A stretch of DNA of 64,000 nt from Candidatus Bathyarchaeota archaeon (GTDB lineage: Archaea; Thermoproteota; Bathyarchaeia; 40CM-2-53-6). Position numbers and translations under genes: made by a program. Shown here in pieces: positions 1 to 64,000 of the stretch. Position 1 is the first letter of the stretch, and each line of letters opens with the position of its first letter. The stretch spans positions 1,216,001-1,280,000 of the forward strand of contig CAVSBL010000002.1 in assembly GCA_963726255.1 (NCBI GenBank). Reading direction: 5' to 3'. The notes below the pieces were generated by a model. The model made no database searches. It was not told where the DNA came from and saw nothing but the letters and a program-made list of their open reading frames with translations.

Positions 1-68
1 TCCCGTGCGCGTGAATTTTTCCTTTCTGTTTAGGGAAACCTCTTAACTATACTGTAACCAGAGCCGTT

Positions 69-1262
69 TTGGGTGTAACGGATTTGGTTCGCGATGAAGC
101 GAAACTTGAACGTGTTCGGGAAATTATGCGCTCCAGAGGCCTTGCCGCCTTAGTTTTGCGCCTACCGGAGAATGTCACGTACCTATCGGGTGCTTGGTGC
201 GGCAGGGGCCTAACTTACTTGGTTTTCCCGTTGGAAAGAGACCCAGTCCTGATACATCCCGCGGGAGAGACACTGCCACGTACATGGGTCTCTGATGTTA
301 AGTTGTACAAATGGGAGACGTTTGAACATCTAGGCAGCGCCATTAACGTTGGGTCAGAGAACGTCCTCAAGGCATTGTCGGACATCGGAATCATTTCCGG
401 CGCAATTGGCGTTGAGGAGCGATGGGAACTCATACTTTCGTCGCCGTTAAGGTACGAGCTAAATGTGATCGGCCAGAAGACACTTATGGTGCTAAAGGAA
501 GAACTCAGGGCGTATGATTTGCAGGATGCCTCTGAGCTCCTGATTCAAGCACGCGGCATAAAGACCAGTGAAGAAGTAAAGGCGCTCAAAAAGGCGAATC
601 GAATTGCATGCATCGGGCTGGAAACATTTGAGCGAAATCTGAAACCTGGCCTATCCGAAATTGAGTTATCAACTAGGATTGAGCACGAGATCATCACGCA
701 GGGGATAATGAAGCAGCATGCCAACCGGGTTGTGGCATGCGCCTTCGTAGCATCCGGACCATCTACCGCGGAAGCCTACAAGTACGTCGTCGGGAATAGC
801 CGGCGTAAAATGAGGCGCGGTGACCTCGTAATGTTAGAACTTGACGTGGTGGCTGACGGCTATAGCTCGGACACGACCAGAACCTTCGTCGTCGGCAAAC
901 CTAACAGGAAACAGGCGTCGCTTCTTGAAGCGGTTCTCGATTCGGAAGCCACCGCCATATCATCGATAAAGCCTGAGGTTAGAGCAGCGAAAATTGCCCA
1001 AATCTCGATAGAGGTTATTCGACGCCACGGGCTCGGGGAGTATTTGGTGCATCGGCTTGGGCATGGGATTGGAGTTGGGGTTCACGAGCCAATTCCCGCA
1101 TTGCACGTCGAGTCAAAGGACATTCTGAAACCGGGAATGGTACACAGCGTCGAGCCTGGAATCTACGGCCCCAAGATCGGTGGAATCAGAATAGAAGATG
1201 ACGTGCTCGACACAGAAAGAGGCAGCGAATATCTATCAAACTTCCCCAGAATGCAGGAGTAG
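69..1262 (+). CDS. Xaa-Pro aminopeptidase / prolidase (M24 family)
   Basis: Creatinase-type N-terminus; metal-ligand motifs DGYSSDTTRT, HRLGHGIG..HE, SVEPGIY, GIRIEDD. Confidence 0.92.
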   Translation: MGVTDLVRDEAKLERVREIMRSRGLAALVLRLPENVTYLSGAWCGRGLTYLVFPLERDPVLIHPAGETLPRTWVSDVKLYKWETFEHLGSAINVGSENVLKALSDIGIISGAIGVEERWELILSSPLRYELNVIGQKTLMVLKEELRAYDLQDASELLIQARGIKTSEEVKALKKANRIACIGLETFERNLKPGLSEIELSTRIEHEIITQGIMKQHANRVVACAFVASGPSTAEAYKYVVGNSRRKMRRGDLVMLELDVVADGYSSDTTRTFVVGKPNRKQASLLEAVLDSEATAISSIKPEVRAAKIAQISIEVIRRHGLGEYLVHRLGHGIGVGVHEPIPALHVESKDILKPGMVHSVEPGIYGPKIGGIRIEDDVLDTERGSEYLSNFPRMQE

Positions 1263-1281
1263 CTCAGCGTAAAAAGGCCAG

Positions 1282-2094
1282 GTGGCGTGGAACGCGATGA
1301 ACGGGTCTGATAGACTATTTCGCCTCGCATTCGTCCGCCCCCCGTCAAACAGTTACGTTAACTGCGTTTCCACAAACCCAAACAAAACCGACATCGATGT
1401 GACACTGGCCAGGGAACAACACCGGACATATACCTCAATCCTGAGAGACGCAGGCATTGAAGTAATCGAACTTCAACCGTTGGAAGCATATCCAGATTCG
1501 GTCTTCATGCAAGACCCTGCGTTATTGGGGGCAAGTCGCTCGATAATAGGCCGGTTTGGAGAAGAGAGCCGCAGAGGTGAGGCGAAAGCACTCATCGACG
1601 ATCTGACAAGTAAAAGGGCCTCAGTTGGCACGCTAAGCGTCGTGAACGCACCTGGCACCTTGGAAGGAGGTGACATAGTTGTCACTGACAAGGGCATCTT
1701 TGTTGGTGAATCCAAACGAACCAACCCGGATGGTATTAGACAACTGAAAACTATCTTGGACGATCAGAGCGTGAAAGCGATAAGGACGGACCTTATGCAT
1801 CTCCTGTGCGGATGCTCATACCTAAACAATGGAACCATGATAATAGCGCCTGGTCTTGTAAACCCCGATTCATTCCCGGGTTTTCGGTTCGTCAAAATAC
1901 CTGACGCTGAAAGCTATGCCGCCGACGCGTTATACCTGGGTGGAGGCAAAGTCCTCATACCATCCGGGTTTTCGATAACCGTTTCGAAGCTCAAGGACGC
2001 AGGTTACACACCGGTCGAAATTGATGTCTCAGAATTTCGGAAGGGCGATGGTGGTGTAACTTGCCTCAGCTCACCAGTCTATGAACTGTTCTAG
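1282..2094 (+). CDS. Dimethylarginine dimethylaminohydrolase / amidinotransferase family
   Basis: PDSVFMQD, SRRGE, LEGGD, RTN, MHL and C-terminal KGDGGVTCLS (catalytic Cys). Confidence 0.88.
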   Translation: MAWNAMNGSDRLFRLAFVRPPSNSYVNCVSTNPNKTDIDVTLAREQHRTYTSILRDAGIEVIELQPLEAYPDSVFMQDPALLGASRSIIGRFGEESRRGEAKALIDDLTSKRASVGTLSVVNAPGTLEGGDIVVTDKGIFVGESKRTNPDGIRQLKTILDDQSVKAIRTDLMHLLCGCSYLNNGTMIIAPGLVNPDSFPGFRFVKIPDAESYAADALYLGGGKVLIPSGFSITVSKLKDAGYTPVEIDVSEFRKGDGGVTCLSSPVYELF

Positions 2095-2118
2095 TGTGAG
2101 CGGAAGTAGGTGTATCAG

Positions 2119-2712
2119 CTACCAGTGTTCATAGTGGACGACTTCTTTGATGGGTCTTCGGCCTCGCTTGAGTGATGGGGACTTAGTGTCTTCTGCTCCG
2201 TAGCCGATAGATATGACCCCGACGGGGTGGAAATGGTCTGGGATACCCAGAAGCTGCTTCATTTGATGGACGCGAAAGACCCCGGTAAAGGCTGAGGCCA
2301 AACCTTGGTTAACGGCTGACAGGAAGATCAGCATGCATGCACATCCCATATCAAAAAACCAGTACGGGGTTGGCCATTCAATCTCGGTCCCATCTTCCTC
2401 TAGCTTGTCAGGCTCTTGGTAACGGTCGTGATAGATCTTCTCGCTGACACATGCGATGATCAGTGTTGGGGCCTCCGATACGAACTTGTGAAAGCGGCTA
2501 GATGCATAGTAGTCCTTCTCACCCTGGAGTTCCCCAATCTTCTTCTTCACTTCCCCTTCGGTGATGACGATAAAGGCCCAGCCTTGGCTGAAACCGGCAC
2601 TGGGTGCATGAAGCGCCAACTCGAGTAACAGCTTCGTGGCGTCTGCTGGAACAGGTTCAGGCCGAAAATTGCGAACCATCCTGCGTTTTCGAACTAGCTT
2701 CTCGAATTCCAT
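2119..2712 (-). CDS. Nitroreductase family protein
   Basis: RRMVRNF, APSAGFSQGW, D.G.A, IGY motifs. Confidence 0.9.
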   Translation of the reverse strand: MEFEKLVRKRRMVRNFRPEPVPADATKLLLELALHAPSAGFSQGWAFIVITEGEVKKKIGELQGEKDYYASSRFHKFVSEAPTLIIACVSEKIYHDRYQEPDKLEEDGTEIEWPTPYWFFDMGCACMLIFLSAVNQGLASAFTGVFRVHQMKQLLGIPDHFHPVGVISIGYGAEDTKSPSLKRGRRPIKEVVHYEHW

Positions 2713-2816
2713 TTCGAGTCGGTAACCTACTGCACACGTTGGGATTTGAACTATTACAAAAATGCAAGGGAAAAATTAGAAAGGAAAGGAAAAGACGATT
2801 ACCGCAGGTTTAGAAC

Positions 2817-2960
2817 CTAGTATCGTCTGTGCTTCTGGTAGCATGCCCTACAATATACTGGTCGGCCTTGTGTTGGCTTGAACGGCACTTCAGTTTCAGC
2901 ACCGCAGTCAGAACATGTAACTTTGTACATAGTTCGGCCGCCGTATCCTTCTTGACTCAT
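2817..2960 (-). CDS. CxxC-x17-CxxC small zinc-ribbon protein (47 aa; not in ORF track)
   Basis: Manual translation MSQEGYGGRTMYKVTCSDCGAETEVPFKPTQGRPVYCRACYQKHRRY; followed by a T-rich tract on the minus strand. Confidence 0.88.
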   Translation of the reverse strand: MSQEGYGGRTMYKVTCSDCGAETEVPFKPTQGRPVYCRACYQKHRRY

Positions 2961-3375
2961 AATCTACTTACACCACTTTACAGGTTAGTTACGCCCAAGA
3001 TAATACTTAGAAGTAAATCCGCAGCGTACCAAGCTTTACGGTGCACATAACCGTAATTAAAGCTATACCACAAACATTTGCCAACGCTCAGCTCCGCGAA
3101 ATCACCCTTTTTCCACGGAAAACGGCTATTTTTTGCTTGAACTGGACCCTAAAAGGGGCAATTTCTAGCGAAAACCGAGAAGATTACATTCCCCGTCGGC
3201 GTTTATCGCGTTGCATCGTGTAAGCGGGCTTGCGGTGGTGAATACTTTGAAAAGCAGTTACTGGTATTGGCGACGAGAAGGCATCCCAGCTAAGGAGGAA
3301 AAGAAGGAACGGAAGGACTAGGATTGCTTGCCCGCTTCTGGCGGTTCCTAATCGGTATCCCGGGAGCTCGATTCA

Positions 3376-3627
3376 ATGAGAATTGAAGACATTCGCAACG
3401 GCATGAGGAGTATTCACATCGAGGGCAAGATCGTAGACATGAACCAATTCATGCTCGTCCTTGAAGATGAGACAGGCCGCATGTTTGTCAGATACAACTA
3501 CCGAAACCTGGTGAAGCCTGTTCAGAAAGGCGATTACGTGAAGGTCGACAATGGCGTGGCCGTCAACTACTCTGGAATCCTGCAAATCAAACTGCCCCGT
3601 AACGGCCAAGTCACATCCACCCAGTGA
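3376..3627 (+). CDS. Single OB-fold (SSB/RPA-like) nucleic-acid-binding protein
   Basis: I.DI..GM..I.IEGKIVD, LEDETG, GDYVKV.NG...Y.G.LQI pattern. Confidence 0.75.
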   Translation: MRIEDIRNGMRSIHIEGKIVDMNQFMLVLEDETGRMFVRYNYRNLVKPVQKGDYVKVDNGVAVNYSGILQIKLPRNGQVTSTQ

Positions 3628-3671
3628 TAATTAGGTCATAGAGTTACCAGCATCAGCAGAAAGGGTTCATT

Positions 3672-4583
3672 GTGGCGACAGCTTCCAAGATATTCAGGTT
3701 AAGCCGTGCCCAATTCCTGCCGGTCATTCTCTCCCCAGTTGTTGTGGGCACTGCCCTCGCATGGTGGACTAACCGAATATTCAACCCGTTACTGTTTGGC
3801 TTAGTTTTGTTGGGAAGCATTTCGTTTCACCTTGCGGCAAACACCATCGATGACGTCTACGATTTTGAGAGCCAAGTTGACGTCGTGTCAAACAGACTGT
3901 TTCCACCTGATTTTGGCGGTTGGAAAATTCTGCCGCGAGGGTTAATGACGTTTGGCCAGGCGAAACTTGCAGCCTACGTCTTTTTCATGCTAACCATAAT
4001 TGTCGGCCTCTTCTTGACCATCCTTACAGGGCCGTTCGTCCTATTGCTTGGTGCAGTCGGGCTCTTCTTTGCATACTTCCACGTCGCCCCGCCGCTTAGG
4101 CTTGGATATCGAGGGCTTGGTCTGAGTGAGCTTGGAATTTTCCTTTCCTTCGGTATTCTCCCCGTCGTTGGATGCTTCTACGTGCAAACCGGCCAGGTAT
4201 CCCTCCTGCCCGTCCTCATGGGAACACCGCTGGGATTACTGACTGCGGCCATTCTAATCAACCACGACCAGATTTTCTTCGACGCTTACCAAACTGCTGG
4301 CAAGAAGAGTTACACGGTAACTGTGGGACGCAACAAGGCCGTGGCCACAGCATTCACCATAGCGCTGGCATCATACGCGATAGTGATCGGGGCCGTCGTG
4401 GTGGGGCTCCTCCAACATTTCGCGGCCTTAGTTCTCCTAACACTCCCCCTTTACTTGATTCAGACACGACTGTACCTGAAACCTGCGGAGTCTCCTTTAC
4501 ATTACGTTAAGCTCACGCAGTCAACCTTCGCGCTCTCGGTAACGTTCGGCCTGCTACTCGCAGTCGGCCTACTCATCGGCTAA
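3672..4583 (+). CDS. UbiA-family prenyltransferase (MenA-like)
   Basis: Multi-TM protein with NTIDDVYD, PPLRLGYRGLG.SE and D...GKKS motifs. Confidence 0.82.
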   Translation: MATASKIFRLSRAQFLPVILSPVVVGTALAWWTNRIFNPLLFGLVLLGSISFHLAANTIDDVYDFESQVDVVSNRLFPPDFGGWKILPRGLMTFGQAKLAAYVFFMLTIIVGLFLTILTGPFVLLLGAVGLFFAYFHVAPPLRLGYRGLGLSELGIFLSFGILPVVGCFYVQTGQVSLLPVLMGTPLGLLTAAILINHDQIFFDAYQTAGKKSYTVTVGRNKAVATAFTIALASYAIVIGAVVVGLLQHFAALVLLTLPLYLIQTRLYLKPAESPLHYVKLTQSTFALSVTFGLLLAVGLLIG

Positions 4584-5191
4584 GCCAGTGGCGCAATTAC
4601 GAAGATCAGCAAATCAAACAAGACATGTGAAACTATAACCGTTGGTAAACTCCCGGTTGTCTTGTAGATGTAGCCCCAGACAAGGCCTCCGATGAATGCG
4701 GTCATGATTAGGGGCAAGTTCAGAGTGGGTAGATGAATCAACGCGTAAACGCAAGTTGTAATGAAGAACCCCATGCTGGATCCCAATTCCTCTGAGAACC
4801 TTCGTTGAATTAATCCGCACCAGTAGAGTTCCTCCCCCGGGCCTATTGGAAACAGCAACACCAACACGATGAGATAGCTCGGGATAGATCGAAGCCCGTA
4901 GACTTGCCCAACGCCTTGGCTGAAGATTGGGTTTGACTTAGTCACCTGGAAACCGAAGTAGAACAGCATGTACAACAATACACCACTTACCACGCCCACT
5001 AGAAGCAGTCTGCCGTTGAAGTGAACTAGCTCCTTAACGCCGTTCACTGCGACCGCAACAAGCAGGAGAGCGAGCGTGGAGAGAGTTAACATCACCCAGA
5101 ATTCTAGCGGCTGAATAACGAATACAAGCACCCACAAGATTGAGGCTAGAGCAAGCGAGAGAGCCGCCAACTTGAACGGGCTAGCACGCAA
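4580..5191 (-). CDS. CPBP (Abi/CAAX) family intramembrane metalloprotease
   Basis: GEELYW, YALIH, SHVLFD motifs; multiple TM segments. Confidence 0.82.
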   Translation of the reverse strand: MRASPFKLAALSLALASILWVLVFVIQPLEFWVMLTLSTLALLLVAVAVNGVKELVHFNGRLLLVGVVSGVLLYMLFYFGFQVTKSNPIFSQGVGQVYGLRSIPSYLIVLVLLFPIGPGEELYWCGLIQRRFSEELGSSMGFFITTCVYALIHLPTLNLPLIMTAFIGGLVWGYIYKTTGSLPTVIVSHVLFDLLIFVIAPLA

Positions 5192-5225
5192 AGACTGGCC
5201 TCAGTTACTTTTCCCAAATCAGCGT

Positions 5226-6230
5226 TCAGGTTGCAGCGAACGCTCGCATGGCTGCGCTAACGTCCCCGATGGGCATGATTATGGGCAGCTCTACCCCAGC
5301 CTTTCTGTAGTCCTTCAACCGCTCAACGCAGTGATCCGCGCTCCCAGTCAATGTGAGGGCGTCGACGACTCCGTCGGGCATGACCTTCGCAGCTGCAGCG
5401 AAGTCTCTTTTACGCCAAGCCTCTTTGATGGGTTCAAGGTCCTTCTCCTTCAGCCCGTACGGCTCGAATATTTCGGGCTTGAGAACTTCAGCAACCTGGT
5501 AGAGCAGGAAGTAGTATGATTTCATCAGGTTACGGGCTTGCTGCACGTCGCCAGATACTGCGGATAGAATGTAAGAGGCAACATCAACCCTCTTGCCACC
5601 ACGTTCCCCTTCCCTGACAAAACCGACTTTCTGCCGCGTGACTTCAGGCGTCATCAGGGCGGGGGAGATGACTACCCCATCCACAAGCTTGGGGGCCATC
5701 CTCAAGGAGAGAGGCCCGAAGGCTGCTAAGTAAATTGGGAACTTACGGGACGGTTTCGTTTCCAGCTTGATATCTACAACTTTGAAGAATTCCCCGTCGA
5801 GGGAAACCGCGTCACCGTTGAGTAGCCCATTGGTTATGGTTAGGAATTCTTGGATACGCTTCAGCGGCCTAGTTTCCTTCACCGGAAAGACATTCACATT
5901 GAGTTTAGGTAACCAGGGGAATCCGCCTAGGCCAACCCCCATAATCACCCTCCCCGCTGACATTTCATTCAGGGAGAGAAACGTCGTAGTCGCCAGCAGC
6001 GGATGGCGAGTTACTACGCTCACACAACCCGAACAGAGCTTGATCTTGCTTGTTGCTGCCGATGCGCTTGAGAGGAGTGTGACTGCGTCTTTGATGAAGG
6101 GGTGCTCATGAAGCCAGAAGGCCTCGTAGCCATGTTCTTCAGCCGCTTTAGCATACTCCCCTGCCTCTCTTCCGGAGATGGTCGGGTTGAAGCCTATGGC
6201 GATTCTTTCCAAAGCGAGTTCTAGACGCAC
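5226..6230 (-). CDS. LLM-class flavin/F420-dependent oxidoreductase
   Basis: AEEHGYEAFWLHEH, TRHP, GR..GVGLG, PIYLAA.GP motifs. Confidence 0.87.
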   Translation of the reverse strand: MRLELALERIAIGFNPTISGREAGEYAKAAEEHGYEAFWLHEHPFIKDAVTLLSSASAATSKIKLCSGCVSVVTRHPLLATTTFLSLNEMSAGRVIMGVGLGGFPWLPKLNVNVFPVKETRPLKRIQEFLTITNGLLNGDAVSLDGEFFKVVDIKLETKPSRKFPIYLAAFGPLSLRMAPKLVDGVVISPALMTPEVTRQKVGFVREGERGGKRVDVASYILSAVSGDVQQARNLMKSYYFLLYQVAEVLKPEIFEPYGLKEKDLEPIKEAWRKRDFAAAAKVMPDGVVDALTLTGSADHCVERLKDYRKAGVELPIIMPIGDVSAAMRAFAAT

Positions 6231-6353
6231 TGTTTCTTGGCAAATTTATCATTATCTGGGAAGCAGTAGGCTTCCACGACGCTTAGGTTGCCGCCGGCAA
6301 AAACCAGTGAATTCGCTTATCAGGCCGGATGGGTTGAAGGAGTCGAATGAAAA

Positions 6354-9020
6354 ATGGCTAACATAGAGAGGATGCTCAATCCGAAAACCGTAGCTGCTAT
6401 CGGTGCTTCTGAAGAAGAAGGGTCCGTCGGCCAGTCCCTAATGAAGAATCTCCTCCTCGGTAAGGAGCGAAGAAGAATCTACCCTGTGAACGTTAAACGA
6501 AATAGCGTAATGGGTCTGAAGTGCTACGCTAGAATTACCGATATCCCAGAACGAATTGACCTAGCAGTGATAGCTACGCCGGCCAAAACTGTCCCTGGGC
6601 TCGTCGAAGAGTGTGCCAAGGCTGGCGTTGAAGGCGTTGTGATAATCTCAGCTGGATTTCGTGAGATTGGCCCGGAGGGAGAAAAGCTTGAGGAAGACAT
6701 CAAACGCATTCAGGCAAATCACGGCATCCGAGTCTTGGGACCCAACTGCGTCGGCTTCGTAAGACCCCAGGTCGAGTTGAATGCGACCTTCTTAAGAGAT
6801 AACCCCCAGCCGGGCCAGATAGCATTCGTTTCGCAGAGCGGGGCTCTTGGCTCCGCGATGCTCAATTGGGCCGTCAGCGCCGGGATTGGCTTCAGCATGT
6901 TCGCCTCCCTTGGTTCGACTTTGGATATCGACTACGGAGACATGATTGACTACTTAGGTGAAGACCCCCACACCAGAAGCATAATCATCTACATGGAAGG
7001 CGTCGGAAACGCCAAGAAATTCATGAGCGCTGCTCGCGGTTTCGCCCGAACCAAACCAATCATCGTCATCAAAGCGGGAAAGCATGCAGCAGGTGCCAAA
7101 GCAGCTTCATCCCACACGGGTGCATTGGCGGGGGACTACGCCGTTTACGACGCAGCATTCAAACGAGCAGGCGTTGTGATGGTCGACGAAATAGGAGACC
7201 TCTTCGATTGTGCGACCGTCTTGGACTCCAGATTCCTACCCCAAGGCCCTAGGCTCGCGATAGTTACGAATGCTGGTGGACCAGCAGTGCTGGCGGCAGA
7301 TTCGATCATTACAAACGGGGGAGAACTGGCGGCGTTTTCGGACAACACCATTCGCACAATGGACGCTACCCTCCCGCCGTACTGGAGCCACGGAGATCCC
7401 ATGGACATACTAGGGGACGCGGACATCAAGCGATACGAGCAGGCCGTGAGAACATGCATTGCCGACCCTAACGTGGACGGCCTCCTAGTCATCTACACTC
7501 CCCAAGGAACGACGCAGCCTACTCTTGTGGCAGAGTCAGTCGCGAAGATAGCCGCCGACCGTCGTAAACCGATGCTCACCGTTTGGATGGGAGAGAAGAG
7601 CGTCCTCGAAGCTAGACAGGTGTTCTACAGGAATAACATACCCACTTACGCAACTCCAGAAGAGGCCGTCAAGAGCTACATGTACATGTATCGCTACAGG
7701 CGGAACCTCGACCTTCTCTACGAGACTCCGGAGGAACTTCCAGTCGACTTTGCACCGCCGAAGAGCCACCTGAAAGTCTTGATCCGCAAAGCCGCCAAGA
7801 ATAGAACCGCGTTAACCCAGCCCGAAGTTGATAGATTCCTAGACGCCTACAATATCCCACGAGCGAAAGGATCGCTAACCAAAAACGTAGAACAGGCTGC
7901 AATGGTTGCGTCGGACATCGGCTATCCCATTGTTATGAAAATCGCGTCCGAAGATATCTTGCACAAGACAGACATCGGGGGCGTGATTACGGGCATTGAT
8001 TCATCGGAAGCACTCAAGGACGCGTACAAGACCCTCCTAGAACGGGCGCAGAAAGCGAAGCCTGATGCAAAGATAGACGGAGTGTACGTCCAGAAGATGA
8101 TGAGTAACCTCGATTACGAGTTGATACTTGGTGCAAAGAAAGACCGAGACTTCGGTTCAGTCATCTTATTCGGAATGGGAGGAATAGGCGTGGAATTACT
8201 ACACGATGTTTCAATCGGCCTTCCCCCATTAAACCAAGTGCTAGCTCGGCGAGTCCTCGAGGAAACGAAAATCTACCAGGCGCTCTCAAGAGGCCTCAGA
8301 AATAAACCGCCAATAGACCTCCGCTTGCTAGAAGAAATAATGATACGCTTCTCAAACTTGATTGTTGACTTCCCTGAAATTGGGGAAATGGACATTAACC
8401 CGCTGGTTGTCTCGGAAGGCAGGCTGTACGTTCTAGATGCGAGGATTATACTGGATAAGAACGCCCTAGATCGTACTGAGACATATCCCCACCTCGTAAT
8501 CATGCCTTACCCAACGAAGTGGGTTACGCTTTGGAGGACAAAGGACGGGACCGAAGTGACCCTCCGCCCTATTAGGCCCGAGGATGAACCCATGGAACTA
8601 GAGTTCATTCGAGGCCTGTCTTCGGAGACAAGTCGCTTCAGGTTCTTTCAAATCATCAAGGACCTCCCTCACGAGGCACTGGTACGTTTCTGCAATATCG
8701 ACTACGACAGAGAGATGGCGTTCATAGCGGAGACACGAGAGGGAGACCGCAAGGTAGAGGTCGGCGTAAGCCGCCTGATTCTGGAACCAAACAAAAAGAA
8801 AGGGGAATTTGCGGTAGTCGTGTCGGATAAGTATCAAGCGAAGGGCCTTGGAATCAAACTAGTTGACATGCTAATTGAAGTCGCCAAAGAGAAAGGTGTG
8901 GAGAGCATATACGGAATAATCATGGGGGAGAACTTGAAGATGATACGCCTCTGCGAAAAACTTGGATTCACAACAAAGAGAGAACACGAAGATGTGCTCG
9001 TAGAACTCAAGCTCAGATAA
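6354..9020 (+). CDS. Acetate-CoA ligase (ADP-forming) alpha/beta domains fused to a C-terminal GNAT (Pat/YfiQ-like)
   Basis: GPNCVG, SQSGA, SHTGALAG, TNAGGP, HKTDIGGV, DINP; GNAT motifs LRPIRPED, IDYDREMA, YQAKGLG. Confidence 0.92.
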   Translation: MANIERMLNPKTVAAIGASEEEGSVGQSLMKNLLLGKERRRIYPVNVKRNSVMGLKCYARITDIPERIDLAVIATPAKTVPGLVEECAKAGVEGVVIISAGFREIGPEGEKLEEDIKRIQANHGIRVLGPNCVGFVRPQVELNATFLRDNPQPGQIAFVSQSGALGSAMLNWAVSAGIGFSMFASLGSTLDIDYGDMIDYLGEDPHTRSIIIYMEGVGNAKKFMSAARGFARTKPIIVIKAGKHAAGAKAASSHTGALAGDYAVYDAAFKRAGVVMVDEIGDLFDCATVLDSRFLPQGPRLAIVTNAGGPAVLAADSIITNGGELAAFSDNTIRTMDATLPPYWSHGDPMDILGDADIKRYEQAVRTCIADPNVDGLLVIYTPQGTTQPTLVAESVAKIAADRRKPMLTVWMGEKSVLEARQVFYRNNIPTYATPEEAVKSYMYMYRYRRNLDLLYETPEELPVDFAPPKSHLKVLIRKAAKNRTALTQPEVDRFLDAYNIPRAKGSLTKNVEQAAMVASDIGYPIVMKIASEDILHKTDIGGVITGIDSSEALKDAYKTLLERAQKAKPDAKIDGVYVQKMMSNLDYELILGAKKDRDFGSVILFGMGGIGVELLHDVSIGLPPLNQVLARRVLEETKIYQALSRGLRNKPPIDLRLLEEIMIRFSNLIVDFPEIGEMDINPLVVSEGRLYVLDARIILDKNALDRTETYPHLVIMPYPTKWVTLWRTKDGTEVTLRPIRPEDEPMELEFIRGLSSETSRFRFFQIIKDLPHEALVRFCNIDYDREMAFIAETREGDRKVEVGVSRLILEPNKKKGEFAVVVSDKYQAKGLGIKLVDMLIEVAKEKGVESIYGIIMGENLKMIRLCEKLGFTTKREHEDVLVELKLR

Positions 9021-9066
9021 TGAGACTTCTTTCCTATTTGAGACGTGACCATCATGACAGTCAGGG

Positions 9067-9161
9067 TGGTGGGCCCGCCCGGGTTCGAACCGGGGATCTC
9101 CGCCGTTCCCATATCATCGCTAATGTGAGGGCGACGTCTTAACCAGCTGGACTACGGGCCC
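9067..9161 (-). tRNA. tRNA-Val(CAC) with 18-nt canonical 37/38 intron (9106-9123) and encoded CCA
   Basis: GGGCCCG acceptor stem, TCGCC/GGCGG anticodon stem, loop CT-CAC-A^C, GGTTCGAACCC T-arm; BHB central helix CTCA/TGGG. Confidence 0.92.
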
Positions 9162-9214
9162 CACAATGCTTCATCAGATTAGCTGCCTAAATTCGTTTGC
9201 GAAGCCCCCGCAAA

Positions 9215-9958
9215 CTAGCCTATGTAGCCTCTTTCGTTCTTCTCTGCGCGCCCTTTCATTGCCCCTATCGATTTCACCAGATCATCCGATTCCTTGGCCT
9301 TCAAATCTAGTTCGGTGAGGTCTAAGGGAATGTCGAGTTTTCTGCTCAGCACTCGCAGGACAGCACGCGCTGCCCTTGCGTCAACTATGTACCCGGACGT
9401 TTCCCCTGAAATGAATATGGCTTTCATGTTCCGCAGTTTCGACAGACCCACGAGTAACCCATTCATCCAGGTAACGCTACCCTCGCTGATTTGAGATACA
9501 CCGAGTGCGTCCAACTCTCCGAGCAGTTCCTTGTCGGTTCCCGTTCCGAACACCTTGGGTTCACCTGAGAATTCACCCGTTATGTAAGCTCCAACCGTCA
9601 GAACAGTGTCCACTCCAAGGGATTGACCGATCTCAAGCGCCTTATCGGCCAGGGCATAGGCAGCTTCCGGATTAGTCGGTTGAGCGTCCCCCGTGTAAAG
9701 AACAATGTCCCTCCCATTTCCACCTTTCCAGAAAAACATCGAATGCTTAGGCATGTCTGCAGTGCCGTCTTCTAGTATCCTAACGCGCGGAGGCAATGAG
9801 GTTGAATAGATCTCGGCGAATTTCTCCGCCTTCAGCTGCTTCACCAATTGCTCGATGACCAGCTTCGCTACGTTACCGCTGTCCGGAAGCCCGCAAACCA
9901 TTATCGGGTTGCGTAACTTCGGCGTGTTCTCAATGTAAACGCGAATTGTCGACGCCAA
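9215..9958 (-). CDS. PAC2-family proteasome assembly chaperone
   Basis: GLP..GNVAKL, GDAQP, GETSGYIVD..AA, C-terminal GYIG; TTG start at 9958 chosen from an upstream GGAGG. Confidence 0.88.
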   Translation of the reverse strand: MASTIRVYIENTPKLRNPIMVCGLPDSGNVAKLVIEQLVKQLKAEKFAEIYSTSLPPRVRILEDGTADMPKHSMFFWKGGNGRDIVLYTGDAQPTNPEAAYALADKALEIGQSLGVDTVLTVGAYITGEFSGEPKVFGTGTDKELLGELDALGVSQISEGSVTWMNGLLVGLSKLRNMKAIFISGETSGYIVDARAARAVLRVLSRKLDIPLDLTELDLKAKESDDLVKSIGAMKGRAEKNERGYIG

Positions 9959-10043
9959 CGGCCGGGCCCCTCCTTCGGAGGGAATGGCGTTAGTTGATAA
10001 GACAGGGCTATAGGCTTTTGAACGAACACGGGTTGGTAGAACG

Positions 10044-11072
10044 GTGAAGGCAGCGGTAATTTCGGGCAAGGGGACCGTTCAACTCAAAGAGTCACCGACA
10101 CCTAAGATTGGCCCGGGCGAGCTTCTCGTTCACATGCGAGCCTGTGGCGTGTGCGGGACTGACCTCGAGAAAATACACGGTGAGCACATTACGCCGCCGA
10201 TCCTCGGGCATGAAGTTGCTGGAGATATTGCGCAGATAGGTGAGGGAGTGCGAGGATTCCAGAAGGACGACAGAGCCCTAGTTCACCATCATGTATCCTG
10301 CAGAAGCTGCTTCTACTGCAAGAATGGGCTTGAGACGCTCTGCGAAGCTTACCCCAAGAGTAACCTCGACCCCTGCGGTTTCGCAGATTACTTTCGCGTA
10401 CCGTCCACACTCGTCGAAGGCGGCACTGTGTATCGACTACCAGACTCGATGAGCTACGACGAAGGTTCACAGGTAGAACCAACCGCTTGCTGCATAAGGG
10501 CCCTCAGGAAAGCAGGAGTGAAAGCCGGAAACAGCGTAGCCATCTTCGGTGTCGGCCCCGTTGGCCTAATGCATCTGCAGCTAGCTAAGGCATACGGGGC
10601 TGCGCCGATTATCGCAATTGATGTCCTTGAGAACCGCAGAGACTTTGCGGTTAAACTTGGGGCAGACGAGGCTCTCAACCCCACAAGCGACGATATCGCA
10701 ACGGTGGTTTCGTCGATGACCAACGGCCTGGGCGTAGACTATGCCATCGTCGCAACCGGGAATTTGAGAGCTATCGAACAAGCATTCAGCTCTGTACGCA
10801 AAGGCGGAAAAGTTGTTTTGTTCGGCGCTCCACCACGAGGCGCACAGCTTTCTCTAGACGTAAGCCGCCTTTTCCTGCGTGAAATCAAATTCGAATCAAG
10901 TTACTCAACCTCTGAGACCGAAATGAGGATGGCGCTCGACCTGATCGAGAAAAAGCGGATCAACCCATCGAAACTTATCACGCACCGATTCCCACTCGCA
11001 AGAGCACTAGAGGCTTTCACACTTGCTGAGAAGGGCGAGGGAACCGTCAAGGTTGTAGTAGAAAACGACTAA
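10044..11072 (+). CDS. Zinc-dependent MDR (polyol-type) dehydrogenase
   Basis: CGTD, GHE, CxxCxxC...C, GVGPVG. Confidence 0.92.
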   Translation: MKAAVISGKGTVQLKESPTPKIGPGELLVHMRACGVCGTDLEKIHGEHITPPILGHEVAGDIAQIGEGVRGFQKDDRALVHHHVSCRSCFYCKNGLETLCEAYPKSNLDPCGFADYFRVPSTLVEGGTVYRLPDSMSYDEGSQVEPTACCIRALRKAGVKAGNSVAIFGVGPVGLMHLQLAKAYGAAPIIAIDVLENRRDFAVKLGADEALNPTSDDIATVVSSMTNGLGVDYAIVATGNLRAIEQAFSSVRKGGKVVLFGAPPRGAQLSLDVSRLFLREIKFESSYSTSETEMRMALDLIEKKRINPSKLITHRFPLARALEAFTLAEKGEGTVKVVVEND

Positions 11073-11127
11073 GTGACGAACCAGCTCAGAAACCAATTTA
11101 ATAACACTACGTAAACTGTGTTCTCTC

Positions 11128-12183
11128 ATGCCAAACTCCATGCTCGCAATCCGCTTCTACAAACCCGGGGAATTGAAAGCAGAGCAGGTCCCCATCCCGA
11201 AGGCAGAGCCCGGCGAACTAATTGTCAAAAGCCATGTGACCCTGACTTGTGGGACGGACGTGAAGATGTTCAAACGCGGGCATCCGTTGGCCAAGCCCCC
11301 TCAAATCATGGGTCATGAATTTGCTGGGACTGTATCGGAAGTTGGACCCGATGTTGGAAACTTTAGGGTGGGAATGAAGGTTGTTGCGGCGAATTCCGCA
11401 CCTTGCAACAAATGCTTCTACTGCTTGATGCATCAGCCCAACCTCTGTGAGCATTTGGATGAGATGATTGTAGGTTTCACTTGGCCAGGTTCGTATGCGG
11501 AATATGTCAGGATTCCTGAAAGAATTGTCCGACAGAACACCTTCCAAGTTCCCGATGGAGTCCCATTGGAAAATGTCGCCAGCCTTGAGCCATTGGCGTG
11601 CGTCGTTCATGGATGGGACTTGGCTGGACAGGTGCTGGGCGGTACAGCAATCGTCATTGGCGGCGGGCCGATCGGATTACTTCATGCGCAGCTCGCACGT
11701 CTTAACGGTGCGCGCCAGGTAGCATTGTGTGACGTGGTTCCGGAGAGGCTTCGGGAAGCCGAGAAAATCGGAGTTGACTTGACGATAGATTCTACGAACG
11801 AGAACGTAGTCGAGCGCGTGTCGACTCTAACGGATGGTAGAGGTGCAGACATTGTAGTCGAGGCCGTGGGACGGCGTGAGACTTGGGAATCGACCGTCGG
11901 CCTCGTCAGGAAAGGTGGAAGGGTTCTTCTTTTCGGCGGCTGCCCGTCGGGGACCACGGTGTCCTTCAGCGCAGAGAAAATCCATTACGGTGAACTACAC
12001 GTCCAAGGAGCGTTCCACCACACTCCTGCGGCCGTTGAACGCGGCTTCCGCTTGATAGTTTCTGGGCAGGTTTCGATTAAGCCGCTGATTTCTCATGAAA
12101 TGCCACTGGAAAAAGCGGAGGAAGCTTTACGCCTAATGGGGGACGGCAAGGCGTTGAAGATTGCCCTACGCCCGCCAGCTTGA
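11128..12183 (+). CDS. Zinc-dependent MDR dehydrogenase
   Basis: CGTD, GHEFAG, CNKCFYC...C, GGGPIG. Confidence 0.92.
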   Translation: MPNSMLAIRFYKPGELKAEQVPIPKAEPGELIVKSHVTLTCGTDVKMFKRGHPLAKPPQIMGHEFAGTVSEVGPDVGNFRVGMKVVAANSAPCNKCFYCLMHQPNLCEHLDEMIVGFTWPGSYAEYVRIPERIVRQNTFQVPDGVPLENVASLEPLACVVHGWDLAGQVLGGTAIVIGGGPIGLLHAQLARLNGARQVALCDVVPERLREAEKIGVDLTIDSTNENVVERVSTLTDGRGADIVVEAVGRRETWESTVGLVRKGGRVLLFGGCPSGTTVSFSAEKIHYGELHVQGAFHHTPAAVERGFRLIVSGQVSIKPLISHEMPLEKAEEALRLMGDGKALKIALRPPA

Positions 12184-12188
12184 GGATC

Positions 12189-13379
12189 CTAGAGGAGAGA
12201 CTCCGGATCTTCGAGGTAGCGTTTCAAATCCTGCAGAAAACTCGCAGCAGGAACGCCGTCCACGATGCGGTGATCGAATACTAAGGTCAGCATAGTGGAC
12301 GGCCTTGCTGACACACGCCCGCCCAACGCAAATGGCTTGTAAACGATTCGCCCCAGCCCTAGAATTGCGCATTGTGGTGGGTTAATGACTGGTGCAAAGG
12401 ATTCTATGTCATAAGCGCCCAGGTTCGTCACTGTGAAAGTTCCGCCAGTCAACTCTTCTATGGTTAACCGTTTCTCGTTAGCCCTTTGAGATAACGTATC
12501 GATTGCCGAATTGACCTCCTTCAGGGATTTCTTATCCGCGTTCTGAATGACTGGGGCAACCAGCCCTTCTTCAGTGTTGATAGCTACTGCGACGTTTACG
12601 TCCGAGTAAATTGTAATTTCATCTTTCTCAATCGTTGAGTTGATCGCAGCGTGTTCCTTCAGTGCTTTTGCCGCCGCTTTCACCGCGAAAGTTGTGAAGG
12701 AGATGTGGCTTTCCTTCTCTTTCATTGCGACAAGCCTTGTTGCATCTGCCTCCATCGTAATTGTCACGGGCACAGCTGTTCTCGCGCTGAAGGACAGCCT
12801 TTCAGCCACAGCTTTCCTGATCCCCTCAAGCCTGACTCTTCTCAGAACAGCTGGCTGAAGCACCTTAGAGACTGCCAGTGAAGCCGTCGGGGCCTGCCCG
12901 ACTGCCGCGAGGACATCTTCCCGCGAGATGCGGCCGCCGGGCCCTGTGCCGCTCAAACGTGTTAGGTCTACGTGATGCTCTTGTGCCAGTCTCCTGGCTG
13001 CTGGGGAAGCTACTATGCGGTCAACTGCGGTTTGAGCGCTGGCTGGGTGTGGAGGGGTTGTGTAGCTCTGCGGGGAAGGCATGCTACTCTGAACGGCCTT
13101 CTGCTGAAGTGCCCTTGCCTGTACCGATGGCTGAGAAACTGAGCTAGATTCGCCAATGATTGCAACTGGCGCGGCGACTTGAACGTCGCTTCCAACTTCA
13201 ACCAGAAACTTGCTTAGCACACCGCTCTCCGGAGCTTCTATTTCGAAAGTGGTCTTCTCACCTTCCACCACGAGGATTGGCTCGCCTTTCCGCACTGAAT
13301 CCCCTTCTTTCTTGAGCCATTCGACGATTTTTCCGCTTTGCATCCCCGGGTCCAACCGTGGCATAACAACCTCAGTCAT
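12189..13379 (-). CDS. Dihydrolipoamide acyltransferase E2 (2-oxoacid/acetoin dehydrogenase complex)
   Basis: Lipoyl domain (VEGEK), E3-binding domain ASPAARRLA..GTGPGGRI, catalytic DHRIVDG. Confidence 0.93.
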   Translation of the reverse strand: MTEVVMPRLDPGMQSGKIVEWLKKEGDSVRKGEPILVVEGEKTTFEIEAPESGVLSKFLVEVGSDVQVAAPVAIIGESSSVSQPSVQARALQQKAVQSSMPSPQSYTTPPHPASAQTAVDRIVASPAARRLAQEHHVDLTRLSGTGPGGRISREDVLAAVGQAPTASLAVSKVLQPAVLRRVRLEGIRKAVAERLSFSARTAVPVTITMEADATRLVAMKEKESHISFTTFAVKAAAKALKEHAAINSTIEKDEITIYSDVNVAVAINTEEGLVAPVIQNADKKSLKEVNSAIDTLSQRANEKRLTIEELTGGTFTVTNLGAYDIESFAPVINPPQCAILGLGRIVYKPFALGGRVSARPSTMLTLVFDHRIVDGVPAASFLQDLKRYLEDPESLL

Positions 13380-13385
13380 TCTCGC

Positions 13386-14369
13386 TCATCGCCCCATGAT
13401 CCCGTCTACAGCTTGCACAATTTTGTCCGCGTTTGGCATGTACATTTGTTCTAGGCTAGGAGAGAAAGGAACGGGAATCTCAGGGCACCCAACACGCATT
13501 ATAGGCGCGTCCAAGTAATCGAATGAAGACTCCATAACCGCTGCCGAAATCTCAGAACCAACGCCCCCCGACTTCACATCGTCAGATGCGATAACCAATC
13601 TCGACGTACGCTTGACGGATTCAACAATCGTGTTGAGGTCAAGTGGTTGCAGAGTCCTCACGTCGATGACTTCTGCTGAAACACCTTTCTCTTCCAGCTT
13701 TTTTGCTGCCGAAAGCGCTTCGCCGACAAGCCTTGAAACACCGATGATTGTTACGTCGTCTCCCTTTTTCTTGACTTCCGCCTGTCCAAGGGGTACCGTA
13801 TACTCCTCTTCAGGAACTGGGCCTTTGGTTCGGTAAAGAACACCACATTCGATGAATAACACGGGATTCTCGTCGCGGATCGCCGACTTCAGAAGTCCCT
13901 TCGCATCGTACGGCGTTCCTGGGAGTACAACCTTCAAGCCTGGAACTTGGAAAAAGAATGAGGGGAAGAATTGTGAGTGCTGCGAACCATGTTGTCGGCC
14001 GAGACTGTACTGTGTTCTTAGAACCATCGGGACCTTCAACTGGCCCCCACTCATGAAGCGTATTTTCGCAGCCTGCGTGGCTAGCTGATCAAGGCAGATG
14101 GGAAGAAAATCCATGTACATTATTTCCGCAACGGGCTTCAGCCCTGTTAAGGCCAAGCCGACCGCTGCACCGGCGATGGCTATTTCCGAGATAGGCGTGT
14201 CCCTTACCCGCTCTGGTCCGAATTCATCGAGTAAACCCCGAGTGACCTTGTATGCTCCTCCGAAAACCCCGATCTCTTCGCCCAGAAGCATTACGTTAGG
14301 ATCCCGCTGCATCTCTTCGCGCATTGCTTCCCGCAAGGCGTCCGCGTAAGTAATCTCACGCAACATCAT
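13386..14369 (-). CDS. 2-oxoacid/acetoin dehydrogenase E1 beta
   Basis: DTPISE, QHSQ, DAKGLLKSAIRD. Confidence 0.93.
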   Translation of the reverse strand: MMLREITYADALREAMREEMQRDPNVMLLGEEIGVFGGAYKVTRGLLDEFGPERVRDTPISEIAIAGAAVGLALTGLKPVAEIMYMDFLPICLDQLATQAAKIRFMSGGQLKVPMVLRTQYSLGRQHGSQHSQFFPSFFFQVPGLKVVLPGTPYDAKGLLKSAIRDENPVLFIECGVLYRTKGPVPEEEYTVPLGQAEVKKKGDDVTIIGVSRLVGEALSAAKKLEEKGVSAEVIDVRTLQPLDLNTIVESVKRTSRLVIASDDVKSGGVGSEISAAVMESSFDYLDAPIMRVGCPEIPVPFSPSLEQMYMPNADKIVQAVDGIMGR

Positions 14370-15391
14370 TGCCCTCCCGCGTAGACGTAATTTTCTAAGC
14401 CATCGAAAGGCAAAGGAGAACCCTGCTGAGCGAAGGCAACAGCATCTTCCACTTCCTGACGCGCCGCTGTGTCGGCTTTCTCGATTTCTGCCTGAGTTGC
14501 AAACTTGCGTTCGACAAGGCGTTTCTCAAAGGTAAGTATAGGGTCACGTTCGAGCCATTTTGCAACCTCGTCCTTCGGCCGGTATTCACCCTTGTCGTAT
14601 ACCCCGTGGCCTTTCATCTTGTATGTAACGCATTCTAGAAAGGTTGGCTGCGGTTCGCGCCTCGCCCTTTCCGCCGCCGCCTTTGTTGCAACAAACACAG
14701 AGACGACATCATTCCCGTTTACGACAACGGTTTCCATCCCGTAAGATTTTCCTCTTTCAGCTATTGAGGGACTCGAAACTGCGCGGTTGACTGGCGTTGA
14801 CATGGCGTACTGATTGTTCTCGCAGAAGAGCAACACAGGCAGTTTCCATAACGCAATCAGATTGAGGGCCTCGTGAAAGGCGCCTGTGTTAACCGCACCG
14901 TCTCCGAAGAAACAAGCTGCTACGTGCCCGCTCTTCTTCTGCTTTAACCCCAGCCCAACCCCTGCGGCTATAGGTAGGCCACTGCCCACGATTGCTGTTG
15001 CATACAGCGAGCCCGTCTTCGGGTAGATGGCGACGTGCATAGAGCCCCCGAGCCCCTTGCAGGTGCCTGTAGATTTGCCGAACAGCTCGGCCATGCAGAG
15101 GTTAGTCGGAACATTCTTTGCCAATGCGTGGCCATGGCCGCGGTATGTTGTAACGGTGAGGTCTTCGGGTTCCAGCGCTGCCATCGCGCCTACAGCTATT
15201 GCTTCCTCACCCAAGTATAGGTGGGACGGGCCGATCAACGCCCCTCTAACGAGGAAAAGTTCTTCGATTTTCTCTTCGAAACGGCGCAGGAGGAGCATCT
15301 TCTGAAGCATCTGGAGTAGCTTGTCTTTTGTTAGCCCATGCTTGGCAAACTCGCCTTCTGGGACATCTTGGATTGTTGTTAAGGTCGTCAA
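14366..15391 (-). CDS. TPP-dependent dehydrogenase E1 alpha
   Basis: YRGHGH, GGSMH, TPP motif GDGA...NN; TTG start estimated at 15391. Confidence 0.92.
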   Translation of the reverse strand: MTTLTTIQDVPEGEFAKHGLTKDKLLQMLQKMLLLRRFEEKIEELFLVRGALIGPSHLYLGEEAIAVGAMAALEPEDLTVTTYRGHGHALAKNVPTNLCMAELFGKSTGTCKGLGGSMHVAIYPKTGSLYATAIVGSGLPIAAGVGLGLKQKKSGHVAACFFGDGAVNTGAFHEALNLIALWKLPVLLFCENNQYAMSTPVNRAVSSPSIAERGKSYGMETVVVNGNDVVSVFVATKAAAERARREPQPTFLECVTYKMKGHGVYDKGEYRPKDEVAKWLERDPILTFEKRLVERKFATQAEIEKADTAARQEVEDAVAFAQQGSPLPFDGLENYVYAGGQ

Positions 15392-15513
15392 TGCGAAATC
15401 AGCCGCTGTGCTACGCGCACACTCAGCCTTTAGTTCTTCGCAACTGGCTAGATCTGGGTGAAGGATTTTACTGCAAGGCCTACCCAAACGATTGGCAAAG
15501 GGGGCTAGGAAAG

Positions 15514-16293
15514 ATGGGCGAAGCAAAGACTCTCTACGCAATTGCTGAGAGCTGCCCACTCGACGCCTTACTCGTTAGAGATATGAAACGCGCCGTAAAC
15601 GCCCTCTTGCAACTAAACCTGAAAAGGTTCAGAGTCCCCCAGAAGCAGCTTGCAAAATACTCGGCCTTGGACATCGTCAAGCAAGCCTTGGAGCTTCTCT
15701 TCGAATTCTCACCTTCCGAGAAAAACTACCGCGAAGCAATGCGAACAATTCAAGTCTATTCGGAGGGCGATGAGGAGATGATGCGTACAATTCTGGAGAG
15801 TTTTCGTTTAATCGCGAACGCCGTGTATAACACATATAGCGGCCAACGGCACGCTGAATCTCTTGCCCCAGAGGTTCTCTTCCTTCAGGGCATTCCATTA
15901 GAACCCAACGAACTTCAACAATCCTTCAGGTTCGTCGGCGTTCGGCCACCCGACATCAGCCCGCCGAGCGTCAAGCGCACAGTATTTCTTGACGAAGGCT
16001 TCGAACCTTACAAATTACTACTGGACGGAAAGATAACTTCTGAGAAGGACCAAAAGGGCCGGGAAGAACATTGGGCTAGAATCATCAGGGCAGCATTGAC
16101 CAACGGTGGAACCGCCTTAATCCGCGTCGGCTCCGAACACGTGAACTTGCCGAAATCTGCGATAATGAAAACCCTAACAGGAATTCGACGGTCAGCTACA
16201 GGAAATTTGCCAAAGATTCTTCAACGAGAAGGGATAGCGATCGAAATCATCCACTGCATTCCAGACGTCAATGAGGTTTATGGAAAGAACTAG
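15514..16293 (+). CDS. Hypothetical protein
   Basis: Long ORF divergent from E1 alpha; no motif recognised; start estimated. Confidence 0.6.
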   Translation: MGEAKTLYAIAESCPLDALLVRDMKRAVNALLQLNLKRFRVPQKQLAKYSALDIVKQALELLFEFSPSEKNYREAMRTIQVYSEGDEEMMRTILESFRLIANAVYNTYSGQRHAESLAPEVLFLQGIPLEPNELQQSFRFVGVRPPDISPPSVKRTVFLDEGFEPYKLLLDGKITSEKDQKGREEHWARIIRAALTNGGTALIRVGSEHVNLPKSAIMKTLTGIRRSATGNLPKILQREGIAIEIIHCIPDVNEVYGKN

Positions 16294-16317
16294 CCAAGGC
16301 GAGGGCAGGGGTTCGCT

Positions 16318-17016
16318 CTATCTTCTCTTCTTCGCGGTGAGTAAGTATTGGTAGACGAACCCAGCGAGTAGGGCTCCGATAATGGGCCCAACCCAGTACA
16401 CCCAAAGGCTTCCGAACGTTCCAGATGCAATCGCTGGGCCGAGCGCACGTGCAGGGTTCGCCGCACCCCCCGTCAAAGGCCCTGCTATGAGAATGTCAGC
16501 AGTTAGCGTCATGCCTATCAACAATCCTGACGCTCCCGCAGGAACCTTATCGGTGTATAATACCGCATAGACTGAGAACATCAGGAAGAAAGTTATGATC
16601 AGCTCGACGACTACCGCCACAGCATCGCTTTGTCCTATTGCAGGACTCGGCGCAGTTAAACCGAATTTGGTTAGGGCACCGTTTCCGGGCAATATTATTT
16701 CATGAGCCAGCCCGGCAATGGTTGCACCTAAGACTTGCGCGACAAGATATCCGATTCCGTCGTCAAAATCTAATTTTCTAAGTGCGACAGCCGTAATCGT
16801 AATGGCTGGGTTAATGTGGCAACCTGAAATGGAGCCAATCGCGTAGACCATCGCCATGAGTATGAGGCCATGTGCAAGGGCGATTCCGATGAAGGAAGCA
16901 GCAGGTGATGAGACACCTAGGACTGGAAGGAAGATGGTTACCGAAACGGAACCGAAGAACACCAACGCAAATGTTCCGATGAATTCGGCTATGTACGCTT
17001 GCCTGCCCATCATCAT
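16318..17016 (-). CDS. MIP-family aquaporin
   Basis: ISGCHINPA and ANPAR NPA boxes. Confidence 0.95.
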   Translation of the reverse strand: MMMGRQAYIAEFIGTFALVFFGSVSVTIFLPVLGVSSPAASFIGIALAHGLILMAMVYAIGSISGCHINPAITITAVALRKLDFDDGIGYLVAQVLGATIAGLAHEIILPGNGALTKFGLTAPSPAIGQSDAVAVVVELIITFFLMFSVYAVLYTDKVPAGASGLLIGMTLTADILIAGPLTGGAANPARALGPAIASGTFGSLWVYWVGPIIGALLAGFVYQYLLTAKKRR

Positions 17017-17158
17017 TGTTGATACCTGTGTCTTTGGCTAGGTTTACGCATCGCTATAAAACACTTAAGCTTCAAACCACTAATTTCGAAAACAGCGCGC
17101 CTATGATGTTCCGGCTTACTGCAATCAGGCCATTTACAATCGGTGATTTGCTCTTTGT

Positions 17159-17623
17159 CTAGAGCTGCTCGCCGATCTTGTACGTGTAGATTGTGTGCCC
17201 GAGCAACTCATCGTAAACTCCGACCGGCTTCCATCCGGGTACTTTGAAGTCGTGCGACACCACGCGTGTACCAGGCTTCAACTCTGCCTCTAATTTGGGC
17301 CTAAGCCGCTCGTTCGCACTTGAAGTGAGGTAGAGAGTGATTATGTTTGCGTCTGATATGTTGATGTCAAAGAAGTTCCCTTGAATCACTTTCACTTTGT
17401 CTTCGAGGTTAAACCTCTTGATTTCGGTTCTGGCCCGCTCCACGAGGTCTTCCCTCAGCTCAATGCCGGTGGAGCTGGCACCCATATCTTTCGCGGCCAG
17501 AATGATCAGCCGACCGTCACCACAGCCAAGGTCGTAAAGAATTTCGCCCGGTTTGACTTGCGATAAGTCCAACATCTTCTTTGCAACCTCGAGTGGGGTT
17601 TGAACAAAAGGTGCAATACTCAT
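17159..17623 (-). CDS. Class I SAM-dependent methyltransferase
   Basis: APFVQTP, YDLGCGDGR, LKPGTRVVSHDF. Confidence 0.9.
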   Translation of the reverse strand: MSIAPFVQTPLEVAKKMLDLSQVKPGEILYDLGCGDGRLIILAAKDMGASSTGIELREDLVERARTEIKRFNLEDKVKVIQGNFFDINISDANIITLYLTSSANERLRPKLEAELKPGTRVVSHDFKVPGWKPVGVYDELLGHTIYTYKIGEQL

Positions 17624-17661
17624 GAATTCAGCCTGCCCGAACTTCGCCTTGACTGCGTGAT

Positions 17662-17991
17662 TTATGCGTATCGTCTCTCGCTATCGGGGCGTTCAACCTT
17701 AGGCGTTTTCGACCCCAGGGGCAAGCTCTTTTCTTTCTTGCCCGTCCACTTCACATCTTCTTCCAAGAAGCGTAGGCAGACCTCTCTGAACTGTTTGAAG
17801 ATGTCCTTCAATTCTTCCTCGGTGAACGTGTCAATGAAAGAGGGGTTTCTAAGCCAGCTGTCCCACCCGCGAACACTCTCAAAAAGCGCTGAATTCATCC
17901 GTATGAGGGAAGCGTACAGCCCTAAGCGGTCGGCAGGCTCGAGCTTCTTAATGTCTTCGACAGCCTTTGATCGTTCTTCAGTCCACGACAA
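17662..17991 (-). CDS. DUF2153-like conserved archaeal protein
   Basis: DRL....W..WL.NP......EEL.......FLE.D.K.T pattern recalled from the family. Confidence 0.65.
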   Translation of the reverse strand: MSWTEERSKAVEDIKKLEPADRLGLYASLIRMNSALFESVRGWDSWLRNPSFIDTFTEEELKDIFKQFREVCLRFLEEDVKWTGKKEKSLPLGSKTPKVERPDSERRYA

Positions 17992-18206
17992 CCCTTCGAG
18001 GCACCTTCCATTCCCGTGCTCTGCCCTAACCGTAATTTAGCCTTATTCCCGAAATAAAGTCGGAACAATGCAAAGAAGTGTCAGCCATTTAACCAAACGG
18101 TTCGGTGAGAACGGCCGAAGCCCTTGGCTTTCGTGGTGTGGGGAAACCTAATTCAACAGCGAAGCTTTTCATCCTCAATATAGCACTGCAAGATGGTGGT
18201 TGTAGT

Positions 18207-18992
18207 ATGACTCATACTGAGCCCAAAGTCATTAAACTCGCCGAAACGCGGCTCGACAAAAAGGGTGTTGAACAGTTAGCGGAACATTACGCGGCCACGG
18301 AATGGTTTGATAATGCCAAGAAGCTTCAATCAAATGAATCCGAATTCCTTATCGAACTTGCCGGGCACGCTTGCTACAAAAGTTTCGGCGTCGGTCTCAA
18401 CCCCAACGTAACCAAGATTCGAGATAATCCCAAAGATTACCTTGCGAACGTGTTGGAGAAGGGTGACGGAAGCATTCTCGAGCACGCGACCGTTACCTTC
18501 GCCTTCCTTGACGTTAGCAGAATCTTCACTCACGAGTTAGTCAGACACCGCGCCGGAACCGCGATGAGTCAAGAGAGCCTCCGGTACGTGCGCCCCCAAG
18601 AGGTTAACGTCTGGGTTCCACCCGACATGGAACCAGTGTCAAAGAAGTTTGTCGAAACGGTCGAGGCCATTCAAGAGCGTTACCGCGATCTGGAATCGAG
18701 TTTTGATTGGGATAAGATGACCTTCGAACAGAAAAAACGAGTGACGTCGGCCTTGCGGCGAATCTTGCCGGACGGGATCGCGACGAACATAATCTGGACA
18801 GCTAACCACCGGACCATTCGATGGGTGATAGAAATGCGCACGGATCCCAGCGCTGAAGTAGAGATCCGAAAGGTCTTCGGTCAGGTTGCGGAGATTTGCA
18901 TGCGAGATTACCCGCTTCTTTACCAGGACTTCTCGAAGACGAAACTCACAGACGGCACATTCCAGTATACACCGAAGTTCTCAAAGGTGTAG
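18207..18992 (+). CDS. thyX: FAD-dependent thymidylate synthase
   Basis: SILEH, ELVRHR.......SQESLRYV ThyX motif. Confidence 0.93.
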   Translation: MTHTEPKVIKLAETRLDKKGVEQLAEHYAATEWFDNAKKLQSNESEFLIELAGHACYKSFGVGLNPNVTKIRDNPKDYLANVLEKGDGSILEHATVTFAFLDVSRIFTHELVRHRAGTAMSQESLRYVRPQEVNVWVPPDMEPVSKKFVETVEAIQERYRDLESSFDWDKMTFEQKKRVTSALRRILPDGIATNIIWTANHRTIRWVIEMRTDPSAEVEIRKVFGQVAEICMRDYPLLYQDFSKTKLTDGTFQYTPKFSKV

Positions 18993-19016
18993 CGCCTAAC
19001 AAGTAGGGAAAGGGCA

Positions 19017-19799
19017 ATGTCTGAACCGTTCTGGAGAACCTCAATCTCGAAGGTCGAACCAAACAAGATACTTGTCCGAGGGTACAACCTGATGGACCTT
19101 GTTGGAAACTACAATTACGCGGATTTGACGTACCTTCTTTGGCGCGGGGAACTTCCATCCCACAACCATTCCTGCATGATGGATGCTTTGCTAACTGTCT
19201 GCCTCGAACACAGTCTCAACGCGCCATCAGTCGACGCAGCTCGTTTCGTGGCCTCATGCGGCGTCCCGTTGCAGTCTGCCGTATCAGCTGGGGTTGCCGC
19301 CATAGGAGACTGGCATGGCGGTGCCATAGAGCAGGCTGCCAAAATGCTTCAGGAAGCAGTCGTCCGCATGAATAGCACACATCACTCCCCGAAGGAAACT
19401 GCTGAGGAGCTCCTACGGGAACTAACAAATCGCAGAGAAAGAATTCCTGGATTTGGACATCCAACCCATACCAGTGACCCAAGAACCAAACGGGTGCTGG
19501 AAATCGCTAAAGAGACTCAGCTACTGGGGCCGCACATGAAACTTGCCCAGGCTATGGCGTCCTCGACAGAGAAAGTCTTGCGCAAACACCTCATCCTGAA
19601 TGTGGATGGCTGCATCGCGGCTATCATTTCGGATATGGGATTTGATTGGCGGTTGGGAAAAGGCTTCTTCATCGTAAGCCGTACACCAGGTTTGATTGCA
19701 CACGCCTATGAACAGATGTATAGCGAAAAACCGTACAAGTCTGCCCGATGGGATGAGATAGTCTACACGGGCCCACCTGAACGACAGGTGTCAAAATAG
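19017..19799 (+). CDS. Citryl-CoA lyase / citrate synthase-like protein
   Basis: W.TSIS, IGD.HGGA, IPGFGH..H..DPR, LNVDG. Confidence 0.85.
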   Translation: MSEPFWRTSISKVEPNKILVRGYNLMDLVGNYNYADLTYLLWRGELPSHNHSCMMDALLTVCLEHSLNAPSVDAARFVASCGVPLQSAVSAGVAAIGDWHGGAIEQAAKMLQEAVVRMNSTHHSPKETAEELLRELTNRRERIPGFGHPTHTSDPRTKRVLEIAKETQLLGPHMKLAQAMASSTEKVLRKHLILNVDGCIAAIISDMGFDWRLGKGFFIVSRTPGLIAHAYEQMYSEKPYKSARWDEIVYTGPPERQVSK

Positions 19800-19972
19800 T
19801 CGAAGTGAATTCAGCGGGACCGAAAGCCCTTGCTGGGCGCAGTAGCTGATTTTCTGATTACGCCTTTTCTAAACAGGCAGCAGCTAGTTTACGCAGTTCT
19901 CGACCGAGCTTCAGTTTTCGCGGAGATCGGTACGCTCACGTGACGCGGCCTTCTGAGTCCAACGGAAGGAAG

Positions 19973-20626
19973 TTAGCGTTCTTTATCCAGTATCTTGACT
20001 TCGCATTTCACGAGCGCTTGGAGGGCCTCGGCGTCTTGGCGGCTTCCGACTATTGCCCCGAAATGCATAGGAATGACGACTTTAGGATTAAGTGATTTCA
20101 CAGCTTCGGCTGCTTCTTGCGCAGTCATCACGTATGTACCTGAGACGGGAAGGAGAGCAACGTCAGCTCGTATGTTCTTCATCTCGGGAATATGGTCTGT
20201 GTCACCCGCGTGGTAGATGCGAACGCCTTTCACTGTTACAATAAATCCTAGTTTTCCGTCCTCTTTTGGGTGGAAGACCTTTCCTGGCTCGCGGAACTTG
20301 TTCACATTGTACGCGGGAACGGCTTCAATTGAAATATCGCCGAGCTTGATTTTCTCGCCGGGTTTCACGATCTTAATTTCTTTCGCTTTCAGCTTGGATA
20401 ATTCGTTCTTGGATTGGGCATGCGCGACAATTGTTGTATTAGGGCTGGTAATTTTCTTCAAATCATCAGCGCTGCAATGGTCAGAATGCTCATGGCTGAC
20501 GAGAATTATATCCGCCTCTGGCCCGCCTTCGATTTGGTATGGGTCAATGTATACGACTTGACCATTCTGAATCCTGAAGCCGTCGTGCCCTAACCACGTC
20601 AATTTGACATTTTGGTACTCATACAT
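19973..20626 (-). CDS. Metallo-beta-lactamase-fold hydrolase
   Basis: WLGH, SHEHSDH, YHAGDT, IPMH. Confidence 0.92.
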   Translation of the reverse strand: MYEYQNVKLTWLGHDGFRIQNGQVVYIDPYQIEGGPEADIILVSHEHSDHCSADDLKKITSPNTTIVAHAQSKNELSKLKAKEIKIVKPGEKIKLGDISIEAVPAYNVNKFREPGKVFHPKEDGKLGFIVTVKGVRIYHAGDTDHIPEMKNIRADVALLPVSGTYVMTAQEAAEAVKSLNPKVVIPMHFGAIVGSRQDAEALQALVKCEVKILDKER

Positions 20627-20772
20627 CTCTAAGACCGCCAGGGTACTACGCGTTAATTCGATTTAAAAAGGGCACAGTTCTGTGGGTGAGGCGTTAACAA
20701 CAAGGATCCCTCCAATGTTTTTGTGTTTCTAGTTCCATGGAGTACACCTTTGGCTGAGGGCTGGTTGGCCAT

Positions 20773-23628
20773 TTGACAGAACAAGTCTTTGAAAGCCTTT
20801 CCAAGACAATCCAGGAAGCTCTCGCCGAGTCCGGCTTTAAGGCGCCGACGCCTCCGCAATTGGTTGCCATACCCAAGATCATGGGTGGTACGAATGTTCT
20901 CCTGATTGCTCCGACCGGTTCGGGAAAGACTGAGGCAGTGTTGCTCCCGATCTTAGACCAGCTTACGAAGGTGGAGAAGCGACAAGGGATTTCGATAATC
21001 TACATTACGCCGCTGCGTGCGCTGAACCGAGATATGATGAAACGCCTCGATTTCTGGCGCTCGAAACTCGGATTTACAGTTGAGGTGAGACATGGAGATA
21101 CGCCGCAGAAGGAGAGACGCAGACAGGCAATCAAGCCGCCCGATTTTCTTGTTACCACTCCCGAGACTCTGCAAGCTATCCTCCCTGGCAAGAGGATGAG
21201 AACCCACTTGCGCCACGTCCGGTGGGTTGTCATCGATGAGGTTCACGAACTCGCTGGAGATAGACGTGGGGTTCAGTTGACGGTTGGACTTGAGAGGCTC
21301 AGAAAGGTAGCGGAGCGCGAGTTCCAGAGGGTAGGTCTCTCCGCCACTGTTGGAAACCCCGCGGAAGTCGCGGCCTTCATAGCGGGTGACAGGGCGTGCG
21401 AGGTAATCCAAGTTTTACCGCCTAAAGAAGCAACGTATTTCGTTGAATTCCCACACCCAACAGATGAAGATAACATAGTCGCCCAAAGCCTGTATACAGC
21501 GCCTGAAGCAGCCGCCCGATTGAACAGGATCTGGGAACTAGTTGAGAATCATGATTCGACTCTAATTTTCGTCAACAGCCGCACGAACGCAGAAACTCTC
21601 GGTTCAAAGTTCCATCAACTGAAACGCAACGTTGCCGTGCACCACGGCTCACTCCCGAGGGAAGAAAGAGTGCGGGTTGAGGATGATTTCAAGAACGGCC
21701 GAATCAGGGCGCTGGTTTGCACGTCAACGCTTGAACTCGGAATTGATATTGGAAATGTGGACTTGACAATTCAGTACATGTCACCTAGGCAGGTGTCAAG
21801 CCTCATCCAGCGGGTGGGACGTTCAGGCCACAGACTAGACCGGGTTTCCGAAGGAGCAATTGTCGCTGTGTCGACAGAAGACATCCTAGAGTCAGTAGCT
21901 GCAGTTCAGAAAGCTCAGGAGAAATTGATTGAGCCGGTGAGAATTCATGAAAACGCGCTCGATGTATTATCACATCAGATAGCGGGCATCGTCCTAGAAT
22001 CAGAAGATGGAATCAAGGCCGACGAAACCTACGCGATAATACGGCGTGCATTTGCTTACCGAGATTTGTTGAGAGAAGAGTTCGACAAGGTGACAACCTT
22101 CATGGAGAATATGCGTCACCTCAGAAATGATAGAGGCGTCCTGTTCCGAGGAAGTGGAACTCGTCAATATTACTTTGAAAATCTCTCCATGATCCCTGAT
22201 GAGCGAAGGTACCAAGTCATTGATGTTTCCACCCAGCAGTCCGTTGGGATTCTAGGCGAAGAATTCATGATGACCAAAGCTAGGTTGGGGTTGCATTTCA
22301 TTGTGAAGGGCAAGGTTTGGCAGATCGAGCAAATGTCCGATGATGCCCGCGTGTACGTGACACCAGTCGAGGACCCCACTGCGGCCGTCCCAGGGTGGGA
22401 CGGAGAAATGTTGCCTATCCCGTTTGAGCTAGCCCAGAAAGTCGGCCAACTACGTGCAAACGTTGCACAATTACTCGAGACAAACACACCGCCGGCGGTT
22501 GTGACAAAACTCAGCGGCAGGTGGCCTACGGAGCGCTTTGCCATACGCAAAGTTGTCGAGGAGATTGACGACCATAGAAAGATGGGCGCACCGATCCCAA
22601 CGGAGAAACGCATCGTTCTCGAGGCGTTCGATAGGTTCCTGATAATCCACGCTTCCTTTGGGGAAACCGTGAACAATACACTTGGGGAGGTATACGAGGA
22701 ACTGCTCTCTAGGAAAGGCTTGGTTAGGGAATGGTGGGCCGATGGTTACCGCATATTATTGGAATTGACCAGCACCACTGACGACCTTTCATTGGAAGAA
22801 ATTAGTTCAGCCATCTTTGGCGTTGATGCTGGCATTTTGGAAGGTGTGTTCAAGGGGGTTTTGCACAGACATTTTCCGTTTGGCTACTACATGAAGTTCA
22901 TCGCTGAACGTTTTGGAGCCCTGAGGCGTGGGCTGATGTTCTCGGGTGACAACCTAAAGGAACTGGCGCTACGTTTCAGGATGACTCCAATTTACGACGA
23001 AACAATTCGCGAAGCTCTGATGCTTCATGTAGATTACCCCCGTGTTAGAGAAATCTACAGAATGATCAGAGAAGGTGAGATGGAAACTGCCATTTTCAGG
23101 GCGAAGGATAAACCGACCCCGTTAGGGTTTCACCTTCTCAATAAGCACGTCGACGTGCCGGAACTGATTGCTCCCGAAACTGTCGAGAGGGATACTATCG
23201 CCAGACTTCGGTACAGCCTCGGCAATATGACCGTGGACTTGCTCTGCTTCGAATGCGGAGAACTAATGCAAGCTCAGGTTGTGAAAGCGCTCAGTCAAAA
23301 ACCAAAATGTGCAGCCTGCGGCTCAGGGCTCTTAGCTGTGTGCACTTGGTCCACGGACTATCTCTCCCGAATCTTGGGGAAGAAACTCAAGGCAAAGTCT
23401 CTCGAGGAGACTGAACGAGATACTCTCGCCCGAGCAAGACGATCAGCCGACCTTGTCTTATCATACGGACGCAGGGCCGTCGTAGCTCAATGCGTTTACG
23501 GTATCGGCCCGCAAACAGCTGCCCGAATCCTCGCCAAAATGCATGACGACGAAAAAGCGTTTTACAAGGACCTCTTGGAAGCCAAGCTCAGATTCATCAC
23601 GACGCGACCGTTTTGGGACAGGCCGTAG
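20773..23628 (+). CDS. Lhr-like SF2 helicase with C-terminal Zn finger/HhH
   Basis: APTGSGKT, DEVH, LSAT, HHGSL, LELGID, QRVGRSGH; CFECG...CAACG; YGIGPQTA. Confidence 0.92.
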   Translation: MTEQVFESLSKTIQEALAESGFKAPTPPQLVAIPKIMGGTNVLLIAPTGSGKTEAVLLPILDQLTKVEKRQGISIIYITPLRALNRDMMKRLDFWRSKLGFTVEVRHGDTPQKERRRQAIKPPDFLVTTPETLQAILPGKRMRTHLRHVRWVVIDEVHELAGDRRGVQLTVGLERLRKVAEREFQRVGLSATVGNPAEVAAFIAGDRACEVIQVLPPKEATYFVEFPHPTDEDNIVAQSLYTAPEAAARLNRIWELVENHDSTLIFVNSRTNAETLGSKFHQLKRNVAVHHGSLPREERVRVEDDFKNGRIRALVCTSTLELGIDIGNVDLTIQYMSPRQVSSLIQRVGRSGHRLDRVSEGAIVAVSTEDILESVAAVQKAQEKLIEPVRIHENALDVLSHQIAGIVLESEDGIKADETYAIIRRAFAYRDLLREEFDKVTTFMENMRHLRNDRGVLFRGSGTRQYYFENLSMIPDERRYQVIDVSTQQSVGILGEEFMMTKARLGLHFIVKGKVWQIEQMSDDARVYVTPVEDPTAAVPGWDGEMLPIPFELAQKVGQLRANVAQLLETNTPPAVVTKLSGRWPTERFAIRKVVEEIDDHRKMGAPIPTEKRIVLEAFDRFLIIHASFGETVNNTLGEVYEELLSRKGLVREWWADGYRILLELTSTTDDLSLEEISSAIFGVDAGILEGVFKGVLHRHFPFGYYMKFIAERFGALRRGLMFSGDNLKELALRFRMTPIYDETIREALMLHVDYPRVREIYRMIREGEMETAIFRAKDKPTPLGFHLLNKHVDVPELIAPETVERDTIARLRYSLGNMTVDLLCFECGELMQAQVVKALSQKPKCAACGSGLLAVCTWSTDYLSRILGKKLKAKSLEETERDTLARARRSADLVLSYGRRAVVAQCVYGIGPQTAARILAKMHDDEKAFYKDLLEAKLRFITTRPFWDRP

Positions 23629-23725
23629 GTAGAAAAGTAGAACATTTTCCTTTTTCTAACCTAGCTCCAAGTGTTCCAAGCTCCCTTAATTACTCAACCA
23701 CCGGAGCAACTCTCGAGTGATCGGG

Positions 23726-23857
23726 ATGTACCATCTCCACCAACACGAATTCCATCACGCGATGCCCTTGGGCATAATGAAGTGCGTGTACTGCGGGCTG
23801 CGCAAAGCGACTTTCAGACAAATGCGCGCGAGTAGAATGCACTCTGACGCACGTTGA
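23726..23857 (+). CDS. Putative His/Cys-rich microprotein (43 aa; not in ORF track)
   Basis: MYHLHQHEFHHAMPLGIMKCVYCGLRK...; GAGTGA RBS-like sequence upstream. Confidence 0.4.
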   Translation: MYHLHQHEFHHAMPLGIMKCVYCGLRKATFRQMRASRMHSDAR

Positions 23858-23933
23858 TGCTTCGCGTGTCCTGAAAACGCTCCATTTTTAAGGGCTAGCC
23901 TGCAGAGCCCCGACAAATTCGTGGTGTTTCCCT

Positions 23934-24587
23934 ATGGTAGGTGACCTTGGACGGCGACTTGTTGAACTGAGATTTGTCGAAGGCATCGAGAAAGTTGAAC
24001 ATGTACCCTACCCTACGGGGGACCAGTTTTGGGTTCGGTTTAACAGCCCTTTGGACTTGGGAAAGCTCGAGAACCTCGTCAACAAGCACGGTTACATCAT
24101 GGTTAGGTTTGCAACCCTACCTTCGAAATTGCCCCGTGGCCTCTCTGAGATGCTTTGGGATGGGGTCACCCATGTGATTGCCAAGAAGATGAGCGGATGG
24201 TTGAAGTTCACTTCATCCCTAGGCCTTGAGCCGGAAGGAATTGCAAAGATCGCTGACGACCTGCACGGCCAGTATCAGATATTCATAGTTACCACCGAGG
24301 AAGGCGTTCAATTGCTCTACGAGTACCTGGGGTTAAAGTACACTCCACCAGCCCCAACGCCATCACTTGTTCCAGCCAAACCTCCAGTCCCAGCTGCGCA
24401 AAAGTCAGTTCCGGCAGTTCCGCGACCTGCGGCGCCAGTACCCCCTGCTGTGGCAAAACCTCCAACGCCTAGTCAACCATCTCAACCCGCCCCTTCACAA
24501 CCGGGGCCTACCCAGCAATCTGGAACAATACCTAAGTCCACGGTCGCAGCGGCGGACGGCCCGAAGAGAGAAACGACGACGAGCTGA
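23934..24587 (+). CDS. Hypothetical protein with Pro/Ala-rich C-terminal tail
   Basis: Globular ~135-aa N-terminus followed by a low-complexity PAP/QP tail. Confidence 0.7.
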   Translation: MVGDLGRRLVELRFVEGIEKVEHVPYPTGDQFWVRFNSPLDLGKLENLVNKHGYIMVRFATLPSKLPRGLSEMLWDGVTHVIAKKMSGWLKFTSSLGLEPEGIAKIADDLHGQYQIFIVTTEEGVQLLYEYLGLKYTPPAPTPSLVPAKPPVPAAQKSVPAVPRPAAPVPPAVAKPPTPSQPSQPAPSQPGPTQQSGTIPKSTVAAADGPKRETTTS

Positions 24588-24591
24588 CGGA

Positions 24592-25809
24592 TTAGGCTGG
24601 TGGGAGCGACCTCACTTTCTTGGGTTCGACTGCGAAGGAAACGGCCTCGTCAGCGTCAAGGGATCCCGAATAAAGGACCTCGCCTAGAATTCGGCATCCA
24701 GATTCGATTCGAACGTTTTCACCATGCACTATTCCAGCGTTGCTGTTCTCTTCGAGAACTACGCTCTTGCCGTAGAGCGCTTCAACATCGGCCTTTTCAC
24801 CGACCCTTATGCTGTTCGCGAAGAGTGGCCCCCTGGCTCGGGCGCGATCGCCTATTGTTATCGACTCCGCTCTTACTCCTTTCTGAGTGACTATCGAGCC
24901 GCCAATCTCAATGTCTTCAACTTTGATTTCCTGCGCCTCAAGAGATCCTCCAACCTCTATCCGACAGGCATTCAGTGCCTGTTGCACTCTGCATTTCCCG
25001 CCAACCTCAAGAGAACCAGCCAAATTCAGGTTACTTCCCACCCTCAAGACACCGCCAATGTCAACGTCTTTGCCCACCGCGTCTCCATCTATGTCGACTG
25101 TGCCCCCGACATCTATGTCCTCGAACTGCAGGTTCCCTGAGACTTTGAGAATCCCGCCGACATCGATTCGCTTGCCCGAACTGCCGCCCTTGAGTTGAAC
25201 CGAGCCGCCCACGTCTAATTCGTTAAACTCCAGTGGGCCAGTAGAATCGAATGAGCCTCCTACATCAATCTGGTCGGTTACCTTCCCTCCACCGATCACA
25301 ACTGAACCGCCGACATCAATGCTTTTGCAGTTTACATTCTTCGCGACACGTACGGAGCCGCCCACGTCTATCTCCTCGATGTCGGCAGTGTCCAGGACCT
25401 CTAAGGAGCCGCCTACTTCAACTGATTCAGCTTTGAGCGCGCCGTGGACCTCTGCCCGGCTTCCGACCTCAAGGTCGGCGGCCTTTACGCTGCCCGAGAC
25501 TTCCAAGTGCCTGTCTACATCGACATCGCTCGCCGACAATGAACCAGAAACGTGTAGGCTTCCGTCGGCGATGCGGATATTGTCCTGAACCGTAAGATCG
25601 CCCCGGATGTCCAAATCTCCGCCAGCACCATCAACCTCGAGCGCTGTTAAGCTACCCTCAAAGACTACGTCCCCGTCCGTTTCGACACGGCCATCTACCG
25701 TTATGACCTTGTCCTCAGCTGAGATTACGGCGTCCCTCTCAACCTCTAAGTCGCCCTCGACGTGGCCGAGCGTAGTCTTGGAACGTCGGGAGACAGTTAC
25801 ATCAGGCGT
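24592..25809 (-). CDS. Polymer-forming cytoskeletal (bactofilin-like) beta-helix repeat protein
   Basis: Many (I/V)DVGGS repeats; frame stays open and repeat-like upstream of the listed TTG (25614) to an ACG at 25809. Confidence 0.75.
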   Translation of the reverse strand, partial: TPDVTVSRRSKTTLGHVEGDLEVERDAVISAEDKVITVDGRVETDGDVVFEGSLTALEVDGAGGDLDIRGDLTVQDNIRIADGSLHVSGSLSASDVDVDRHLEVSGSVKAADLEVGSRAEVHGALKAESVEVGGSLEVLDTADIEEIDVGGSVRVAKNVNCKSIDVGGSVVIGGGKVTDQIDVGGSFDSTGPLEFNELDVGGSVQLKGGSSGKRIDVGGILKVSGNLQFEDIDVGGTVDIDGDAVGKDVDIGGVLRVGSNLNLAGSLEVGGKCRVQQALNACRIEVGGSLEAQEIKVEDIEIGGSIVTQKGVRAESITIGDRARARGPLFANSIRVGEKADVEALYGKSVVLEENSNAGIVHGENVRIESGCRILGEVLYSGSLDADEAVSFAVEPKKVRSLPPA

Positions 25810-25827
25810 GATTTGTCCCTCTAATGA

Positions 25828-26034
25828 TCATCGGTTGCCTTGGATGGGCGACATATATGCTCTGCTCACTTCACGTGTCATCTCGACCGAGCTGATGTCT
25901 ATGTCGGCCCACACAATGCTTCGAGTTAATGGCAGCAGGCCACGTCTTGCAATAGCAAGGGCGTTGAGCTTGTTGCCAGCGTCAAGGATTCTGCCGAAGT
26001 TTCGGCTCCATTCGAAGATTCTTTCTCGGAACAT
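25828..26034 (-). CDS. Small hypothetical protein, in frame with the downstream beta-helix gene
   Basis: 68-aa ORF with ATG; TGA stop lies just upstream of the beta-helix ORF in the same frame. Confidence 0.4.
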   Translation of the reverse strand: MFRERIFEWSRNFGRILDAGNKLNALAIARRGLLPLTRSIVWADIDISSVEMTREVSRAYMSPIQGNR

Positions 26035-26135
26035 ATCTCATTCACTGAACGGCGAGTTGGACTGAGACCAATTAAAGGGCAGGGCACGTTGCGTAATGAC
26101 AGACGGTGGTCACCAAACGTGAGTACGACATGTGA

Positions 26136-26432
26136 CTAGGAGGGTTCGCTTCCTAGAAACGTCATGAACCCTTGCACCTTTCTGTACGCGTCCAGGAACT
26201 CTAACCCCCGCCGGGTTATGTGATAGAAGCGACTTTCGCCTGCGGTGCGAATTGAGAGCAGGCCGAAGTTCGAGAGAGTTTCTAGTATCGGTTTGATCCT
26301 GTCGATGGGTAAGCCGGCGCCGTACGAGATTCTTGTGACAAGTGCGCCCTCGGGGCGGCGTTTAATGACCTCAAGTATGTCAGCATAGATGTCCATCCGA
26401 GAGCGTTTCTTCAAAGAACCCCGCCAACCCAA
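26136..26432 (-). CDS. Winged helix-turn-helix transcriptional regulator
   Basis: RSRMDIYADIL..TRISYGAGL..Y.IT.RGLEFL archaeal wHTH pattern. Confidence 0.85.
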   Translation of the reverse strand: MGWRGSLKKRSRMDIYADILEVIKRRPEGALVTRISYGAGLPIDRIKPILETLSNFGLLSIRTAGESRFYHITRRGLEFLDAYRKVQGFMTFLGSEPS

Positions 26433-26518
26433 GAAACCACAGAATATGCCTAGTAAGGTTTCCCGCCGGAACCCGAACGGCCGCGAAGAAGAACTGGAAC
26501 TGGAGAGTCAAGACCGAC

Positions 26519-29362
26519 TTATTCGTTGGTGGCTTCATGGGCTGATCGCCTTCGGCCGGGCCACCTCAGGTTCAACGCAAGGAGCACGCAGAAGAGGGTA
26601 ATCGACACTACCAACCAGCCGACCCCATACAAATCGGGCGAATTTGGCGCACCCAACGGGCTCCAACTCGCGGTAACCCCCTTTGGCGAGTCCACTGTGA
26701 GCAGGATTCTAGGACTATTCTCGTTTGAATCGCCCATCCAGCGGTCGAAGATTAGAGAAAGTTGGGTGATCACAGGTGGAGAAACAATTACTGTGGCTGT
26801 GGAATTTTCATCATACCAACCAGTTCCTTCTGTCGTAGCGTAGGGTGAGTTTACGCTCACGAAGTATTGCTTTGAGTATAGGGCGGTTAGAGTGGTATCG
26901 TTGTCCAACTCCACTTTCTTTGAGGGATCGTTGGTCGAATCCCCCCAACCCAGGAAGTGTACCCGAGAAACGTTGTTCAAGTAAGCGAACGTCGGCACCT
27001 GGAAGGTGTGCAACCCTCGCACGGTTTCCATCTGAAGCCTCCCGGTCGTATCAGTCTGGTATGATGCACCGTCAAACAATACCGTGACATTTGGAAAGGA
27101 AGTTTCGACGGTTACTTTCACAAGATTTGTTACCGTTATGTTGGCTGGATACGGTTTGGATGATGGCACCCACGTCTCGCCAGACTTGACAAGTACAAGG
27201 AAGAGTAGCGCCAATTGCGAGGCATTTGAAAACGGAGGCATTACCAGCCGAACAGATCGACTGTCGGCTTGGGCGGTCGGAATTGTTTCTGCGCTCAAGA
27301 CTGCGTGGTTAGCCGCATTATATGCGATGACCGTCGCGTTCTGACCCATTGCTAATCTGTAACTAGCGTTAACGTCCACAACAAATGGCTCGCCTACTGG
27401 GACTTTACTCGGTGCTTGCACCGAAATCACTGTGGCAGCTGTATTTGCAGTTGCGGTAGAGTTCTCGACCGGCTCAAAACCGGCGGGCTGGTATTGCAGG
27501 GCTTTTGACTTCTCGATGAAACTGACGACTAGGTTGACGGCGGTAGAGTCGTATTCGCCCGTTTGGCGTATCGTCCAGACTTCGTGCCCAACATCGTCAA
27601 GAACATGGAACTCTTTGTGGAAGTAGTAAGTGCCGTGCCAACCCTCTGAAGGTGCGCTATCGTAGAACTGTTGTCCGGTCGCCTGATAGTCGGGTAGGTT
27701 TCCTCCGTAGAGAAACATCAGGTTCGCGCGTAGCTCGTGTGCGCTTTCGATTATCGTCATGGCGAGTGGCACCGTGATAAGAACCACTCCGTCCTGACTT
27801 GTCCAACCTTCTGAATCGGAATGGGCTGCCTCCATGGCCGCAGCCTGTCCCCCCACCGAATACCCTACGAGGTATGTGTGCTGGTACCCCTGCTCCTTTA
27901 TCCAATCGTGGACGTGCGATAGAACTGTGGACTGGGATTCTATGAGTTCTTGGTTGATTGTTCGGTTTGCGACGGGGTTGAAGACCGGCGATGACCCGGC
28001 TTCCAAAGCAACTACGCAATAGTACCTAGCGAGGTCTTGGATGAACCTGACCGTTCCAAAGGACTCGTAGTCAAATGGGTTGATCCAGTACGAATAGTAT
28101 CCTTCAATGGACTCGTCAAAAATCCCGCCTCCAAGCCACAAAATGCATGTGTCACTCCTAGGTTGATTCCAATAGTACCATTGGGCGCCTGCAACGTTCA
28201 CAATGGAAACCTTCGGTTGAATCGGTGCGGCTGACGAGGATGGAAGAACCGTTGAAGAGACAAGAACAATGATGATGAGAACTAGCAATTTCATCGTGGT
28301 TCTTGATGCCGGACCTGAAAGGTGACCCTTGGAACGACGGATGGAGTAACGAATGATCGCCGCACCGGCCAGTAACAGAGAACCCGCAAAGAATATGTCG
28401 GTTGGTAGAGTCAGGTCTACCACGGTTGCCGAATGCGCCCAGACGGCCTTGACACTCTTAGGCCCGTTCATTATCACCGAAGCGACTTCGCTGCTTGAAT
28501 TACTATCGCCTGACCAGCTAGCAAACCGGTACTGTTCCGCAAGAAGCTTGGATTGAACAGGGACAACGTAGATGGGACCTACGGCGAAGGAGGTTTCTGT
28601 GCCCCTTTCATACCAGCCCTCCCCCGAGGTTTGGCCAAAGTCAGACTTTACGGATAGGTAATACTCCGTCCGGTAGACGGCTTGAAGGCTCGAGTCATGG
28701 GGAACGAGAACATTCCGTGAACTGGAAGACAACCCATCACTCCAACCTACAAAGACAAAGCGCACTCCCAGCGAACCTTGGATGATGCTTGGTGCGCTGA
28801 GGTTGTGTATGCCGGGCTGAACTGCCAAGGTAACTGAGGACCCGTCATTTAGCGGATATTCTGAGCCGTCGAGTTTGATTGGCGCGTTGGCTCCCAGTGC
28901 GCTCAAGGTTAATGTCAGGGTGTTCGAAATTGTAATGTTGAAGGGTACTGCCCCACCGTTTGGGTCTAGGTACCATGCGTTCTGCCACCAAACTCGGTTC
29001 ACCGCGATAAGATGCCATTCCCCTTCAGTGGATGGAGCGGTTAGGTTGAAGGTGAAAGTCGTTCTTCCTGGGCTGGTAAATTGGCTGATAAACGTCAAGC
29101 TCTGCAGCACCAAACCTGCATTATCGTCCCAGATTCCAACATCAGCAAGATAGCGATCTGAATATTCAATGGCCAATGCGACTTCGAGGTGCGCACCTGG
29201 GAACTCCTCGTTGAGGTGGCCGATGGCGACTATCTTCGCTATCGGCGGCGAGGCTGCGTGGATTGGTGTTGCTTGAAGTATCGCCAGCAAAAAAAGGGCG
29301 ACAACGAAAACAAATGCGAAAAGGTTGAGTGCCCGGCCACGTCGCATGCGGAGTCCATGCAA
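26519..29362 (-). CDS. Large membrane-anchored surface protein with repeat modules and an alpha/beta-hydrolase domain
   Basis: Signal peptide; two F.GW.D / G.GWY / F..W.GD...P..V.A.W modules; GYSVGG nucleophile elbow and GHE; internal TM pair and C-terminal TM. Confidence 0.75.
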   Translation of the reverse strand: MHGLRMRRGRALNLFAFVFVVALFLLAILQATPIHAASPPIAKIVAIGHLNEEFPGAHLEVALAIEYSDRYLADVGIWDDNAGLVLQSLTFISQFTSPGRTTFTFNLTAPSTEGEWHLIAVNRVWWQNAWYLDPNGGAVPFNITISNTLTLTLSALGANAPIKLDGSEYPLNDGSSVTLAVQPGIHNLSAPSIIQGSLGVRFVFVGWSDGLSSSSRNVLVPHDSSLQAVYRTEYYLSVKSDFGQTSGEGWYERGTETSFAVGPIYVVPVQSKLLAEQYRFASWSGDSNSSSEVASVIMNGPKSVKAVWAHSATVVDLTLPTDIFFAGSLLLAGAAIIRYSIRRSKGHLSGPASRTTMKLLVLIIIVLVSSTVLPSSSAAPIQPKVSIVNVAGAQWYYWNQPRSDTCILWLGGGIFDESIEGYYSYWINPFDYESFGTVRFIQDLARYYCVVALEAGSSPVFNPVANRTINQELIESQSTVLSHVHDWIKEQGYQHTYLVGYSVGGQAAAMEAAHSDSEGWTSQDGVVLITVPLAMTIIESAHELRANLMFLYGGNLPDYQATGQQFYDSAPSEGWHGTYYFHKEFHVLDDVGHEVWTIRQTGEYDSTAVNLVVSFIEKSKALQYQPAGFEPVENSTATANTAATVISVQAPSKVPVGEPFVVDVNASYRLAMGQNATVIAYNAANHAVLSAETIPTAQADSRSVRLVMPPFSNASQLALLFLVLVKSGETWVPSSKPYPANITVTNLVKVTVETSFPNVTVLFDGASYQTDTTGRLQMETVRGLHTFQVPTFAYLNNVSRVHFLGWGDSTNDPSKKVELDNDTTLTALYSKQYFVSVNSPYATTEGTGWYDENSTATVIVSPPVITQLSLIFDRWMGDSNENSPRILLTVDSPKGVTASWSPLGAPNSPDLYGVGWLVVSITLFCVLLALNLRWPGRRRSAHEATNE

Positions 29363-29532
29363 TACTGGTTTGTGACTTATTCAAAGCCACCGTATTGATC
29401 GCCCCGGACAGGGGGCCAACACACCACTCATCCATTATAACCGCGTGCGCTTTGCCCCGACTGAACAACCATGTTCGAGTCCGACCTAACGTAGATAAAT
29501 TGCGGTCACGTTTCGCCGAACCTATTGGAGCC

Positions 29533-30516
29533 TTGAAGTTGCCCGCGAACCCTGAGAAAGCAATTACTGTGTCAGATCTTCGCAGGGTATACCATAGCTC
29601 TCAGGGGATCTTCAAGAAGACTCGGAACGTTGTCGAAGCGGTAAAGGGCATCTCCTTTGACGTGGATTACGGCGAACTTTTCGGCCTAGTAGGGCCGAAC
29701 GGCGCTGGGAAAACTACCACCATCAAAATGCTCACGACACTGTTAACGCCGACTTCTGGAACCGCGAAAGTTCTTGGTTTTGACATCGTCAAAGATGTCA
29801 TCGCTATTAGACGGGGGATAGGAATAATCTTCGGCGGAGAAAGAGGACTCTATTACAGGGTAAGCGGCCGGGAGAATCTCAGATATTTCGCTGACCTATA
29901 CGGGGTATCGCTTTCGAAACGTGAGAAGAGGATTGACGAGCTTCTCAAGATGGTTGGCCTTGCGGAACGAGCCGAGGAACGGGTCGAAGGATACTCCCGG
30001 GGCATGAAGCAAAGACTGCACATAGCCAAAGGCCTGATCAACGACCCGAAAGTAATCTTCATGGATGAACCCACGATAGGCCTGGACCCGGAGGCGGCTC
30101 GAGAGACTCGGGCAATGATTAAGGGGCTGGTTGAGAACGGAAAAACGATACTCCTCACAACGCATTACATGTATGAGGCGGATGAGCTCTGCCACCGAAT
30201 CGGCGTCATTAGCGGCGGGAGGATTGTTGCATTGGATTCGCCGTCGGCCTTGAAACGCTTTGTGAAAGACGTAACAGTCATTGAGGTTGAGGCCTTCGGA
30301 GTTGCTGACGCAGATTTGATGGCGTTGCGTCAGCAACCTGATGTCACCGCTGTCAACGCGAACCTTGAAGGGGAGCGGCAAACCATTCGAGTCCAAACTG
30401 CCCGCGGGTCAGAATTCATTGCTACGGTCACTAAACTGTTGAGCAAAGCGAAGATAATGGATGTCAGAATAAAGGAACCCACACTTGAAGATGCGTACCT
30501 GAAGCTGGTGGCCTAA
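29533..30516 (+). CDS. ABC-2 exporter ATP-binding protein
   Basis: GPNGAGKTT, YSRGMKQR, DEPT, TTH; start estimated. Confidence 0.93.
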   Translation: MKLPANPEKAITVSDLRRVYHSSQGIFKKTRNVVEAVKGISFDVDYGELFGLVGPNGAGKTTTIKMLTTLLTPTSGTAKVLGFDIVKDVIAIRRGIGIIFGGERGLYYRVSGRENLRYFADLYGVSLSKREKRIDELLKMVGLAERAEERVEGYSRGMKQRLHIAKGLINDPKVIFMDEPTIGLDPEAARETRAMIKGLVENGKTILLTTHYMYEADELCHRIGVISGGRIVALDSPSALKRFVKDVTVIEVEAFGVADADLMALRQQPDVTAVNANLEGERQTIRVQTARGSEFIATVTKLLSKAKIMDVRIKEPTLEDAYLKLVA

Positions 30517-31305
30517 TTGAAGGCAGAAATGCAAACTCTCTGGGGTTCCTTCAGGATGAGCATGCTGAATTTCTTTTCCGACCCACAGTGGATAATACCG
30601 AACATAATTGCGCCTTTCGTATTCACCGCCGTAGCTTTGATATTCTTCAGAAACGCCTCAGGTTCCCTCGCCTTGTATGCGGTTTTGGGTGGTGGAATGA
30701 TGGGCATGTGGGGCAGCACTCTTTACGGAGCAGGGTTTGCCTTGTCATTCGACCGCTGGAATGGGACTTTAGAATATGTTCTGGCGACACCGTCTCGGCT
30801 AGTCTGGATCGTCGCAGGCCGTTCCGCTTCCAGCGCTGTTCTGGGACTCGTAAATGCGCTGGCCGTACTCATTGTTGCAGTTCTCGGTTTCAAAGCCCAG
30901 CTTGGTATCGTCGACCCAGTCACATTTCTGTTAGCCTTGGTTCTGACCCTTGCATCACTTTCCGCGCTAGGAGTCCTATTCTGCTCCTCTTTCCTCCTAA
31001 CCCGCTCAGCTTCGGTACTGACGAATGGGTTGGAGATGCCGATCTATGTAGCGTCAGGTTCAATGTTTCCTATAGCATTGCTTCCATTTTGGTCGCATCC
31101 TCTCTCATTATCGCTGGGACCAACGTGGGGAATTGATGCAATGCGCCACGCCGCCGACGCCACTTACACTGGGATGAGTTTCGGTTTCTGGCCGGACATC
31201 CTGGTTTTGGTCGCTTCAACCATTGTTTACTTGGCCATAGGGTTCTGGCTCTTCATTATCGTAGAGAAGAAAGCGCGGCGGGACGCTAGCCTGGTGGAGT
31301 ATTAG
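30517..31305 (+). CDS. ABC-2 permease
   Basis: Multi-TM; R..GTLE...TP, SG..FPI..LP motifs. Confidence 0.88.
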   Translation: MKAEMQTLWGSFRMSMLNFFSDPQWIIPNIIAPFVFTAVALIFFRNASGSLALYAVLGGGMMGMWGSTLYGAGFALSFDRWNGTLEYVLATPSRLVWIVAGRSASSAVLGLVNALAVLIVAVLGFKAQLGIVDPVTFLLALVLTLASLSALGVLFCSSFLLTRSASVLTNGLEMPIYVASGSMFPIALLPFWSHPLSLSLGPTWGIDAMRHAADATYTGMSFGFWPDILVLVASTIVYLAIGFWLFIIVEKKARRDASLVEY

Positions 31306-31308
31306 CCT

Positions 31309-32121
31309 TTGGCTTCAAACCTCCAAGAGTGGCCTGCCCTCCGAATATTCTTCAGCAGCGCCAACTTCGCATTCAGGGCCCTGTTTTCTTGGCTGCGTCC
31401 GGAAATGTGGCTAATGCAGGTTCTTACGTTGCCCCTATTCGAGATGGCTTTCTTCGTCTACCTGGCCCGCTTCGTGGCTCCGGCATCGTCGAATATCGCT
31501 TTCATTGCAGTGGGTAATGCCATGCAAGTGGCATCATTCAGCTCGATCTTCGCTGTTTGCAACCTCACCTCGGAGGAGAAATGGCAAGGAACGCTCATAC
31601 CGCTCATCGCGACGCCTGCAAATCGGTTTCCACTCTTCTTAGGCCGCGCCACATTCCAGATATTCAACGGAATGGCCTCGATCGCTGTGGGGTTCATCTA
31701 CGCCACATTCATCTTCGGCGTCGACATGTCGCAGGCCAACTTTCTAACACTCTCCCTAGTCATTCTAATCACATCACTGGCCATGACCGGCTTCGGGTTG
31801 ATGCTTGGGAGTATCGGCCTCTTCATGCGGACAGCCATGATAATTGCAAACATATTCCTCTTCATCGGGCAACTGCTCTGCGGTGTCAATTTCCCCGTTA
31901 CAGTACTCCCCACCTGGCTGCAACCGGTCTCTTACGCCATTCCCATGACATATGGAACAATGGCTGCGAGGGAAGCGGTTCAGGGGTGGGGGATTGTGCA
32001 ACTTGGACCGGTGCTTTTGCAGGAAATTGGGGCGGGTACCGCAAGCATACTTGTCGGTTACTTGCTCTTCAGAGGGTTTGAAATCCTCGCGATACGAAGA
32101 GGAACGTTAGAAGAATACTAA
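31309..32121 (+). CDS. ABC-2 permease
   Basis: Multi-TM; EK..GTL..TP, GVNFPV..LP.W. Confidence 0.88.
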   Translation: MASNLQEWPALRIFFSSANFAFRALFSWLRPEMWLMQVLTLPLFEMAFFVYLARFVAPASSNIAFIAVGNAMQVASFSSIFAVCNLTSEEKWQGTLIPLIATPANRFPLFLGRATFQIFNGMASIAVGFIYATFIFGVDMSQANFLTLSLVILITSLAMTGFGLMLGSIGLFMRTAMIIANIFLFIGQLLCGVNFPVTVLPTWLQPVSYAIPMTYGTMAAREAVQGWGIVQLGPVLLQEIGAGTASILVGYLLFRGFEILAIRRGTLEEY

Positions 32122-32188
32122 AAGAATCAATTCCGTTGCTTCCGACATGCTATTCTAGAAGTAGGCTACTGAGTCTAGCGGCCGGTTT

Positions 32189-32359
32189 GCCGGGGTAGCC
32201 AAGAGACCAGCTTCTGGTCGGGCAACCTGGTATGGCGTCGGCTTGCTAAACCCGCAAAACGAGTGCCGTAAGCCGATGACTCTCTGAGTCTCGTGGGTTC
32301 AAATCCAGCTGTGGGGTGTTTCGGACACACCCCCGGTGGTGAAAATCCCACCCCCGGCG
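32189..32359 (+). tRNA. tRNA-Ser(GCT) with three introns: D-loop 15/16 (32204-32225), 37/38 (32249-32270) and T-loop 59/60 (32304-32345)
   Basis: Removing the three segments gives GCCGGGGTAGCCAAGCCTGGTATGGCGTCGGCTTGCTAAGCCGATGACTCTCTGAGTCTCGTGGGTTCAAATCCCACCCCCGGCG (long variable arm, G discriminator); each junction forms a BHB-like motif, the third perfect (TTCA/TGAA). Confidence 0.9.
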
Positions 32360-32586
32360 CCTCACAAACCTAGTAGACTCTGTTCCACTGGAGAGAAGTG
32401 TGTGTGGATCTGTTTGCGCGCGCACCCAGAAGCTGTCCCTCCTCCTAGTCATTTTCTTGGACATCAAAGGAACCGAAATTTGATTGATGAAGAGCGAATT
32501 TGCGATAAGACATAAACTTAACTAGTATGCTGGAGATGGCGCGTCGCAACTCGCCTTGTCAGTACAGATCAGGAGGTGGAATAATT

Positions 32587-32892
32587 ATGGCAAAATACAT
32601 GATCGAGTTCAATCCCCCCGTAGATGCGAAGAATAGTTTCGAGAAAAGTCCGGATTTGCAGAAAAAGATGGGAGAGGCTATAGAGCGAATGAAGCCTCTC
32701 GCTGCTTGGTTCACCTTGAGGTACGGTTTCTTCGTGGTGGAAGCAAACTCAAACGACGAACTCACCAGGAAAGTGGCGCCGTTCTTCTACCTGTTCAAGA
32801 CAGACGTGAAAATATCACCGGCCTTAGGTCTAGATGAGTTCCCCAAGGTTGTGGCTGCCCTCGGTGAAGAAGCAAAGAAGTACGGATACTAG
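32587..32892 (+). CDS. DUF3303-like small dimeric alpha/beta-barrel protein
   Basis: KP.AAWFT..R.GFFVVE...APFF..V.I.P pattern; GGAGGTG RBS. Confidence 0.6.
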   Translation: MAKYMIEFNPPVDAKNSFEKSPDLQKKMGEAIERMKPLAAWFTLRYGFFVVEANSNDELTRKVAPFFYLFKTDVKISPALGLDEFPKVVAALGEEAKKYGY

Positions 32893-33029
32893 AGAAGGTC
32901 CGCCTACAATTTCCGTGCGAGGTTGGACTTGTCCCCTTTATTTTCATTAGACCGTTCTTCCGTGCTGTGACACACCTTGCATTCTTCGAAGTACGCGAGC
33001 GGAGCAAAATGAACTCGACCCGCCAACCC

Positions 33030-33167
33030 AAGAGTTTAGTAAGTCACGCATTATGCATGAACGATAGCGGATTGTCCGACGCGAAAGACTTGAGCAATGA
33101 TAATCATCCGGTGTTCGCCGAGTCACGCACAAAAAGCACGGGGGGTTCAAATCCCACCCCCGGCGCC
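33030..33167 (+). repeat. att-like unit A: int(N)-like mini-ORF ending in an intron-less tRNA-Ser 3' end
   Basis: 33143-33167 GGGTTCAAATCCCACCCCCGGCGCC equals the spliced tRNA 3' end; upstream part homologous to 34282-34420. Confidence 0.85.
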
Positions 33168-33179
33168 ATTTATTTTCGC

Positions 33180-33216
33180 GTGTGTATCTAGTGGTGCGAA
33201 CAAGCGAATTTGAACC
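33180..33216 (-). repeat. Degenerate reverse-oriented tRNA-3'-like repeat, copy 1
   Basis: GTGTGT..TCTAGTGGTGCG..CAA..GAATTTGAAC, repeated at 34219-34260. Confidence 0.6.
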
Positions 33217-33288
33217 GTCGCGGTTTGTCGTCAAGATTCTGCGTGGGTATAGCTGGTGCGCACACACAAAGGAAACGCGTTTAGTTCG

Positions 33289-34020
33289 TTATTCGAGCAA
33301 TCGGAGTGTAGCTTTCATTCTACTGTCGAAAAGAATGTGCCTCCATCTCGTGTCAGAGCTCTGCCCTTTCATTGACCTTGCCCTGATTGTGTTGATGACC
33401 TCCCCGTGGTGTTCCTTCAGCTTGAGCTCGAACACTCCATCTGACACCAGCTTCATTTCCTGATAGAATTGTGGCGTATGTATATCAACTGCCAGACCAA
33501 GGATCATGACAGCTCCCTGAGCCCTCCATACTCCCACGACCTTTCTAGAGAACTTCGCAAACACCTTATCCTGATCACCCCCCAAGCTCGAAAATGATTC
33601 TACAAAAACCAACGTTCCTGGCGGCCATTGGGGTGCCGACTGACCTATGGTAATGGACCGTTCGTTCAGGTTTGAGGCCGTGTATTGATATTTCTCAGAT
33701 GACTTCACACCCATTAGCCCGGAATAAACATCAAAGAGAACGGCATTATCTCTCGCCTCGTATTCCGCTATGTTCACTCCAAGATCGTTTAATTCCTTCC
33801 TGATTTCGACCGTGGGCCTAGATGAGTGCAAGTAGAGCAGATCCCCACCAGTCTTCAAATGTTCCGCTGCAATGTTGATCATCAATGAGCTATACTGGCT
33901 ATCAGGATCGTACAAAGCAAGTATCACTCTTCCGTAAGGAATGCTGCCAAAAATCTCGGAAAGAATAGGTAGATCGAGCTTTCTTACTTCAACAGACTCT
34001 GATCCCGAAAGCTGTGGCAA
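33289..34020 (-). CDS. RAD55/KaiC (RecA-fold) family protein with degenerate Walker A
   Basis: IPYG.VI...YDPDS (no GKT), .SDGVFELK......IR..SMKG....RW; start estimated. Confidence 0.72.
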   Translation of the reverse strand: MPQLSGSESVEVRKLDLPILSEIFGSIPYGRVILALYDPDSQYSSLMINIAAEHLKTGGDLLYLHSSRPTVEIRKELNDLGVNIAEYEARDNAVLFDVYSGLMGVKSSEKYQYTASNLNERSITIGQSAPQWPPGTLVFVESFSSLGGDQDKVFAKFSRKVVGVWRAQGAVMILGLAVDIHTPQFYQEMKLVSDGVFELKLKEHHGEVINTIRARSMKGQSSDTRWRHILFDSRMKATLRLLE

Positions 34021-34025
34021 GCATA

Positions 34026-34175
34026 TCAGCGCGATCGCTTCGATCTTAGAATTCGGTAGGGCTGTTCGCGCTGGTCTGTAGCATGGTAATCGTCGGGGTA
34101 GTCCGTCCACCAAGCACGAACCGATTCGGGAGGTTTCTGAATCATCAATTCGAGGTTAGGAACTTCAGAATCCAT
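34026..34175 (-). pseudogene. Probable gene fragment
   Basis: Short ORF (PPESVRAWWTDYPDDY...EQPYRI) that looks like an N-terminal remnant inside the island. Confidence 0.3.
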
Positions 34176-34218
34176 GCAGTCGCATTGGTTCGTATGGCTT
34201 TTGAGTCTTCCCTTTTTT

Positions 34219-34260
34219 GTGTGTGTGGGTCTAGTGGTGCGGGCAACGGAATTTGAACTC
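34219..34260 (-). repeat. Degenerate reverse-oriented tRNA-3'-like repeat, copy 2
   Basis: Reverse complement reads GTTCAAATTCCGTTGCCCGCACCA. Confidence 0.6.
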
Positions 34261-34281
34261 GCCGTAATTGGATGTCGACCT

Positions 34282-34420
34282 AAGAGTTCAGTGTAAGACA
34301 AGCATTATTCATGAACGATAGTAGTTTGTCAGACTCCAAAGGCTCAGCGAACGACAAACTTCCGGTGTTCATCCAGCCAAGCACAGGAACTGCGGGGGGT
34401 TCAAATCCCACCCCCGGCGC
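34282..34420 (+). repeat. att-like unit B: int(N)-like mini-ORF ending in an intron-less tRNA-Ser 3' end
   Basis: 34397-34420 is a 24-nt match to the spliced tRNA 3' end; ATG-to-core distance is 86 nt, the same as in unit A. Confidence 0.85.
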
Positions 34421-34525
34421 TTTCAGCTACGCTCAGTCTATTGAAACACGCAGCTCATTTCTTGCGCAACGTGTTTTCTGGAACCAGCAACCTCGAATGA
34501 TAAGCTAAAGCGCCCGCGTGAGATC

Positions 34526-34921
34526 CTAGGGAGACCCTAGCTTATTGGCGCGCGCCAGCAGGTCCCTCAAGGCCTTTCGTCCGAACATTTGGGAGTGCAT
34601 GCATAGGATTCCAAGCAGTTTCTCCTCCATTTCCTTTTGGCACCCCTTCATCCCTTTCGACACCTTTTTCTCTGCTTCCATCCCACGACGTGTAAGCTCG
34701 TAGTATATCCTGCCAGTTTTCTCGTCTTTTTTCGAGCGTATGACCCCTCTGCGTTCCATTCTTCGCAGGAAAGGGTAGATTGTACCGTAGCTAACCTTGA
34801 TGTGGCCTCCGGTCATTTTCCGAAAACGTGCTGCGAGTTGATACCCATAGGCAGGCCCCTCTCTCATGGCCATGTAAAACATCACTTCGTATGGTCGAGG
34901 CTCTGCTTCTTTCGCCATCAA
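34526..34921 (-). CDS. PadR-family transcriptional regulator
   Basis: GPAYGYQL, VSYGTIYPFLRRME..G, YYELT..G. Confidence 0.92.
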   Translation of the reverse strand: MMAKEAEPRPYEVMFYMAMREGPAYGYQLAARFRKMTGGHIKVSYGTIYPFLRRMERRGVIRSKKDEKTGRIYYELTRRGMEAEKKVSKGMKGCQKEMEEKLLGILCMHSQMFGRKALRDLLARANKLGSP

Positions 34922-34937
34922 TCATCCCCGCCCCATG

Positions 34938-35004
34938 TATCAGCTCGATATATTAAAATACTTGCGGTGCCTATCGGAGCGATATTATCTAATCGATATA
35001 TCGA
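34938..35004. promoter_or_regulatory. Three TATC-N4-CGATAT boxes, putative PadR operators in the divergent promoter
   Basis: 34938-34951, 34972-34985, 34986-34999, plus perfect palindrome TCGATATATCGA at 34993-35004. Confidence 0.6.
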
Positions 35005-35025
35005 AATGAGACTGGGCGCTGGAGT

Positions 35026-35823
35026 ATGCCGGAACCTTCATCTAGGTACGCGATTGAAACTCACGGTCTTACAAAGAACTTTAACAGCTTCACAGCAGTC
35101 GACCACATCGACCTCACTGTTCACAGGGGAGAAATCTACGGATTCCTCGGACCAAACGGCGCAGGGAAGAGCACAACAATACGAATGCTCTGTACTTTAC
35201 TTGCACCGACATCCGGAAGCGCAAGCGTTGACGGATACGACATTGGCAAGCAGGGGAATGAAGTTCGGAAGAGGATTGGGCTGGTTTCTGAGAAGATGAT
35301 CATGTATCCGCGACTGACGGCTTTTGAAAATTTGATGTTCTTTGGCAGACTATACGGAATTGACCGAGGAGCGTTGCGGAAGAAGTCAGAGGAACTGCTG
35401 GAAATGGTCAAGCTAACTCCATTCAAAGACAAGCTTGTGGGTGGTTTCTCAAGCGGGATGAGACAGCGTATAAACGTAATCCGTGCAGTCCTACACGACC
35501 CTGACATCCTTTTCCTCGACGAGCCAACAACTGGACTGGATCCGCAGAGCACACGCTTCGTGAGAGATTTGGTCAAGGAATTGAAACAGCGAGGTCACAC
35601 GATCGTCCTGACGACGCATATAATGGAAGAGGCTGACGAACTCTCCGACCGTGTCTGCATCATCGACAACGGCAAGATCATGGCTGTGGATCCTCCTCAA
35701 GCATTGAAGGAGAAATACAACACTAACAGCCTGCTCGACGTCTTCCTTGAACTCACCGGCCGCGAACTCCGTGACTCTGCAAACGGACGCATCTCAATGC
35801 GAGCACCAATGGGCCGAATGTAG
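35026..35823 (+). CDS. ABC-2 exporter ATP-binding protein
   Basis: GPNGAGKST, FSSGMRQR, LDEPT, TTH. Confidence 0.93.
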   Translation: MPEPSSRYAIETHGLTKNFNSFTAVDHIDLTVHRGEIYGFLGPNGAGKSTTIRMLCTLLAPTSGSASVDGYDIGKQGNEVRKRIGLVSEKMIMYPRLTAFENLMFFGRLYGIDRGALRKKSEELLEMVKLTPFKDKLVGGFSSGMRQRINVIRAVLHDPDILFLDEPTTGLDPQSTRFVRDLVKELKQRGHTIVLTTHIMEEADELSDRVCIIDNGKIMAVDPPQALKEKYNTNSLLDVFLELTGRELRDSANGRISMRAPMGRM

Positions 35824-35824
35824 A

Positions 35825-37032
35825 ATGGCTAAAACAGCGACGTGGGATTTGACGCTCGACATTGCACGCCGCGACCTCCTAGACCTCTGGCGGTCCAAAA
35901 TGCTGCTATTCTTCTTCCTCCTGTTCCCCATCCTGTTGATGAGCATGTTCGGCTACATCTATCCGCCAGTCCCGAAATCTAATGCGAACACAGGCATCAT
36001 CGGCACCGCATTCCCCAATCTCCCAGTCTCATTGGTGCAGATGGATGATGGTAAGACAGCGAACCTGATTGCTGCCCAATTCATCCAAATCTCCCAGCAG
36101 CAAGGACTCTTCACTGTCTCCCAGTCCGCCAGCTACCAATCCGCCCGAAGCCAGCTGGTAGAGGGAAAACTCAAGGGAATCATAATCATTCCACAAGGCT
36201 TCAGCGATGCTCTAACCGCTGAACAGCCCGCCACCGTCCAGGTTACTGTCGACGAAACGAACCCAACTACCGCCTCTGTCGTTCAATCCGAAATCTCAGC
36301 CGTCTTTAACATCATCGGTTCAAGCATGTCCGCGCAAAACATTAACAATATGGATGGTGGCAGAGTCAACCCTGCCTTCATCATGCAGCCCATCTCCGTC
36401 ACTAACATACCGCTAATCACCGGCGTCTCTTCCTCGTTCCAATTCTTGGCTCCAGGCTTCATGGCACTAACCGTAATCACTGGCTCCCTCCAAGGAGTCG
36501 CAACTGCAATATCACGCAAAAAGAACAAGGGACAATGGACGGCCTCCTCGTTGCACCCATCTCCCATCAATCAATAATACTCGGCAAGGTGGCAGCGCAA
36601 ACAGTACGGGGGTTGATCCAGGGACTTCTAATCCTCGGACTATCTATGGTACTCTTCGGCGTCCGGATATACGGCAGCCCATTTATCATGCTAATCGTCA
36701 TGGTGCTCGGCACAGCGAGTTTCGTTGGCGTAGGCATAATAATGACTGCAGTAGCTCCCGACCAAGAAACTGCCCAAATGATGACGATAATTCTCCAGTT
36801 CCCAATGATGTTCATCAGCGGTATCCTATTCCCTATCGACCAACTCCCGGGGTGGATGCAATACATTGGAAAAAGCATGCCACTTTACTACGCGGCAGAT
36901 GCTCTGCGCAAAGTGATTATTCTCAATGCAAGCCTAAGCGCCATCATGCCCGACGTACTGATACTCATCGCCTACACGTTCCTAACAATGACTCTGGCTG
37001 TCCCGTTATTTGAAAGAGCCATGAGGCGCTAG
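35825..37032 (+). pseudogene. ABC-2 permease split by a 1-nt deletion near 36518
   Basis: Expected ISR-EKEQGTMD reads cgc-aaaaagaacaagggacaatggac (one base short); the two ORFs are the N- and C-terminal halves. Confidence 0.8.
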
Positions 37033-37166
37033 CAATCTGCCACGCATTGCCTGAGAAAGGCTGTATCATTTGTGGTTACCGAGACCACCGGTTGATAGGC
37101 TGCGCAACTCATAGGGCGAAAGAATGCAGTTGCTTCAAGAAAGCCGAAAGTAATTGATTCGTTATT

Positions 37167-37862
37167 CTACGCTTTCTTCTTCGACAAGGTAACGGCCATT
37201 ACGCGAGCTTGGTCGCATGCATCTTCGCAGCGGTCCGCAGTATTCTCAATCGCCTCCACGAATTGGCTAAGCAGGATAATCGAACCCACATGCACCCGGT
37301 CTGTTTCTATATCATTGAGGATACCGCGCGCCTTTTGGTGTAGACCGTCCACTTTCTCCTCCAACCGTTCAACTTCGTCTGCTGCTTTCAAGGACGCGTC
37401 GAGACTACCGTCGATAAGTTTCTGCACGGTGTCTGCAACGTGTATTGTGGCTTGAGTCGTAGTTGAACACATTTCCACTAGAACATCTTGAATCTGTTTG
37501 GGCATTTTGGAGAGGTCGAACATGACGAGAATGCGGCTTGCTTCATGCGAACAGTCGGTTATCCAGTCAAGCTGCCTGCCAAGACGCATCAAGCCACTAC
37601 GATCATCGGAAGGCAATTCTCCACGGGCAAGTTCCTCTATGATCCGCCTTCTCATGATATCCGCCTCATGCTCCTTCTGCTCGAGCAACTCGAAGCTCTT
37701 CTGCAACTCTTCCTTCCTACCGCTGATAGCGTTCTGGATGCATTTTCCTAGTAGCTCAACAGTGAGGGTCGTCATCTTTGAGTGTTCAAGCACTAGGCCC
37801 ATTGCCTTCACAGTCCGACGCGCCACCAACCAACTTTCTATCGACATCTCATACCGCCTCAA
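37167..37862 (-). CDS. DUF47 / PhoU-like protein
   Basis: EHEADIMRR, LDWITD, LEEKVD, E..ADRCED..D. Confidence 0.85.
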   Translation of the reverse strand: MRRYEMSIESWLVARRTVKAMGLVLEHSKMTTLTVELLGKCIQNAISGRKEELQKSFELLEQKEHEADIMRRRIIEELARGELPSDDRSGLMRLGRQLDWITDCSHEASRILVMFDLSKMPKQIQDVLVEMCSTTTQATIHVADTVQKLIDGSLDASLKAADEVERLEEKVDGLHQKARGILNDIETDRVHVGSIILLSQFVEAIENTADRCEDACDQARVMAVTLSKKKA

Positions 37863-37877
37863 TCATGATACCGTTAA

Positions 37878-38975
37878 CTACTCCAGGCTGACCTCTTTCT
37901 CCAACCCCTCTTCGGGGTAGTCGAATAAGAGCATATGCGCATTATCTTCGAGAAGCAAGCTGACGCTCTCACCGACCCTGAAACCAGTACTGTATTCGGC
38001 AGTGGACTCCTCGGCAACAATTTCAATTCCCCCTTCAACCTCGACGACGTAACGGTTTAGGCTGCCCAAGAAAGTGACTTGCTTTACCCGCCCCTGCCAT
38101 TCCATCCTAGTAGGAGTTGTCAATGGTACAAATTCAGGGCGAATCGATACGACGACCTTCTGGTCAACTTTCTTCCCAAACCCGGCAACCTTGAGTTTGT
38201 GCCCCTTTACGTCAACCGTGCATTGCGAGCTATGATTTTCCAACACTTTTCCCTCTAGGAGGTTGGTTTCCCCAACGAAATTCTCTGTGAACAGGTTCTT
38301 CGGCGAAAGATAGATTTCAGATGGCTTTCCAACCTCGACAATTCGGCCGCTTTTCATTATAACTATACGATCTGCAATGGACAGTGCTTCCTCTTGATCG
38401 TGCGTCACGTGAATCACCGTCAAACCAAGGTCTGACGCTAGTTTCCTCAGCTCATATCGCAATTCCGTTCTCACTATCGCGTCCAAAGCTCCTAGCGGTT
38501 CGTCTAAGAGGAAAAGATGGGATCCGGTTGCAATGGCTCGACCCACTGCCACTTTCTGTTGTGCGCCGCCGCTTAGCTCCCTTGGATAGGATTTCGATCG
38601 GTCTCGCATGTTGATGAGGTCTAGCATTTCGTTTGTAACCGTCGTAATTTCGCTTGATTGTGCATGCCTAACAGCAAGGCCATAGGATAAGTTGTCCCGG
38701 ACTGACATGTGTGGGAAGAGAGCAATATCCTGGAACACATAGCCGATCCGTCTGTCTTCAATTGGGGTTTCTTCAATGGATTTGCCGTCGATGAGAATTT
38801 GGCCGCTGTCGGGTGTGTGGATGCCTGCAATGCACCGAATCAATGTACTCTTACCGCAACCGCTTGGGCCGAGTATGCACACATACTCCTTGTCTTCAAC
38901 GTGAAGTGAGATGTCGGATAGCGCTTGAATGTCCGCGTAGGTTTTTGATACGCCCATTAAATCCAGTTTTGGCAT
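37878..38975 (-). CDS. ABC importer ATP-binding protein (PotA/MalK-like with TOBE domain)
   Basis: GPSGCGKST, LSGGAQQK, LDEP, VTHDQEEA. Confidence 0.92.
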   Translation of the reverse strand: MPKLDLMGVSKTYADIQALSDISLHVEDKEYVCILGPSGCGKSTLIRCIAGIHTPDSGQILIDGKSIEETPIEDRRIGYVFQDIALFPHMSVRDNLSYGLAVRHAQSSEITTVTNEMLDLINMRDRSKSYPRELSGGAQQKVAVGRAIATGSHLFLLDEPLGALDAIVRTELRYELRKLASDLGLTVIHVTHDQEEALSIADRIVIMKSGRIVEVGKPSEIYLSPKNLFTENFVGETNLLEGKVLENHSSQCTVDVKGHKLKVAGFGKKVDQKVVVSIRPEFVPLTTPTRMEWQGRVKQVTFLGSLNRYVVEVEGGIEIVAEESTAEYSTGFRVGESVSLLLEDNAHMLLFDYPEEGLEKEVSLE

Positions 38976-38976
38976 C

Positions 38977-40083
38977 TTACGCTATCTCCAACTCCTTCGC
39001 CAAACCCTGCGGTGGGTATTCAAAGACCATAACATCCCCTTCGAGGAAACCCGCTAACACTTCGTCCCCTACCTTGAACGCCCCTCCCTCGCGTTCAGCA
39101 AACAGGCGCGAGGTGAGGATATCTCCGTTCGGAATGCGAATCAAGTACTCATTGGAATTTCCGAGGAATCTAACACCGCGTATCTCCCCTTTGAAGACGT
39201 TTTCCATTTCAAGACGATCGCGAGCGATTCGAACACGCTCTTTTCTCAAAGCCAGGATGACCGGTGCTGTCAGTGTGAGGTTTTTTGAAGGCGCTTGAAC
39301 TGTGAGGCCACCTCTTACACTGATTAACGCGGTCTCTCCAACGGTAGTGTCCACTATGCCTTCCAGGAGGCTTGCCCCTCCAATCATGTTTGCAACGAAG
39401 ACGCTGGCAGGCCTCCTGTAGACTCTGCGCGGTAGGCCGTAGTCTTGGATTCTTCCATTTCTCAAAACCAATATTTCGTCAGCGACGCTCATGGCCTCAT
39501 CTTGATCATGGGTCACGTGTATGGCTGTAGAACCTGACTGTTGCACGAGGTCCCGAATCTTGTGGCGAAGATCTAATCTCAGCCGCGCATCCAAAGCACC
39601 AAGCGGCTCGTCAAGAAGCAGTAAGCCCGCCCCTGACGCTAAACCTCTTGCCAATGCAACTCGTTGCTGCATCCCACCGCTGAGCTCGTTCGGCAAGGCT
39701 TGGGCTCGCGAGGACAGCCTCACCAGATCTAATACCTTGGAAGCAATATCTAGAGCAACGGAAGCAGGTTTGCCTCTTGCTAAGGGGCCGAAAGCCACGT
39801 TCTGCAGGACCGTAAGATGTGGGAAGAGTGCGTACTGTTGTGGAACATAGACTGCGTTTCGGTCTTGCGCGCCTACGTTGTTGACGAGTTTTCCATCAAA
39901 GTATATCGTGCCGGCGTCAGGCTTTAGAAGACCCGCCATGAGCTTGAGCAGTGTTGTTTTCCCGCTTCCCGTCGGCCCAAGGACGCACAAGTATTCCCCG
40001 TCCCTAACCTCAAAGGAAACCCGATCCAGAGCCTCAACTCTGCCGAACTTCTTCGTGACGTTAACAAAACTCACTTCGGGCAT
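38977..40083 (-). CDS. ABC importer ATP-binding protein
   Basis: GPTGSGKTT, LSGGMQQR, LDEP, VTHDQDEA. Confidence 0.92.
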   Translation of the reverse strand: MPEVSFVNVTKKFGRVEALDRVSFEVRDGEYLCVLGPTGSGKTTLLKLMAGLLKPDAGTIYFDGKLVNNVGAQDRNAVYVPQQYALFPHLTVLQNVAFGPLARGKPASVALDIASKVLDLVRLSSRAQALPNELSGGMQQRVALARGLASGAGLLLLDEPLGALDARLRLDLRHKIRDLVQQSGSTAIHVTHDQDEAMSVADEILVLRNGRIQDYGLPRRVYRRPASVFVANMIGGASLLEGIVDTTVGETALISVRGGLTVQAPSKNLTLTAPVILALRKERVRIARDRLEMENVFKGEIRGVRFLGNSNEYLIRIPNGDILTSRLFAEREGGAFKVGDEVLAGFLEGDVMVFEYPPQGLAKELEIA

Positions 40084-40086
40084 GCT

Positions 40087-41778
40087 CTAAGCGACCTTTC
40101 TCGTGGGGTGGCGGATGGAGACCAACCGGAGCATGACCAATGCGAGGAATGAGGTTGCCACGAGGAAACCGACTCCCAGAGCGCGTTCGGCCGGAGTCAC
40201 TGGAACCACTCCCCTAATCCAGCTCACGAGCAAGATGGGTGCGGTTTGTAGAGTGGTAGCAACCGCTGATGTGGCACCTGTTTCGTCAACACTCCTTGTG
40301 AAGACCAAGATAGCCCCAGAAAGTAAAGAGTACTTTGTGAGTGGCAGGGTTATTTTTCGAAAGACCCGAAGAGGCATGGCGCCCAATGTTTTTGCAGCGT
40401 CCTCAAGTTCGGGTGCTATTCCTTGAATCGAGGCCGCCATTGTACGAACAAAATAGCTGTAAGTTATTGTTGTGTGGGCGAGTACGATTACCCAGAATTC
40501 GGGTAAGGCACCCATGTTGCGCCAGAAGAAGTTCAACGAAACGCCAAGTGCCAGAGAAGGCACGATTATCGGGAGGTCGACGAGCGCATCGATAACCCTC
40601 CCCAACCTTGTTCCGAATCTGTTCCGCGCAATCAGGATAGCCACTGGCAATCCGGATACGATGTTCACGATTGTCGCTAGCACAGCAACCACGTAGGATA
40701 GGAGCATACTCGACCAGAAGGGCTTCCAAGGCCCTGCTCCGGCAAGGGCCTCTGTTGCCGTCCCGCCAGCAACTGCCTGTATTGCCGGCAGGGCGATGAA
40801 AAGGCATGGAAGAAGGACGAATACCAGAAAAACGACCAGGCTGATCGCGTTTCTCGCGGAAACAACTGGGGACTTGCTTAGTTTTCTTTCAAGGTTAGGC
40901 CAAACCCTGAGCGGTGCAATCCTAATTCTGGGTGTAATGATTTTGATTAGTGCGAAAACCACGAGCGACGAGACGATTAGAACCAAGCTCGCAATGACAA
41001 CAGCGGACGTTAAGTGTGATCCACGTGCATTGCTAATGAATACGGTTCCGTTCTCGAAAGCGCCGGCTACAACAATCGTTGCCCCTGTTTCCGAGAGTGA
41101 ACGCGCCAATGCCAACAGGAACGCAGCCAGTATACCGGGTCTGAGTATAGGCATGGTCACAGTTCGTACTGCAGTGAATGCTGAGGCCCCGAGGGTTCGC
41201 GCTGCGACTTCGTAAGTCTCGCGGTAGTTCAGAAACTCACCCACCATGACGCGTACAATCACTGGAAACGAGAATGCGAAGTGAAGCAACATAATCAGGA
41301 TGGCTCCTGAAGTCACAAGGCTAGTACCTCCGAAAAGTTGTGCGATACCCCCTGGGCTGCTCCAGAACTCCAATATTGAGAAACCCAAAGCGACAGTGGG
41401 GACTATGAATGGGATATCAGCGAGGCTGTCGAGAATTGTCGTCCAATGCCCTCGCCTTCTGACAATAAGCCAAGCCAACGGTATGCCGCATAAGACATCT
41501 AAACTTGATACGACTAGTCCGATCACGAACGACCATGTTATGGCGCCCCGCATTCTAATTGCAACATCAGCGTTCAAAGCCAAACTGGGAAGTGAAATCA
41601 GTTGAGCGACTATTCCTGCAATCGCGGGGGTTATCACGATCAGAATGAAGAAAATGACTGCAATAGAGTACACTCCCTTCGTCATGCCGGCCCTAGCAGA
41701 GAATCGTTCCAAGAATAAGAGAAAGCGACCAAGAACTGAGGTTGAGTTGGCAGCCCGGGGTCTTGTGTCCTGCACCAC
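40087..41778 (-). CDS. Fused double ABC permease (FbpB/ModB-like)
   Basis: Two EAA loops (EVAARTLGA, EDAAKTLGA) and two RS..ETGAT motifs. Confidence 0.88.
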   Translation of the reverse strand: MVQDTRPRAANSTSVLGRFLLFLERFSARAGMTKGVYSIAVIFFILIVITPAIAGIVAQLISLPSLALNADVAIRMRGAITWSFVIGLVVSSLDVLCGIPLAWLIVRRRGHWTTILDSLADIPFIVPTVALGFSILEFWSSPGGIAQLFGGTSLVTSGAILIMLLHFAFSFPVIVRVMVGEFLNYRETYEVAARTLGASAFTAVRTVTMPILRPGILAAFLLALARSLSETGATIVVAGAFENGTVFISNARGSHLTSAVVIASLVLIVSSLVVFALIKIITPRIRIAPLRVWPNLERKLSKSPVVSARNAISLVVFLVFVLLPCLFIALPAIQAVAGGTATEALAGAGPWKPFWSSMLLSYVVAVLATIVNIVSGLPVAILIARNRFGTRLGRVIDALVDLPIIVPSLALGVSLNFFWRNMGALPEFWVIVLAHTTITYSYFVRTMAASIQGIAPELEDAAKTLGAMPLRVFRKITLPLTKYSLLSGAILVFTRSVDETGATSAVATTLQTAPILLVSWIRGVVPVTPAERALGVGFLVATSFLALVMLRLVSIRHPTRKVA

Positions 41779-42026
41779 TCACTCAACCCATCAGAGTTAG
41801 ACTTCAGACCACTTAAGAATATGATGCGCTAGACTTTACATTTGTGGACCTTTTTTTGAAAACTACATACCAACCGGCTACTGCGGAATCCGGTCAAGGC
41901 GACTGGAGACCAAGTAGCAGTTGCTCAATCACCTCCTTTCGGTCTGCTGCTCAAATTTCCAAATTGTGAATTTGATAGCAAGATTCGGAGTCAAACTAGT
42001 TATTTTATCGTGAGTAACATCCGCGC

Positions 42027-43154
42027 ATGATAAGTATCCAAGAGAGAAATACCGACTTGCATGGAAAATCGGATGTTCAAGAGATTCTCCGCACAGAGGA
42101 TAAGAGATGGAGAGCAGTGCTCGCCAGAAATGGGAATTTCGATGGCACATTCGTGTTTGCCGTGCGGTCGACCGGGATTTATTGTAAACCATCATGCGCA
42201 GCTAGACGCCCGAACAGAGCACAAGTCGTGTTCTTTTCTGGGCCGGATGCGGCTGAGCTATCTGGTTTTCGACCATGTCGGCGTTGCCGTCCTCGGGATC
42301 TTGGATCTTCCCCTAGGGCAGTATTGATTGCGCGTGTATGCAAACACATAGAGGCCAACCTAGACACCAAGCTTAGTCTTTCAACACTCAGCGCTGAAGC
42401 GGGGATTAGTCCATACCATTTTCAACGAATCTTCAAACAAGTCGTCGGCATTTCACCGCGCCAGTATGTCGAAGCCCGTCGCTTGTCAAAGATGAAACGT
42501 TCGCTAAGGAATGGGCAAACCGTGGAGAAGGCACTCTACGGCGCTGGCTTCAGTTCAAGAAGTAGGCTCTACGAGAAAGTCCCGAATCAAATTGGCGTCA
42601 ATCCGGGGACGCTTCGCCGAGGCGGAGTTGGGTTAAGCATCGAGTACACAATCGTGGACTGCCCCCTAGGCCGTTTACTCGTGGGCGCCACGGCTCGTGG
42701 GATATGTGCTGTTTGCATGGGTGATTCAGATGCGGCAGTCGAGGCCGCGCTCACTGAAGACTACCCGTCGGCAGATATCCGCAGAAACGATAAGAGGATG
42801 CGCAGATGGGTCAACACGCTCACAAACTATCTTGGTGGCCAAGAATTCGACCTCAATTTACCAGTAGACGTTCGGGCCACCGCATTTCAATGGAGAGTCT
42901 GGAGCGAAATCAAATCTGTTCCGTACGGCAATACCACGACATACAGCAAAATCGCAAACGCCTTGGGAGAGCCCAATGCCGCCCGTGCTGTAGCTCGGGC
43001 TTGCGCGACTAATCCAGTTTCACTTGTGATCCCATGCCATCGAGTAGTTGGCGAAGATGGAGGACCGCATGGCTATCGTTGGGGGAAGAAGAGGAAGCAA
43101 GCCCTGCTGTTGCTTGAGCAGACGGCTCAACGCGAAGCTCCCAAAGCTGTCTAG
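42027..43154 (+). CDS. ada: Bifunctional Ada regulator / O6-methylguanine-DNA methyltransferase
   Basis: STGIYCKPSC, GFRPCRRC, AraC-type HTH, IPCHRV. Confidence 0.93.
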   Translation: MISIQERNTDLHGKSDVQEILRTEDKRWRAVLARNGNFDGTFVFAVRSTGIYCKPSCAARRPNRAQVVFFSGPDAAELSGFRPCRRCRPRDLGSSPRAVLIARVCKHIEANLDTKLSLSTLSAEAGISPYHFQRIFKQVVGISPRQYVEARRLSKMKRSLRNGQTVEKALYGAGFSSRSRLYEKVPNQIGVNPGTLRRGGVGLSIEYTIVDCPLGRLLVGATARGICAVCMGDSDAAVEAALTEDYPSADIRRNDKRMRRWVNTLTNYLGGQEFDLNLPVDVRATAFQWRVWSEIKSVPYGNTTTYSKIANALGEPNAARAVARACATNPVSLVIPCHRVVGEDGGPHGYRWGKKRKQALLLLEQTAQREAPKAV

Positions 43155-43187
43155 AACACAAATTGGAAAAGGAAACTCGACACGAAG

Positions 43188-44087
43188 ATGGTACCAAGGA
43201 AAACAATAACCCCTAGCTTTAGGGCCCAGATTTTCAATTACGGCCTTGTAATAACTCTCAGCGTAATCTGGGGGTTGGCCTTTGTCGCAATTAGGAGAGC
43301 CGAGTTCGAGCTAAGCCCAGTTAACCTGACCATTCTAAGATGGTTGATAGCGTCTGGAGGTTTCTTGGTCTTGGCTCCTGTCTTTGGGAGACCCAAGAAA
43401 CCTGTACAGAAACGACATATTCCCAGAATCCTTCTGGTTTCCTTCGCAAGTGTTGTTGGCTATCATCTATCGTTGAACTACGCTGAGACGATTGTGTCGT
43501 CTGGCCTTGCAGGACTTTTGATTTCGTTCGGGCCCATATTCATTGTATTGCTCTCGGCGTTATTCTTGAAAGAGAAAATCGGAAGGAGGTTGATGCTTGC
43601 TTTGGCGTTGGCGGTAGTTGGCGCCGTGGTCCTTTCAATCAATGCGGATCTAAGTTTTCTACAGGTTACAGGCCCGTTTGCAGTCATATTGGCGGCGTTT
43701 ATGTACGGAATATTCTCTGTGGCTTCTAAGCCGCTTGTGAAGGAGTACGGTGCTTTACCTACGGCGATATGGGTTGCAGCAATTGGTACGGTTTTCGCTC
43801 TGCCCATGATTTCATGGCAGTTCTTCGCTCAGGTTTTCACTCTCTCAGTTGTGGGATGGCTTTCTGTGCTCTATCTCGCAGTTTTGAGTACAGTGGTTGC
43901 TAACATGATACTCTACACGCTCATTAGCAACCGTGCTGTCTCCCGGCTTTCAGTGCAACTTTACTTGGTTCCTTTGGTGAGTTTGGTAGGCGGAATATTG
44001 CTGCTTGGTGAAAGCTTTTCAACGTTCACGGTCGTGGGTGCATGTTTCCTTTTCGCAGCGATAGCTCTCGCCACGCACAAGCACTGA
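43188..44087 (+). CDS. DMT/EamA transporter
   Basis: About 10 TM; IWG..F..IR, P.F..LS..FLKEKI. Confidence 0.9.
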   Translation: MVPRKTITPSFRAQIFNYGLVITLSVIWGLAFVAIRRAEFELSPVNLTILRWLIASGGFLVLAPVFGRPKKPVQKRHIPRILLVSFASVVGYHLSLNYAETIVSSGLAGLLISFGPIFIVLLSALFLKEKIGRRLMLALALAVVGAVVLSINADLSFLQVTGPFAVILAAFMYGIFSVASKPLVKEYGALPTAIWVAAIGTVFALPMISWQFFAQVFTLSVVGWLSVLYLAVLSTVVANMILYTLISNRAVSRLSVQLYLVPLVSLVGGILLLGESFSTFTVVGACFLFAAIALATHKH

Positions 44088-44176
44088 ATATCGCTTCTAC
44101 TGCCCGCAGGCGAGTACCATTGCTGACGCTATCCGAAACTACGTAAAGAAAACGCCCAACACAAGCTGAGCATAGG

Positions 44177-44395
44177 CTAACCAAAGACCAGCAAGACAAT
44201 ACCCACTGCATAATAGAATATGAAAACTGCACTAAACCCCGTTCTCACGATCCAATGATTTGCTCGCAGCTGTCTGCCGAAGAAGTCGAAGGTCCCATCT
44301 CCCCTGGTCAACGCGTACCAGTAGACGTTAGTGTCGTAGACACCAAAGACAAGCAGGGAAGCGCCAACGAGCTTCAGGAAAATACTCGGCAGCAT
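44177..44395 (-). CDS. Small membrane hypothetical protein
   Basis: 72 aa with two hydrophobic segments, downstream of the threonine synthase gene. Confidence 0.5.
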   Translation of the reverse strand: MLPSIFLKLVGASLLVFGVYDTNVYWYALTRGDGTFDFFGRQLRANHWIVRTGFSAVFIFYYAVGIVLLVFG

Positions 44396-44422
44396 AAGGC
44401 TTCATTCATCCAATGCGGTAAG

Positions 44423-45616
44423 TCACTTTAAGATGAGATCTGGGTAGAGAATGCCTGAACCCGTGTTGTATAGTAGAACTTCTTCGTCCGTGTCAATGTA
44501 ACCACTCTCTCTAAGTTGAGGCAGACAGGCGTAGGTTGCGGCTCCCTCCGGGCACACCCAGATACCTTCCCGTTTCGCAATATCCTTCATTGCGCGCACC
44601 ATATCCTCGTCCGACACGGCTACGGCCGTTCCATTGTTTTCGGTGATAGTTCTGATGATCAGGTAATCGCCAAAGGGTTTAGGAACACGCAATCCAGCTG
44701 CAATCGTCGCCGGATTAATCCAAAATTCGCAACTATCTTTGCCTTCCTTGAGTGCTTTCACTACCGGTGCGCAAGTTGTGGATTGCACGGATACCATACG
44801 CGGCCGTTTTATGGAGATCAAGCCTATTCTTTCAAGTTCATCGAACGCCTTCCACATCCCTACAATTCCTGTTCCACCTCCGGTGGGGTAAACTATCACA
44901 TCAGGAAGTGCCCAGTCGAATTGTTCAGCGATCTCGAAGCCCATCGTTTTCTTTCCCTCGACCCTGTAAGGTTCCTTCATCGTAGACAATATCATCCAAC
45001 CATTTTCCTTACCCGCCTTGTCGACCATTCTTCCTGCGTCCGAAATCGACCCGTCCACGAGAGTTACGTTGGCCCCGTAAATTTCACATTCAAGTTTGAT
45101 GGGGTTGGGAGTGTCTTTAGGCATGTAGACATAGGACTCGAGGCCGGCCCTTGAAGCGTAAGCGGACATTGCAGCGCCAGCGTTTCCCGCGGTGGAAACC
45201 GCAACCTTCCTGATGCCTAATTCTTTGCATTTCGAAATGGCCGAAGCCATCCCTCGCGCTTTGAAAGTTCCAGTCGGAATCAACCCGTCATCTTTCATGA
45301 ACAGGTTCTTCATATCGAACGATTTGCCAGCTTTTCTTAGCTGCATTATGGGTGTGAATCCTTCTCCGAGGGTAATCACGTTCAACTCGTCTTTGATGGG
45401 CAGTAACTCGCGGTAGCGCCACATGCTTTTGACACGTGACTGGAGGACTGGTTTGGAGAGGTGTTCCGCAACATTGTCGAGATCATATCGGGCGAACAGA
45501 ACGCCTGTACAATCATCGCACACTGTTTGCACTGAATCTGCGTTATGCTTCTTCCCGCACCTAGTGCACTCCAAGTGGGACAGGAACAGGCTAGAAGTAG
45601 TGGTTGAGGACTTCAT
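44423..45616 (-). CDS. thrC: Threonine synthase (PLP fold type II)
   Basis: N-terminal Zn ribbon, LGEGFTP, PTGTFKARG, GNAG, RVEGKKT, PTGGG. Confidence 0.85.
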   Translation of the reverse strand: MKSSTTTSSLFLSHLECTRCGKKHNADSVQTVCDDCTGVLFARYDLDNVAEHLSKPVLQSRVKSMWRYRELLPIKDELNVITLGEGFTPIMQLRKAGKSFDMKNLFMKDDGLIPTGTFKARGMASAISKCKELGIRKVAVSTAGNAGAAMSAYASRAGLESYVYMPKDTPNPIKLECEIYGANVTLVDGSISDAGRMVDKAGKENGWMILSTMKEPYRVEGKKTMGFEIAEQFDWALPDVIVYPTGGGTGIVGMWKAFDELERIGLISIKRPRMVSVQSTTCAPVVKALKEGKDSCEFWINPATIAAGLRVPKPFGDYLIIRTITENNGTAVAVSDEDMVRAMKDIAKREGIWVCPEGAATYACLPQLRESGYIDTDEEVLLYNTGSGILYPDLILK

Positions 45617-46565
45617 TTACGTTAGCTTCGTAGTCTCCGAAGGGTGACGGCGAGATGAAAAGGTCATCTACGCCATTCTCGTGATATTCCTTAACTCGCT
45701 CTCTTAGCCCGCGCACCGTCCCAAGAACCTCTAGCTTGTCGATCATCTGACGGCTCACGCTTCGTTTAACAGCGTCTCGGTCTTTCGCTTTCCAAGCATT
45801 CATCATTGCCTTTGCTTCTGATGCGAACCCTAAGTTTGTGAAGAGTGCTGAGTAGGCTGGTGCGCTGGCGTAGAAGCTGACTAGGTCCTTGGCAGCGTCC
45901 AAGCCTTTCTCATCATCGCCCAGAACGTAGGAGTAGAGCATAACCGACAATGTGGGACGGCCTTTTCCGCCGGCCTCTCGGCATCCTTCATCGATAAGTG
46001 AAATCGCGTGTTTGATTCGGTCGGTTGGATAGAGGTTCAAAATCACCCTGTCTCCGAGCTGGGCCGCCTTCTTAATCATCTGGTCGTTCAGGGCGGCTAG
46101 AGCAATCTTGGGTGGTGGTTTGGTCCTCAGCCTTGCATTCGTAGGTGAAGAATACGTGCCCTGGTGGCTGAATTTCTCTCCGGAAAAGTATTGGCGGAGA
46201 AGTTTGACGGTTTCCTCAAGCCTTTGCACCGGCCTTTCGAAGCGTTGGCCGTGCCAACTCTCAACGATTGCAGCTGTGCTAACACCTAACCCCAGTGTGA
46301 ATCTCCCTCCGCTGAACTCATTAAGAGTCGCTCCCAAGAGAGCCAATTGACTTGCAGACCTGGTGAAAACGTTTACAATGGACGTCCCTAGTGGGATCTT
46401 TCGCGTTGAACATGCGGCAATTGTAGCGAGCACCGACGCATCGCGCAATGTTGTCTCGCCAAACCAGACTCCACCGAAACCTTTCTGCTCCGCCGCGCGG
46501 CTTATCTCGGGTATCCGCAGAGACGAGATGTCTCCGTTTCCGCTCAACATAATGCTGGTAGACAT
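45591..46565 (-). CDS. LLM-class flavin/F420-dependent oxidoreductase
   Basis: AEQKGF..VWFGE, GTSIVNVFTR, SGGRFTLGLG. Confidence 0.87.
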   Translation of the reverse strand: MSTSIMLSGNGDISSLRIPEISRAAEQKGFGGVWFGETTLRDASVLATIAACSTRKIPLGTSIVNVFTRSASQLALLGATLNEFSGGRFTLGLGVSTAAIVESWHGQRFERPVQRLEETVKLLRQYFSGEKFSHQGTYSSPTNARLRTKPPPKIALAALNDQMIKKAAQLGDRVILNLYPTDRIKHAISLIDEGCREAGGKGRPTLSVMLYSYVLGDDEKGLDAAKDLVSFYASAPAYSALFTNLGFASEAKAMMNAWKAKDRDAVKRSVSRQMIDKLEVLGTVRGLRERVKEYHENGVDDLFISPSPFGDYEANVNEVLNHYF

Positions 46566-46646
46566 TGTAGATTGCGTGGCTTGCCTGCTTTGGTTAAAAG
46601 GCTAACGAAATAGCTCTGTTAGTATAGCATCTGGGTCGGAAGATAC

Positions 46647-48260
46647 TTGCACGAGGTCGAGATCAGTAATCTGTCATTCACCTACGAGAACCGTACCAAG
46701 CCAGCCTTGGACGCAGTCAATCTCACAATAGATAATCGTGATTTCATTCTTCTTGCGGGTGCCAGCGGCTCGGGAAAGTCTACCTTGCTGAAGTGCATCA
46801 ATGGGTTGATTCCCCATCGCTACGTGGGCCAATACTCTGGCAATGTGAGCGTACGGGGCAAGCCGGTTCCGGAGTCCCCGTTCCTCAAACTCTCCCTGAC
46901 CGTTGGTACGGTGTTGCAAGAGGCGGACAAGCAACTCGTGTCATCGATTGTCGAAGACGACGTATCTTTCGGGCCAGGGAACTTAGCTCTACCGAGGCAC
47001 GAGGTCGAGCGCCGCGTTATGCACAGCCTCGAATCAATGGACATTCTCCAGTTGCAACGGCGGTCTATTTTTGAAATCTCGGGCGGGCAGAAGCAGAGAC
47101 TGGCCATTGCCGACGTCCTGGCAATGGAACCAGATATCTTGCTATTCGACGAACCGTTGGCCAACCTCGACTCTAATGGCGTTAAGCTCATGCAAGGCAT
47201 CTTCCGCGATTTTCACTCTTCGGGCAAAACCATAATCGTAGCTGAACATCGAACAGAGGAGGTCCTGCGAGCCAACCCAACGCGGATTGTAATAATCAAC
47301 GAAGGCCGCGTTGTAGCTGATAAGAAAGACCACGAGGTCTTAATCGAATTTGGGGACGTCATCAAGATTCCTGCTGAATACATGCTCCGCAGAAATCATT
47401 ATCTCGAAAGAGAATCCACAGTAGAGACTGTTAACACGAAGCGGCAGCAACTGGGCCAAGAGTTGATCCGAGTTGAGAACCTCAACTTCGAATATCCCGG
47501 AGGAATAAGAGCGCTTAGGAATCTAAACTTGGTCATACGCGAGGGCGAAAGGATAGCACTACTAGGTAACAATGGTGCGGGAAAGTCAACGCTTGCCCTA
47601 AGCCTCGTCGGGTTGCTGAAACCAACATCAGGCCGAGTCCTCGTGACCGGTGAAGACACACGCAATCTAACCACAGCCGAGATTGCTCGTTCAATATGCC
47701 TCGTTTTCCAAAGCCCCTTCTCAATGCTCTTCGCAAGAACGGTCCGGGATGAACTGAGCTTTGGCCCAAAGAACATCGGTGTCTCACCAGATACGATTTC
47801 GAAGATCGTCCCTGAAACCGCAAAACAATGCTCGATAAGCCATCTGCTTGATAACTCCCCTTTCGCCTCCAGTTTCGGCGAAAAGAAACGAATCTGCGTA
47901 GGTTCCGTGCTAACAATGGAACCGAAGTGCATAATATTAGACGAACCGACGGCGGGTCAAGATTTCAAGAGCTACTCCAATTTCATGAATTTCATCTGCT
48001 CGCTGAGTGAGCGAGTCAAGTCATTCGTCGTGATCACACACGACCCAGACTTAGCAATAGAGTATACGGACCGGTCCATTGTCCTGAATGATGGCGCGGT
48101 CGTGGCAGATGGCCCAACTCGCACTATGCTCGCCGACCCTTCAATTCTCACTGCGGGCGCTATACGCGAAACTTCGCTTATCGAAATCTCGCGGAAAATC
48201 ACGAGCGGTAAATCGGTGTTGACTCTCGCGGAACTCGCACGTGCCTCTGGAAAGAGCTAG
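46647..48260 (+). CDS. ECF transporter duplicated ATPase
   Basis: Two Walker A motifs (GASGSGKST, GNNGAGKST), ISGGQKQR, DEPLANLD, DEPTAGQD. Confidence 0.92.
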   Translation: MHEVEISNLSFTYENRTKPALDAVNLTIDNRDFILLAGASGSGKSTLLKCINGLIPHRYVGQYSGNVSVRGKPVPESPFLKLSLTVGTVLQEADKQLVSSIVEDDVSFGPGNLALPRHEVERRVMHSLESMDILQLQRRSIFEISGGQKQRLAIADVLAMEPDILLFDEPLANLDSNGVKLMQGIFRDFHSSGKTIIVAEHRTEEVLRANPTRIVIINEGRVVADKKDHEVLIEFGDVIKIPAEYMLRRNHYLERESTVETVNTKRQQLGQELIRVENLNFEYPGGIRALRNLNLVIREGERIALLGNNGAGKSTLALSLVGLLKPTSGRVLVTGEDTRNLTTAEIARSICLVFQSPFSMLFARTVRDELSFGPKNIGVSPDTISKIVPETAKQCSISHLLDNSPFASSFGEKKRICVGSVLTMEPKCIILDEPTAGQDFKSYSNFMNFICSLSERVKSFVVITHDPDLAIEYTDRSIVLNDGAVVADGPTRTMLADPSILTAGAIRETSLIEISRKITSGKSVLTLAELARASGKS

Positions 48261-48303
48261 CTCTTAAATAGATAGAACGCTGCATCGCCGCGTGTGAAGA
48301 AAA

Positions 48304-48873
48304 TTGGGCATGAAGGAAATGAAAGAATCAATGTTCTCTGCTAAGCAGATCGTCGCTATGGCAGTTGGCACAGCCCTCTACGCTGCTCTAACCATACCAT
48401 TCAACACTCTACAAATCCCAGGCGTCGGTTTAGTGGCCGTAAGGCCTACGGTTGCAATTCCAATGCTCTTCGGTTTTGTCTTCGGGCCCTTTACAGGGTT
48501 CGTTTCAGGATTTCTCGGCAACATACTCTCCGACGCAGTTTCGTTCGGCGGATTCTTCTGGAACTGGGACATCGGCAACGGCTTACTCGGCGCCATTCCT
48601 GGGATCGGCTACTTCATAGTTAAACGCACAGACTGGACCAAGGCACGAGCCCTAATAGCAGCCGCAGTACTCGCAATCGTCGGATCACTAATCGGAATCG
48701 CATTTGCCGCAATGACAGATTTCGCATTCCAAATAGGCCTTAGCACAATGGACGCAGCACTCATCGAATTCTATTCTGCAGGGGCAACGGACGCAGTCAA
48801 CGGAGCAATTTTGACCCCCATTCTCCTGTACGCCTACGCAAAGGCTACAGCTGGACGGGCACGACGAGTCTAG
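48304..48873 (+). CDS. ECF transporter S component
   Basis: IVA..GTALY, RP.VAI, FGP..GF..GFLGN..SD, WNW. Confidence 0.85.
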   Translation: MGMKEMKESMFSAKQIVAMAVGTALYAALTIPFNTLQIPGVGLVAVRPTVAIPMLFGFVFGPFTGFVSGFLGNILSDAVSFGGFFWNWDIGNGLLGAIPGIGYFIVKRTDWTKARALIAAAVLAIVGSLIGIAFAAMTDFAFQIGLSTMDAALIEFYSAGATDAVNGAILTPILLYAYAKATAGRARRV

Positions 48874-48883
48874 CAGAAACTAA

Positions 48884-49693
48884 ATGATCCGGATCAAGTA
48901 CTTTCCCGGGACAACCTTCCTACACAGGTTGGACCCGAGAACAAAATTCCTATTGATTATTCTGTTCATCTTCACAGAGGTCGCGTTTCTCGACATCAGG
49001 CTCTTGCTGTTTCCCTTCGTTGCTTCTATCCTACTCTACCTCTCAGCGAGAATTCCTTTCAAAGAAGTGAAGGGAACTTGGAAATTCCTGCTGACCATCA
49101 TTGTCATCATTTCATCTATCAACGCGTTCTTCACTTTTCTTGGGTACTCTGTCCCGCACCCTCACATTATCGCGCATTTCTGGGTGTTCAAGTTCACAGT
49201 TGAAGGCATCTTCTTCGCGGTGGCCTCAATCATGCGATTTCTCTCTTTGGCCATCATTTCGCTTTGCGTGATCATGACGACAGATCCGGGCCTTTACGCT
49301 CCCGCTCTCGCAAAACTGAAACTCCCGTACAAAGGCGCCTTCGTTGTGGACCTGGCCTTACGATACTTGCCAGTCTACGTGGACGAATTGGAGACGACGA
49401 TGAATGCGCAGATGGCCCGAGGTTTCAAAGTGAAAGCCAAGGGTGGCCTATTCGCCCGCATCCTTAACACTGTTCCACTCCTAGTCCCGGTTGCAATCAA
49501 CGCAATGCTCTCCATTTACGATGTAGCAGACGCTATGGAACTGCGGGCATTCGGCGCCGAAAGGAGCCGTACATGGTACCGAACGGTCCAGTTCAAGAGA
49601 ACAGATTATGTTTCCACGGTCACCTTGTTCTCGCTGCTTCTTTTGACCATCTTCCTTCGGACCAGAATCACGACTTACTGGATTCCAGCCTGA
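48884..49693 (+). CDS. ECF transporter T component
   Basis: LHRLDPRTK, LRYLP, AQMARG, AMELRAF. Confidence 0.9.
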   Translation: MIRIKYFPGTTFLHRLDPRTKFLLIILFIFTEVAFLDIRLLLFPFVASILLYLSARIPFKEVKGTWKFLLTIIVIISSINAFFTFLGYSVPHPHIIAHFWVFKFTVEGIFFAVASIMRFLSLAIISLCVIMTTDPGLYAPALAKLKLPYKGAFVVDLALRYLPVYVDELETTMNAQMARGFKVKAKGGLFARILNTVPLLVPVAINAMLSIYDVADAMELRAFGAERSRTWYRTVQFKRTDYVSTVTLFSLLLLTIFLRTRITTYWIPA

Positions 49694-49795
49694 CCTATGT
49701 GCTGAACTGGCTGTTTGGTTGGAAGCAAAGCGTTATTATGAGCGCCCCTGCAGAGTCCCAGTAACTAAGCCATATGGCATAAACGGGTCGGAAAA

Positions 49796-50176
49796 ATGGC
49801 AACAGTAATGCAACCACAGCTTAACTTCACCGAGAAGGCATTGGAAAGAGCGAAAGCCATATTGCAAAAGCCCGAAAACGTTGGGAAAGCCCTGAGGGTT
49901 TTCGTTTTTGGGGGCGGTTGCGCCGGCCTGAATTATGGTATGGCTATGGGGTTCGTGAAACCGGACGATTACGTTCTTGAAAGTGATGGGTACAAGATCG
50001 TTGTTGACCCGAAGAGCATGGACCTGTTGAAGGGAATGCAGGTGGACTATTACGAGAGCATTCAATCATCCGGGTTCAAATTCAACAACCCTAACGCTAT
50101 AGCGAGTTGCGGTTGTGGATTATCATTCAAAACAGCGCAGAAGACCGAAATGGCGCAACCGAAACCGTGCCACTGA
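49796..50176 (+). CDS. HesB/IscA-family Fe-S cluster carrier
   Basis: GGGCAG..Y, GFKFNNPNA..SCGCG.SF. Confidence 0.93.
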   Translation: MATVMQPQLNFTEKALERAKAILQKPENVGKALRVFVFGGGCAGLNYGMAMGFVKPDDYVLESDGYKIVVDPKSMDLLKGMQVDYYESIQSSGFKFNNPNAIASCGCGLSFKTAQKTEMAQPKPCH

Positions 50177-50245
50177 ATAGAGAAAAAAGTCCTAGTTAGC
50201 GTATAACATAGGCTAGACATCTTTTTGCGAGCCGCGTTCAGCCTT

Positions 50246-50476
50246 TCAGGGGCCTTGCGGCGGGGACACTCTCTTGACGGCCAGTTGAATGTCCTGAGAT
50301 TTCACAGTCTTTCTTCCCGCATGGCGAGCCAGACCCGTCGCCTCTGTCCCAACCTTGACAGCATACTCCTCCAGAATCTTACCTAGTTCTTCAACGGCAT
50401 CGTCTCCGACCCTGTCAGCTCCGGCCATTTCGATGAGGCGGCGCACCGCGGCCGTGGAAAGTTCCTCGGGAGGCAT
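50246..50476 (-). CDS. Archaeal histone
   Basis: EL..A.V.RLI..AGA.RV..DA, ARHAGRKTVK..DI.LA. Confidence 0.95.
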   Translation of the reverse strand: MPPEELSTAAVRRLIEMAGADRVGDDAVEELGKILEEYAVKVGTEATGLARHAGRKTVKSQDIQLAVKRVSPPQGP

Positions 50477-50665
50477 GGAAGAAGCACAATTCTACACGTT
50501 TGCGGTTGGGGGCTATTAAACTTCCCCGGTAGGCGTAAGACGGGTTGATAGGTTGACGTTTGGTATTCTTTTGGCTTACATTGGGCGAAGCTAACAATTT
50601 TATTGCAAAAAACGCCTCATTTGAAGATGGGAAATTCACATGACCCGTATGAATTCGGGGGATAG

Positions 50666-51472
50666 TTGGCAGCTGCCTTGAGCTACGTCGACGCCCACCT
50701 GCACCTAGCGGACACCGGCTACGCAGGCCGAACAGAACAAGCCATAGCTGATGCCGACAAGAACCACGTTGAATATCTTCTCTCAAACGCAGTCGATTAT
50801 GAGACGGCAATTAAAACGATAGCCTTGGCGAGGCAACATCCCTCGAAGGTTCTCGCGGCCGTAGGAGTTCATCCGTGGACAGTCACGAACACAACGAATT
50901 ATTATCTCGGAAAATTTGAACAACTCATAGACGAAAATGTTGGTTACGTGAGTGCAATTGGCGAGATAGGGCTCGACGGAAAGTACAGCAAAGATCAGAA
51001 GATCAAGGAACGCCAGTTAGAAGTTTTCAGGTTTTTCCTTAAGCTAGCAGAACGCAAACGGCTCCCAGCCGTAGTCCACTCAAGGCTGGCTGTAGATGAA
51101 GTATTGGGAACCCTTCCTGACTTTCACATCCCCAAAGTCTTGTTGCATTGGTACGATGGACCAGTGAACAAGTTTCGAGTGATCAAGGAAAGAGGTTACC
51201 TGGTATCTATTGGGCCAGCAGCACTCTACTCTCAAGCAATAAGTGAAATTGCGCGCAACGCAGACTTAGGCATGATTCTAAGCGAGACTGACGGCCCTGT
51301 AAAGTATCGCGGACCCTTCGAAGGCCGGCCTACCGAGCCTTCGTTTGTTGTAGACGTGATTCGAAAGGTAGCTGAAATCAAGAATCTTGATACCGAGGCG
51401 GTGCGAGAAGCAGTCTGGCGCAATTTTGAAACCCTCATACCGCACCTGAGCGGGCGTAGGCAGCTCCACTGA
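50666..51472 (+). CDS. TatD-family deoxyribonuclease
   Basis: DAHLH, GVHPW, IGEIGLD, VHSR, LHW, ETDGP. Confidence 0.92.
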   Translation: MAAALSYVDAHLHLADTGYAGRTEQAIADADKNHVEYLLSNAVDYETAIKTIALARQHPSKVLAAVGVHPWTVTNTTNYYLGKFEQLIDENVGYVSAIGEIGLDGKYSKDQKIKERQLEVFRFFLKLAERKRLPAVVHSRLAVDEVLGTLPDFHIPKVLLHWYDGPVNKFRVIKERGYLVSIGPAALYSQAISEIARNADLGMILSETDGPVKYRGPFEGRPTEPSFVVDVIRKVAEIKNLDTEAVREAVWRNFETLIPHLSGRRQLH

Positions 51473-51599
51473 CCTTGTTCGGTCTCCAATTCTTCCTTAA
51501 CTACTCGCGGCTACAGGTAAGACCTGACGTAAACGAATTCACAGGCGTGCCGGAATCCATGTTTGGAGGAACGAGCGGCTAAGCATCGTACACTATGGT

Positions 51600-51770
51600 T
51601 CACTTAAGCGAAGCAATAATTGTAATTCGGTCATTTCCAATGTTGTGAATGCCGCAACATGTACATGGGTGATAGATGGTCCCCCAACATTTCTTATGCT
51701 CCTCACATAGGCATGCAGGACAATCACCACTCCACCCTGGGTCGAGTACCCTTGACTCCGTATCAGGCAA
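51600..51770 (-). CDS. Putative Cys-rich zinc-binding microprotein (56 aa; not in ORF track)
   Basis: MPDTESRVLDPGWSGDCPACLCEEHKKCWGTIYHPCTCCGIHN...; TATA-like CTTAAATA about 25 nt upstream. Confidence 0.55.
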   Translation of the reverse strand: MPDTESRVLDPGWSGDCPACLCEEHKKCWGTIYHPCTCCGIHNIGNDRITIIASLK

Positions 51771-51872
51771 GCCGGCATCACGCCCTATGGCTCTATTTAA
51801 GCACCCAAATATTGGCAGTGTAACCTAAGTTACAATAGAGAGAGGACACAACCCGTCAAGAACTCGCATTAA

Positions 51873-51915
51873 GGTTCTATCTAATTGACGGGGTCTAAAG
51901 AAGGCTGACAGAACC
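51873..51915. mobile_element. 43-bp mini-element made of two IS6-type ends
   Basis: GGTTCTATC...TGACAGAACC flanked by CGCATTAA and CGCATAAT; left end 17/20 identical to the terminus of the large element. Confidence 0.65.
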
Positions 51916-52980
51916 CGCATAATCAAATCAAATCGCAAGCGGGACACGGCCTCTACACGGTCGTTAATGATAATCATCTTCGTGCTTGGCGTTGCAGTTG
52001 CCCCGACCACATCTATCGTGAAGTTAAATGCAAGCATATTTGGGCTGTTGAGTTCAGCCTAAGACTGCGAGAAAAAGTCAAAGAAAATGTTTTGCTCGAA
52101 CCAGTCATAATCAACGCTTGCTTGTTCTGCAAATCAGATTTGATTTTCAAGGATGGCTTACGGCATAACAAGTTTGGTGATATTCAGAAGTGGAATTGCA
52201 GATCATGTGGAAGATACTTCACGGTCAATGTTGGCTTTGAACGAATGAAGCACAATCCACAGGGAATAACCGCCGCAATGCAACTGTACTTTTCGGGCGA
52301 GAGTCTACGGAATACGGCTCGCTCGCTTCGATTGATGGGTGTTGAAGTCAGTTATCAGACTGTCTGGAATTGGATCGCGAAGTACACAGCTTTGATGGAG
52401 AAATACCTAGCCCAAATTACACCAAAAGTTAGCGACACTTGGCGAGCCGATGAGCTATACATGAAGTTTCACGGCGACATGAAATATGTTTTCGCCATGA
52501 TGGACAATCAAACCCGATTCTGGATAGCCCAAGAAGTAGCCGACACCAAAGACACGCATGACGCACGGCACTTATTCCAAATGGCGAAAGAGAAAGCGGG
52601 AAAGAACCCGCAAATCCTCATAGCCGATGGGTTGCGCTCATACCATGATGCGTGGCTGAAAGAGTTTCGGACCAACAAGCTATCGGATAGCACCGTTCAC
52701 ATTCGCCAAATCACTTTGGCGGGTCAGCACAATAACAACAAGATGGAGCGACTTAACGGTGAGATTCGTGACCGTGAGAAGGTTACTCGTAACCTCAAGA
52801 AACCGGATAGCCCCCATCTTAACAGGTTATCAGATTTACCACAACTATGTTCGCCCACACATGGGCTTAGACGGCAAAACCCCAGCAGACGTGGCGGGAA
52901 TCAAGGTTCAGGGAGACAACAAGTGGAGAACACTCATAGAAAATGCAAGCACAAAGCGAATAATCCGCCAAATTCGATAA
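51916..52980 (+). pseudogene. IS6-family SWIM-DDE transposase, 5'-truncated and frameshifted
   Basis: SWIM motif CSCPD...KCKH upstream of the listed start; WRADE, ADGL, NNNKMER; extra C in the run at 52811-52815. Confidence 0.88.
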
Positions 52981-53058
52981 GAAGCCCTTCGAACTCAGAA
53001 GTCAAGAACATAGTGTGACTTGCATCGTGCATTGGCGAGAATCTTCTCGCTTAAGCTC

Positions 53059-53382
53059 TTATTGGGCGTCTGGAGCTGGGGTCAGCCCGAGCGCCTTTCT
53101 GACATCTTTCTCCGCGTCATCTGAACCTATTGTATGCGTACTCCAGGCCAAAAACAAACCAAGCGGTGTCCAGCAAAAGTCTAACTGTCTTTCAGGTTGC
53201 TGGTTTGTCTTTCTGATCCGATCAAGAATCGCATTGATTCTTCTAGTGGCCTCCTCAAGCTCAGAATCATGGAAGTCGGTAAGTCTTTCTGCGCTGGCAA
53301 GCACTGCATCATTACAGCCTGTTCCTGCTCCACAACAGTGCATCACACCCTTCTCGGTCCACCCATGTTTACTTTCTATCAT
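53059..53382 (-). CDS. Hypothetical cargo protein, paralog of 53389-53706
   Basis: Shares ELE.AT..INAILD..R..N..P.R.L.F..TP.G.F..W with its neighbour. Confidence 0.75.
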   Translation of the reverse strand: MIESKHGWTEKGVMHCCGAGTGCNDAVLASAERLTDFHDSELEEATRRINAILDRIRKTNQQPERQLDFCWTPLGLFLAWSTHTIGSDDAEKDVRKALGLTPAPDAQ

Positions 53383-53388
53383 AGCGAT

Positions 53389-53706
53389 TCACTTTATCCC
53401 AAGCGCTTTATAGACCACATCCTCATCGTCATCAAAACTCACAACGTGCCGAGTCCAAACGATAAAGGGACCGTCAGGAGTTCTTATGAACGCAAGCTCG
53501 CGAGTGGGATCATGATTCTTCTGTCGCAACGTATCCAGAATTGCGTTTATCTCTTTGGTGGCTTGCTCAAGTTCAACAGGATGACACTCTGTTAAGTGCT
53601 CTGCGCCAACCAACTCGCAATAAACCTGACCGTTAACATGTGACGTAAAGCAAACTATGCCAGTCCCTTTCGGGTTGCAAGCCCAATCATAAACCGCTGT
53701 TCTCAT
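53389..53706 (-). CDS. Hypothetical cargo protein, paralog of 53059-53382
   Basis: Same conserved core; 6-nt gap between the two genes. Confidence 0.75.
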   Translation of the reverse strand: MRTAVYDWACNPKGTGIVCFTSHVNGQVYCELVGAEHLTECHPVELEQATKEINAILDTLRQKNHDPTRELAFIRTPDGPFIVWTRHVVSFDDDEDVVYKALGIK

Positions 53707-53783
53707 GAGAACTCAGAATAAATATGACTCGACAGGATTTAACACTTTCCAGTGCATAGAGACTAAACACGATTGCCGAGATC

Positions 53784-53852
53784 AACCGACGAATCTTGAC
53801 AACGACAAAAACCAAACCAATCAGGCAGAACCGACGGCAACTTGACAGCACC
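53784..53852. repeat. Right end of the truncated IS6-like element, with two subsites
   Basis: AACCGACGAATCTTGACA (53784-53801) and AACCGACGGCAACTTGACA (53829-53847), terminating in GCACC. Confidence 0.75.
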
Positions 53853-53944
53853 CGCATTAGGGTTCTGTCAAACCCTAGGGAGATAATTGTCATTGTCAAA
53901 AGCGGGAGATGCCTAGGAGGCGAACGTTAACTTCAAAATCTTTC

Positions 53945-54418
53945 TCATGGGAGACTGAGTAGACCTTCGGACAACGCCCACACAATCAATGTTCCAATCC
54001 AGAGAATCGCCAAATAAGAGCAGAGCATGATTCCAAGGATAGTCTTTGACCTTATGCGAAACAAGTGAATCATGCGTTTTCCGATTATTACCGAACCTTT
54101 CTGCCTTAATGTCTGCAAATAATGTTGAGTCTTAAGTCCCATCTTGTTCTTCGTTTCGATCTCAAGCATCCGTTCTCGACAAACATCTCTTATTCCTATG
54201 CTTCTATTTACAAATAGACCCCAGCCGCCTAAGACAATACTCGATAATAGTGCTACCGCGCCCAATCGCGCAAAGCCAATGTGACTACTAAGAACGAAAC
54301 CTGTAGCCGCTAATGAGCCTCCAAACAAGAAGGACCCCCAGCTCCAGTTTTGTGTGTCTAAATGCTCGATTGTATGTTGGCACAGCTCGTATTCTTTAAG
54401 CAAGGGATTGTCTGTCAT
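53945..54418 (-). CDS. Small multi-TM cargo protein
   Basis: LKEY..helix, two TM segments, R..EIE, C-terminal TM. Confidence 0.7.
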   Translation of the reverse strand: MTDNPLLKEYELCQHTIEHLDTQNWSWGSFLFGGSLAATGFVLSSHIGFARLGAVALLSSIVLGGWGLFVNRSIGIRDVCRERMLEIETKNKMGLKTQHYLQTLRQKGSVIIGKRMIHLFRIRSKTILGIMLCSYLAILWIGTLIVWALSEGLLSLP

Positions 54419-54463
54419 ACTGCGTTACCTTTCGTTTGGTGCTAGAAATCCATTTTTGTTATA

Positions 54464-54584
54464 GGTTGCCGTGAAGGCTTCTAGGTGGACCGTTGCAATC
54501 GGCCGACCTCCCCTGTTTCCTAAAGGATAAATCAGGATATTTTCGAGGTTCTGCAACGGGTCTTTAGCTCTGGTCACGGCAACC
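54464..54584. mobile_element. 121-bp MITE-like element nested in the transposon
   Basis: Perfect 11-bp IRs GGTTGCCGTGA / TCACGGCAACC; right flank CGCATTTA. Confidence 0.65.
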
Positions 54585-54856
54585 CGCATTTATTCTTGAA
54601 ACTAGCTATTTTCGGCTTGCGTTCTGGGGATAACGCGTCGTTGTCGTTTGGTATGGGAAGGCGAGGCAAACCGTTTGGTATAGTGGATTTAGTCTAATTC
54701 GGATATGGGGTTTCGAAGTATGCTATGGCAAACTGGACAAGAATACGTGGGGTCATTACGCACAGCCGAACCTATGTGATATACACAACCACAGTCGCTA
54801 CATGCGACAATATTGGAACTCAATTTCCTGTGACCTTATTGCAAAAAATAGGGGGA

Positions 54857-55519
54857 TTAGTCCGTGTCCAATTCAGTGTATGTTTTCTTGTATTCTGGGT
54901 AATCTCTGTGGACGCGCTCACGGATTGTCTTCGGGTCAAGTGGGAAGATACGTTCCTTAATGCGTAAGATAGTTTCTTTGAATGGGTCAGCAACGGCAGA
55001 CAACAACGCAGTTGCGACTTGCATACCCGAAGGCGTTAGCTCAATCAGAACAGACTGATCCTTAGGATTTGACCCCCATGGCTGAAAGCTAGATGAAACC
55101 AAACCCTTAGAGCCCAGTCGGTCTTGGTCGGATTCCAAGTGTTCTGGGACTGGCCCCCGTGGGAATGCCACGAAATTGTCATGTGGAAATACTTCACCTA
55201 ATCCCTTTTTCCCAAGTTCCTTCCAGATATAGAACAATGTCTTGTTCACATGGTATCGTGTGGGTAACGAACCCTCTTTGAATACTCCTGGTTTTACGTA
55301 AAGTGTCAGTAGCGTCGCGATATCCCTCGGCTTAAGGTCGTATTTTTTCGCTAAAGCCTCATATTCCGCTAGAGATACTTGTGCGGGGTAGAGCCTTACT
55401 TTCCCAGTCTTCGCGTTCATGATGGCAGGCACATCCTTTAGATGTATAGGATTTCCTCGCCAATCCAGCGTATCCAGTTCGATTTTAGTGGGCAACCACT
55501 CATTTTCTATTGTATTCAT
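54857..55519 (-). CDS. Putative antitoxin with SocA/Panacea-like winged-helix domain
   Basis: NKTLFY, F.A.PRGPV, GLV, ELT..G, VH.DYPEY; ATGA overlap with the upstream gene. Confidence 0.6.
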   Translation of the reverse strand: MNTIENEWLPTKIELDTLDWRGNPIHLKDVPAIMNAKTGKVRLYPAQVSLAEYEALAKKYDLKPRDIATLLTLYVKPGVFKEGSLPTRYHVNKTLFYIWKELGKKGLGEVFPHDNFVAFPRGPVPEHLESDQDRLGSKGLVSSSFQPWGSNPKDQSVLIELTPSGMQVATALLSAVADPFKETILRIKERIFPLDPKTIRERVHRDYPEYKKTYTELDTD

Positions 55520-55773
55520 TTTCTCATTATCCTTTTTTGTTTCTGCGCTTCTCTCACGCCTATGATGGTAATCTTGCCTCCTTCTCGGTGGCAACTTACG
55601 CCATACCTGTTTCCATCAGGTAGCGTCACCATCTCTTGCCATTTTCCTTTAGCCTTAGGTCGTGACGCATAAGGGTTCTCTGCCATCTTATGCCGGATCT
55701 GCTCAAGTACGGCAGGAGGCAGTTTAGTAAAGACATCTTCGGCAACGATAATGTCTACATAGTTTTCTGTCAT
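55516..55773 (-). CDS. Small basic putative toxin (RelE-like size and layout)
   Basis: 85 aa, translationally coupled to the downstream gene; fold inferred only. Confidence 0.5.
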   Translation of the reverse strand: MTENYVDIIVAEDVFTKLPPAVLEQIRHKMAENPYASRPKAKGKWQEMVTLPDGNRYGVSCHREGGKITIIGVREAQKQKRIMRK

Positions 55774-56034
55774 GTGAGCCTACGCCTTGGTGTGGCGAGG
55801 CGAGGCATCCAATGTGTGTCCCTTTGCCACTGAGGAGGACTTGACTCGATTACATAGGCGTACTAATGGACATGGTTGTTCTAATTTAACTGTTACTCGT
55901 GATAATCGTGATTCGTATGTTCGAATCATAGATAGAGGCTCCGCTTCTTTCCATGAGAGAGCTGTGTGAATGAATATAAAGCACCTTTGATGGGATTTTT
56001 CGCTGGAATTTGACGGAAAGGTAGCCAAACTCGT

Positions 56035-57168
56035 CTATTTCTTGCTTCTACTAGCATTTTGGATTATCGTAAACCATTTGTCTTGTCCATTGATTTGGAT
56101 ACCTGCCTTCTCGGCTGGTGTTTTGCCATCTAACGCTTCGTGTGGGCGTATGTAGTTGTGGTAAATCTGATAGCCTCTTAGGATTGGTGTGTCCGATTTC
56201 TTTAGGCCGCGAAAGACCTTTTCTCTGTCCCTGATTTCTCCATTGAGTCGTTCCATCTTATTGTTGTGATGCGTTCCTGCGAGCGTGATATGTCGAATGT
56301 GCGTTGTGCTAGTCTCTAGCTTGTTCGTTCGGAATTCTTTGAGCCACGCATTATGATATGACCGCAAGCCATCAGTTATGAGAATCTTAGGCTTCTTCTC
56401 TGCGACTTCCTTAGCTATTTGGAATAGGTGTTGTGCATCGTGGCGTTCCTTTGAATCGGCTACTTCTTGAGCTATTAGGAATCGGGTTTGGTCGTCCATG
56501 ATTGCGAACAGATATTTCATGTCGCCCTTGATTTTCACGTATAATTCGTCTGCTCGCCATGTGCCTGAGACTTGGGGCGTGATGTTGTCTAGGTATTTCG
56601 CCATTAGAGCCGTGTATCGCTTAATCCAGTTGTAGATTGTTTGGTGCGATACTTCCACGCCTTGAAGTCGCAGAAACTTCTTGGTGTTCCGTAGGCTCTC
56701 ACCTGTGAAGTAGAGTTGAAGTGCACTCGTAACGATTTGCGGTGTGGCCTTCAATCGCTCGAAACCTAAGTTTCTCACGAAACGCTTTCTACAACCTTTG
56801 CATGTGAACCGTTGAATGTCCCCGTTCTTGTTGTGACGTAAGCCATCTCGCACTAGGGCTTGCGAACCGCAGTAGAGGCATGTGGTTAGGTCGAGTGGTT
56901 TGATTACTACTTGGTTGCTGACTTCGGCTCGTAATGCTTGCGAGAATTCGACAGCCCAAATATGCTTACACTTAACCTCACGATAGATATGGTCGGGGCA
57001 GGAACAACGCCAAACACGCCCACGTCTCACAACGGAATAGAGGCCGTTGCCTGATTGTGAGGATACTTGGTAGGTTCGGTCATCTAGGCGTTTCACTTGG
57101 TTGCCTAGTTTAACGATAGCTTGAGCTTTCATCACGCGACTTTCGCTCAACGGTTGTTCGGTTCGCAT
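56035..57168 (-). CDS. IS6-family DDE transposase with N-terminal SWIM and Zn-ribbon domains
   Basis: CSCPD..CKH, CLYCG..CKGC, HTH (VEVSHQTIYNWI), WRADE / ITDGL / NNKMER triad, YNYIRPH-like tail. Confidence 0.92.
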   Translation of the reverse strand: MRTEQPLSESRVMKAQAIVKLGNQVKRLDDRTYQVSSQSGNGLYSVVRRGRVWRCSCPDHIYREVKCKHIWAVEFSQALRAEVSNQVVIKPLDLTTCLYCGSQALVRDGLRHNKNGDIQRFTCKGCRKRFVRNLGFERLKATPQIVTSALQLYFTGESLRNTKKFLRLQGVEVSHQTIYNWIKRYTALMAKYLDNITPQVSGTWRADELYVKIKGDMKYLFAIMDDQTRFLIAQEVADSKERHDAQHLFQIAKEVAEKKPKILITDGLRSYHNAWLKEFRTNKLETSTTHIRHITLAGTHHNNKMERLNGEIRDREKVFRGLKKSDTPILRGYQIYHNYIRPHEALDGKTPAEKAGIQINGQDKWFTIIQNASRSKK

Positions 57169-57197
57169 CTCAATCCCTACCGCAATATTGCAGCACT

Positions 57198-57401
57198 GTG
57201 AGGATGATGGTGAGAAAGGAGATACTCGGAAGTTCGGAGCGGAAAATCATTGAGGCATACGTTAGTGGAGAACGATTGAAGGGCTATACCGCAGTTCTAT
57301 TTCGAATCCGGCACATCGGATTGAGGGAAATCATTCAGGGTTGCGAACACGACCTAGCACTGTTGAAAAGACTCGCTAAGTTGGAATCAGAACGTACGTG
57401 A
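57198..57401 (+). CDS. Small helical protein divergent from the transposase
   Basis: 67-aa ORF starting about 30 bp from the transposase start. Confidence 0.6.
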   Translation: MRMMVRKEILGSSERKIIEAYVSGERLKGYTAVLFRIRHIGLREIIQGCEHDLALLKRLAKLESERT

Positions 57402-58478
57402 CCCTCGTTTTACCGCGACAAGAGGCAAAAACTCGAATAGCATTGCTATTCCAACAAAGATTAGCGCAGATTCAGTAACATCTGGACTAATCTTGCCGAA
57501 CCAACCGAGAATGCCAATAAGAACCAGAATAAACGCTGTACCAATGATTATTGCCTTATGACGCGTAGGTAGTTTTGCTATTGCTAGAATCTTCGATTCT
57601 GTACAGTCCAAAGCGTTCTCATATGCAACCGCCAAAGCTGGCATTAGTTGCGTTTTCCTTAGCTTTATCTCATCTACCTTGAAGCCCTGAAAACATTGTT
57701 TGATGTTCCGCGCATCAAGTTCATGTATAGCTCGTGCCCTTGTAGTGGGGGCAATTCCGTATTCGGCCAATTCGTAAGATACGATTACCACTTGGGTCAA
57801 TTCTCGTTTTTCTGAATCTGGGCAAACCACAACAAACAAGTGCTGTTCTCCTGCACCAGTACGAAATAGCCAAATGTTGTGGCGTACCTCCTCCTGCTCC
57901 TCGATGCCCAGTGTGTATTGAAAATCGGCATCAATGAACTTGCCAAGCACATTGGTGTACTTCGCATGCACGAGGAATTGTTTGACTAACAAATCATCTT
58001 TAGTACCAAGCAAACCCACTAGACTCCTAGCTATTGGGGAAAGTACGGAATAGGCAACGACAAGTAGCAAGAACATTGTTACAGCTAACAAAATTCCATA
58101 CAGTGAAACAAAAGAATCCCAATTTAGTACAACCAAGAATCCGCGCCTGTAAAGTAGGTCGAGAATTAGTACCGCTATGATTGGAGTTACTAGAACTTGA
58201 ATCTGCGTGGGAGATACGAATCTCTTCGGCTGAAAGGTTAGAGACGCACCTACGGAATATGCGACGACGAAGAGATTGTAGGCCAACAGTAGTATGAGCG
58301 TTGAGGTCAAATCGGCTCGGAATACTTCTGTTACGAACCAGAGTCCGATGGCGCTGCAAGCTGTGGCTCCAAGAATTACTGCTGTAAACTGAGGCAAGAT
58401 TCCCTGTTTCTGCAATCTTGACTGGTATGAAGCCAAGGATTTTCCCGACCTTAGTCCAGCAATTTGCAAACTTAACAT
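57387..58478 (-). CDS. Multi-TM hypothetical cargo protein
   Basis: Four N-terminal TM segments, a soluble domain, two C-terminal TM segments. Confidence 0.7.
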   Translation of the reverse strand: MLSLQIAGLRSGKSLASYQSRLQKQGILPQFTAVILGATACSAIGLWFVTEVFRADLTSTLILLLAYNLFVVAYSVGASLTFQPKRFVSPTQIQVLVTPIIAVLILDLLYRRGFLVVLNWDSFVSLYGILLAVTMFLLLVVAYSVLSPIARSLVGLLGTKDDLLVKQFLVHAKYTNVLGKFIDADFQYTLGIEEQEEVRHNIWLFRTGAGEQHLFVVVCPDSEKRELTQVVIVSYELAEYGIAPTTRARAIHELDARNIKQCFQGFKVDEIKLRKTQLMPALAVAYENALDCTESKILAIAKLPTRHKAIIIGTAFILVLIGILGWFGKISPDVTESALIFVGIAMLFEFLPLVAVKRGSRTF

Positions 58479-58619
58479 TTGGCCTCAACCGAGAGTAAGC
58501 GCCATCTCCCGCATTTGACGGATGATTTTGTCTCCCGTCGATTTGACAGAACCCGCATTAGCAAAGTTTATGTTGAATGCGCCTCGCTGTGTGCTCAGTT
58601 TCAACTAAGGTGGCTACGT

Positions 58620-58871
58620 TTGGGGAAGGTACGCACCGACACTGTGAAGCGAGTTTCGAGAGAGGTACTTAGAAGGTTCCCTGAACGTTTCGCCGGCGAC
58701 TGGGAATCGGACAAGCAGGCCGTCAACGACCTAGTCTCGACACAGTCCAAAAGGTTGCGTAACAGAATAGCGGGCTACGTCACTAGGCTAAAGGTTGTGG
58801 AAGCGGAACGCGCAGCCGCTACTGAGGTTGCTGCTGAGGCTCCTGAAGCAGAGGAACCCAGCGAAGAGTGA
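58620..58871 (+). CDS. rps17e: 30S ribosomal protein S17e
   Basis: MGKVRT..VKR...SKRLRNRIAGYVT; TTG start. Confidence 0.95.
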   Translation: MGKVRTDTVKRVSREVLRRFPERFAGDWESDKQAVNDLVSTQSKRLRNRIAGYVTRLKVVEAERAAATEVAAEAPEAEEPSEE

Positions 58872-58997
58872 AGCGTTCCTCTGTAGTCTAGTTCTTTGCG
58901 GGAAACACTAAAAGGGCAGTCCATGCTCTCCCGAACGAAAATTCGAACTGCGCCGTAATAGGCGTGGACAAAACTCGCTGGAAAGGGTTGAGACATA

Positions 58998-60905
58998 TTG
59001 CACATCGTAGTCTGTGTGAAGCATGTACCCGATGCTACGGACATTCGTTTTGACCCAATTACGCTTAACCTGATCCGTGAGGGTGTCCCTTCAATCGTTA
59101 ATCCCTTCTGCCTCAATGCCATCGAAGAAGCAATTCGGCTAAGGGAAAAGTTTGGGGGCAAAATCACCGCGGTATCCATGGGGCCGCTACAAGCGCAGGA
59201 AGGCTTACGCGAAGCCCTCGCCATGGGTGCTGATCGCGCAGTGATGGTTTCGGATAGGGAGATGGCGGGCGCAGACACCTTGGCGACCTCCTATACGCTC
59301 TGGAGAAGCATTGCAACGATAGCGGAAACTGAGCCCTTTGACCTAATCCTAAGTGGAAAGGTCGCCATCGATGGCGAAACAGGCCAAGTTCCACCAGGCC
59401 TTGCTGTAAGATTCAACATTCCCATCATTTCGAACGTCACGAAAATAGACCAAGTCGACATCAAATCCCGAACGATAGTTGCAAAGCATAGGTTCGACGA
59501 CGGTATTGAGACTGTTCAGGCAAGATTCCCGGCCGTTCTCACGATTACTGAAGAAGCAAACAAGCCAAGGAAATTCACGATTGAAGGCATGCTGAACGCG
59601 AAGAGAGCAAGAATCGAAATTTGGGATAAGCAGGCGATAAATGCTGATCCCAATCTTTTGGGCCTCAAGGGTTCTCCTACCATCGTGAAGAAAGTCTTCC
59701 CACCTCCCGGACGGAAACAGGGGGAGGTTTTCGATGGGACTAGGGACCCGCACGCCGCGGTGAAATGGTTAGTTCAGAACCTCTTCCAAGTTCATGCTTT
59801 CGGGCCAGCGCCTCCAAAGGCCGCCGAAGCGTTGCCGAAGTCCCCGAACGAGAAGGCGGCGATTGAAGACGCGGGAAAGTACGGGGAGGTTTGGGTTTTC
59901 GTTGAACATTTTCACGGAAAACCGGCAGCAGTCTCATGGGAACTCTTGGGGGAGGGAAGACGGCTCGCAGGGATCTACGGAACTAAGCTCGGGGCACTGA
60001 TAATTGGAAACCGCGTGGATCACCTAGCGAAGGAATCATTTGTTCACGGCGCCGACAGGGCCTATCTGGTTGAAGATGAACGGCTTGAGAATTATCGCAC
60101 GCAACCGTACGCTGTTGCCATGGAAGAAGCCGTGAGGAAATTCAAGCCCGAGGCCCTGCTAGTAGGCGGAACCATTAGGGGCCGAGACTTAGCGGGCTCG
60201 GCAGCGACCTTTCTGGAAACAGGCCTAATTGCGGATTGTACCGCTTTGGACGTTGATATGGAAACTGGCACGTTCATGGGCACGAGGCCTGACTACGGCG
60301 GCAACCTGATGTCCACCATAATCTGCCCCAAGAATAGGCCTACGATGGCCAGTGTCCGCCCACGTGTAATGAAGAGCGTACCACCAGAGCAGAATAGGGA
60401 CGGCGAGATAGCCCATGTTGACTTGAACCTCAAAGACACTGACGTAAACACGGACATCTTGGAGTTCGCCCCGATCGAGAAAGTAGACGTCCGCCTAGAA
60501 GATGCTCAGGTTATCGTCTCTGGGGGAAGAGGGCTGGGGGCAGGTAAGAACTTCCAATTAATCGAGGAACTCGCAAAGACTCTCCAAGCCCAAGTCGGAG
60601 CCTCAAGGGCAGCAGTACGGGCTGGTTGGATAAGCCCAGAGCACCAAGTTGGCCAAACAGGGTTCACGGTCAGACCACGGTTGTACATCGCAGTTGGCAT
60701 TTCAGGAGCCATCCAACACATTGTAGGCATAATGAACGCGGACTACATCGTCGCGATAAACCGAGACCCCGAAGCACCCATCTTCAAGATGGCGAATTTC
60801 GGCATCGTTGGCGACCTGTTCAAGGTAGTCCCAGCCTTGATTGAAGAGCTGAAGAATGTACACCTAGCTGAGTTAGCACCATGGCAGAGAAGTTCGACTC
60901 GGTAG
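58998..60905 (+). CDS. Fused ETF beta-alpha (FixA-FixB)
   Basis: Beta motifs CVKHVPD, GADTLATS, DGETGQV, GSPT; alpha motifs GLIADCT, SGGRG, QVGQTG, GISGAIQH. Confidence 0.92.
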   Translation: MHIVVCVKHVPDATDIRFDPITLNLIREGVPSIVNPFCLNAIEEAIRLREKFGGKITAVSMGPLQAQEGLREALAMGADRAVMVSDREMAGADTLATSYTLWRSIATIAETEPFDLILSGKVAIDGETGQVPPGLAVRFNIPIISNVTKIDQVDIKSRTIVAKHRFDDGIETVQARFPAVLTITEEANKPRKFTIEGMLNAKRARIEIWDKQAINADPNLLGLKGSPTIVKKVFPPPGRKQGEVFDGTRDPHAAVKWLVQNLFQVHAFGPAPPKAAEALPKSPNEKAAIEDAGKYGEVWVFVEHFHGKPAAVSWELLGEGRRLAGIYGTKLGALIIGNRVDHLAKESFVHGADRAYLVEDERLENYRTQPYAVAMEEAVRKFKPEALLVGGTIRGRDLAGSAATFLETGLIADCTALDVDMETGTFMGTRPDYGGNLMSTIICPKNRPTMASVRPRVMKSVPPEQNRDGEIAHVDLNLKDTDVNTDILEFAPIEKVDVRLEDAQVIVSGGRGLGAGKNFQLIEELAKTLQAQVGASRAAVRAGWISPEHQVGQTGFTVRPRLYIAVGISGAIQHIVGIMNADYIVAINRDPEAPIFKMANFGIVGDLFKVVPALIEELKNVHLAELAPWQRSSTR

Positions 60906-62161
60906 TCGTAGGCGCAGGCCCTGCTGGAATCGCGGCAGCATACACGATGGCCAAAGCCGGGTTGAACGTTCTCGTTCTCGAAAAGGGTGAGAAACCTGGC
61001 GCCAAAAACATGTTTGGCGGAATTATCTTCAGACATCACACTGAGAAGCTGGCCCCGGAATTCTGGAAGACAGCACCGGTCGAGCGGCACGTGGTCGAAT
61101 ACCAATACTGGTTTCTATCAAAGGATTCGCACCTACTTCTAAGCCACAGGAACCAAAAGTTCAACAGCCAATACAATGCCTTCACGGTCCACCGTGCAAA
61201 GTTTGACCCCTGGTTCGCGAAACTAGCAGAGGACGCGGGAGCAGTCATCATCAACAGGACCACTGTAGACGACGTTCTGAAGGAAAATGGAAAAATCATC
61301 GGCGTCAAGACCGAACGCGGAGACATTCTAGCGGACGTTGTAATTGCGGCCGACGGCGTCAATTCGATGCTTTCCAAACAGGCGGGCCTAAGGGAAGAAC
61401 TACCTCAGGATGCCGTGGTTTTGGCCCTGAAAGAGGTCATCGCTGTTCCGAAACAAAAGATCGAGGAACGCTTCAACCTCGGACCGGATGAGGGCATCGC
61501 AGCGTTACTTGTCGGCTGGGGGCCCGGAATGCATGCAGGGTTCATGTACACTAACCGAGACACAATCTCACTTGGCATAGCCATCAGCTTGCGTGACCTG
61601 GACAAGAGCAAGCAACGCCCGAACGTTTTGTTTGAACAATTCAAGAGTCACCCATCAATAGCCCCGCTAATCAAAGATGGGGAACTGAAAGAATACTCAG
61701 CCCACTTAATCCCCGAAGGCGGATACGATTACGTAGCCAACACCTACACGGACGGCATGCTCGTCGTGGGCGACGCTGCGATGTTAGTCAACGCCGTCAA
61801 CTGGGAAGGCACAAACCTAGCCATGACTTCTGGAATCATTGCAGGAGAAACCGTCATAGAAGCCAAGAAGAAAAACGACTTCTCATCGAGAACACTCGCC
61901 AAGTACAGGGAACGTTTGGAAGAAAGCTTCGTTCTGAGGGATTTGAAGAAATATCGGGGGATCCCGAAGTTCTTCTCGTCCAACCCCGAGTTCTTCACGT
62001 TATATCCGGATACGCTCAACGAACTGTTCTACATGTGGCACGTGGTCGACGACGAGTTTAAGGCGGATAGGATCAAACGGATGAAGGCTACGCTCTTCAA
62101 ACGGCGTTCAAGAGTCGCCCTCGTGAGAGATTTCTACCACCTGTGGAGGTTGTTCTCATGA
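60881..62161 (+). CDS. fixC: FixC-like ETF:quinone oxidoreductase flavoprotein
   Basis: VGAGPAG, GAKNMFGG, ADGVNS, EYSAHLIPEGG, GDAA. Confidence 0.88.
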   Translation: MAEKFDSVVVGAGPAGIAAAYTMAKAGLNVLVLEKGEKPGAKNMFGGIIFRHHTEKLAPEFWKTAPVERHVVEYQYWFLSKDSHLLLSHRNQKFNSQYNAFTVHRAKFDPWFAKLAEDAGAVIINRTTVDDVLKENGKIIGVKTERGDILADVVIAADGVNSMLSKQAGLREELPQDAVVLALKEVIAVPKQKIEERFNLGPDEGIAALLVGWGPGMHAGFMYTNRDTISLGIAISLRDLDKSKQRPNVLFEQFKSHPSIAPLIKDGELKEYSAHLIPEGGYDYVANTYTDGMLVVGDAAMLVNAVNWEGTNLAMTSGIIAGETVIEAKKKNDFSSRTLAKYRERLEESFVLRDLKKYRGIPKFFSSNPEFFTLYPDTLNELFYMWHVVDDEFKADRIKRMKATLFKRRSRVALVRDFYHLWRLFS

Positions 62162-62442
62162 CACAGCGTGTCTTGGCGATCGAGGACAAGCTGTACAGAA
62201 ACCGGTACAAGGTTGACGAGGAGTCGCACCTGTGGATCAAGGACGCTAAAATGTGCCTACGGTGCCCCTTCGACTTCGCATGCATCAGGGTCTGTCCCAC
62301 TGACGTCTACAAGTGGGAAGAAAGCAAGATCACAATCACCTACGACGCCTGCGTAGAATGCGGGGCATGTAGAATTGCATGCTACGACATCGGTTGGAAG
62401 AACCCCAAAGGCGGGTTTGGAATCTCCTACAAATACGGCTGA
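62158..62442 (+). CDS. fixX: FixX-like ferredoxin
   Basis: C..CP..C..VCP, CVECGACRIAC, W.NP.GGFGI.YK.G; ATGA overlap with fixC. Confidence 0.88.
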   Translation: MTQRVLAIEDKLYRNRYKVDEESHLWIKDAKMCLRCPFDFACIRVCPTDVYKWEESKITITYDACVECGACRIACYDIGWKNPKGGFGISYKYG

Positions 62443-62454
62443 TATTCAGTCCCG

Positions 62455-63516
62455 CTACAGCTTGACCGATTCGTAAGTTACTTGCAGGATTCCGTTTTGG
62501 CCGCCCCAATGGAACCGGGGCACGTGCCTCCTGAACCTCTTGAAGCGTTGACTAAGCGCGTGGGTGACTATCGGAAGAGCTATGGTCGCATCGGTGAAGC
62601 ACTGAACCATCCGGGAATGCCGGTTGTACTTACCCCAGCTCTGCGCTTCCTCGAAGGTTGACCCACTCAGCCCGCCCCATTGCGGAATGTCGGTCGTGAA
62701 TTGAATTGCAAAATCGTGTGTTCGGTCGTGGCGTGTTTGGTAGCTGGCGATCACAGCAGTTTGTTGTATGAAGTTCTTCGGAACCCCACCGCCCACAATA
62801 ATTACAGCTGTGTGGCTTGACCTCTCCGTGATCTTAGAACTCTCATCAACATCACGCATGTGGTCCACTATGATGTGGCGTTTGCCCCTTCTGTTTGCGA
62901 ACATGAGCGAGAAGCCCAAGCCGCTGTCGCACATCGCCGGGACGAATATTGGAACACCCATTTCATATGCCGCCACGCAAATTCCATCCCTACCTTTTGC
63001 CCATTGGGAGACCCATTTCCCGAACTCATGCATAACCTCCCGGGAGGAATACGGCCTTCCAGATTGGAGGCGTGAAGAGAAGTCTTTCTCAATCATTACA
63101 TCCAGGTGGTAGAATTTTCGTTCATCAGCATACACGTCATACATCCTGTCGATTCTTTGACGCCTGAGCATCACGTTGTCTATCTGGTCCGTTCCCTGGA
63201 AGTGTTTGCCGCCGATGGTTTCGTATGCATCATGGTAGAGTGTCGCGCCTGTGGTTACGAGTACGTCAACCATCCTGCGCCGTATGAGGTAGGTGATTAG
63301 TTCACGCATTCCTGCGGGAACCATGGCGCCCGCAAGTCCCATCCATATTACTATTTCGCGTTTCTTGAGCATCCCCGTCCAGGCGTCCGCGGCTTCACCT
63401 AGTTTACGCCCCTGAAATCCTGTGAGCGCCATGTCTCCAAGTAATTCACTGATAGTCTTCTCTGCTTGTACTTCGACGGGACGCGTTGGATGCCGTAGAA
63501 TTTGATGTCGCTGCAA
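62455..63516 (-). CDS. Deoxyhypusine synthase family
   Basis: TGFQG, AGAMV.AG, GGGVPKNF, GGLSGST.EEA.SWGK, DATI. Confidence 0.9.
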   Translation of the reverse strand: MQRHQILRHPTRPVEVQAEKTISELLGDMALTGFQGRKLGEAADAWTGMLKKREIVIWMGLAGAMVPAGMRELITYLIRRRMVDVLVTTGATLYHDAYETIGGKHFQGTDQIDNVMLRRQRIDRMYDVYADERKFYHLDVMIEKDFSSRLQSGRPYSSREVMHEFGKWVSQWAKGRDGICVAAYEMGVPIFVPAMCDSGLGFSLMFANRRGKRHIIVDHMRDVDESSKITERSSHTAVIIVGGGVPKNFIQQTAVIASYQTRHDRTHDFAIQFTTDIPQWGGLSGSTFEEAQSWGKYNRHSRMVQCFTDATIALPIVTHALSQRFKRFRRHVPRFHWGGQNGILQVTYESVKL

Positions 63517-63585
63517 TCTTGTCGCCCCACTAATCCATTCTCATCTCAAATAAAACCTGCGAAATGAGAAAAATTAGAATTTGAA

Positions 63586-63795
63586 CTATGCTTCTCCGAG
63601 AATTTCGGCAATCAACTTAGCCTCGGCAGCACCTTTCTTGGTCTCTTTGTAATGCTTCCAATTTTTTTCGAACCTATTTATGATCGCAAGTACGTCGGGT
63701 AATGGCACCCAATCAGAGGTTATCGGGTACACTTTCTCAGCTACCGGAGATTTGCCTAATGCCTCGACTTCGTGCTTCATTTGCTGCAGATTCAT
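63586..63795 (-). CDS. Small hypothetical protein
   Basis: Compact ORF with GGAGG upstream, co-oriented with its neighbours. Confidence 0.5.
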   Translation of the reverse strand: MNLQQMKHEVEALGKSPVAEKVYPITSDWVPLPDVLAIINRFEKNWKHYKETKKGAAEAKLIAEILGEA

Positions 63796-63865
63796 GGCCT
63801 CGACATCCAAGCCTCCATATGCGTCCCGATTCGCAATTTATCTTATTCGAATCAAGAGAATCCCG

Positions 63866-64000
63866 TTACTTCAGCGCTTTCAGGGCCTTTGAAAACAGTT
63901 GATTGTCCTCGCCGTTTGCTTCAATGATTGTGACTTTCATCTTTCCTTTGAACTTGGCCTTTATCGCTCGCGCAATCTTGGCTTGCCATGCCTCCTCCAC
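63866..64000 (-). CDS. 3' end of a gene truncated by the window edge
   Basis: Open frame ...VEEAWQAKIARAIKAKFKGKMKVTIIEANGEDNQLFSKALKALK*. Confidence 0.5.
   Translation of the reverse strand: MEEAWQAKIARAIKAKFKGKMKVTIIEANGEDNQLFSKALKALK

Follow-up and report, generated by a model that had tools for sequence, protein, structure and literature searches.

To our knowledge, the only explicit mobile-element model for the gain of archaeal tRNA introns is built on a single Caldiarchaeum locus. For the Thermoproteales, Fujishima and colleagues are said to have described, in 2010, tRNA introns with non-canonical bulge-helix-bulge motifs together with intron transposition. In bacteria, cis-mobilizable elements accrete at att sites. 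The Caldiarchaeum model of Sugahara et al. 2012 (PMC3293823) proposes that Caldiarchaeum subterraneum gained an intron by site-specific recombination of an intron-containing attP with an intron-less attB, and that tRNA fragments were then scattered by homologous recombination among repeats. The hypothesis of Randau and Soll, as relayed in PMC4390854, holds that the protection they give from integration is why disrupted tRNA genes persist. For integrated elements of Thaumarchaeota, PMC6563490 places 39 of 68 integrations within tRNA genes, of which 10 contain an intron.

Here we analyse a tRNA-Ser(GCT) gene in a window of 64,000 nucleotides from a Candidatus Bathyarchaeota genome (GCA_963726255.1, hereafter G000), compared with relatives in its genus (the other G-numbers; 23 genomes in all). 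The best reading takes this locus for the start of a tandem array, now decayed, in which remnants of integrative elements follow the 3' end of tRNA-Ser(GCT). Its probable formation, by recombination with an intron-bearing attP, would be a new instance of an already proposed mechanism.

Likenesses to the described systems are many, and so are the differences. As in the Thermoproteales, homologous introns occupy the same position in different tRNAs, and the splicing endonuclease has two different subunit genes. Unlike there, a trailer past the gene end travels with the intron, which argues for DNA exchange via att sites rather than an RNA-level route. As with bacterial cis-mobilizable elements, integrase-less units with an att site at either end stand in tandem beside a tRNA gene, although those in the window may be simple deletion remnants rather than units mobilised in trans. 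The genus shares with the Caldiarchaeum case a pNOB8-type, unsplit integrase gene beside the tRNA. That case (PMC3293823) comprises one tRNA-Thr locus in one population, where a 5' fragment occurs, the intron lies at 24/25 and the recombinase has been retained. Here, in contrast, the intron lies at 59/60, in the T-loop of the att core; the target is common to two tRNA-Ser genes; intron-bearing att sites are seen in 12 genomic and 7 metagenomic copies, with 23 genomes compared; and the focal integrases have been lost. As in the Randau-Soll hypothesis, so far as it is relayed in the source above, the intron falls within sequence used for integration, but here interrupted cores join arrays and the elements themselves appear to carry the intron. 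Finally, the genus shares with pNOB8-type elements, as PMC6563490 describes them, direct repeats of tRNA 3' ends, a same-strand integrase by the reconstituted tRNA, tandem arrays and variable islands, whereas G000 retains only integrase-less units of 0.8-2.2 kb.

The locus bears on how archaeal tRNA genes gain their many non-canonical introns. The genus is a natural experiment, with one 24-nt target in two tRNA genes and at least three element families. Chromosomal and element-side copies alike occur with and without the intron, and closely related genome pairs differ in state. Two questions thereby become testable: do introns arrive by integration, and do they block it afterwards?

A tRNA-Ser(GCT) gene with three introns

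The unspliced tRNA-Ser(GCT) gene escapes both ARAGORN and Rfam. Cutting out three inserts (Table 1) joins the exons 32189-32203, 32226-32248, 32271-32303 and 32346-32361 into a product of 87 nt that ARAGORN reads as tRNA-Ser(gct) with a complete cloverleaf, and the pre-tRNA folds as a cloverleaf with three hairpin insertions. A preliminary description of this DNA had counted one intron and placed the gene end at 32365. There are instead three introns, in the D-, anticodon and T-loops, and the gene ends with the discriminator G at 32359, or at 32361.

The D-loop intron occurs in all 19 orthologues read, with varying sequence; to place its boundaries, we took the D-loop of the tRNA at C2:297602 as a model. 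A shift of the anticodon-loop intron by 1-2 A yields the same product. This intron has a relaxed bulge-helix-bulge motif, with only the 5' bulge clear when the fold is inspected by eye.

We conclude that the T-loop intron is genuine and predicted to be splice-competent, a bulge-helix-bulge intron at the non-canonical position 59/60. By eye, it folds as the T-stem, an AAT bulge divided after AA, a 4-bp TTCA/TGAA helix, a second AAT bulge divided likewise and a CCA/TGG helix, so that both bulges measure 3 nt. Its boundaries are fixed by 16 of the 19 orthologues read, which lack exactly these 42 nt. The bulge-helix-bulge parts do not vary across 13 aligned copies, in which the hairpin has compensatory pairs. 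G000 encodes two ORFs with an EndA domain (PF01974, 80.9 and 53.3 bits). In one metatranscriptome run, 6% of the sampled words were present, and no contig spanned the tRNA gene. T-loop insertions recur in 8 of 27 tRNA candidates of G000, a count taken from a strict scan of a partial tRNA set; the pattern of a T-loop plus intron start is itself unspecific, with bacterial tRNAs among the matches listed.

Table 1. Positions of the tRNA gene, its introns and the downstream features, in window coordinates
Feature	Positions	Strand	Basis
tRNA-Ser(GCT) gene, three introns	32189-32361	+	ARAGORN on spliced product, pre-tRNA fold, orthologues in 19 genomes
D-loop intron	32204-32225	+	Hairpin within D-loop in fold; boundaries +/- 1-2 nt
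Anticodon-loop intron (37/38)	32249-32270	+	10 orthologues without it, anticodon loop continuous
T-loop intron, 42 nt, between 59 and 60	32304-32345	+	Strict bulge-helix-bulge motif, internal hairpin
T1 trailer, element-type right arm	32362-32428	+	About 36 nt, then partial Module A from 32398
DUF3303 ORF, cargo of first 0.8-kb unit	32527-32892	+	Pfam PF11746, E = 9e-5
Module B copy 1, element-side (P) arm of att site	33026-33142	+	Similarity to other copies
Att core 1, uninterrupted, 25 nt, as spliced tRNA 3' end	33143-33167	+	One base longer than the 24-mer
Module A copy directly after core 1	33170-33224	+	BLAST against the copy at 34214-34265
KaiC-like ATPase ORF, cargo of second 1.25-kb unit	33289-34113	-	Pfam PF06745, E = 3.4e-6
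Module A (34214-34265) and Module B copy 2 (34270-34396)	34214-34396	+	Repeat comparison
Att core 2, uninterrupted, 24 nt	34397-34420	+	Exact sequence match
Remaining variable island: PadR, ABC transporters, PhoU-like gene	34421-41960	.	Backbone comparison

Uninterrupted copies of the tRNA 3' end lie behind shared modules

The T-loop intron cuts a 24-nt identity block into 9 and 15 nt. Exact matches to the uninterrupted 24-mer, GGGTTCAAATCCCACCCCCGGCGC, lie at 33143-33166 and 34397-34420, whereas the match at 32337-32360, in the interrupted tRNA gene, has 3 mismatches; on 100 shuffles, no match is expected by chance. Exact matching thus confirms what had been noted at the outset, that a 59/60 intron splits a sequence found uninterrupted, as copies of 25 and 24 nt, at 33143 and 34397. 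These two fragments are not the sole copies, as they had been taken to be: G000 contains 5 exact copies of the 23-mer and one with 1 mismatch, four of them beyond the two in the window.

Each window core ends a Module A/B repeat of ~120-200 nt. Module B copies 1 and 2 are 78% identical over 144 nt, and copy 1 also resembles copies at C2:257791, 913355 and 124204. Module A/B copy 2 has an orthologue at G021:C45 (96% identity over 109 nt). Module A occurs at 23 further places in G000 (BLAST, E <= 0.01), and Module B in 16 of the 23 genomes of the genus. Among the 6 genomic core copies, likeness reaches 100-170 nt upstream and halts exactly at the tRNA 3' end, and related Module B copies end with the 3' ends of other tRNAs. 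On the other side of the core, the T1 trailer is common to the intron-bearing GCT alleles of G000, G021 and G017 and is partly present in G020; in G020:C6, G016:C42 and G004, trailers related to T1 come after att copies outside tRNA genes.

Judged by sequence comparison, the window fragments are att scars of integration and not tRNA copies. Direct repeats of the tRNA 3' end bound non-conserved DNA beside the tRNA, and at G002:C42:3404 Module B adjoins the core as the arm common to the attR of an integrase-bearing element. The missing intron is the one feature suggestive of reverse-transcribed DNA copies of spliced tRNA. We give that origin almost no probability: only 24-25 nt of the tRNA are present and no CCA is added, and it is contradicted by the upstream fusion of the fragments to a common non-tRNA module and by the intron in homologous copies of relatives. 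The match to the spliced RNA rather than to the gene, which the preliminary description had singled out, carries no special meaning, being shared with the majority intron-less allele and with the att core next to the integrase-bearing element in G002.

Integrase-less remnants in a variable island

The tRNA-Ser(GCT) gene heads a 9.6-kb variable island running from 32362 to ~41960. Conserved backbone restarts at ~41960-41978, at the same motif as in G004, G014 and G015, where the island measures 9.2, 3.2 and 7.2 kb and holds 3, 0 and 3 Module B-core copies, respectively. Comparison with relatives, which had been put forward as a check on the intron and the islands, thus finds the intron sporadic and the island variable with the same downstream boundary in three of them. 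Units between cores are small, 0.8-2.8 kb (0.8-2.2 kb in G000), and contain no integrase; KaiC-like(+TPR) genes stand beside att cores in G011 and G021 as well. A profile search of G000 found no match to PF00589 or PF16795, and the integrase traces in this genome are N-terminal remnants only, one of them directly after the fragment at C2:1891490. With no integrase beside the tRNA junction, the window holds remnants, not a live element.

Relatives retain what G000 has lost. An integrase lies beside a junction with the same core and arm at G002:C42, G003:C5, G002:C2 and G003:C2. The first of these is a 23.9-kb stretch whose near end has a core-containing site and then, within ~60 nt, a PF00589 integrase ORF (64.8 bits), and whose far end is Module B with the identical 24-nt core. 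Read from the ends of this integrated element, the order in attP is Module A, Module B, core, short leader and integrase gene. Module B and core stay behind at the far end on integration, and both window fragments are such ends with their integrases gone. The 24-nt T-loop-to-acceptor segment that tRNA-Ser(GCT) and tRNA-Ser(CGA) have in common serves a family of tyrosine-integrase elements in the genus as att core, and at least three element families use this target. One family, with the 'ACTAGTAAACTGG' arm, matches the tRNA at its att sites over only 15-18 nt, that is, the 3' exon (G002:C2:95886, G011:C3:427365 and G011:C5:210823), and the integrase in G002:C2 lies 1 kb from the tRNA.

The Module A/B units might instead be a dispersed family with tRNA-like termini, made up of genes for small RNAs or of miniature transposable elements. 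The dispersed copies in G000 sit among ordinary metabolic genes with no recombinase in their flanks, and the units are small and integrase-less. By eye, moreover, Module A read in reverse complement looks like the 3' end of a tRNA with its CCA, which would give the unit inverted tRNA-like ends. Yet the module ends the 23.9-kb stretch of G002, where an integrase directly follows the core at the near end, and related copies end in the 3' ends of other tRNAs. Trailers run into N-terminal remnants of integrases, the upstream motif and the acceptor strand show no covariation by eye, and no Rfam family matches. We therefore consider small RNA genes or miniature elements very unlikely and retain integrative-element remnants as the reading of these units.

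Searches for larger or differently organised elements gave the following. A large element in G011, between the tRNA and a Module B copy 20.7 kb off, was considered and rejected, as the interval holds only metabolic genes, a KaiC-like/TPR gene and an IS240-type transposase. An SSV-type integrase, with att within a split integrase frame, was also considered. The frame from Module B into the core is open in 4 of the 6 copies that match exactly or nearly so, the copy at 1891490 having no Module B. This reading was dropped on account of a frameshift in copy 913421, in-frame stops (by eye) in further Module B copies and the position of the integrase start, ~60 nt past the core. Known phage and plasmid collections returned no match, and a search of viral contigs with the G002 integrase returned no relative.

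The T-loop intron is sporadic and also occurs in att copies

The T-loop intron is found in 3 of 19 tRNA-Ser(GCT) genes of the genus (G000, G021 and G017) and in 7 of 21 tRNA-Ser(CGA) genes; these are raw genome counts, and the three intron-bearing GCT genomes represent only two independent lineages. The orthologue count supports a derived, sporadic state of the intron in tRNA-Ser(GCT), in which case the intron-less fragments would reflect the older allele. The intron also occurs, whole or in part, in 12 non-tRNA att copies. In metagenomes, 7 of 58 stretches combine Module B with the intron, one of them continuing into an N-terminal integrase remnant. Interrupted and uninterrupted cores are mixed in arrays in G020:C6 and G021. 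Neither the genus genomes nor the metagenome contigs contain an intact integrase beside an intron-bearing core, so we infer, rather than see, an active intron-bearing attP.

The preliminary description proposed that the intron was gained after, or against, repeated integration. Its premises hold, since the fragments are integration scars at a tRNA-linked hot spot and the intron is derived (3 of 19). The remainder fares less well. In the Randau-Soll form of the idea, the tRNA gene gained or fixed the intron once repeated integrations had occurred, and kept it as a shield that breaks the att core. The intron does split the 24-nt block within the T-loop, 9 + 15; the 4 cores that have an integrase within ~1 kb (G002:C2, G003:C2, G002:C42 and G003:C5) all show uninterrupted T-loops; none of 10 intron-bearing alleles has an integrase within that distance; and T-loop insertions are common in G000, at the 8 of 27 candidates given above. 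However, 0 of 10 intron-bearing against 2 of 30 intron-less alleles is no meaningful difference. The 12 att copies with the intron are on the element side, the intron appears to have been gained horizontally with an element-type trailer, and the mixed arrays combine both kinds of core. The interrupted gene still keeps 12 nt of identity on the left side and 19 nt on the right, and one element family needs just 15-18 nt, wholly right of the intron. A shield is thus improbable as the origin of this arrangement, and a protective role for the intron has no support. An intact integration at an intron-bearing allele, which had been named as the case that would speak against protection, was not found, though G021 has an additional 2.8-kb unit between two intron-bearing cores.

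Intron and trailer appear to have arrived together

The GCT introns of G000 and G017 are alike in surroundings that are not. Between the two genomes, identity is 54% over the 300 nt upstream and 70.9% over the 5' portion of the gene, and their flanks are unalignable, yet the intron is identical at 38 of 42 positions and the trailer at 18 of 24. G017 has exons identical at 93 of 93 positions to those of G019 and G013, which have neither the intron nor the T1 trailer. The trailer accompanies all three intron-bearing GCT genes versus 1 of 16 intron-less ones (where it is partial), and G020:C6 has the full arrangement of Module B, intron-bearing core and T1-like trailer. The intron thus looks to have been acquired horizontally together with an element-type trailer. 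Since it also sits in att repeats, delivery by integration fits better than gain against integration. In both G000 and G017, an intron-bearing tRNA with T1 is followed, 0.8 and 3.7 kb downstream, by Module B and an uninterrupted core, which is the product predicted for recombination between an intron-bearing attP and an intron-less tRNA gene.

We therefore regard it as fairly probable that the locus formed along the lines of the Sugahara 2012 model: recombination joined an intron-bearing attP to a tRNA without the intron, and displacement of the former 3' end would account for the downstream fragment. The attP of the element would have included the intron, the 3' exon and the T1 trailer, and crossover with the intron-less tRNA gene would have taken place left of 59/60, where 12 nt of identity remain. 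The tRNA gene would thereby gain the intron, and its old, uninterrupted 3' end would be pushed downstream behind Module B to become the fragment at 33143; the fragment at 34397 would stem from an earlier event. Homologous exchange among the repeated modules would later blur the array. Some comparisons speak against this account. The introns of G000 and G021 differ at 3 of 42 positions within flanks that are 97% identical. The orthologous Module B copies of the two genomes part ~30 nt upstream of the core, which suggests that some exchanges were not site-specific.

A competing account treats the intron as unrelated to integration. Recombination would occur only within the 3' exon, the tRNA would keep its intron state, and the fragments would keep the uninterrupted left half of the element. 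The preliminary description had offered such a crossover as its alternative, and for another element family in relatives it holds: the 'ACTAGTAAACTGG'-arm att identity coincides with the 3' exon, and an integrase of this family stands near a tRNA. Short att sites are also reported from Thaumarchaeota, with a median of 17 bp (PMC6563490), and the CGA intron of G000 is nearest to the tRNA intron of G021, not to the copy by the common trailer. What the account leaves unexplained is a GCT intron 90% identical across unalignable flanks and absent from the nearest relatives of G017 despite identical exons, as well as the linkage of the intron to T1 and the one Module B orthologue whose core is uninterrupted in G000 but interrupted in G021. 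For the window we consider crossover confined to the 3' exon unlikely, and prefer recombination with an intron-bearing attP.

A broader proposal is more tentative, and we think it somewhat doubtful. Elements may carry a tRNA intron, predicted to be splice-competent, in their own att site and install it in tRNA-Ser genes, spreading it across lineages and across two tRNA genes and possibly marking the site against rivals. If true, this would be a concrete route for the arrival of non-canonical archaeal tRNA introns.

A second target, tRNA-Ser(CGA)

The fragments could also derive from another, intron-less tRNA-Ser, as was considered at the outset. A second tRNA-Ser with this 3' end does exist, but in G000 it is interrupted too: tRNA-Ser(CGA), at C2:1889157, has the same 3' end as tRNA-Ser(GCT) and likewise a 59/60 intron. 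Compared with the G000 intron at the CGA locus, the tRNA intron of G021 shows 2 differences and the G021 intron by the G000-like trailer ~10. These similarities favour an intron that stayed with the tRNA body, or a non-orthologous copy. In this respect the CGA locus runs opposite to the right-side linkage seen in the GCT genes.

A tRNA-Ser gene interrupted in its T-loop

The minimum-energy fold of window positions 32189-32368 is a cloverleaf carrying three inserted hairpins. Neither ARAGORN nor Rfam detected the unspliced gene at 32189; after in silico excision of 32204-32225, 32249-32270 and 32304-32345, ARAGORN called an 87-nt tRNA-Ser(gct), and a scan of boundary choices gave the same call for matching anticodon-intron boundaries. 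Read by eye, the folded T-loop intron runs in the order T-stem, AA^T bulge, 4-bp helix TTCA/TGAA, second AA^T bulge, CCA/TGG and internal hairpin. Across 13 aligned intron copies the parts of this splice motif are invariant and the hairpin pairs compensatory, and the source genome (G000) encodes two EndA-domain ORFs. As modelled, the intron is a non-canonical bulge-helix-bulge intron, a known kind.

Features of the window and further T-loop-interrupted tRNA candidates of G000 (contig C2)
Feature	Position	Strand	Basis or description
tRNA-Ser(GCT), three introns	start 32189, end 32359/32361	+	fold; ARAGORN on spliced sequence
T-loop intron, 42 nt	32304-32345	+	strict bulge-helix-bulge in fold, read by eye; splicing predicted
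Module A	33170-33224; 34214-34265		roughly 50-nt repeat
First small inter-core unit			DUF3303 ORF
Second small inter-core unit			KaiC-like ATPase
Candidate besides the two tRNA-Ser genes	C2:27665	+	T-loop-interrupted
Candidate, likewise	C2:30717	+	T-loop-interrupted
Candidate, likewise	C2:38393	+	T-loop-interrupted
Candidate, likewise	C2:42814	-	T-loop-interrupted
Candidate, likewise	C2:267000	-	T-loop-interrupted
Candidate, likewise	C2:1289775	-	T-loop-interrupted

A strict scan, an incomplete census, found T-loop insertions of 18-62 nt in 8 of 27 G000 tRNA candidates. Such insertions are thus common in this genome, and the window intron is not exceptional in kind. The C2:1289775 candidate is a third T-loop-interrupted tRNA, type II with discriminator A and probably tRNA-Leu. 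Its spliced 3' 22-mer also occurs uninterrupted elsewhere (two exact copies, four within one mismatch), and at C2:2285678(+) a copy of Module B, a repeat found upstream of tRNA 3'-end fragments, ends in a closely similar 3' end, so the same pattern may hold for another target tRNA. A tRNA at window 9067-9161(-) reaches 51 bits with Rfam; ARAGORN reads it with an unusual anticodon of four bases or, alternatively, as an intron-containing Ser(cga). Inspected by eye, it is a tRNA of short-arm type with a CAC anticodon loop and, immediately past that loop, an intron; the assignment to Ser is therefore probably incorrect.

Uninterrupted fragments are att scars

The preliminary description held that the 24-nt tRNA 3' end, from T-loop to acceptor (the core), recurs downstream without the intron. 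We confirm this observation: exact copies lie at 33143-33166 and 34397-34420, the sequence at 32337-32360 is present in interrupted form only, and 100 shuffles put the matches expected by chance at zero. Genome-wide, a 23-mer has five exact copies, a sixth that differs at one position and two places that differ at two, the latter being another tRNA and the interrupted gene itself; no uninterrupted copy in G000 lies within a tRNA. Six aligned copies share 100-170 nt upstream of the core, with similarity ending exactly at the tRNA 3' end, and the genes adjoining the dispersed copies are ordinary.

We call the proximal part of this shared sequence Module B and its distal 50-nt part Module A. Module B is also joined to other tRNA-like 3' ends in G000. 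Module A, possibly an arm site for the integrase, recurs at 23 other places in G000 and is clustered around C2:249-263 kb, 445-493 kb, 871 kb, 1774-1775 kb and 1840-1842 kb. Read in reverse complement, it looks like a decayed tRNA 3' end, CCA included, with a CA-rich run after it. Module A stands on both sides of att cores, and its clusters are possibly other islands.

Neither PF00589 nor PF16795 matches anything in G000, which lacks an intact tyrosine integrase; 19 of the 23 genomes of the genus carry one. In one relative (G002:C42), an uninterrupted core at one end of a 23.9-kb stretch is followed by about 60 nt and a 318-aa PF00589 ORF, and the opposite end carries Module B and an identical 24-nt core. 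From these ends, the element's att site (attP) would read Module A, Module B, core, leader, integrase; after integration, Module B and core remain at the far end. N-terminal integrase remnants follow a tRNA-Ala in G000 and stand directly after the fragment at C2:1891490; the window island contains none. We considered, and rejected, the reading that Module B encodes the N-terminus of a split integrase of SSV type: among the six exact or near-exact copies the frame is kept in only four, one copy being frameshifted and one lacking Module B, and further Module B copies contain in-frame stops. The fragments are att scars of unsplit tyrosine-integrase elements in a tRNA-linked island, a known kind.

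Directly downstream of the tRNA at C2:145780, an N-terminal remnant (C2:145932-146255) is 47% identical over 108 residues to an integrase of G019. The same uninterrupted 24-nt core adjoins an integrase at G002:C42:27322 and G003:C5:55232; the sequence upstream is neither tRNA-Ser gene and could come from a third tRNA, itself heavily interrupted, or from an element. Searches among known phages, plasmids and viral contigs turned up nothing related to the att region or to the integrase.

Another family, whose arm carries ACTAGTAAACTGG and which is accompanied by an integrase in G002:C2 and G003:C2, has just 15-18 nt in common with the tRNA, all right of the intron. The alternative first offered, that the elements recombined only within the 3' exon, holds for this family.

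The intron is sporadic in the genus

Orthologues of tRNA-Ser(GCT) were readable in 19 genomes, a twentieth (G006) running off its contig. The D-loop intron is in every one of the 19, the 37/38 intron is missing from 10, and the T-loop intron is present in three only (G000, G021 and G017). An intron-less tRNA-Ser with this 3' end was another possible source of the fragments. The gene at C2:1889157, which splices in silico to an 88-nt tRNA-Ser(cga), has the same 27-nt end, and it too has an intron at 59/60 (the T-loop position), of a sequence unlike that in the GCT gene. A census of tRNA-Ser(CGA), made with two patterns over the genus followed by reading of the flanks, found 7 of 21 genes with the 59/60 intron, which comes in at least four sequence types.

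Interrupted cores also occur at 12 non-tRNA places, most behind Module B or a related arm, some partial. In metagenome contigs, an 18-nt probe matched 58 stretches, 7 of which consist of Module B, type-1 intron and 3' exon. One of the 7 extends into the remnant of an integrase N-terminus, 50% identical over 97 residues and closed by a stop after about 87 codons. At metagenome locus L274 (around position 54), Module B, T-loop and some 34 nt from the start of the type-1 intron lead directly into a complete uninterrupted core; this scar looks like a recombination product of an interrupted and an uninterrupted site. An 8.3-kb array at G020:C6:38778-47128, after an uninterrupted tRNA-Ser(CGA), mixes interrupted and uninterrupted forms among at least five further cores, one of them a long tRNA 3' fragment (from about position 41) with a type-3 intron.

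The intron probably travels with att recombination

Several comparisons point to an intron acquired through DNA exchange at the att site along with the sequence on its right. Over the 300 nt upstream of tRNA-Ser(GCT), G000 and G017 are 54% identical, and over the 5' part of the gene itself 70.9%; the introns agree at 38 of 42 positions and the trailers at 18 of 24. The closest relatives of G017 (G019 and G013) match its exons at 93 of 93 positions and lack both intron and trailer. The trailer T1 (window 32362-32428) follows all three interrupted GCT genes and one of 16 uninterrupted ones, there partially. T1 is element sequence, because similar trailers also follow non-tRNA cores: G020:C6 has the full series of Module B, interrupted core and T1. 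G016:C42 has an orphan 3' part of the intron, exon and T1.

In both G000 and G017, the interrupted tRNA and T1 are followed by Module B and an uninterrupted core, 0.8 and 3.7 kb downstream, respectively. Recombination of an interrupted attP with an uninterrupted chromosomal site (attB), crossing over left of 59/60, would yield this arrangement, and the fragment at 33143 would be the former 3' end of the window gene itself. The interrupted gene retains 12 nt of identity at the left junction and 19 nt at the right. Our confidence is high in the general picture of att scars and an intron travelling with att recombination, and moderate in the specific step of delivery by an interrupted attP.

Sugahara et al. 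(PMC3293823) proposed this mechanism, recombination of an intron-bearing attP with an intron-less attB, for one Caldiarchaeum locus. The combination of known parts seen here is a second, much richer instance of that model of integration-mediated intron gain, and is relevant to a question still described as open in a 2026 preprint (10.64898/2026.10.13.758758).

Recombination at interrupted sites and the question of protection

Some evidence does not fit. At the CGA locus, G021 has, compared with G000, an extra 2.8-kb unit between two interrupted cores, so recombination does occur at interrupted sites. The G000 intron there is closest to the G021 tRNA copy, not to the copy adjoining the shared trailer, a pattern that favours an intron staying with the tRNA body, or non-orthologous copies. 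The orthologous Module B copies of G000, joined to an uninterrupted core, and of G021, joined to an interrupted one, cease to match some 30 nt ahead of the core; homologous exchange among modules therefore also acts.

In the genomes and metagenome contigs, no intact integrase turned up alongside an interrupted core. An integrase lies within ~1 kb of 0 of 10 interrupted versus 2 of 30 uninterrupted alleles, two further integrase-adjacent uninterrupted sites of unassigned tRNA identity being counted apart; these counts say nothing on protection either way. The initial interpretation, intron gain after or against repeated integration, is partly supported.

Island variability and cargo

By synteny with G004, G014 and G015, conserved backbone is reached again only near window 41960. 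In G000 the island measures 9.6 kb, versus 9.2, 3.2 and 7.2 kb in these relatives, whose islands hold 3, 0 and 3 Module B-core copies, respectively.

Identical scan hits show that small contigs C1 and C5 of G000 repeat sequence of C2:2132745-2135882, an indication of redundancy in the assembly or of an element in several copies, with a possible bearing on the estimated 9% contamination. Within C2:122704-124292, a DEAD-box helicase gene is followed by arm and core at 124 kb, and the tRNA-Ser(CGA) array of the sister genome G021 contains a similar helicase (C155:1105-2415), which implies a mobile unit or a rearrangement of att sites. KaiC-like ATPase genes adjoin att cores in three genomes (window 33289-34113(-), G011 L048:9244-10674(-) and G021 L228:3875-5974(-)), those of G011 and G021 with fused TPR repeats.

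Follow-up and report, generated by a model that had tools for sequence, protein, structure and literature searches.

Stacked IS6-related transposons upstream of rps17e in a Bathyarchaeota archaeon and their probable targeting of core promoter edges

Insertion sequences of the IS6 family are about 0.8 kb long (0.7-0.9 kb, with the long clades reaching 1.7 kb) and carry the transposase as their sole gene. According to the available part of a family review (PMC7986276), their ends measure 14-20 bp, begin with GG and contain cTGTt and caaa motifs, and only one member with a passenger gene is named there. Long clostridial clades (clade h; clades VII-VIII) are described in the accessible source text as having a zinc-binding N-terminal extension, and the portion of Harmer and Hall available to us argues for placing archaeal and long bacterial groups outside the IS6 family proper (PMC6807381). 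The elements described here resemble IS6/IS26 in a DDE core that matches the family profiles and in 8-bp target duplications, and like the long clostridial members they have an N-terminal zinc-binding extension. Their ends are a mixed case: they begin with GG followed by CTGT..CAA, as in the family consensus, and the tips (GGTTCTGTCAA) fit the motif given in the available part of PMC7986276, yet they extend over about 50 bp (reaching ~53 bp) with two repeated subterminal motifs. The elements also differ in that they span 2.3-6.9 kb and contain cargo, their hosts are archaea, and their choice of target is strongly positional.

IS26, whose transposase belongs to the same superfamily, builds arrays by targeted conservative integration where an element already sits. 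In the accessible descriptions, the units of such arrays share one IS copy, matching copies are required and no new duplication arises. The stack reported here, by contrast, joins complete elements that differ in their ends and have transposases 63% identical, each pair separated by a copy of the 8-bp octamer. An IS26-type conservative array was therefore rejected, as the junctions consist of end, octamer and end between differing elements. Abutted ends with a short fixed spacer are also known from IS30 and IS911, which target their own inverted repeats ((IS30)2-type junctions), but we know of no case in which that spacer is a copy of the target duplication also found at the outer borders, and solitary elements here are already found in promoter-linked positions.

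Another likeness is to safe-haven targeting, in which Tn7 inserts at attTn7, and Ty3 (TFIIIB), Ty1, Tf1 and Dictyostelium TRE insert at polymerase III or II promoters. TFIIIB includes TBP and a factor resembling TFIIB, to which TBP and TFB correspond in archaea. Shared features are insertion at a set distance from a conserved landmark of gene expression, harmlessness to the host and re-use of one site. Tn7, however, is a bacterial element with a heteromeric transposase and a dedicated target selector, and the others are eukaryotic retroelements, whereas the elements here are single-transposase DDE transposons in archaea. In the literature searched, we found no description of the promoter-edge targeting proposed here.

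Architecture of the tatD-rps17e interval

The DNA analysed, hereafter the window, is a 64-kb stretch from Candidatus Bathyarchaeota archaeon (GCA_963726255.1, contig CAVSBL010000002.1, positions 1,216,001-1,280,000). At least four IS6-related transposons, some reduced to remnants, are stacked in its tatD-rps17e interval, which has the following features in window coordinates:

50666..51472, plus strand: tatD, which flanks the interval upstream and forms the left edge of the hotspot (Pfam TatD_DNase, E 6e-56)
51852..51864, plus strand: oldest right-end relic (CCCGTCAAGAACT), read directly and common to the closest relative, L082
51865..51872, no strand: octamer copy CGCATTAA, read from the sequence
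51873..51915, plus strand: 43-bp element rump from left end GGTTCTATCTAATTGACGGGG to right end CTGACAGAACC
51916..51923, no strand: octamer copy CGCATAAT, directly adjoining the truncated tnpB
51924..53852, plus strand: unit B, a decayed element with tnpB pseudogene, cargo ORFs and right end CCGACGGCAACTTGACAGCACC
51924-52980, within unit B: tnpB pseudogene, lacking ~33 codons at its 5' end and frameshifted near 52810
53853..53860, no strand: octamer copy CGCATTAG, centre of an end-8 bp-end palindrome
53861..58553, minus strand: unit C, a transposon of 4693 bp whose 53-bp inverted ends are imperfect, with identical CGCATTAG on both sides
53861..53913, plus strand: left inverted end of unit C, in which the motif (C)TCCC..N5..TTGACA occurs twice
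54554..54592, plus strand: internal relic within unit C, an eroded right end (..GGTCACGGCAACC) plus CGCATTTA
56035..57168, minus strand: tnpC, an intact 377-aa transposase with SWIM-type CxCx12CxH, 4-Cys zinc ribbon, HTH and DDE core
57198..57401, plus strand: 67-aa ORF divergent from tnpC
58501..58553, plus strand: right inverted end of unit C (..CTCCCGTCGATTTGACAGAACC)
58554..58561, no strand: promoter-proximal octamer CGCATTAG, the putative live target
58562..58572, plus strand: predicted BRE (CAAAG) and TATA box (TTTATG) of rps17e, assigned from consensus
58620..58871, plus strand: rps17e, right border of the hotspot (TTG start, MGKVRTD...; translation and tblastn, 14 loci)

Of the stacked elements, unit C lies nearest the promoter and is the best preserved. 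Its inverted ends are identical at 38/53 positions, its flanks form an 8/8 duplication, and it harbours five to six ORFs besides the transposase. While this unit is intact, the distal ones are increasingly eroded with distance from the promoter. The right end of unit B scored 14.4 in an end model built from seeds at the window locus and its relatives, compared with 19.8 for that of unit C; the model missed the right ends at 51864 and 54584, which are eroded relics. Read from the sequence, the inner part of the 43-bp rump is homologous to the relic at 54554-54584. The internal relic (54554-54592) is missing at the corresponding place in related elements of G015 and L082, and an extra deletion or end-capture step would be needed to fit it into a stacking account. 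As the earlier note on this DNA had proposed, at least two different elements are involved: subterminal motifs of two kinds occur in the window (CTCCCG-N5-TTGACA and CCGACG-N5-TTGACA), and tnpB is 63% identical to tnpC (tblastn).

The proposed IS6-like nature of the elements, with a SWIM/zinc-ribbon and DDE transposase, 8-bp duplications and cargo, was borne out as well. TnpC matched the NCBIfam profile NF033587 (IS6 family transposase) with 125.2 bits, only just above the cut-off of 125, its residues 136-339 spanning profile positions 1-200 of 202. The match to Pfam DDE_Tnp_IS240, a family that tnpB matches too, reached 61.7 bits (cut-off 27), and the Pfam SWIM score of 19.5 bits lay just below the cut-off of 19.6. 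The Cys/His columns were invariant across 38 homologues. The divergent 67-aa ORF matched no Pfam or NCBIfam family; some relatives (L018, L020, L048 and L074; tblastn) also have it upstream of their transposase. Unit B additionally contains tandem paralogous cargo ORFs on the minus strand (53059-53382 and 53389-53706; 51% paralogy). The comparison with an integron-like array is only a loose analogy: a Pfam scan of nine stack ORFs revealed no integrase, no cassette promoter was seen in the stack, and most cargo ORFs point away from rps17e. An integron proper was rejected, given the lack of an integrase in these ORFs and unit borders that are transposon inverted ends with duplications.

Octamers and target duplications

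All five right ends followed by an octamer that had been reported for the window are present, namely ..GTCAAGAACT followed by CGCATTAA (51865), CTGACAGAACC by CGCATAAT (51916), TTGACAGCACC by CGCATTAG (53853), GGTCACGGCAACC by CGCATTTA (54585) and TTGACAGAACC by CGCATTAG (58554). Of the two end-8 bp-end palindromes noted before, the one at 53842-53871 is clean and the one at 51852-51883 degenerate. Within the 64-kb window, GACAGAACCCGCAT occurs with 0-1 mismatch only at 51907, 53844 and 58545, and the remaining eight among the matches listed carry two to three mismatches each. CGCATWW by itself is not enriched in the window (34 observed, 28.9 expected); the signal therefore resides in the combination of end and octamer. 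The octamer also stands in front of left ends, in direct and not inverted orientation, and flanks elsewhere are different, so that CGCAT is target DNA, as the earlier note had assumed, and not part of the element end. Unit C is bordered by both CGCATTAG copies (53853 and 58554), which thus represent a single ordinary duplication and not two separate choices of target. The octamer at 51916..51923 directly adjoins the truncated tnpB, and its last bases may thus be a deletion joint.

We surveyed ends and flanks in 91 loci, mostly from metagenome-assembled genomes, plus the source genome. Flanks were identical at 8/8 positions in 42/85 left/right end combinations, with unrelated sequences and against a chance expectation of ~0.001, demonstrating an 8-bp target duplication per insertion. 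Duplication-verified elements with a transposase measured 2.3-6.9 kb and had extra ORFs. Stacks elsewhere likewise repeat an octamer specific to their locus: AGAAATAG three times in L017, TGCCGCGA in L020, ATATTCAA in L034, TGATAAAG in L024, TGTTTTAG in L072 and CTGATTAG in G017, while the window and L082 share CGCATTAG, and G015 exhibits CGCATTAG, CGCATCAG and CGCATCAG. Judging from these patterns, the octamers appear to be serial 8-bp target duplications derived from one ancestral site per stack, and those of the window would be alike because each was copied from the preceding one.

It is highly improbable that the transposase recognises the CGCAT(T/A) sequence itself. CGCAT.. does recur: the window has five such junctions, L082 has four and G015 has three. 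Yet they all belong to the same orthologous site, and a single octamer was copied into each of them. Related elements elsewhere are flanked by octamers unrelated to CGCAT, ranging from CCCCAACC to ATAAATGA in 33 left/right end pairs with flanks at least 7/8 identical, and sister species carry other octamers at the orthologous site (ACCATTAG, CTGATTAG, TAAGGTAG, TCAATTAG and others). A single-copy empty site was indeed found, in G010, yet it reads GGTAGCAG and not CGCATTAG. The earlier proposal of target-specific, repeated insertion at a harmless site thus stands as to site selectivity and the building of a stack, but not as to CGCAT(T/A) as the recognised target.

The palindromes might alternatively be core sites of a conservative lox/FRT/dif-type recombinase, with cassettes integrating by crossover in the identical 8-bp spacer. 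The 11-bp inverted arms around a spacer shared throughout a locus but not between loci would suit such a system, as would the one inverted spacer in L081. However, the nine scanned stack ORFs matched no tyrosine or serine recombinase family in Pfam, the outer junctions are half-sites (end, 8 bp and unrelated DNA), and single elements show plain 8-bp duplications like other DDE transposons. A lox/FRT/dif-like site was accordingly rejected, and we regard this reading as extremely doubtful. IS6/IS26 elements move by replicative cointegrate formation, and the inverted octamer in L081, a single case, would also fit the intramolecular replicative inversion described in the available part of PMC7986276.

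Comparison of the site within the genus revealed conserved tatD-rps17e synteny in 14/14 mapped loci, and 12 of these 14 intervals hold an element end or transposase fragment. The insert of 838 bp in G005 has no recognisable ends. G010 provides the sole empty interval, with 64 bp between tatD and rps17e and 12 nt from the tatD stop to the BRE. An end-like sequence plus 8 bp directly precedes CAAAGTTTATG in 11/12 aligned relatives' genomes. Although the window and L082 are 91-99% identical, with homology extending to 51883, different elements occupy the site; one site was thus entered independently more than once. The promoter-proximal unit of L082 retains only a transposase fragment and, under a stacking account, would need to have moved in trans or decayed afterwards. 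In G015, the derived CGCATCAG is found only around the promoter-proximal element, while the distal junction retains CGCATTAG, like three sister genomes.

Promoter register and choice of site

That the last octamer adjoins a BRE/TATA-like CAAAGTTTATG in front of rps17e had been noted before, and this sequence proved to be kept in 14/14 aligned relatives' loci, the empty G010 site included. Among duplication-verified elements, a TATA-like word begins 5 nt past the duplication in 12/52 clustered flanks, whereas control offsets 20-59 average 0.57 and never exceed 2 (Poisson p ~1e-12). Counted from the element end, TT[TA]A[TA] lies at offset 13 in 19/73 unique and 13/65 clustered flanks. A TATA-like box thus stands in fixed register next to the duplication. 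The peak is one offset wide, with spill-over to offsets 14-15 and no tail to larger distances, and solitary elements show the register too. Genes pointing outward are suitably spaced, with start codons at +45 to +51 in L047, L053, L055, L071 and L072, and tRNA-Asn at +60 in L025. By eye, a convincing in-register TATA was absent at 4-6 of ~30 distinct sites; examples are L017, L037, L039, L061 and a 523-bp derivative at G000 C2:896495. The boxes of rps17e and of the other flanks are consensus-based predictions. Earlier remarked only for the last octamer, the position of the BRE/TATA, rather than the octamer sequence, appears to be the conserved determinant.

We consider it probable that these cargo-carrying DDE transposons, an IS6-related family, have as their target the upstream edge of archaeal core promoters (BRE/TATA), and that re-use of the site stacks them. 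The rps17e stack would then be a chronological series of at least four insertions into one 8-bp target directly upstream of the BRE/TATA. Each newcomer would cut the promoter-proximal octamer copy, land between the earlier element and the promoter, and copy the octamer again, which would account for CGCAT… after every right end, for the end-8 bp-end junctions and for decay that rises away from the promoter. The target would be a position, namely 8 bp that border the BRE on its upstream side and have their edge 5 nt from the TATA box, and insertion there would spare the core promoter and the neighbouring gene. The element may face the promoter with either end; in L055 and L071, elements of opposite orientation occupy one octamer CTAAATCT, adjoining AGATTTTTATG.

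Near-random or A+T-preferring insertion, with purifying selection removing whatever harms a gene or core promoter and so leaving, in compact genomes, only the narrow gap from a stop codon to the following BRE, would agree with the A/T bias of the duplications and with the mere 12 nt from tatD stop to BRE in G010. Intergenic spacers are short in these genomes, and the register could be sharpened if insertions that disrupt a promoter or gene are selected against. As a sole explanation such selection is improbable, though, since kilobases of dead element offer neutral ground, yet later insertions lie in the same 8 bp: 26/107 ends face another across exactly 8 bp, one does so across 10 bp, and no other spacing between 0 and 20 bp occurs. 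The narrow register peak and the entry of the same octamer in both orientations (L055, L071) also argue against it.

The same 8-bp spacing would be compatible with guidance by a resident end, whereby a transposase-bound end captures the incoming transpososome for a staggered cut at the adjacent 8 bp, much as in IS26 targeted integration or the inverted-repeat targeting of IS30 and IS911, and the promoter matters only for the first hit or via selection. Stacks of at least three without a visible outer promoter in the available locus sequence (L017, L024, L034) would also fit, and the available part of PMC7986276 documents own-end targeting by members of the IS26, IS3 and IS30 families. For stacks, both modes of guidance predict the identical product. 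However, solitary elements, which have no resident end, are already in TATA register; stacked elements differ in end class and their transposases are only 63% identical, whereas IS26-type targeting, as far as the accessible source describes it, requires matching copies and yields no duplication; and the octamer pattern of G015 puts the newest insertion at the promoter side. We thus hold resident-end guidance to be unlikely, if less so than selection.

Under the favoured promoter-edge targeting, the position may be found by the extra zinc domains of the transposase reading BRE/TATA DNA, or via bent DNA bound by TBP/TFB. Only tentatively do we suggest that the archaeal pre-initiation machinery leads these transposons to their sites, with TBP/TFB-bound, bent promoter DNA recognised through protein contact or DNA shape and integration one helical turn upstream of the TATA box. 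If true, prokaryotes would have their own equivalent of the way Ty3 integrates at promoters bound by TFIIIB. Such guidance would account for one rule holding, whatever the octamer, in Bathyarchaeia, in ammonia-oxidising archaea and as far as Methanoregula and Asgard contigs. Stacking would then turn promoter-upstream sites into natural landing pads, where cargo genes accumulate and neighbouring ends can recombine into new composite transposons.

Mobile DNA between tatD and rps17e

In the window, which corresponds to positions 1216001-1280000 of contig C2 of the Bathyarchaeia genome G000, the space from tatD to rps17e is filled by 7.1 kb of mobile DNA.

Features of the tatD-rps17e interval (window coordinates)
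50666-51472, tatD (Pfam TatD_DNase)
51852-51864, right-end relic of 13 bp
51865, octamer CGCATTAA
51873-51915, rump of 43 bp with a left and a right end
51916, octamer CGCATAAT
51924-53852, unit B, a decayed element
53853, octamer CGCATTAG
53861-58553, unit C, the best-preserved element
58554, octamer CGCATTAG
58562 onward, CAAAGTTTATG, predicted rps17e promoter
58620-58871, rps17e

All five right-end/octamer junctions described in the earlier note were recovered, and the 14-mer of end plus octamer occurred nowhere else in the window. Unit C is bounded by 53-bp imperfect inverted repeats (38/53 identical) and contains several ORFs without family matches as well as an intact transposase gene (377 aa, minus strand). 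Inside it, at 54554-54592, lies an eroded right end with CGCATTTA, which resembles the rump (51886-51923) and is missing at the same place in the related elements of G015, a genome of the same genus, and of L082, a locus with a homologous transposase. The transposase gene of unit B is frameshifted and about 33 codons short at its 5' end; this unit also contains two small paralogous ORFs and the right end CCGACGGCAACTTGACAGCACC. The farther a unit of the stack lies from the promoter, the more decayed it is. The 14-mer of octamer plus left-end start, CGCATAAGGGTTCT, recurs a third time at 55666-55679 (13/14), within a plausible coding frame, that of an 85-aa ORF; this copy probably arose by chance but could be another fossil junction.

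Searches with Pfam, NCBIfam and PADLOC assigned no credible function to the cargo ORFs, the sole matches being two sub-threshold ones to the 85-aa ORF. Rfam gave nothing credible over 51400-58700 (a single match with E 0.33, under its gathering score). A 67-aa ORF (57198-57401) runs divergently from the transposase gene. In L018, L020, L048 and L074 a homologue sharing 56-70% identity occupies the same position, and the product may be a small protein with a regulatory or accessory function in a Bathyarchaeial subgroup. The 64-nt segment 54616-54679, with a partial second copy at 55787-55807, matches its counterparts in the related elements of G015 and L082 at 94% and 84% identity, respectively, while the surrounding cargo differs; it had no Rfam match. 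Its position shortly upstream of minus-strand cargo ORFs in G015 and L082 makes it a possible internal promoter or leader. Downstream of rps17e, an ORF for a 635-aa fused electron-transfer-flavoprotein-like protein (58998-60905) is open in G000, and its match in seven relatives carries one in-frame stop (TGA in G014, G017, G010, G005, G002 and G009, TAA in G013). These stops may reflect two genes in the relatives and a fusion in G000, or recoding.

Transposase, element ends and target duplications

The transposase barely passed the NCBIfam IS6 equivalog model (125.2 bits, cut-off 125; residues 136-339) and also matched Pfam DDE_Tnp_IS240. Residues 1-135 form an extension comprising a SWIM-type CxCx12CxH motif (Pfam SWIM, 19.5 bits versus a cut-off of 19.6) and a 4-Cys zinc ribbon, and the Cys/His columns of this extension were invariant in an alignment of 38 homologues. 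The element tips GGTTCTGTCAA agree with the IS6 end consensus (GG, cTGTt, caaa) as stated in the available portion of PMC7986276. IS6 ends are, however, far shorter than those of the archaeal elements, which contain two subterminal motif copies about 31 bp apart. One class of ends reads ATCTCCCG-N5-TTGACA and another CCGACG-N5-TTGACA, while a third ends in TTAACAGAACC. Downstream of other transposase fragments, located at six places in G000, no recognisable ends were found.

Homologous transposases were collected from 77 loci in Bathyarchaeia, Nitrososphaeria, Atabeyarchaeia, Methanoregula, Thermoplasmata and a small number of contigs with a bacterial label. An initial search near the transposase gene for short inverted ends (70 related loci; GG start, at least 11/16 matching) returned almost nothing useful. 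As the elements are much longer than the gene, it was replaced by a profile built from the terminal 30 nt of 19 seed ends. This first profile yielded 135 candidate ends in 91 loci and the own genome, of which 107 had a score of 10 or more and a terminal CC or TC; the profile of a second round produced 198 candidates. Flanking octamers were identical at 8/8 positions in 42 of the 85 left/right combinations within 12 kb, where about 0.001 would be expected by chance. The verified transposase-bearing elements measure 2.3-6.9 kb. G000 also harbours small derivatives that lack a transposase and have family ends and perfect 8-bp duplications.

Small derivatives in G000
C2:896495-897017, 523 bp, duplication TGGAGGCA, without TTTAAA in register
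C2:1721832-1722261, 430 bp, duplication CCCGATGC
C2:1995203-1995816, 614 bp, duplication CATCGGCC, TTTAAA in register

The transposon family thus makes 8-bp duplications of arbitrary sequence. The earlier note had taken CGCAT(T/A) as the target of these elements. Since the duplicated octamers elsewhere are unrelated to CGCAT (e.g., CTTGGCGG, TTGTCTTT, TGTTTTTA, CCCCAACC, TCATTTAT, CCAAGAGT), this sequence is neither the family target nor part of the element end; CGCATTAG also precedes left ends in direct orientation, and elements elsewhere lack CGCAT. Recognition of CGCAT by the transposase, which the window's similar octamers might have suggested, is at odds with this survey and hence very improbable. 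The same survey data also contradict a lox-like recombination system, to which we give scarcely any credence.

Same-octamer stacking and the register of a TATA-like box

An outward-facing neighbour end was found at exactly 8 bp for 26 of the 107 ends, while among all other spacings of 0-20 bp there was one case, at 10 bp. The site selectivity and stacking proposed for the window were borne out. Within a stack the octamer is constant, and between stacks it differs.

Octamers of individual stacks
AGAAATAG, L017, three or more junctions
TGCCGCGA, L020
ATATTCAA, L034
TGATAAAG, L024
TGTTTTAG, L072
CCAAGAGT, L053
TCATTTAT, L059
CTGATTAG, G017
CGCATTAG, window and L082

In the simplest account, every new element would re-cut the same 8 bp and duplicate the octamer, so that the five similar octamers of the window would be copies, some eroded, of one ancestral target. 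At L081:5039-7802, the octamer separating two stacked elements, ATAAATAA, corresponds to the promoter-side octamer TTATTTAT in reverse complement, which suggests an 8-bp spacer inversion or an intramolecular replicative event.

For most elements, one flank continues past the duplication with an A-rich pentamer followed by a TATA-like hexamer, as in an archaeal core promoter (e.g., CAAAG-TTTATG, AAAAG-TTTATA, CAACA-TTTATA, CAAGT-TTAAAA, AAATA-TTTATA). We counted TT[TA]A[TA] at each offset outward from the element end. At offset 13, that is, 5 nt beyond the duplication, it occurred in 19 of 73 unique flanks not abutting another end (other offsets, 0-4), in 13 of 65 once orthologous flanks were clustered, and in 12 of 52 clustered flanks of duplication-verified elements. 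For this last set, offsets 20-59 had a mean of 0.57 and a maximum of 2 (Poisson p about 1e-12). These counts understate the share of elements concerned, as a promoter is possible on only one flank of each. With looser in-register variants (CTTATA, TATAAA, GATATA and others), the share rises; an informal count by eye gave a box at about 24-26 of about 30 distinct sites. The box faces outward and is followed by genes at suitable distances (start codons at +45 to +51 at five loci; in L025, tRNA-Asn at +60). By our own reading of the listed flanks, either element end may face it (about 13 cases each). From the archaeal BRE/TATA consensus, we take these boxes to be predicted promoters. In place of CGCAT, which was wrong as the target determinant, we find a TATA-like box in fixed register.

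Within the genus, CAAAGTTTATG is present upstream of rps17e in all 14 loci aligned from 12 relatives' genomes, and an end-like sequence plus 8 bp directly precedes it in 11 of the 12. The first half of these octamers is species-specific (CGCATTAG, CGCATCAG, ACCATTAG, CTGATTAG, TAAGGTAG, TCAATTAG, TTAATTAG, AGATTTAG, TGAATTAG, CCTATTAG). Ends or transposase fragments were mapped in 12 of 14 tatD-rps17e intervals, and these 12 range from 116 bp to 7.1 kb; the interval of G010 is empty (64 bp, ..TAA CGAAGGTAGCAG CAAAGTTTATG) and that of G005 contains 838 bp in which no ends were recognisable. G015 has the order ..CGCATTAG [unit] CGCATCAG [unit] CGCATCAG promoter, in which the derived octamer CGCATCAG flanks the promoter-proximal unit only; this is consistent with a mutation that arose first and a further element that then inserted on the promoter side. 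Although the flanks of the window and L082 are 91-99% identical, different elements occupy the site in the two. In two Nitrosocosmicus genomes (L055, L071), elements of opposite orientation occupy the identical octamer beside AGATTTTTATG.

We consider it likely that the family targets the upstream edge of the BRE/TATA and that stacking is a by-product; the transposase may recognise either the DNA itself or the promoter occupied by TBP/TFB. Guidance of the insertion by a resident end would yield the same product for stacks and perhaps acts as an added effect, but we regard it as an unlikely explanation. Selection alone could in principle produce the insertion pattern; it would leave unexplained why later insertions avoided kilobases of neutral dead element, and is less probable still. 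For the preferred reading, targeting of the promoter edge, a structure prediction of the transposase with the TFB core and TBP scored 0.00, which counts neither for nor against binding. G000 encodes four TBP and two TFB paralogues.

TBP and TFB genes of G000
C2:121102-121677, 438921-439514, 997411-997974 and 1773713-1774231, TBP
C2:522512-523411 and 734166-735095, TFB

Contigs of two sequencing runs, X1 and X2, join 51883 to 53845. Because this joint is the arrangement of L082, the same sediment samples seem to contain two strains differing by the 1961-bp stretch 51884-53844. Contigs of X1, possibly the sample from which the assembly was made, span the junctions at 53853 and 58554. A joint of 54677 to 56057 was set aside, as its shorter side has just 24 letters.

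Relation to IS6 elements and implications

In the available portions of PMC7986276 and PMC6807381, IS6 members are about 0.8 kb long with 8-bp duplications, only a single member carries a passenger gene, and long zinc-finger-bearing forms originate from Clostridia; in the latter, as far as available, Harmer and Hall found no experimental data for archaeal members. Known members are described as small, cargo-free and mostly indifferent to location at new sites, whereas the archaeal branch is widespread and cargo-carrying, with complex ends and insertion sites in constant register upstream of TATA boxes. Neither targeting next to promoters nor stacking at one octamer is described in the available portions of PMC7986276, PMC6807381, PMC6563490 and PMC13343696, and a full-text literature search, covering main texts, returned no description of either for archaeal IS6-like elements.

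If confirmed, this would be, within the literature searched, the first archaeal DDE transposon seen to target a promoter edge. It would connect transposition, in a testable way, with the TBP/TFB machinery, which is common to archaea and eukaryotes, and would account for accessory-gene hotspots that recur in uncultured archaea on the upstream side of housekeeping genes. It would also offer a computational archaeal promoter marker for genomes without transcript data and could become a tool for integrating DNA into archaea harmlessly and at defined sites. The proposed targeting rule is family-wide and testable.
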